This document shows positions 1 through 20,000 of a stretch of DNA of 20,000 nucleotides, piece after piece. The stretch comes from an uncultured virus (IMG/VR IMGVR_UViG_3300018475_001996). Lineage: Duplodnaviria > Heunggongvirae > Uroviricota > Caudoviricetes. Both the position numbers and the translations under genes were made by a program. The notes beneath the pieces were generated by a model. It was not told the DNA's origin, ran no database searches, and saw only the letters and a program-made list of their open reading frames with translations. Every line of letters starts with the position of its first letter. Position 1 is the stretch's first letter. The stretch spans positions 116,627 through 136,626 of IMG/VR virus record IMGVR_UViG_3300018475_001996. One strand, 5' to 3'.

Positions 1-45
1 CTTATAGAACAAGAAAAAATCGTAAAAGCTATTGATGCATTATAA
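1..45 (+). CDS. 3' end of a small protein running in from outside the window (…LIEQEKIVKAIDAL*)
   Basis: Frame 1 is open to TAA at 43-45. The C-terminus resembles those of 560..859 (LIENDINQEAIESLP) and 856..1146 (LLTQEETLETLNKLP). Confidence 0.5.
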   Translation, partial: LIEQEKIVKAIDAL

Positions 46-46
46 G

Positions 47-77
47 GGTTGACAATTACTTTATCGTTTACTATATT
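47..77 (+). promoter_or_regulatory. sigma70-type (early) promoter GGTTGACA-N17-TATATT
   Basis: TTGACA 49-54, 17-bp spacer, TATATT 72-77. SD-like AAAGGA precedes ATG 104. The same architecture occurs at four other sites in the window. Confidence 0.85.
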
Positions 78-103
78 AACGGTATAAACAAAAAGGAACA
101 ATC

Positions 104-547
104 ATGTTTAAAGTAATTTATACCAAGGCTGTTGATGGAAACGGACGTTATGCATATGTCGGTGGCGACAAGATGACATATGAATATGCGGACGTACCTG
201 ATGAAGAAACTTTCCAAAAGCTTAAGAACGAAATTGTCGAAGAACTTAAGAAGGAAGATTCCCCGCTTGTAAAGGCTTCGTTCTATAACGAAAAGGGAGT
301 TCCTTTTGAAATCAGTTTCGACGATATTAACGAAGAAGATGAATATTGTCTCATCGATACTGTCAATAACATGACGCTTAAGAAGCTTGAAGAACGTACC
401 GACGGTATGACCAAGGGACAATGGGAACTGTTTAACGGTTCTTATGACGATAACCTTAAGATTCCGGAAGATCTTGCCGAAGCGGATGAAAATTCTGACC
501 CGCTTTATGATTATCTTAAGAGCGTTGGACCGACACTTTTGAAGTAA
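104..547 (+). CDS. acidic hypothetical protein, 147 aa
   Basis: ORF directly downstream of a consensus promoter and SD. No recognisable motif. Confidence 0.8.
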   Translation: MFKVIYTKAVDGNGRYAYVGGDKMTYEYADVPDEETFQKLKNEIVEELKKEDSPLVKASFYNEKGVPFEISFDDINEEDEYCLIDTVNNMTLKKLEERTDGMTKGQWELFNGSYDDNLKIPEDLAEADENSDPLYDYLKSVGPTLLK

Positions 548-559
548 GGAGAAACTACC

Positions 560-859
560 ATGATTCATGTATATGACAACTGTAAACTATATACCAATGT
601 TATAAATCCAAAGCTGGAATATGTTACAGACAGTATCTGGCCGCCTTATAATCCCTATTTCTGGATAACTTTCAAGGAAAGCCCTAATGCACAATTTAAT
701 AGGGTAGACTTCCGAGATTTCACTGAGGAAATGAATAACAATTATATCGAAATCAATAACCAGCGATTCAAATATAAAGATATAAAAGAAAACCTGGAAT
801 ATATCCAAGCCCTAATCGAAAACGATATTAACCAGGAAGCTATCGAGTCCCTCCCATGA
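560..859 (+). CDS. small hypothetical protein, paralogue family A
   Basis: SD AAGGAG upstream. Shares MIxVYD, PPY, INxxxFKYKD and AL…LP with 856..1146. Confidence 0.8.
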   Translation: MIHVYDNCKLYTNVINPKLEYVTDSIWPPYNPYFWITFKESPNAQFNRVDFRDFTEEMNNNYIEINNQRFKYKDIKENLEYIQALIENDINQEAIESLP

Positions 860-1146
860 TTGAAGTCTACGATACAAATAATAAAAAATCAGAAGTAATA
901 GAAGTCATAAGGCTGGATAAACTGACTGACAAATGCGTTAAACCTCCCTATGTCTATTTTTCTCTAATGTATAAAGACTCTTCTAACCAGAAGGGCTTTA
1001 CTATATTCTCTATAGGCAGTTCTGAAAATTACCTGTCTATTAACGGAAGAAAATTCAAATATAAAGATATGATAGAAAAAGAGGGCCTCATAGACGCCCT
1101 CCTTACCCAAGAAGAAACCCTTGAAACACTAAATAAGCTACCCTAG
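856..1146 (+). CDS. small hypothetical protein, paralogue family A
   Basis: ATGA overlap with the previous gene and clear paralogy to 560..859. Confidence 0.8.
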   Translation: MIEVYDTNNKKSEVIEVIRLDKLTDKCVKPPYVYFSLMYKDSSNQKGFTIFSIGSSENYLSINGRKFKYKDMIEKEGLIDALLTQEETLETLNKLP

Positions 1147-1460
1147 AGCTTCTTTAGGGCCCTTTCTATATCATACTTGTTAAATATACTATAGGCATTT
1201 TCGGGGTGCCTTATGGCCTTCTTCATGATTGCCATGGGTATGTTCTTAAACTGGAACGCCAACATCTCATTAGTAGTCCCGATACAGACAGCCTGCTCTT
1301 CTTCTATATTCCGAAAATATACGGTAGGGGTAGAATCATAAATGTACAGACATACCGAAAATCCGTCCTTCCGGTAATCTACAGGATAGGGCTCGTATGT
1401 GCTCATAGGGACATATCCACATCTAACCACCAAATCGCGAACCTTCTTAAGCGGATCCAT
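1143..1460 (-). CDS. small hypothetical protein, paralogue family B
   Basis: TAATG coupling with GGAGGT SD. N-terminal L…GY and C-terminal F.NIP..IM..A…KYDIERAL match the other family B members. Its stop overlaps the convergent + strand stop (CTAG 1143-1146). Confidence 0.8.
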   Translation of the reverse strand: MDPLKKVRDLVVRCGYVPMSTYEPYPVDYRKDGFSVCLYIYDSTPTVYFRNIEEEQAVCIGTTNEMLAFQFKNIPMAIMKKAIRHPENAYSIFNKYDIERALKKL

Positions 1461-1852
1461 TATCCCAATACCTCCAAAGCCTTTTCTGTCTCATATTTGT
1501 GAAAATCAAAAGTCAGCCTCTTGAATTCCTCAGGGTCGTCTATACATACATTGGTTTCGATATACCCCCTGTACATCTTCCCGTTCCAGATAATAAACTC
1601 GTAATCGGTAATATAGTAAAGCCCCTCCCATACGTCTTCGAAAATTTCGTGGACATATGTGAATCCTACGGCTCGCCTTTCCAAATCAATATCGGTAATA
1701 TCTACAAATTCCCTAACGGCATTCTTGGAATGATAATGCGGGGTAATAAAATAGTTTTTACCGGGTTCGATTAAACTCAATAAATATTCCAGTTTTTCCT
1801 TATGACTACTACTCTGAATATTCGACCAATGTTCGTATTCGCTATCCGTCAT
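1460..1852 (-). CDS. hypothetical protein, 130 aa (start revised to ATG 1852, MTDSEYEHW…), ends KALEVLG
   Basis: ATG at 1852 overlaps the upstream TAA (TAATG) with GGAGGT 9 nt upstream. The longer ORF-track start (1993) would overlap another gene by about 140 nt. Confidence 0.8.
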   Translation of the reverse strand: MTDSEYEHWSNIQSSSHKEKLEYLLSLIEPGKNYFITPHYHSKNAVREFVDITDIDLERRAVGFTYVHEIFEDVWEGLYYITDYEFIIWNGKMYRGYIETNVCIDDPEEFKRLTFDFHKYETEKALEVLG

Positions 1853-2202
1853 TATCCCAATACCTCCAATGTCTTCTCGACACAATAGTTGTTCAGTTCT
1901 TCCAGCATCTTCCGACCATCCTGGCAGGCCGAAATTATCAGAAGTCCGGGCGGAATAGCCTTGAACCTGTAATGCAGGGCCTTGTTCGTACATGCAATAG
2001 AATCGCTCGCCCCTACCATCGGCGAACTCCCGTACTGCAAGAATATATGGTCATTCCAGAACGTAATGAAATAATCGCGTTCATCCCCAGTCTTCCGGAT
2101 ATATCTAACATACGTACTTGTAGAAACCGACTCGCTGTCATACACCGAATACCCATGAGAAAGCAAATACTCTTCGTACTTGCGTAATTCAAACTTCGTC
2201 AC
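1852..2202 (-). CDS. small hypothetical protein, paralogue family B, ends KTLEVLG
   Basis: GTG start in a GTGA overlap with GGAGGT 6 nt upstream. YEEYLLSHGY and YRFKAIP motifs are shared with paralogues. Confidence 0.8.
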   Translation of the reverse strand: MTKFELRKYEEYLLSHGYSVYDSESVSTSTYVRYIRKTGDERDYFITFWNDHIFLQYGSSPMVGASDSIACTNKALHYRFKAIPPGLLIISACQDGRKMLEELNNYCVEKTLEVLG

Positions 2203-2533
2203 CCCAGAACCTCCAGGTTTCTATTAAGGTCATATTCGTATAGCTTCTTGTGTATTTCTGAACTTTCTTCACACGCAATCTTCAACAATATGTCCGCAGG
2301 AACATTATATCTGTAATATATCCCGCCGCTTCCGTCATTATAGGCCAGGCCACCCTTGTTATAATACAAGAATATGTTATTCTCGAATATCAACAGAGTA
2401 TACTTGTTATCCGATTCTTTCACATAAAGGACATCGGTATTACGGTCTACCTCCCTATATCCGTGTTTCTTCAAAAATCGTCATAATACCCGTACTGTAT
2501 CAAAAAATCGTCATAGGCGCTGTACTCTTTCAT
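2199..2533 (-). CDS. family B protein ending RNLEVLG, interrupted by a -1 frameshift near 2473-2477 (20-codon ORF 2533-2471 plus ORF 2474-2199)
   Basis: The coupled ATG at 2533 with GGAGGT SD reads MKEYSAYDDFLIQYGYYDDF*. Adding one T to the T5 run gives …YDDFLKKHGY…, which matches the family N-terminus. Confidence 0.65.
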
Positions 2534-2844
2534 CCCAGAACCTCCAAAGTCTTATTGACATCGTACTCGTACAGTTTCCTCCTAATATCCTCCGCAGGAC
2601 CTACAGCTATATCCATCAATATATCAGCGGGAACGCCCATATATCTGTAAATAGTCCCTGTACCGTCGGACACGCGGGAAGTAGCTATTCCCTCGCATTC
2701 ATTAACGGACTCGTCATATATCAGACATACAAACGTAGTAAGAATTATCAGACTGTACTTCCCCCGGATATAACTGCACCTTAAATCCTGCTTATACCCG
2801 TTCTCCAACGCCATCCTGATATATTTCTGAGAATCGAACTTCAT
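2530..2844 (-). CDS. small hypothetical protein, paralogue family B, ends KTLEVLG
   Basis: ATGA overlap. YRYMGVPADILMDIA…KLYEYDVNKTLEVLG closely matches YRYNVPADILLKIA…KLYEYDLNRNLEVLG. Confidence 0.85.
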   Translation of the reverse strand: MKFDSQKYIRMALENGYKQDLRCSYIRGKYSLIILTTFVCLIYDESVNECEGIATSRVSDGTGTIYRYMGVPADILMDIAVGPAEDIRRKLYEYDVNKTLEVLG

Positions 2845-3056
2845 CCAGCAATCTCTTCTTTTAACTTCGCCGGACTAAGCGTCCAGTTAGACAACTTGAC
2901 ACCGTTATATTCCGCGATATGCTTCATTTTTCTTTCGCTGTAATCCCCGCAGACAAACATCCATCTGGCCTTATTGGCTAGAATCTGCGCCTGCCTGTCA
3001 CTTATTTCTTCTTCGGTCTCAATCGTAAACGGGAGATAAACTACCTTTTCAGCCAT
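2841..3056 (-). CDS. hypothetical protein, 71 aa, first gene of the leftward small-gene operon
   Basis: GAGGA SD at 3063-3067 and a consensus promoter upstream. ATGA overlap with the next gene. Confidence 0.75.
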   Translation of the reverse strand: MAEKVVYLPFTIETEEEISDRQAQILANKARWMFVCGDYSERKMKHIAEYNGVKLSNWTLSPAKLKEEIAG

Positions 3057-3082
3057 ATATTGTCCTCTGGTTCGTTATTTCA

Positions 3083-3113
3083 AATATAGCAAATCCATAT
3101 AGGTTCGTCAACC
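3083..3113 (-). promoter_or_regulatory. sigma70-type promoter GGTTGACG-N17-TATATT with extended -10 TG
   Basis: -35 at 3106-3111 and -10 at 3083-3088 on the minus strand, 17-bp spacer. Confidence 0.85.
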
Positions 3114-3430
3114 TTAATTAACCCTTGCATATACTATAAACCGATATATATTAACATCATATTAACATAGAATCAATTAAGCCAAAAATATCCCAGAAAT
3201 ACCTATATAATCATAGGGGTAAAATCTATTAAGCAAAATCTCCCAAATCCCTTTATTTTCAAGCATTTCGGCCAATTCTGAATATTCTTTAAATATCCAG
3301 AATATACCCCAAAATCTATTAAGATTTTCACAAGAAATTTCTACACAATTTACTAACATTTTATTAACAGGCGAGCCCATCGAGACGTAAGTGTTTTTTA
3401 ACCAATCCGGACCCATATATAGGAATCTAT

Positions 3431-3653
3431 GCCCGCCAAAATCTATTAAGTAGAAACTTGGCCCGCCAAAATCTATTAAGTAGAAACTTGGCCCGCCAAA
3501 TCTATTAAGCATATTTACTTACTAGAAATCTGGCCCGCCAAAATCTATTAAGTAGAAACTTGGCCCGCCAAATCTATTAAGCATATTTACTTACTAGAAA
3601 TCTGGCCCGCCAAATCTATTAAGCATATTTACTTACTAGAAATCTGGCCCGCC
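3431..3653. repeat. iteron-like tandem array A-A-B-A-B-B plus a partial unit (A = 30 bp GCCCGCCAAAATCTATTAAGTAGAAACTTG; B = 42 bp GCCCGCCAAATCTATTAAGCATATTTACTTACTAGAAATCTG)
   Basis: Units start at 3431, 3461, 3491, 3533, 3563 and 3605, with a partial unit at 3647. Copies within each type are identical and there are no unique spacers. Confidence 0.95.
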
Positions 3654-3740
3654 GGAATACTTAGATCTTAATTGTAAAAAATTTTTTACGCAAAAATTTT
3701 TTTTTCGTGAAAAAATTTTCGCGATCCTGGTCCCCATTAT

Positions 3741-3778
3741 AAAAAAGAAAAACCCAGAATTAACTTCTGGATTTTCTC
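3741..3778 (-). terminator. intrinsic terminator after the gp62-like gene
   Basis: Imperfect stem (CCAGAA/TTCTGG core, extended by AGAAAA/TTTTCT) followed by T6 on the minus strand. Confidence 0.7.
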
Positions 3779-3796
3779 TTCAAAAATCAATTAAGA

Positions 3797-4234
3797 TTAA
3801 TCTTTGGGTTGTGCGGCGAGCCGGAAATAATCTTCCCATTTCTTGACTATATGTTGTTTCTGTTCCTTGTTCAGGATTTGAAGATAGAATTTGGCTTCGC
3901 GGTCCGTGAGGTCGTATTCCTTCTTTACCGACTCGATTTCGACCGGATCGTATTCCTGGGTTCCTTTGAAGTAGTCGTATTTGAAGTAATGCTTCGTGTG
4001 CTTTACATAGCCGATGAGGATATTGTAATGCATATCGTCGGTCAGTTTCTGTGTGGCGAGCTGGTCCGCGACGGGAATCAGATAGTCGTAGGAACAGATG
4101 AACCTGTTAATCATGAACTGGCTGTAGCCATTCTGGAGATCTTCCGGGAGGTCTTTCCATTCCGGGTACTGTTTGGTACAGAGTGCGGTCAGGATTTCCC
4201 AGAGAGGATTACGCTTTTTCTGTTTGGTTTCCAT
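3797..4234 (-). CDS. gp62: clamp loader small subunit (T4 gp62-like)
   Basis: YSQFMINRF, HYNIL, and the C-terminal IESVKKEYDLTDREAKFYLQIL pattern typical of gp62. Lies downstream of gp45/gp44. Confidence 0.75.
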   Translation of the reverse strand: METKQKKRNPLWEILTALCTKQYPEWKDLPEDLQNGYSQFMINRFICSYDYLIPVADQLATQKLTDDMHYNILIGYVKHTKHYFKYDYFKGTQEYDPVEIESVKKEYDLTDREAKFYLQILNKEQKQHIVKKWEDYFRLAAQPKD

Positions 4235-5024
4235 TATCTACCTTCTTGGTCGGCATGGTCTTGATTCTGGACATATCGAACTTTGAGAGTCTCGAAATCG
4301 GCCAGTTACCGTTAACCGCCGAAGTCCACTTGTTGAAGAAATTGAGTCTTAGCTGTTCCCAGTTCTTCGGGAGTTCACCTTGGGATTCATGTTTGACCGA
4401 AACCGCCACGGTAGCGACCCTATAGCCCGCGGCGAGCGCCTGGAGACAGATGTCGGCATCGTAGAAGTGAAAATCCGGAAGTAATTCGTCGAATCTGAAA
4501 CCTTTTTCGAAGAACCACTTGGGGAAGAACATGCAGCATCCGTCGACGGTGGCCATGAACTTATGGTTACCCGGATAGTCGTTCATCGGGTATTCATAGT
4601 GTTCCATGACTGGATTTCCCTTATCGTCGAGGACCGGTTTCTTATTTTCGTCGAGTTTCGGTCGGATTCCGCCCTGGATGATGGAACCTGCGCCGTAGTT
4701 GGCTCTGCCTCCGGCGGACGGGACTCCGTGCCACCATGCACAGCCCTGGTCCAAGGCGATCGTGCCGATGACTCCCATGACCGCCGCGTTATATTCCTGG
4801 CAGACCTTATCTACTTTGAATTCGATAACGTCCAGAGGCGATCTCAGTTCCGTATCGTCGTGTCGGAAACAAACGTATTTTTCTTTGGAATTGAGAACGA
4901 ACTGTTCTATGGCGCGGTTATACTTCTTGGCCATAGAATCGTGAGGAATGTTTTCGATATACTTGATTGTGTCGGTATCGACTTGGTTTTCGGTTCTTTT
5001 ATTTACCGGGATTATCTGAAGCAT
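4209..5024 (-). CDS. GT-A fold glycosyltransferase (GT2-like, StrF/Glyco_tranf_2_5-type)
   Basis: KKYN, YVCFRHDD (DxD-like), VATVDG-type TVDGCCMFF, FRFDE, FHFYDADICLQ and VKHES motifs. Confidence 0.8.
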   Translation of the reverse strand: MLQIIPVNKRTENQVDTDTIKYIENIPHDSMAKKYNRAIEQFVLNSKEKYVCFRHDDTELRSPLDVIEFKVDKVCQEYNAAVMGVIGTIALDQGCAWWHGVPSAGGRANYGAGSIIQGGIRPKLDENKKPVLDDKGNPVMEHYEYPMNDYPGNHKFMATVDGCCMFFPKWFFEKGFRFDELLPDFHFYDADICLQALAAGYRVATVAVSVKHESQGELPKNWEQLRLNFFNKWTSAVNGNWPISRLSKFDMSRIKTMPTKKVDNGNQTEKA

Positions 5025-5691
5025 CTAGGGTTTCCTTTATATTTCTGATAACGAAGCTCGCGTCTTTGACCTTGGACATGTAGCCTGTCATGAGTCTTTG
5101 CGCGAAGTCGCTGTAAATATTGGTATTTTCGTCCTTGAAAATAACGAGTTTGGCGAGCCTGAAGCTGCCTTCGAAGAGTTTGAATCTCTTATCTTCGTCC
5201 AGATTCGGGCAGATCCGTTCGACATCTATAGGCAATTCCGAGAAATTTATGGCCTTATAGGTTAATTTTTCGCGGGTTTGCTCGTCGATTTCTGGCGGGA
5301 AAATATAGTATGCGGGCTCGCATTTGGATTTCAAAGCCTGCATTCTGTTACGTTTTTCCAGTTCGGATAGCGGTTTTGGGCCGAATTTTTCCAGTGAAGC
5401 GTAGATTTCTTTCAGTTGCAGTTCGAATAACTGGCCTAATCTTACGTATTCCAGCTCGTTATCCCAGTAGCAGCAGGTCATAGGGAAAGCCGCGCGCTGG
5501 GTCATCTTGTAGACGAGATCTCTATCCCGTTGCGTATTTACCTCGACGAAATAGAGATTTCCGTTATTGATATGTTCAATGGACTGTTTATACTTATGGC
5601 ATATTTCGCAGGCATCCTGTGTCAGTACGTAGATGCCGTGCTTATAGCCTATGGCGAAGTCTTGAAACGATATTTTCTGTGAATCGAACAT
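4999..5691 (-). CDS. thioredoxin/glutaredoxin-fold protein with C-terminal extension
   Basis: CEIC (CxxC) after a beta-strand near the N-terminus, a later AFPM putative cis-Pro loop, and about 120 additional residues of unknown function. Confidence 0.6.
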   Translation of the reverse strand: MFDSQKISFQDFAIGYKHGIYVLTQDACEICHKYKQSIEHINNGNLYFVEVNTQRDRDLVYKMTQRAAFPMTCCYWDNELEYVRLGQLFELQLKEIYASLEKFGPKPLSELEKRNRMQALKSKCEPAYYIFPPEIDEQTREKLTYKAINFSELPIDVERICPNLDEDKRFKLFEGSFRLAKLVIFKDENTNIYSDFAQRLMTGYMSKVKDASFVIRNIKETLDASDNPGK

Positions 5692-5701
5692 AGTAACCTA
5701 T

Positions 5702-6646
5702 TTATACGCACTGGAACATCTGGATCAGACAGGCCAGGATATGGATTTCCGGGTCATTTGAAATCGAGGCTCTGGCATCGTATTCGGATAACTGGAGATA
5801 GGCATCGCCGCGTTTCTTCATCTTCGGGATGACATCTGTCTTGATGAAACCGAATACGTCGGTATAGCTGAGGCAATGTTCGTTGATATAGTTCATGGAA
5901 TCTGTTAATTTCTTTTCGAGAATCATCTTGGCGAGCACGTCACCGATGTTCACGTAATCCATTAAGCCCATGTCGATACGGCCCTTCATCATGGAATAGC
6001 ACTGGAGTCTGGCCAGGATAGTTCTGATTGACGGGAACTTTTTTTCTATTAAGCTCTTTACGGCTTCTTCCTCGAACGGGATTTGAAGATACTTAAGAAT
6101 TCCGAAGATTCTCTTTTGAACTTGCGGAATGAGTTCTGCCCTATATTCCGGTTTTTGCATATCGAACTTTAAAGTCATGGTTCGACCGCCTTCGTCGTCA
6201 CGGATGGCCGGGATGATCTTATTGGCGTAGTTACAGGTAAGAATGAAACGGCAGTTATCGGAGAGGTCGTCGAGAATTTCTCTTAAGGCTTTTTGTGCTT
6301 CGGGAGTAAGACCGTCAGCCTCGTCCAGGAGAACGAGTTTAGGAGTATCGTTGAAACTCATGGTCTTGGCGAACTCTTCGACTGTATTACGGATTGTATT
6401 AATGCCGTTTGAATTCGAAGCATTGAGTTTCATGAACTGTGCGCCGAGGTCATTGGCGAGCGCCTGTGCTACGGTAGTTTTACCAGTACCGCCTTTACGG
6501 GATTCGAGAAGGATATTGACGCCTGCGTTGTCCGCGACGATCTTATTGAAGAAATTCCGATAATCTTGTGGAAGGATAACGTCTTTTAATGTTTTAGGTC
6601 TGAAACGATGTTCCCAGATGTATTGATTAGTAGTAGAATCACTCAT
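5702..6646 (-). CDS. gp44: clamp loader large subunit, RFC-like AAA+ (T4 gp44-like); start revised to ATG 6646
   Basis: WEHRFRPKTL, GGTGKTT Walker A, LNAS, LLDEAD Walker B and CRFILTCNY. The ORF-track N-terminal 35 aa run through a terminator. Confidence 0.93.
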   Translation of the reverse strand: MSDSTTNQYIWEHRFRPKTLKDVILPQDYRNFFNKIVADNAGVNILLESRKGGTGKTTVAQALANDLGAQFMKLNASNSNGINTIRNTVEEFAKTMSFNDTPKLVLLDEADGLTPEAQKALREILDDLSDNCRFILTCNYANKIIPAIRDDEGGRTMTLKFDMQKPEYRAELIPQVQKRIFGILKYLQIPFEEEAVKSLIEKKFPSIRTILARLQCYSMMKGRIDMGLMDYVNIGDVLAKMILEKKLTDSMNYINEHCLSYTDVFGFIKTDVIPKMKKRGDAYLQLSEYDARASISNDPEIHILACLIQMFQCV

Positions 6647-6679
6647 TGTATTTGTACCTTTAGATAGTTTTACAGGATA

Positions 6680-6701
6680 AAGATAGAAAAAATCTATTAA
6701 G
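6680..6701 (-). promoter_or_regulatory. putative promoter lacking a -35: CTTAATAGATTTTTTC-TATCTT
   Basis: Lies just after a terminator and before gp44. Carries the array core motif upstream of a -10-like hexamer. Confidence 0.45.
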
Positions 6702-6703
6702 AT

Positions 6704-6739
6704 AAAAAAGAAAGAGGGAAAATCATTCAGATTTTCCCT
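6704..6739 (-). terminator. intrinsic terminator
   Basis: 10-bp stem AGGGAAAATC/GATTTTCCCT followed by a T-rich run on the minus strand. Confidence 0.8.
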
Positions 6740-6776
6740 AGAAAGATGCACTGTATCAAAGGAGGTAAGAAATTAT

Positions 6777-7070
6777 TTAGTGCTTCTTTGCTCTGCGTTC
6801 GGCTCTGTTCCTTGGGCGTAATTGTACGTCACCAACCTCTCTATCGGGCTTAGGGAACAGGCACGGGCACGGAACCGGTTCACCGGAATCAGCGTGCCTA
6901 CCGAGGTAACCCCTGCCATGACACTTTTTGCAGTTAGGCTTGGGGTCATTTAATAGAATGCCCATTGCTTCTGCGGCTCTGCGGATAACCTTCATCGCAT
7001 TAACGTTATGAAGATCTTCTTCCGGGGCTCGCTTATCAGGAGGTACAAGAGACTGATAATCAATAGACAT
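6777..7070 (-). CDS. small zinc-finger protein (CxxCxGxG…CxC) with basic tail
   Basis: CKKCHGRG and PCPC motifs. TAATG coupling to the gp45-like gene. Confidence 0.7.
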   Translation of the reverse strand: MSIDYQSLVPPDKRAPEEDLHNVNAMKVIRRAAEAMGILLNDPKPNCKKCHGRGYLGRHADSGEPVPCPCLFPKPDREVGDVQLRPRNRAERRAKKH

Positions 7071-7807
7071 TACTTTTTCCTCGACCAGTAGATGTTAAGT
7101 TTAATATCGTCTTCGCGGAGCTGCTCGAACTTCATGAGACCACGCTTGGCCACTGTGATGTTGTAAGCTGCAGACGGAAGAGTGTTAATACCACGAATAG
7201 GAACCATGAAATCAAACGGGATTTCAACATCGTTCTTAAGGTCATACTGTGCACTGTAGGTATCGCCGCTGAACATACTTGTCAGGTTGGCCGTGCAGGT
7301 CTTACCTTCGAAATGGAACTGGATGGTATCTGCCTTGATGAGGGAAACCATCGAGCTGAGATCGTTTACGTCTGATTCGGAGAAATAGAGTTCTGCATCG
7401 GCTGCCGGCATGTTAATCTGGTTGAACTGCGGCTTGGAGAGAACTTCAGGCATACCGAGCTTGTTGACGAAATGGCGGGCATCGATACTGGAAGCGATGT
7501 TCAAGATATAGGGCTCGCCGGATTCATTAACGTCGATACTGAGCTTTGGCGTATTTGAGACAGCAGGATCCTTGGACGGTTTATCGAAAATATCAAAATA
7601 CTTCTTGAAAGTAGAGAAGTTGAAGAAACCAATCTTTTCACCCGGGAAATCGAAATACGAGAGCGGAGCCGTGAGGGTGAAGCAGACATTGAGCTTGTCA
7701 TCGTTGGCACGCATCTTGAATACTTCACCATCCTTTTCCATAACCAGCTGTTGCTGAATATTTGAAAGCTGGGAAATCAAGTTAATAAGGTTTTTATTAT
7801 AATTCAT
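7070..7807 (-). CDS. gp45: sliding clamp (T4 gp45-like)
   Basis: 245 aa and upstream of gp44. The N-terminal helix LINLISQLSNIQQQLVM and the IGFFNFSTF pattern resemble gp45. Confidence 0.7.
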   Translation of the reverse strand: MNYNKNLINLISQLSNIQQQLVMEKDGEVFKMRANDDKLNVCFTLTAPLSYFDFPGEKIGFFNFSTFKKYFDIFDKPSKDPAVSNTPKLSIDVNESGEPYILNIASSIDARHFVNKLGMPEVLSKPQFNQINMPAADAELYFSESDVNDLSSMVSLIKADTIQFHFEGKTCTANLTSMFSGDTYSAQYDLKNDVEIPFDFMVPIRGINTLPSAAYNITVAKRGLMKFEQLREDDIKLNIYWSRKK

Positions 7808-7834
7808 GTAAACTTTTCCTTAACGTTTGCATAA

Positions 7835-7857
7835 AATATAGTAAAAATTCTATTAAG
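7835..7857 (-). promoter_or_regulatory. putative promoter lacking a -35: CTTAATAGAATTTTTAC-TATATT
   Basis: TTTACTATATT -10 box shared with other promoters, with the core motif upstream. SD AGGA precedes the gp45 ATG. Confidence 0.6.
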
Positions 7858-8638
7858 CTTTTTTCCTGTTGTCAAAATATTCCAGGAATTTCTTGGAGTA
7901 ATCCTGACAGAGATAGATTTCCGATTTAGAAGTTTCCTTATTCGGAATCTGTACGAGCATCATCTCGCCAATCTTGATAGACGGACAATGTTTTTCCAGG
8001 ATCGCCTTATACATTGACAGCTGCATACTATAATGTACACAGTTACAGTCATCTTCGGTTTCGAACGGAGCTTTCATCTTCTGGAATCTATTACTATGTT
8101 CGAACTTCTTGGATGTCTTCCAGTCAAGAATAGAATAACAGTTCTTCACGGTATTATAGCATAGGAAGTCGATAGTACCAACCAGACCCCAATCGCGGTC
8201 ATACACGATGAATTCGTTTTTCAACGGAATATAACGTTCCTTGAGTGTACTGATCAGAGCCTTTGCTTTCTTCTTTCGCCAGGCGAAGTCTTCAGGCATG
8301 CCTTCATACTGTTCAAGGAGATGCTGGTCAGGATAGAATTCCTTGTTCTGCCATTCGTATTCGGCTACGCTATGAACAGCAGTACCTAGAGTACATGCGT
8401 AACTGCCAGCAGCATCCCATTCGGCACGGATGTCCTTTACGTCCTTACCGAAGTATTTTCCGCCGGCCTTCTTACTTGCACGTTCGGCGATCATGTCCCA
8501 ATCCTTATCCGGTTCGAAGTTCTTGATAAAGGTCGTAACCGAAGTGAACTTGGTACCGTATGAGTCAGTATACTTGTGGCCTACTTCTTCGAAATGAATA
8601 TCATTAAATGCAGTCCATAATTCTTTAAAGAGTTCCAT
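7853..8638 (-). CDS. PD-(D/E)XK exonuclease (RecB/Cas4-like fold)
   Basis: SVTT, GTAVH, GTIDFL, LDWKTS and QLSMY motifs. Confidence 0.85.
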   Translation of the reverse strand: MELFKELWTAFNDIHFEEVGHKYTDSYGTKFTSVTTFIKNFEPDKDWDMIAERASKKAGGKYFGKDVKDIRAEWDAAGSYACTLGTAVHSVAEYEWQNKEFYPDQHLLEQYEGMPEDFAWRKKKAKALISTLKERYIPLKNEFIVYDRDWGLVGTIDFLCYNTVKNCYSILDWKTSKKFEHSNRFQKMKAPFETEDDCNCVHYSMQLSMYKAILEKHCPSIKIGEMMLVQIPNKETSKSEIYLCQDYSKKFLEYFDNRKKA

Positions 8639-8645
8639 ATATTAC

Positions 8646-9506
8646 CTATTTTAAATTCATCCATTCTCTTTCGAGGCGATCCAGCTGATGATTGTAAGAC
8701 GAGTCCGCCCATGTCGGCATAATCTGTTTGAAATCGGAATAGGTGCCGCCGATATGTTTCCACCAGCAGGCGAGCGCGAATATTTGGTTATGCCTTGTTC
8801 CTTCGGGAGCTGATTCAATTGTTTTCTCTACGTATTCTTTAGCCTTGGTAAGATCGCCTGTCTTATTACGCTTACGAGACTTCATGTACGATGCTTCAAG
8901 ATCTCTTAAGTAATTCTGTTGACGCCATTCGCATTCGTTGTAAGCCTGTTCAAAGAATTCGATTTCCTCGAAAGGATTAAACTTCTTTCCGTTGTTAATC
9001 TTATAATAATACGGCGAGCCTTTAGACTTGACCGCCGGGCACTTGAAGAACTGTGCTCTGACGAAAGATGCCGGGTCAACATGGTCGAAGAAATCAATTA
9101 AGTAGAAATACGGGCTCCACTGTTTCTGTGATCCCTTGAAGAAAAATCTATTAATCTCGTATTCCTTGTCCAAGAACAGAAGGACACGGAACTTCTGATT
9201 CACACCGTCATAAGAATAACTGGTGTGCAGAATGTACCTGTAGTCCCTGAATCTGTTTTGGAATTGTTCGATTGTATACTCTGTAGAGTCATAGTCCAAC
9301 ATGAGAATATCGGTAGAACCCATATTCTCTGTGCAACGTTTCTCTCCTTTCATCGAACAGAACTTCCACTGTGGTATCTTAGACTTGTCTTCGACTACCA
9401 TAGGGTTCATGATCGCCTTGATTGTATTCTCGGCGACAGCCTTGTTCCATTCGATAGGCTTGCACTTGTTGTCGAACTGATTTTTAATCGTTTGAATATA
9501 CCGCAT
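8646..9506 (-). CDS. archaeo-eukaryotic primase (AEP/PrimPol)-like protein with PriCT-like C-terminus
   Basis: LMLDYD (motif I DxD), LHTSYS (motif II-like), KFRVLLFL and C-terminal GTRHNQIF (GxRN-like). Confidence 0.65.
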   Translation of the reverse strand: MRYIQTIKNQFDNKCKPIEWNKAVAENTIKAIMNPMVVEDKSKIPQWKFCSMKGEKRCTENMGSTDILMLDYDSTEYTIEQFQNRFRDYRYILHTSYSYDGVNQKFRVLLFLDKEYEINRFFFKGSQKQWSPYFYLIDFFDHVDPASFVRAQFFKCPAVKSKGSPYYYKINNGKKFNPFEEIEFFEQAYNECEWRQQNYLRDLEASYMKSRKRNKTGDLTKAKEYVEKTIESAPEGTRHNQIFALACWWKHIGGTYSDFKQIMPTWADSSYNHQLDRLEREWMNLK

Positions 9507-10353
9507 CTACAGCCAACTGTAATCTATTAAGTACGATCATTATGTCGTCGTTATACTTGAGCGGAATTCCACCAGCATGTGCGTGACCGCCGCCGACATT
9601 CATAATCTTGAACACCTTTGTAAGGTCGATTTCATTGCAACGGATAGAGAGGGCGTTCTTGTTCTTGATTGCGAACCACTTATAGCCTTCCTTCTTGAGT
9701 TCCTCGACACATTCGTTCATGAATCGGTCTGTCTCGAAGAACGCGCCGTTGTTAGAGAGGTCGGAGATTTCAAGGTTAGCATAAAGCTTTTTGAATTCGG
9801 CCTGAGCATCAATTAAGTATTTTTGTTCTTCCGGGTAGAGCTTCGTATTTCCATTAAGGAATCTGCGGGTAAACCACTTAGGACCCATTTCCCAGTAAAT
9901 GTTATTGAAGAATCGCGATCTCTTGTCTGACAGGATGAACATATCCCAGTCGTTCGTGATGTTAATGAGGTCGTCAAGGTAGGAAATATCTTTAAAGGTC
10001 TTGACGAATCTGTAGGTGAGCATCGCGCCGCAAGCAGAAGTATTAATGATAACTGTCTTGTTGTCGTGGTATTTCTGTGCGGTCTCGTGGTGGTCCAGTA
10101 CAAGAACGTTCGGGAAAGCTTCGCGAATCTGCGACATGGTTAGAGACGGATAGAAATCGGTGATGATAACCAAATCAACCTTATCCTTGTACTTGGCGAT
10201 CACGTTTGTAATAACACGTTCTTCTGACTGGTATGTAATATATTCGGTTTCAATGTCCTTATAGAAGTTACGAAGGACAATGTTAGACGATACACCGTCG
10301 AGGTCAGAATGTGTTAAGTTTAAAATTTTTAATTCGGGATTATTATAATTCAT
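9484..10353 (-). CDS. DHH/DHHA1 family phosphoesterase
   Basis: THSDLDG, ITDF, LDHH and GGGHAHAGG motifs. Confidence 0.92.
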   Translation of the reverse strand: MNYNNPELKILNLTHSDLDGVSSNIVLRNFYKDIETEYITYQSEERVITNVIAKYKDKVDLVIITDFYPSLTMSQIREAFPNVLVLDHHETAQKYHDNKTVIINTSACGAMLTYRFVKTFKDISYLDDLINITNDWDMFILSDKRSRFFNNIYWEMGPKWFTRRFLNGNTKLYPEEQKYLIDAQAEFKKLYANLEISDLSNNGAFFETDRFMNECVEELKKEGYKWFAIKNKNALSIRCNEIDLTKVFKIMNVGGGHAHAGGIPLKYNDDIMIVLNRLQLAVDAVYSND

Positions 10354-10361
10354 ACTTATTA

Positions 10362-10382
10362 AATATAGTAAATTTTATTAAG
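10362..10382 (-). promoter_or_regulatory. putative promoter CTTAATAAAATTTAC-TATATT, 8 nt before the DHH ATG
   Basis: Shared TTTACTATATT box downstream of a terminator, with a core-motif variant upstream. Confidence 0.6.
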
Positions 10383-10411
10383 GTTGTATACCGTTATAAA
10401 AATATAATCTG

Positions 10412-10443
10412 AAAAAGGGATAACACCTTTCGATGTTATCCCT
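10412..10443 (-). terminator. intrinsic terminator after gp32
   Basis: 10-bp stem AGGGATAACA/TGTTATCCCT with a T run on the minus strand. Confidence 0.85.
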
Positions 10444-10486
10444 CCCACATATAAACAGCGAACTAACTTAAGAGGTAATCAGAACT

Positions 10487-11653
10487 TTACTGTCCGTTCA
10501 CAAGACGAGTAAAGAAATCATCCTGGTCTTCAGCTTCTTCGAACGGACCGTTAGATCCGAGCGGAGCGGAAGTTGCCGGTGCAGGAGTAGACGGAGCAGC
10601 CGCCGGCTTTGCACTAAACATCATACTGTCATCAGATTCGACTGTAATGGCCGGTTCAGTCTTCTTGGTTTCAAGAACAGTACCGGTAAACATTTCGTCA
10701 TCTTCAGTCTGAACCTTACTTGCAGGCTTTGCAGCCGGAGCGGAGCTGACTTCGATATTGTCGAGTTCAGAAGCGAGGTCGATACCGCACTTGCTATTGA
10801 CACGTTCAATAACCTGCTGGAAGGTCCAAAGCTTTTCAACCTTACGCGGAAGGTTAGCCAAAGTATAAAGCTTGGATTCGATAACTGCAATTTCTTCAGC
10901 GGTCAAACCAATCTTCTTGTTGTACGGAGTACCATTGGCCATAACTGCAGGTTCAATACGGCAGATACGGATCGGCTTGGTGAAGTTGGAATTGGAATAA
11001 TCCGGACCATTGGAACCCGGTTCAGCCTGCCAAACGAAGTTAGCACCCGGACGAGCCTGCTTGGAAATTACTTCAGGATCATTCGGTCCATAGTAGGAAT
11101 ACGGATTAATCGGCGGAATCGGTTCGCCAGTTTCATCATCGACTGCATCGGTAGTATTGACGCACTTATCGATAAGATCCTTAATCTGCTTACCGTACTT
11201 GAAGCGGAATACCTGGCCCTGAGTTTCAGGAGCGTTTTCGTTTTCGATAATCAAAATGTTACAGATGTACTGAGGACGAGCGGTAGCGAGCTTGTGCTTG
11301 GAATAGCCCTTGTCTTCGTTCTTGTACTTTTCATACATCTTCTGGTTGTATTCACAAACCGGGCAACGAAGAGACTTACCTTCTGCATCCTTGAACTGCT
11401 TGCGACACGGAACGGAATAAGACTTACCGTTGGTCTGCTTGAGCCAGTGATCGCGAGATTCTTCGACGAATGCTGTATCTTCGGCTTCTACAGGCGGGAG
11501 GAAGCGGAGGGTAATCTTGAACTTACCTTCCTTGTTGTACGTTGGCTTGAAAAGTCCCTCGATTTCGGTGAAGCTCTGCTTTTCACCTGTACCGAAATTA
11601 TCGCTCTTCTGATATGACGCGATGAGACTATCAAGATTCTTTCTAATTGGCAT
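10487..11653 (-). CDS. gp32: single-stranded DNA-binding protein (T4 gp32-like)
   Basis: LRFLPP, Zn ligands H…C…CPVC, YICNILII, FKYGKQI, GANF and an acidic C-terminal tail. Confidence 0.92.
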   Translation of the reverse strand: MPIRKNLDSLIASYQKSDNFGTGEKQSFTEIEGLFKPTYNKEGKFKITLRFLPPVEAEDTAFVEESRDHWLKQTNGKSYSVPCRKQFKDAEGKSLRCPVCEYNQKMYEKYKNEDKGYSKHKLATARPQYICNILIIENENAPETQGQVFRFKYGKQIKDLIDKCVNTTDAVDDETGEPIPPINPYSYYGPNDPEVISKQARPGANFVWQAEPGSNGPDYSNSNFTKPIRICRIEPAVMANGTPYNKKIGLTAEEIAVIESKLYTLANLPRKVEKLWTFQQVIERVNSKCGIDLASELDNIEVSSAPAAKPASKVQTEDDEMFTGTVLETKKTEPAITVESDDSMMFSAKPAAAPSTPAPATSAPLGSNGPFEEAEDQDDFFTRLVNGQ

Positions 11654-12269
11654 TGTTTACCTCATTCTTAAATTTTAAAATCAATTTAGACACCGTTATA
11701 AATCTCTTATACTCAATGTCCTTGACCTTTTGAATATCGACTTCGAACTTCTTGGCCTCAAGACCTTTGATGAAGAACACCGGGCTAATCTTATGTTCTT
11801 GACACAGATAGTAGGCGTTATTCTTGTATTCGTTATCTAATCCAAATAGTGTAAAATGTTTATCTGAAAATTCATTAAGACCAGAATTCTTTTCTTTAAC
11901 TAGATTGTTAATAAAGTTAGTCTGCTCTATAATTTCATTTCTGTTCGTAAATATAGCAAATTTTTGCAGGCATGATGCCCTGTTACAGTCCTTTAATTCT
12001 GGAAATTTCCCTTCTATTAAGGCTTTTATGAGAACTTCCATTGCCCATGTCTGAATGGTCATGACACCGCAACGGAATTCGTTGGCCAGGTTAATAGCAT
12101 AGTTGGACATGTACTGGACATGGTTATTGTCTGCTATGAATTCAGAGATGAGGAGATCTTCCGTGTTGGTCTCGAGAAGATCACGCACTGTGGAAGTATT
12201 AAATCTCTTCATGCCCCAAATTTTCTTAAGACGCTTATAAAGCGAATAAATTTGAAATTTATCGTACAT
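11643..12269 (-). CDS. putative helicase loader (gp59-like by position and size)
   Basis: 208 aa, basic, immediately upstream of gp32 as in the T4 33-59-32 order. N-terminal FQIYSLYKRLK is reminiscent of gp59. Sequence support is weak. Confidence 0.45.
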   Translation of the reverse strand: MYDKFQIYSLYKRLKKIWGMKRFNTSTVRDLLETNTEDLLISEFIADNNHVQYMSNYAINLANEFRCGVMTIQTWAMEVLIKALIEGKFPELKDCNRASCLQKFAIFTNRNEIIEQTNFINNLVKEKNSGLNEFSDKHFTLFGLDNEYKNNAYYLCQEHKISPVFFIKGLEAKKFEVDIQKVKDIEYKRFITVSKLILKFKNEVNNAN

Positions 12270-12667
12270 TAGCTAAAGAACTCGCTTAAGTCGTTTCTTT
12301 TATTAAGTTTATATTTTTCTTTAAGACCATTCATGAGAGAATAGTAATTCATTTCGTCAAGACACTTGATGGCCGGAGTTGGTTCGAGCCAGTCATCTAC
12401 GAGGAATCCAACACTATCAATAATCTTGATTTTGTTTTCCTTGTGGAGCTTATATAATATGTTGTTGAACTTATTATATTCGGCTGATTCGTTCTTGAGA
12501 ACTTTATTAAGGAATTTCGGCAAACGGGTTTCTTCGTCTATATCGTCGAAATCAATTCCCTGAGTCTTAAAGAATTTATATAGCTGTTCCTTCGTTTCGA
12601 ATACTTCTGTACCGTCGTTACACTCAAGCGAACCATCACATGCTTTGTATTCTATATCTTCATCCAT
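12269..12667 (-). CDS. putative late-transcription coactivator (gp33-like); start revised to ATG 12667
   Basis: GGAG SD at 12673-12676 and syntenic with T4 33-59-32. The C-terminal half (IIDSVGFLVDDWLEPTPAIKCL…NDLSEFFS) loosely resembles gp33. Confidence 0.4.
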   Translation of the reverse strand: MDEDIEYKACDGSLECNDGTEVFETKEQLYKFFKTQGIDFDDIDEETRLPKFLNKVLKNESAEYNKFNNILYKLHKENKIKIIDSVGFLVDDWLEPTPAIKCLDEMNYYSLMNGLKEKYKLNKRNDLSEFFS

Positions 12668-12677
12668 AAAAACTCCA

Positions 12678-14030
12678 TTAAGTAAAATCGTTAAAGTCAA
12701 CTTCATTAGTTGCAGATGTATCAGGTATTTCCGCGGCAGGTTCCATGATGTCATGTGCCGTTGTCTGTTCACTGTAGCTGAGATCCTGAAGTCTTTGTTT
12801 TTCAATATCAACACCAATCGTTGTTACAGTAGGACCGTTAATACCATAACGAGTCTTAACCAATGCAACCTTGTACATACCGCCAGCCTTTAATTCAGGC
12901 GGTTGCGTAATAGCGAAAATGGCGTCAGCCTTGGTAACCTGGTCGAACGAACTTGCAACGTCATCAAGCCCGATCTCTGCGGAACCGTAACCGCCACGGT
13001 TTACCTGTGCACCAGTAAGTAACGGGAAGTGGTACGTAGTCGCAATAGCACGCATCTGCATAGCAACAAGCATGAGACGCGTATTGTCATTCATGTCCTT
13101 ACCAGGTTTGCCGTTAGGAACCATACAACCGATATAGTCCACGATAACGACTTCAGGTACGAACTTGTTCTTCTCCTTGAGTTCCTTGATGTATGCGTTA
13201 ATCATCATAGGGTTGGTGGAGAATTCAGGGTAATGACGAATCATCAACTTACCGTTCATGCAGCGCTGCTTCATCATATTGAATCGCTTCATGAACGCTT
13301 CCTTTGTCATTGTCTTAAGTTCTGTCTGCGTAAGATCCATTAAGTTCTGGGCGATACGCTGATAGATTTTAAGTTCGGAATCTTCCATCGTAATATAAAG
13401 GACTCGCTTGTTCATTAGCAACAGGCTTGCTGCTACTGAACAGAATGAAAGAGTCTTACCAACGTTGGTAGGTGCGAGAAAGATAGTCATTGAGTCTTCA
13501 TGTAGACCGCCACCGATCATATCATCCATGGTCTTGACACCCATTGGATAAATCTTTTCGTTGGCAACAATGCCTTCATAAAGGAAATTCGGATTCTCAA
13601 GGAAGTCAATACCTAAATTGGTATCGAATGAAAAAGACTCTGCTGTGGCCATGTCATCAGCAAAGCTTGTATTCTTTAAACCTGTCCTTGCGTATTCTTG
13701 AGCACCATCAGTGACAATCTTAACAAGGCGGCGTCTCACGAATTCTTCAATAACGTTAATGGTGAAATCGGTAGTTACCTGTTCGTCAGGGATCGCCATA
13801 CAGGTTTCGAATTCCGCGACGCTTCGCGGATCTGTTAAGAGCATTTTCATCTCTATTGCATTGGGGCGTTCACCGTAATCACCGCGATACTTCATGATAG
13901 CGCGGGCAATATACTTATGGTCAGGATCGAAAAACCATGTATCGTTTAAAACCGGAATGACTTTAGATGCTATGCTTGGATTTGCATAAATTGCTTTAAT
14001 AATTATCTGTTCAAATTCTCTATCTGTCAT
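12678..14030 (-). CDS. gp41: replicative DnaB-like helicase (T4 gp41-like)
   Basis: APTNVGKT Walker A, ITMEDSE, VDYIG, GAQVNRGG and KTRYG motifs. Confidence 0.93.
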   Translation of the reverse strand: MTDREFEQIIIKAIYANPSIASKVIPVLNDTWFFDPDHKYIARAIMKYRGDYGERPNAIEMKMLLTDPRSVAEFETCMAIPDEQVTTDFTINVIEEFVRRRLVKIVTDGAQEYARTGLKNTSFADDMATAESFSFDTNLGIDFLENPNFLYEGIVANEKIYPMGVKTMDDMIGGGLHEDSMTIFLAPTNVGKTLSFCSVAASLLLMNKRVLYITMEDSELKIYQRIAQNLMDLTQTELKTMTKEAFMKRFNMMKQRCMNGKLMIRHYPEFSTNPMMINAYIKELKEKNKFVPEVVIVDYIGCMVPNGKPGKDMNDNTRLMLVAMQMRAIATTYHFPLLTGAQVNRGGYGSAEIGLDDVASSFDQVTKADAIFAITQPPELKAGGMYKVALVKTRYGINGPTVTTIGVDIEKQRLQDLSYSEQTTAHDIMEPAAEIPDTSATNEVDFNDFT

Positions 14031-14047
14031 TGTAGAATTAAATATAG

Positions 14048-14074
14048 AAAAAGAGCATCGCGGTGATGCTCTTT
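14048..14074 (-). terminator. intrinsic terminator after the AAA ATPase, abutting a TTTCTATATT -10-like box (14041-14046) for the helicase
   Basis: 10-bp stem AAAGAGCATC/GATGCTCTTT. Confidence 0.75.
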
Positions 14075-14105
14075 ATATATAGAAAAATCTGAACTTTGGT
14101 AAATT

Positions 14106-15686
14106 TTAGAATGCACCGAAGGCAAGTTCCTTCCAGTTCGGAAGATTTGCATAACGGAATTTATAAACATTCTGGAAAAGTCGGAAGGAAATTCGCTGAC
14201 CAGCAACGCGAGGATCCTTGAGGAAGGTATCGGAGCTGATGTAGTTGAAGACTTCCTGCTTGAGTTCAGGATTGGTAATGTCACGGCCACGGGTATCAAA
14301 TACTTCAACATGCGGGAGCATTGTCTGAATTCGAAGGATCACGTCCTTAGCGAGCAAGTTGATGTCCACGCTTGCGCAACGGCCAATCACTGCACCACCC
14401 GGGTCACGGGCTGCAATTTCCTGCTTATCCAGGTTAGAGATGAAAATGCATGCACCCTTGAACTGGAAGTAATTCGGAGTTCCAACCTTTCCCTTATGCT
14501 GTGCAGACCAAGCGGCAAGGCGTTCTTCGATTTCTTCATGAGTTTCACAACCGAACGTATCAACCATGTCAGCACCCTTGGTGTTCCAGCTGATTTCACG
14601 AACCTTACCGGAATCAAGTGCGCCTTTAAGAATATTAATACCGTCTGCCGTATCGAATACAGAGTCACAGTCATCGAACACAACAATCTTGTCGTAATTG
14701 TCGTAGAGGAACTTGAACATAGCAGAGTTGCTTGTCTTACCCTTCATGATAACGTAATCCTTACCCTTAGTACCATAGGCAGAAAGAATTCGGTTAACGT
14801 TATAAGACTTACCGACACCGCCCTGACCGGTAATCAATAAAGCCGGAGTAATACCACGGGCAACCATGACCACATAAGAATTAAGCTTTTCGAACACCGG
14901 GAACGGATCGGCAATAAGAGTCTGTGCTAGCTCGTCGTCATTCTTAACTGCAGAAGGATCCGGAGCAACTTCTTCCTTGGAACCAGGGATTTCGACAGTA
15001 TCGATAGTACCAGATTCTTCGGTTTCTTCACATTCTTCCGGATAGGAATCCTGGAGTTCAGCGCGAGTTTCCTTGGTAGCGACAGCAGGAAGCTTGTCAG
15101 CTTTCTGTTTCTTAACCATGGAAGCGCAGGCTTTTTTGATGAACGCAAGATTCGGCTTGACACACTGATCAGCAATATAAGAGATTACGTCTTCGCTGTC
15201 CATGTCGAAGGAATATACGAGCTTACGGACAGCTTCGAGCAAATCATATTCTGCCGTACCATCCGGAAGGATAATAACCGTGCGACGGTCACTTGAGATG
15301 TGGCCGTTGACTTCTTCATCTACAGAATTATCCATCTTGTTGAGCATCGGTAATATCCCGCTGATAGTTTTACGTTCACGTTTTACTCGGTTCGTAATAA
15401 CCAGTTCTTTATCTGGTGTCTTATCGAAGCCGAATTTTTCCCACTTGCTGAATGAGAAAGGCTTTCCATCCTTGAAGTTCATTCGCAAGCCTGAAGTACC
15501 AGAGATAAACAGAGGGCCAATAAAAGTTCCGAACTTGTTACGGAATTTCTGGGTATCTACGTAGACATACGTTTTATCATTAGTCTTGTCGTAGAGATCC
15601 ATGAAACTCTTCGCGAAAGCAATCGGTTCAATCGGTGTGTCTTTCTCTTTCGTAGCTTCAGTTAATAATATAGCAAATAGTCCCAT
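14106..15686 (-). CDS. P-loop AAA-type ATPase with long N-terminal region and acidic linker (start uncertain: 15695 TTG, 15686 ATG or 15602 ATG)
   Basis: GQGGVGKS Walker A, VVFDDCD Walker B, LKGALDS and IFISN. A GAGG SD 9 nt upstream of ATG 15686 favours that start. Confidence 0.8.
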   Translation of the reverse strand: MGLFAILLTEATKEKDTPIEPIAFAKSFMDLYDKTNDKTYVYVDTQKFRNKFGTFIGPLFISGTSGLRMNFKDGKPFSFSKWEKFGFDKTPDKELVITNRVKRERKTISGILPMLNKMDNSVDEEVNGHISSDRRTVIILPDGTAEYDLLEAVRKLVYSFDMDSEDVISYIADQCVKPNLAFIKKACASMVKKQKADKLPAVATKETRAELQDSYPEECEETEESGTIDTVEIPGSKEEVAPDPSAVKNDDELAQTLIADPFPVFEKLNSYVVMVARGITPALLITGQGGVGKSYNVNRILSAYGTKGKDYVIMKGKTSNSAMFKFLYDNYDKIVVFDDCDSVFDTADGINILKGALDSGKVREISWNTKGADMVDTFGCETHEEIEERLAAWSAQHKGKVGTPNYFQFKGACIFISNLDKQEIAARDPGGAVIGRCASVDINLLAKDVILRIQTMLPHVEVFDTRGRDITNPELKQEVFNYISSDTFLKDPRVAGQRISFRLFQNVYKFRYANLPNWKELAFGAF

Positions 15687-15697
15687 CTTTGTCAACC
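15667..15697 (-). promoter_or_regulatory. sigma70-type promoter GGTTGACA-N17-TATATT overlapping the ATPase 5' end
   Basis: TTGACA at 15690-15695 and TATATT at 15667-15672 with TTTGC just upstream of it, identical in form to the other four promoters. Confidence 0.75.
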
Positions 15698-15699
15698 TC

Positions 15700-16221
15700 T
15701 TAAAAGTGCATTTTATGTATTTCCATATATTTCGTTATATACAGTCTTGCCATGCGCTTGATAAAATTCTGCATCTGCACACAGTTAATCCTGCTGTTAC
15801 CGCAATAGTCCTTGGGGTTTTCTTTTATATATTCAAGGAAATCATCTGCGCCACGATCCTTAATCTGATTCAGGAATACGAGCCTGCATGCCGTGGTATT
15901 CGGCGTGGAAAAGATCTTTACCCTGCTGTAACGTACTGGATTGAACAATGCATCGTATGTAATCTTGAACGCAGTATCTAAGTCATCGGCATAATCCTTT
16001 TTCCTTTTCTCTATATAAGAAGCCGGAGCAACACTGTCGCGCTGCTTCTTATCGTTGAATTCCTGAACAATGTCCGGGCGATGCCATTCGCACTTGCGGA
16101 TAATCTCGTTATAGTACTCATAAGCCGGTAACGTGTTGTAATGTTCCGGGTCTATTTCGAGTTCGCTGTACATGCGATCGCCAAGTTTAGACTGTATAAA
16201 AGATACTAATTCGTCGTTCAT
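15700..16221 (-). CDS. hypothetical protein, 173 aa
   Basis: ORF co-oriented with neighbours and preceded by TATAAATA. No motif recognised. Confidence 0.75.
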   Translation of the reverse strand: MNDELVSFIQSKLGDRMYSELEIDPEHYNTLPAYEYYNEIIRKCEWHRPDIVQEFNDKKQRDSVAPASYIEKRKKDYADDLDTAFKITYDALFNPVRYSRVKIFSTPNTTACRLVFLNQIKDRGADDFLEYIKENPKDYCGNSRINCVQMQNFIKRMARLYITKYMEIHKMHF

Positions 16222-16231
16222 AATGTTATTA

Positions 16232-16239
16232 TATTTATA
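16232..16239 (-). promoter_or_regulatory. T4-type late promoter TATAAATA
   Basis: Exact T4 late consensus, between a terminator and ATG 16221. The AT-rich context means a chance match is possible. Confidence 0.5.
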
Positions 16240-16243
16240 AAAT

Positions 16244-16267
16244 AAAAACCCTCGGTGTTCCCGAGGG
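16244..16267 (-). terminator. intrinsic terminator after the sigma gene
   Basis: Stem CCCTCGG/CCGAGGG followed by T5 on the minus strand. Confidence 0.8.
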
Positions 16268-16277
16268 CCGTTAAAAT

Positions 16278-17105
16278 CTACTCTAGCGGAAACTCGTCCC
16301 GCGGAATCTTCTTCTTCAATCGCCTCAACGCCTTGTTCTTTATCTGTCGCACTCTTTCCCTTGAATAACCCGTAAGATCGCCGACATCTCCCAATGTATA
16401 ATCCTTACCGTTAGTGCCGAAGAATAAATTCAGAATATCATTTTCTTTTGTCGTTGTATTGGTCAGTACATACTGCTTGAGTAACTTGTTACGGTTGGTA
16501 ACCAAATACTTCTGCTGTGCGTTGGACTTCTGGTCTGGTACAATATCATTCAGCGTATGATCTGTTTCCATGTTCATCCCGTGTTCACGCATCGTCACCG
16601 GTGTTTCCAATGAAATCGGTTCGAACGTATTCTGGATAAGTTTCATCGTATCGAGTTCCGCCTTGTTCTTTACCAAGTCTTCAAGCGGTAACCCTGTCTC
16701 ACGCATATTACGCTGGAGTTCGAAGTAACGGTACTGCTGGTTGGACGGGATATGAATGAGTCGGCTCTTGCCGATAATGAATGCCAGCATGCTTTGACGA
16801 ATCCACCATACCGCGTATGAAATGAACCTGATGTTACGCGAGGCATCGTATGTATTGATTGCATGGTACATGCCGGCCATGCCTTCGTTAACAAGATCTG
16901 CAAGACTGTAGTTTTTGCCGGTATATTTCTTAGCACATGAGACAACGAATAATAAATGACTGTTAGCTATCTTCTTGACAGCTGCTTGTCTGACGAGTTT
17001 ATCCTTTGTTGACTTGATAATCGAAAAACATGCCGCCTCTTCTTTATCTGTCATATGGCGGGTGTTTCGAATATCTCTCATGAACTGTTCAAATAGATAT
17101 TCCAT
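16278..17105 (-). CDS. RNA polymerase sigma70-family factor (RpoD/RpoS-like, regions 1.2-4)
   Basis: LLFVVSCAKKY, DLVNEG, RFISYAVWWIRQ, SLETPV and region 4 HTH TLGDVGDLTGYSRERVRQI. Confidence 0.92.
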   Translation of the reverse strand: MEYLFEQFMRDIRNTRHMTDKEEAACFSIIKSTKDKLVRQAAVKKIANSHLLFVVSCAKKYTGKNYSLADLVNEGMAGMYHAINTYDASRNIRFISYAVWWIRQSMLAFIIGKSRLIHIPSNQQYRYFELQRNMRETGLPLEDLVKNKAELDTMKLIQNTFEPISLETPVTMREHGMNMETDHTLNDIVPDQKSNAQQKYLVTNRNKLLKQYVLTNTTTKENDILNLFFGTNGKDYTLGDVGDLTGYSRERVRQIKNKALRRLKKKIPRDEFPLE

Positions 17106-17107
17106 AA

Positions 17108-17242
17108 TTATTTCTCCGGCTTTCGCTTCTGTCTTTTTACGTGAAGCTTATTACGGACAGGAAGAACACAGCTGGTTGTATGTGTCACAAACAGGTTAAA
17201 TATTGTTTTGCTATGCTCTTCTGTCCATAAACTTTTAATCAT
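17108..17242 (-). CDS. possible 44-aa basic leaderless ORF (MIKSLWTEEH…) upstream of the sigma gene
   Basis: ATG 7 nt after a promoter -10, and the ORF ends 2 nt before the sigma ATG. It could instead be a 5' UTR. Confidence 0.35.
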   Translation of the reverse strand: MIKSLWTEEHSKTIFNLFVTHTTSCVLPVRNKLHVKRQKRKPEK

Positions 17243-17249
17243 ATTTTTC

Positions 17250-17280
17250 AATATAGCATACGTTTTTTGTTTTGTAAACC
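17250..17280 (-). promoter_or_regulatory. promoter GGTTTACA-N17-TATATT driving the sigma gene
   Basis: -35 at 17273-17278 and -10 at 17250-17255. Confidence 0.75.
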
Positions 17281-17293
17281 CCTTTGGCCATAT

Positions 17294-17325
17294 AAAAAAC
17301 CCCATGTGACCGAAATCACATGGGG
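17294..17325 (-). terminator. intrinsic terminator
   Basis: 10-bp stem CCCCATGTGA/TCACATGGGG with a TTTCGG loop and T6 on the minus strand. Confidence 0.88.
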
Positions 17326-17384
17326 CCAAACCAACTACTCATCGTAGCAAAGGAGTCGTAACAATATGGCAAACAATCACGACC
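17294..17384 (-). ncRNA. putative ~90-nt small RNA
   Basis: Own promoter (17390-17420) and terminator (17294-17325) with no substantial ORF between them. Has a 5' hairpin GUCGUGA/UUACGAC and an anti-SD segment ACUCCUUU. Confidence 0.55.
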
Positions 17385-17389
17385 TTTAT

Positions 17390-17420
17390 AATATAGCAAA
17401 TAATTTTTCTTTCGTAAACC
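17390..17420 (-). promoter_or_regulatory. promoter GGTTTACG-N17-TATATT
   Basis: -35 at 17413-17418 and -10 at 17390-17395, with TTTGC just upstream of the -10. Confidence 0.75.
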
Positions 17421-17437
17421 CCCCGGAGGCAAAAAAA

Positions 17438-18286
17438 TTATACTGCTACAGGGAACTTAATAGCCGGATGACTCTGGTAATCTTTCAATTCGAAATCGGT
17501 ATACTTCCAGTCCCAGATAGTCCAGTTAGGATCGTCCGTGTTAAGGATCTCTACTGACGGAGGTGTCATAGGCTCGCGAGTCAACTGTTCCCTCACACCA
17601 TCAAGCTGGTTGACATAGATGTGGGAATCCGCGAAGAAACCGATAACCTTGCCAGGCTTCATCTTTACCTGCTTGCAGATCAACGTGAGCAACATGGCAT
17701 AAGATGCCAGGTCATATGGAACTCCGAGAGGAAAATCAGAACTACGCTGATTCCAGAGCAAATCAACGTAACCGTCATTAGACAGTAACTGGAAACAGTA
17801 GTGACAAGGAGGCAATGCCATTTCACCTAACTGCTGTGGGTTCCAGGCGGAGACCAACATACGTCTATCGGTAGGATTGGTCTGTAACGTGTGAATCACA
17901 TTCTTCAACTGGTTGATGCCTGAATCGTTGAAGTTGTTCCACTGGTAACCGTAGATTTTACCCAGGTCGTTTTCAGCGGCCATCTTCTTTTTGGTTTCTT
18001 CATCATTACCGTAAGGAACCTTAGCCGGGTTGGCCCACTCGTCCCAGATATGGCAGTTACGTTCCTTGAGGAATTCCTTATTGGCGATGCCCTTGATGAA
18101 CATCTCCAGTTCGGCGCATATATTCTTCAGTCCCATTTTCTTCGTGGTTAACAAAGGGAACTTTCCTGTAGACATATCGAATTCAATCATTGAACCCGAG
18201 ATTGACAAAGTGTCCACACCTGTACGGTTATGTTTAATCTTTCCTTCCTTAAGAATTCTATCAAGTATGTCAAGATACTGTTTCAT
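17438..18286 (-). CDS. thyA: thymidylate synthase-family enzyme with Asn-to-Asp at the base-specificity site (possible dCMP methylase/hydroxymethylase)
   Basis: FPLLTTKK, IWDEWA, IYGYQW, RRMLVSAWNP, catalytic ALPPCH, QRSSD and HIY. It has GVPYDLASY instead of the canonical GxPFNIASY. Confidence 0.9.
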   Translation of the reverse strand: MKQYLDILDRILKEGKIKHNRTGVDTLSISGSMIEFDMSTGKFPLLTTKKMGLKNICAELEMFIKGIANKEFLKERNCHIWDEWANPAKVPYGNDEETKKKMAAENDLGKIYGYQWNNFNDSGINQLKNVIHTLQTNPTDRRMLVSAWNPQQLGEMALPPCHYCFQLLSNDGYVDLLWNQRSSDFPLGVPYDLASYAMLLTLICKQVKMKPGKVIGFFADSHIYVNQLDGVREQLTREPMTPPSVEILNTDDPNWTIWDWKYTDFELKDYQSHPAIKFPVAV

Positions 18287-18287
18287 G

Positions 18288-18803
18288 TTATTTCTCCATA
18301 TGCTTGATTAGTGCGTCAATGAATCTCTGCGCGATAACGTCATGTGATGCGTAGTGATCGCCATCATTGACCTTAATCATAAGTTTGTTTAATTTCGATT
18401 CCTGGAACTTCTTGATGAAGTCCTCTTGTTCTTCCTGTCTACGGCTGAAGTCATGGGACTGACCGTCATCCTGCATGATATTGAAATCCGTAGTATAGAG
18501 AAGGATGAAGATCGTGTTATACAGTTCGTCCCTGTATGAATCTTCCATGATGCGTACGTAGTTAGGACTGTAATCCCTGTAACGTGGCGCATAGATGAGT
18601 TCGTCCCAATGCCCGCGGTTAAATACCACGTTGTTCTGGTAAGCCAGCGTCATGAAGTAATCCAGGTACTGAGACTTGGACCAGATAAGAGGATCCTTAT
18701 CCTTAGGAGGCTTGTCCAGATGAATCTGCTTATAGCCTTTCAATACGTTATCAATAAAGGTATTCTTTCCAATGCGGTCGATTCCAGTAACTACGAAATT
18801 CAT
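18288..18803 (-). CDS. deoxynucleoside monophosphate kinase (thymidylate kinase-like)
   Basis: N-terminal P-loop GIDRIGKNT and FNRGHWDELIY (DR-motif equivalent). Coupled to thyA. Confidence 0.75.
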   Translation of the reverse strand: MNFVVTGIDRIGKNTFIDNVLKGYKQIHLDKPPKDKDPLIWSKSQYLDYFMTLAYQNNVVFNRGHWDELIYAPRYRDYSPNYVRIMEDSYRDELYNTIFILLYTTDFNIMQDDGQSHDFSRRQEEQEDFIKKFQESKLNKLMIKVNDGDHYASHDVIAQRFIDALIKHMEK

Positions 18804-19843
18804 TAAGACTGCTCCTTGTAACTGTTATACAATTCAGTAAAGCTTGCATACAGTTCATCTTTGTTCAACGGTGTATCATGTTGTTCAAGGTATGTCTTAA
18901 ACAATGACATGATATTATTAAGTGTCTCGCCCGACAGTTCAACTTCCTCTGTGGTGTCGTCCGCGGGCAGGATATTGATATTGACTGGATATGCCGGTTT
19001 CAATTTCTCAAGCTTATCCACGAGCGAATAGATCTTCTTCGTCTGGTCAGAGAGTTCAAAAGGTATCTCCAGGTCAACAACATTACCCGCGATGACAGAC
19101 AGGTCTACGTCCGGGAAGGTATGCTTGGTGAACTTAATGGACTGCGTATTCTCGTGTAACACGTCTTCGTTGGTGTCCAGGTCAAGTATGTGGTAACCCT
19201 TGGTGTCTCCGCGGTCTATTCTAGTAAGCTGGTATGGCGAACCGAGATATGTAATGGACTTGTTCTTCTCGTACTTCCTGGTATAGCCGTTATGGTAATG
19301 ACCCGAATAGACATGATCTATATGGTCGAGGAGTGTAGAAGCCATGAGACCCGAATCCGAAAGACGACCGCCCATGTTGAAACCGATAATATCAGCGTGG
19401 CAGAAGCAATACTCGTGATGCCCGGGTACTATCTCCTCGAACTTGGAGTAGTCAGTAATCCAGGGAAGCATAAGTATGTTATGTCCGTCCAGTGTAATTT
19501 CCGTGGGCTTTTCATACACGGTAACGTGAGGCATCAGGTCAAGAACCTTCAGGCTGTTTACCTCTGTGGTAGTAGTCATGTACATGTCGTGGTTACCTAC
19601 TATAACATGTATGTCAAAATCCTTCAGCGTATTCTTGAACAGATCGATGACCACGTTATCTGTCTGAACGTTAACTGCCTGGCGAGTGTCGAAGACGTCG
19701 CCAAGTATGAATAGCTTGGTAATACCTGCAGCCTTGAGCTCAGGAACCAGTTGGTCAGTAAAAAACTTTAATTGTGAACGCTGGAAGATAGAATCTGATT
19801 TTTTAATTCCAGCATGCAAGTCTGCTATCAATGCTATTTTCAT
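18803..19843 (-). CDS. gp47: recombination nuclease subunit, Mre11/SbcD-like (T4 gp47-like)
   Basis: ADLH, GDVFD, GNHD, SGHYH and GSPY metallophosphoesterase motifs. Confidence 0.9.
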   Translation of the reverse strand: MKIALIADLHAGIKKSDSIFQRSQLKFFTDQLVPELKAAGITKLFILGDVFDTRQAVNVQTDNVVIDLFKNTLKDFDIHVIVGNHDMYMTTTTEVNSLKVLDLMPHVTVYEKPTEITLDGHNILMLPWITDYSKFEEIVPGHHEYCFCHADIIGFNMGGRLSDSGLMASTLLDHIDHVYSGHYHNGYTRKYEKNKSITYLGSPYQLTRIDRGDTKGYHILDLDTNEDVLHENTQSIKFTKHTFPDVDLSVIAGNVVDLEIPFELSDQTKKIYSLVDKLEKLKPAYPVNINILPADDTTEEVELSGETLNNIMSLFKTYLEQHDTPLNKDELYASFTELYNSYKEQS

Positions 19844-19914
19844 ATACGATGTAAATGTAGTAAAATATTTGCGATGGTCTTATATAGTATATGTTAAACT
19901 TCTGAATATTTACA

Positions 19915-19935
19915 ATCTACTAACGATCTACTAAC
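19915..19935. repeat. tandem ATCTACTAAC x2 (11-bp period) upstream of gp47
   Basis: Copies at 19915-19924 and 19926-19935. Resembles the ATCTATTAAG array core, in the same orientation. Confidence 0.5.
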
Positions 19936-20000
19936 AATGTGAATAATAATGGCTCCCAATTTATTACGGGAAATATATATGCCGAAGAAAGTAGCATATA

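Follow-up and report, generated by a model that had tools for sequence, protein, structure and literature searches.

A phage-encoded homologue of thymidylate synthase (TS) is, with reasonable confidence, best explained as a whole as a natural deoxycytidylate C5-methyltransferase – a ThyA-type enzyme with Asn177 changed to Asp – feeding a pathway in which the phage DNA is probably built with 5-methylcytosine (5mC) instead of cytosine. The gene lies in a stretch of 20,000 nucleotides from an uncultured virus (IMG/VR record IMGVR_UViG_3300018475_001996), referred to here as the window, which shares 8,560 bases at 100% identity with a 98%-complete contig of 411,059 bases. The window is part of a T4-like phage of ~411 kb from the animal gut, and the replication genes of the phage are T4-like. 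The features of the window that bear on this reading are as follows.

17438..18286, minus strand: 282-aa thymidylate-synthase homologue and predicted 5-methyl-dCMP synthase (deoxycytidylate C5-methyltransferase), from PF00303 and the active-site pattern
17711..17713, minus strand: Asp codon GAC, aligned with Asn177 of E. coli ThyA and Asn229 of L. casei TS, from the sequence and alignments
18288..18803, minus strand: P-loop kinase of the YorR/thymidylate-kinase fold, 171 aa, candidate 5-methyl-dCMP (dNMP) kinase, from AlphaFold2, Foldseek, hhalign and a family HMM
18803..19843, minus strand: SbcD/gp47-like nuclease subunit (phrog_100, E 1.1e-65), which opens the unit SbcD-kinase-TS and stands outside the nucleotide pathway
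17298..17327, minus strand: terminator-like hairpin of 13 pairs followed by a T run, ~110 bases past the TS stop, from a consensus scan

The 282-aa reading frame matches Thymidylat_synt (Pfam PF00303) over the whole profile (positions 1-266 of 266, E 8.1e-91, a score of 304 bits where the gathering cut-off is 24.3), which together with its catalytic residues places it in the thymidylate synthase superfamily. It is 42% identical in alignment to E. coli ThyA, whose residue numbering is used throughout, and contains the catalytic Cys146, Glu58, Arg166, Arg126/127, Tyr94, His207 and Tyr209. The minus-strand translation around the specificity site reads QRSSDFPLGVPYDLASY, with GAC at window 17713-17711, and several alignments set its Asp against Asn177 of E. 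coli ThyA, the residue that selects uracil in canonical enzymes. Ten of the 12 residues within 6 A of C5 (the set is that of PMC13326640) are identical to those of E. coli ThyA, the exceptions being C168S and N177D, and the active-site pattern as a whole is D177, L143, D169, H147, W80 and W83 with the C-terminus ...HPAIKFPVAV. The initial annotation had described a near-canonical ThyA with Asp (GAC) in place of Asn and the His of its PCH motif retained; the whole-profile match and the alignments to Asn177 uphold the former, and His147 is indeed present. In a PDB sequence search the second-best match was L. casei 1njc/1njd, which reads ...LGVPFDIASY... at the specificity site, and 1njc outranks the wild-type L. 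casei entries; these structures we take to be the engineered L. casei TS N229D mutant.

The substitution is shared by the relatives of this enzyme. Asp177 is found in all 120 homologues listed, which are 65-96% identical to the 282-aa protein, and so are Asp169 and a ThyA-like C-terminal tail (120 of 120 each). A pattern search found Leu at Cys-3 together with His147 in 119 of the 120 homologues listed; the one that it missed, P0065, has a sequence reading ...ALPPCH... at this site. An identical (100%) TS gene is present in three further IMG/VR contigs, and Logan contigs from four public runs span the codon with no difference at 17711-17713 among the 40 differences listed (18 more lay beyond the listing), the comparison being one of assembled contigs and so free of per-base depth or base-modification signal. 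A private mutation or a sequencing error, either of which would have undone the initial proposal, is ruled out by the 120 homologues, the identical contigs and the contigs of the four runs. One contig from an RNA library covers both the TS and the kinase, which does not in itself prove transcription. A megablast search of window 16000-20000 against a phage collection gave no match, and tblastn matched 4,177 records, every one below 60% identity (top 44%).

Three complete or near-complete genomes of the phage group each contain one TS (of the Asp type), one dCMP-deaminase-family gene, one DHFR and one dUTPase_2 family protein, a gp56-like NTP pyrophosphatase, and in none of the three was a ThyX or a second, Asn-type TS found. 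The window's own contig carries the TS, a dCMP-deaminase-family gene, a DHFR and a gp56-like NTP pyrophosphatase, the last a relative of T4 gp56 that may act on dCTP and dUTP and so answers to the dCTPase that the initial annotation proposed to look for elsewhere in the genome. The additional genes are located as follows.

Genome 80,760-81,548: gp56-like NTP pyrophosphatase (local match to T4 gp56, 46% over 50 aa, E 2e-7)
Genome 83,074-83,565: dCMP-deaminase-family enzyme
Genome 99,176-99,691: DHFR
Window 4209-5024: glycosyltransferase-like gene in the replication block

With a DHFR and a deaminase and no other TS or ThyX, this is the genome context expected of a dCMP C5-methyltransferase; the deaminase stands 50-70 kb away from the TS, outside any common cassette. 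A C5 DNA methyltransferase was considered as the origin of 5mC and is ruled out, PF00145 being found in none of the three genomes. A search for TET/JBP dioxygenases found none in the three genomes and gave no signal in control genomes either. The glycosyltransferase-like gene makes a further modification conceivable.

The alternative that survives best, although we consider it improbable, is a retained thymidylate synthase function: the enzyme would have dUMP activity sufficient for dTMP, alone or beside dCMP methylation, and the DNA little or no 5mC. Its active site departs from that of E. coli ThyA only by N177D and C168S, it is the sole TS-family gene in three genomes that need a source of dTMP, a DHFR fits such an enzyme equally well, and in one preprint two of seven Asp-type TS tested gave no 5mdC (10.1101/2024.12.05.627091). 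However, fixation of Asp across the 120 homologues at 65-96% identity points to selection on an altered specificity, and the change from Asn to Asp is described as moving TS preference from dUMP to dCMP, giving 5mdCMP (PMC8670742). The same preprint describes 5mdC made in vivo by the TS of phage Xp12 and by the other five of the seven metagenomic Asp-type enzymes, and proposes that Xp12-type phages convert 5-methyl-dC nucleotides to thymidine nucleotides through a deaminase (10.1101/2024.12.05.627091). The dCMP-deaminase-family gene could supply this route to thymidine nucleotides, so that the phage could do without a dUMP-specific TS.

If the enzyme is instead a dCMP methylase, as we favour, Asn177 to Asp would lead to binding of dCMP in place of dUMP, and because the hydride-transfer machinery for methylene-tetrahydrofolate is all kept, the expected products are 5-methyl-dCMP and dihydrofolate. 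Retention of the DHFR likewise suggests that dihydrofolate is produced, since only then is a DHFR needed. The initial annotation had allowed for either 5-methyl- or 5-hydroxymethyl-dCMP, and published signatures favour the first and are missing for the second. The marks given for hydroxymethylases are Asp or Glu at Cys-3, Ser or Thr two residues before the catalytic-base Tyr, and absence of the ThyA tail (PMC6400193; T4 gp42 columns 93 and 143 were taken from other alignments and from the structural equivalences in that paper). In the 282-aa TS, Cys-3 is Leu (MALPPC) and not acidic, the sequence G-K-I-Y has no Ser or Thr at Tyr94-2, and the full ThyA tail and Trp83 are retained. Synthases of 5-hydroxy-dCMP carry Asn at 169 (D169N; PMC13326640), as RB69 gp48 does in the same alignment that gives Asp169 for the 282-aa TS. 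D177, D169 and a non-acidic residue at 143 (L143) agree with the residue rules for a dCMP C5-methyltransferase (PMC13326640 and PMC6400193). With no published mark of a hydroxymethylase or hydroxylase, and with Leu143, Asp169, His147, Trp80/83 and the tail all kept, the product is most likely 5-methyl-dCMP rather than 5-hydroxymethyl- or 5-hydroxy-dCMP. The association of Leu143 with a methyl product is a correlation, not a law, because the TS of Xp12, whose methylase activity is proven, carries Asn at Cys-3 and Pro at 147 and ends in a short tail.

A dCMP hydroxymethylase like T4 gp42, making 5hmC DNA that could be glycosylated through the gene at window 4209-5024, is a reading to which we give little credence. 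T4 gp42 and the 282-aa TS have Asp177 in common, the replication genes are T4-like, and the same replication block holds the glycosyltransferase-family reading frame; but the match of this frame is weak and generic (E 1e-9, no PHROG match), and none of the three published marks (acidic Cys-3, Ser/Thr at Tyr-2, missing tail) is present. Because hydroxymethylation releases THF, a phage with no other TS-family enzyme would have no evident use for a DHFR, yet all three genomes have one, and GATC is strongly avoided although 5hmC DNA is resistant to MboI, DpnII and Sau3AI (Table S1, PMC7653180). A 5-hydroxy-dCMP synthase of the RB69 gp48/DLP3 gp80 kind, opening a route to O-glycosylated cytosine, is very hard to credit, for although in RB69 and DLP3 too a YorR/TMPK-like kinase accompanies a TS homologue directed at cytosine, and RB69 gp45 is a distant relative of the 171-aa kinase, the diagnostic D169N is missing (Asp169 in the 282-aa TS and 120 of 120 homologues listed), residue 143 is Leu where Glu would be expected, RB69 gp48 and the 282-aa TS are a mere 18% identical, and no arabinose- or sugar-nucleotide gene cluster was seen beside the TS.

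Restriction-site avoidance gives weak circumstantial backing to 5mC DNA; the comparison is post hoc over 12 sites and equally compatible with unmodified DNA. GATC (z -13.9) and GTAC (z -4.7) are the most avoided of 12 C-containing 4-base palindromes in the 136-kb contig. The 5mC DNA of Xp12 is cut fully by MboI and DpnII (GATC) and by TaqI (TCGA), partly by RsaI (GTAC), and not at all by the enzymes given for the other nine palindromes (Table S3, PMC7653180). TCGA speaks against the avoidance argument, being cleavable in 5mC DNA and yet not avoided in the 136-kb contig (z +1.1).

The TS is coupled to the adjacent kinase in a co-directional, tightly packed unit SbcD-kinase-TS, in which the SbcD stop overlaps the kinase start and the kinase and TS reading frames are separated by one base; the hairpin at 17298..17327 likely marks its end, and an Rfam scan of the window found no family at gathering score. 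The kinase adjoins the TS in relatives L015-L017, the order SbcD-kinase-TS is conserved among relatives, and TS-kinase synteny persists at 77-91% identity of the TS.

In profile searches of the 171-aa protein, Pfam gives a weak, sub-threshold AAA_28 match, PHROGs a 'thymidylate kinase' match (E 6e-4), and PF02223 (thymidylate kinase) no match; for PF02223 the G003 orthologue reaches 14.7 bits, below the cut-off of 27. Its AlphaFold2 model (pLDDT 90.7) has the fold of P-loop nucleoside/nucleotide-monophosphate kinases (YorR, TMPK, dNK), a class marked by a five-stranded parallel sheet with a P-loop; Foldseek places YorR (2axp/3kb2) at the top (TM 0.65-0.70, E 4e-7), followed by thymidylate kinases (E 2e-4 and weaker, TM 0.5-0.6), and a PDB sequence search gave only a weak YorR match (E 0.017 with the single sequence, E 0.028 with a profile). 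RB69 gp45 is aligned by hhalign with 71% probability (E 3.6e-5, ~100 columns) and found by the kinase family HMM at E 1.7e-6. The P-loop reads GIDRIGKNT, with N or D after GK in 17 of 17 aligned members, versus the Walker A motif GxxxxGK[ST]. Of the earlier assignment of a dNMP kinase, then, the fold and the distant kinship to RB69 gp45 agree, while the PF02223 threshold and a canonical Walker A were missed. The protein is a reasonable candidate for a modified-dCMP kinase, putatively acting on 5-methyl-dCMP. A 5-methyl-dCMP kinase activity was reportedly found for Xp12 in the 1980s. A search for T4 gp1 similarity in the three genomes at E 0.01, run without a positive control, gave no match. 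Elsewhere in the contig of the window lies another kinase-like gene that also matches a PHROG 'thymidylate kinase'.

From the residues, gene complement and fold described above, a pathway can be proposed in which the substrates, the products and the make-up of the virion DNA are all predictions. The gp56-like NTP pyrophosphatase would take dCTP and dUTP to the monophosphates, supplying the methylase and excluding dCTP from DNA; the Asp-type TS would methylate dCMP, and the phage DHFR would recycle the dihydrofolate. The adjacent YorR/TMPK-fold kinase may then convert 5-methyl-dCMP to the diphosphate, with host NDP kinase completing the triphosphate, while the dCMP-deaminase-family enzyme would draw on some of the 5-methyl-dC nucleotides to make thymidine nucleotides. 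The phage B-family polymerase would make DNA in which 5mC largely or wholly stands for C, and many host restriction enzymes would be blunted.

In a FastTree phylogeny the 282-aa TS groups with canonical ThyA-like sequences and stands well apart from both T4 gp42 and the TS of Xp12, in agreement with the initial proposal of a repurposed ThyA rather than a gp42-type enzyme. The tree rests on FastTree alone, has weak deep forks and long branches for the TS of Xp12 and T4 gp42, and leaves out the fragmentary rows P0186, P0220 and P0221. The Asp label is spread over more than one clade in it, with at least six changes forced by the starred branches and 12 by parsimony. A joint reading is possible, although we hold it only tentatively: the YorR-like protein with GK-N/D-T would be a dedicated 5-methyl-dCMP kinase, forming with RB69 gp45 and DLP3 gp78 a phage 'modified-dCMP kinase' family that replaces T4 gp1, the ~410-425 kb ruminant-gut clade would be among the largest genomes with every cytosine as 5mC, and the Asn-to-Asp switch in a canonical ThyA would be independent of Xp12.

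If the methylase reading is true, 5mC stands for cytosine in a group of very large phages that is widespread in animal guts, their DNA would behave differently in library preparation and methylation-aware sequencing, the host restriction systems escaped – or, for Type IV enzymes, triggered – would differ, and the annotation of their 'thymidylate synthase' genes needs changing. The 282-aa TS would also be a natural N177D/N229D experiment on a canonical ThyA and a clean subject for specificity studies. Asp-type phage TS making 5mdCMP are an already described and assayed class (PMC8670742; 10.1101/2024.12.05.627091), and these sources together with PMC13326640 have already published the principle, the rule on residues and assays in vivo, so that no new kind of biology is involved.

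The closest known system is Xanthomonas phage Xp12 (MT664984), in which C is fully replaced by 5mC. The two TS have Asp177, Asp169, the catalytic Cys, Glu58 and Arg166 in common, and both genomes have the same set of functions – DHFR and a dCMP-deaminase-family protein, with no other TS – and the same predicted product, and thymidine would come by the same deamination route. However, the two TS are only 26% identical, and that of Xp12 has Asn143, Pro147, Phe83 and a short C-terminus whereas the 282-aa TS is a near-canonical ThyA. The TS, deaminase and DHFR genes lie side by side in the 64-kb siphovirus but are spread over ~50 kb in a 411-kb myovirus-type genome here, and a family HMM search found no homologue of the kinase in Xp12. 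The engineered dCMP methylases E. coli ThyA N177D and L. casei TS N229D have the same single change in an otherwise canonical active site, and the 282-aa TS retains His147, Leu143 and the ThyA tail at its C-terminus; it differs in being natural, in its clade-wide Asp, in the additional C168S and in its ~42-50% overall identity. T4 gp42 is likewise a member of the TS superfamily with Asp at the specificity position, in a T4-like setting among replication genes, but identity is ~23%, and where gp42 has Asp145 at Cys-3, Ser94 and no tail, the 282-aa TS has Leu, Lys/Ile and a full tail. The 171-aa kinase has the fold of RB69 gp45, DLP3 gp78 and B. subtilis SPbeta YorR (2axp, 3kb2), and RB69 gp45 resembles it in profile and in its place near a dCMP-directed TS homologue of a T4-like phage, although the similarity is distant and the P-loop is GK-N/D-T here against GK-T-T. 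The only mention of the RB69 and DLP3 kinases noted in PMC13326640 is a table of predicted functions, and RB69 gp45 and DLP3 gp78 are precedents for the pairing of a kinase with a cytosine-directed TS.

Three closely spaced minus-strand genes span window positions 17438-19843, and their order is kept in relatives in which the last of them, a thymidylate-synthase homologue (TS), is 77-91% identical. The TS unit comprises:

18803-19843, minus strand: SbcD/gp47-like nuclease subunit (phrog_100, E 1e-65)
18288-18803, minus strand: 171-aa ORF (the predicted kinase), whose start overlaps the SbcD stop
17438-18286, minus strand: 282-aa ORF (the TS), beginning one base past the stop of the 171-aa ORF
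17327-17298, minus strand: terminator-like hairpin, ~110 bases beyond the TS

Directly downstream of the unit is a gene for a phage sigma-70 family factor with regions 2 and 4 (16278-17105, minus strand; phrog_351, E 2e-42). Compared with a 415-kb relative, the TS shows 91% identity, the flanking kinase 58% and SbcD 61%, a disparity pointing either to the TS being under far stronger constraint or to its gene having been exchanged recently.

The TS is a full-length homologue (PF00303, E 8.1e-91 in Pfam), 42% identical to E. coli ThyA. It contains QRSSDFPLGVPYDLASY, and the initial annotation was right to place Asp at the conserved ThyA Asn: codon GAC (17713-17711) falls on the Asn177 column in alignments with E. 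coli ThyA. The L. casei entry 1njc/1njd, presumably the N229D mutant, ranks second among its PDB sequence matches and has Asp at the corresponding place. A word-indexed protein search with the TS returned 8,000 scored candidates, and all of the best 120 (65-96% identical) have both Asp177 and Asp169. The gene is 100% identical in three other IMG/VR contigs and 99.6% in a fourth, and the GAC codon is covered by contigs of four public runs, with no difference at 17711-17713 among the 40 listed (of 58). Sequencing error or a private mutation is ruled out by these three observations. At the remaining IMG/VR loci, the residue is Asp where the TS is 63-91% identical and Asn where it is 41-49% identical, with Asp again at one locus of 36%.

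Many close TS homologues have an insertion of ~146-270 residues near query residue 120 (P0054, P0064 and P0068-P0120, of 428-444 aa; P0144, 550 aa; P0146, 467 aa). The P0144 and P0146 inserts contain an I-HmuI-like NUMOD domain of homing endonucleases, and the P0083 insert has no Pfam match; in these homologues, gene callers may have read across introns or mobile endonuclease genes like that of T4 td. No insert interrupts the TS gene in the window.

Which reaction the enzyme catalyzes can be approached through published residue signatures. Park et al. 2019 (PMC6400193) used the ternary complex of T4 gp42 to define what marks a hydroxymethylase: Asp/Glu at Cys-3, the third position ahead of the catalytic Cys (Leu143 in ThyA), Ser/Thr at the second position ahead of the catalytic Tyr, and absence of the C-terminal tail. 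They also report Trp83 replaced by Val. Lee et al. 2026 (PMC13326640) assign L143 to methyl and D/E143 to hydroxymethyl transfer, and Asn169 to 5-hydroxy-dCMP synthases, and Yang et al. 2021 (PMC8670742) associate Asp177 with cytosine-modified viral contigs. In E. coli numbering, the TS has D177, L143, D169, H147, W80 and W83, with Lys-Ile ahead of Tyr94 and a complete ThyA tail (...HPAIKFPVAV); Lee et al. (PMC13326640) list 12 residues within 6 A of C5, and 10 of them are as in E. coli ThyA, the differences being C168S and N177D. The alignment behaves as expected, since its control rows, T4 gp42 (D143) and RB69 gp48 (E143 and N169), agree with the papers. Among the best 120 of the 8,000 candidates, the ThyA-like tail and IWxxW motif are universal, and Leu at Cys-3 with His147 occurs in 119, the remaining one having been missed by the pattern and reading ...ALPPCH... 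The TS thus lacks the Asn177 of canonical ThyA, all three marks of gp42-type hydroxymethylases and the D169N of 5-hydroxy-dCMP synthases, and carries the literature marks of dCMP methylases. The residue pattern therefore predicts reductive methylation of dCMP to 5-methyl-dCMP and dihydrofolate, and we think it probable that dCMP is the substrate the TS methylates and that 5-methylcytosine (5mC) is present in the phage DNA.

The proposal that this is a repurposed ThyA rather than a gp42-type enzyme is supported by phylogeny. The alignment combined 149 cluster representatives (50% identity) with seven close homologues and four reference sequences; position 177 is Asp in 26 rows, Asn in 131, Thr in two and a gap in one. 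In a FastTree phylogeny of 157 rows (three fragments dropped, column 177 excluded), the query lies inside an all-Asp clade of nine rows (support 96), nested in an 11-row clade with one Asn-type row (support 95) among canonical ThyA-like rows. The Asp label changes at least six times on well-supported branches, and 12 times by parsimony. The Xp12 TS and T4 gp42 are distant long branches in this tree, whose deep order is unreliable. These placements support the view that a ThyA was repurposed inside the canonical radiation, separately from Xp12 and gp42.

The window forms the final 20 kb of its viral contig (136,626 bases, CheckV completeness 32%). Over 8,560 bases the window is 100% identical to the beginning of a larger contig, 411,059 bases long and 98% complete; two relatives, of 415,750 and 424,163 bases, carry terminal repeats and have a completeness rating of 100%. 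The 136-kb contig reads well in table 11, is 91% coding by a crude ORF caller, and encodes T4-type replication and recombination genes (gp32, UvsX, UvsY, B-family polymerase, RNase H, clamp loader and DnaB-like helicase). The stretch recurs in numerous metagenomes, drawn from several studies, of animal faeces and bovine gut; a search for a close cultured phage found none, the best being 44% at the protein level.

In each of the three (near-)complete genomes the Asp-type TS is the sole PF00303 match and neither ThyX nor a C5 DNA methyltransferase was found, so that the suggested check for a second, Asn-type ThyA or a ThyX found neither. All three encode one DHFR, one dCMP-deaminase-family gene and one dUTPase_2-family protein, and the window's own contig encodes the same set (genome coordinates, those of the 136-kb contig):

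80,760-81,548: NTPase of the dUTPase_2 family (Pfam E 1e-7; phrog_173, E 6e-12)
83,074-83,565: dCMP-deaminase-family gene
99,176-99,691: DHFR (E 5e-49)

The NTPase matches T4 gp56 locally (46% over 50 residues, E 2e-7), making it a candidate for the dCTPase sought elsewhere in the genome. A phage with a THF-releasing enzyme as its only TS-family member would have no evident use for DHFR. In Xp12, whose DNA is entirely 5mC, TS, deaminase and DHFR lie side by side, whereas here the same set is dispersed, with no cassette, although DHFR adjoins the deaminase in the 415-kb relative. A preprint (10.1101/2024.12.05.627091) reports in vivo 5mdC from the Xp12 TS and five of seven metagenomic Asp-type TS, finds that deaminases linked to such genes can prefer 5-methyl-dCTP, and proposes that they supply dTTP, making a second TS unneeded; the predicted gene set here fits that scheme.

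The kinase has only a sub-threshold AAA_28 match in Pfam and a 'thymidylate kinase' match in PHROGs (E 6e-4). Its family is small, with 23 homologues found, and shares the motifs G-x-D-R-x-G-K-[N/D]-T, N-R-G-H-x-D-E and D-D-G-x-S-x-D. An AlphaFold2 model built from 17 sequences (pLDDT 90.7) has B. subtilis SPbeta YorR as its top Foldseek match (E 4e-7, TM 0.65-0.70), followed by thymidylate kinases, the NadR kinase domain and deoxynucleoside kinases. The P-loop (residues 7-15) reads GK-N/D-T throughout the 17 aligned members, with Asn/Asp at a position where Walker A usually carries Ser/Thr. We take the D-R preceding GK to resemble the eukaryotic-type thymidylate kinase P-loop. The family profile matches RB69 gp45 (hhalign probability 71%, E 3.6e-5; hmmsearch E 1.7e-6) and has no match in the whole Xp12 genome. 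Neither a T4 gp1-like kinase (searched without a control) nor a canonical Tmk above threshold was found in the complete genomes, and a second kinase-like ORF lies at genome 58,147-58,689 (phrog_2107 'thymidylate kinase', E 7e-12; AAA_28). The pairing of kinase and TS noted in the initial annotation is real, conserved and also precedented, because the predicted 'nucleotide kinases' RB69 gp45, DLP3 gp78 (best PDB match YorR) and RL38J1 gp214 are encoded one to three genes away from TS homologues directed at cytosine (PMC13326640); the role of the kinase itself stays predicted.

We also counted palindromic sites in the 136-kb contig against Markov expectation and compared them with enzyme cutting of Xp12 DNA.

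Site counts in the contig, and cutting of Xp12 (5mC) DNA as given in Table S3 of Flodman et al. 2020 (PMC7653180 supplement)
GATC: 181 observed, 412 expected, z -13.9; MboI and DpnII cut completely, Sau3AI does not cut
GTAC: z -4.7; RsaI cuts partially
AGTACT: 2 observed, 25 expected; ScaI cuts partially
GATATC: 0 observed, 47 expected; Xp12 is without the site
TCGA: z +1.1; TaqI cuts completely
GGCC, CCGG, AGCT, GCGC: z +0.3 to -3.2; uncut by HaeIII, MspI, AluI, HhaI
CTAG, CGCG, ACGT, TGCA, CATG: z -3.3 to +5.0; uncut by BfaI, BstUI, HpyCH4IV, HpyCH4V, NlaIII

The two most avoided C-containing 4-base palindromes, GATC and GTAC, belong to the three unprotected by 5mC (chance 3/66); TCGA is a counter-example, unprotected yet not avoided. 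The strong GATC avoidance is more compatible with 5mC or with unmodified DNA than with 5hmC, because 5hmC DNA (T4gt) is uncut by MboI, DpnII and Sau3AI (Table S1, PMC7653180). As a post hoc argument over 12 sites, site avoidance carries little weight for 5mC. AATATT and AATT are also strongly avoided, as is GATATC, which suggests pressure from particular host restriction systems.

Several other features of the contig were noted. A 271-aa ORF adjoining the clamp-loader gene in the replication block (window 4209-5024, minus strand) has a weak Glyco_tranf_2_5 match (E 1e-9) and no PHROG match, and is a possible candidate for a DNA-modifying role. At least 14 small genes (93-128 aa) stand in tandem at genome 111,866-117,772 (plus strand; window 1-1146 and upstream). 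They are paralogues that have diverged from each other (BLASTP E values as low as 1e-7), and none has a match in Pfam. At genome 36,215-38,421 and other places outside the window are NAD salvage genes for NAPRTase and isochorismatase/nicotinamidase, a PARG-like macrodomain hydrolase, RtcB, T4-type RNA ligase, a CCA-adding/poly(A) polymerase head domain, two Cpn10 copies, ClpP, an IF-1-like protein and a flotillin/LemA pair. Host-like auxiliary genes of this sort are typical jumbo-phage cargo (see PMC11662467).

Asp-type TS homologues are already known, having been mined from IMG/VR and assayed (PMC8670742; 10.1101/2024.12.05.627091). Particular to this system are its ~410-425 kb T4-like gut phage clade, the near-canonical ThyA background of the enzyme, and the conserved YorR-like kinase with its unusual P-loop. 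Functionally, its nearest known counterpart is the 5-methyl-dCMP pathway of the Xp12 type, whereas by sequence the TS is nearest to canonical ThyA and the engineered N177D/N229D methylases.
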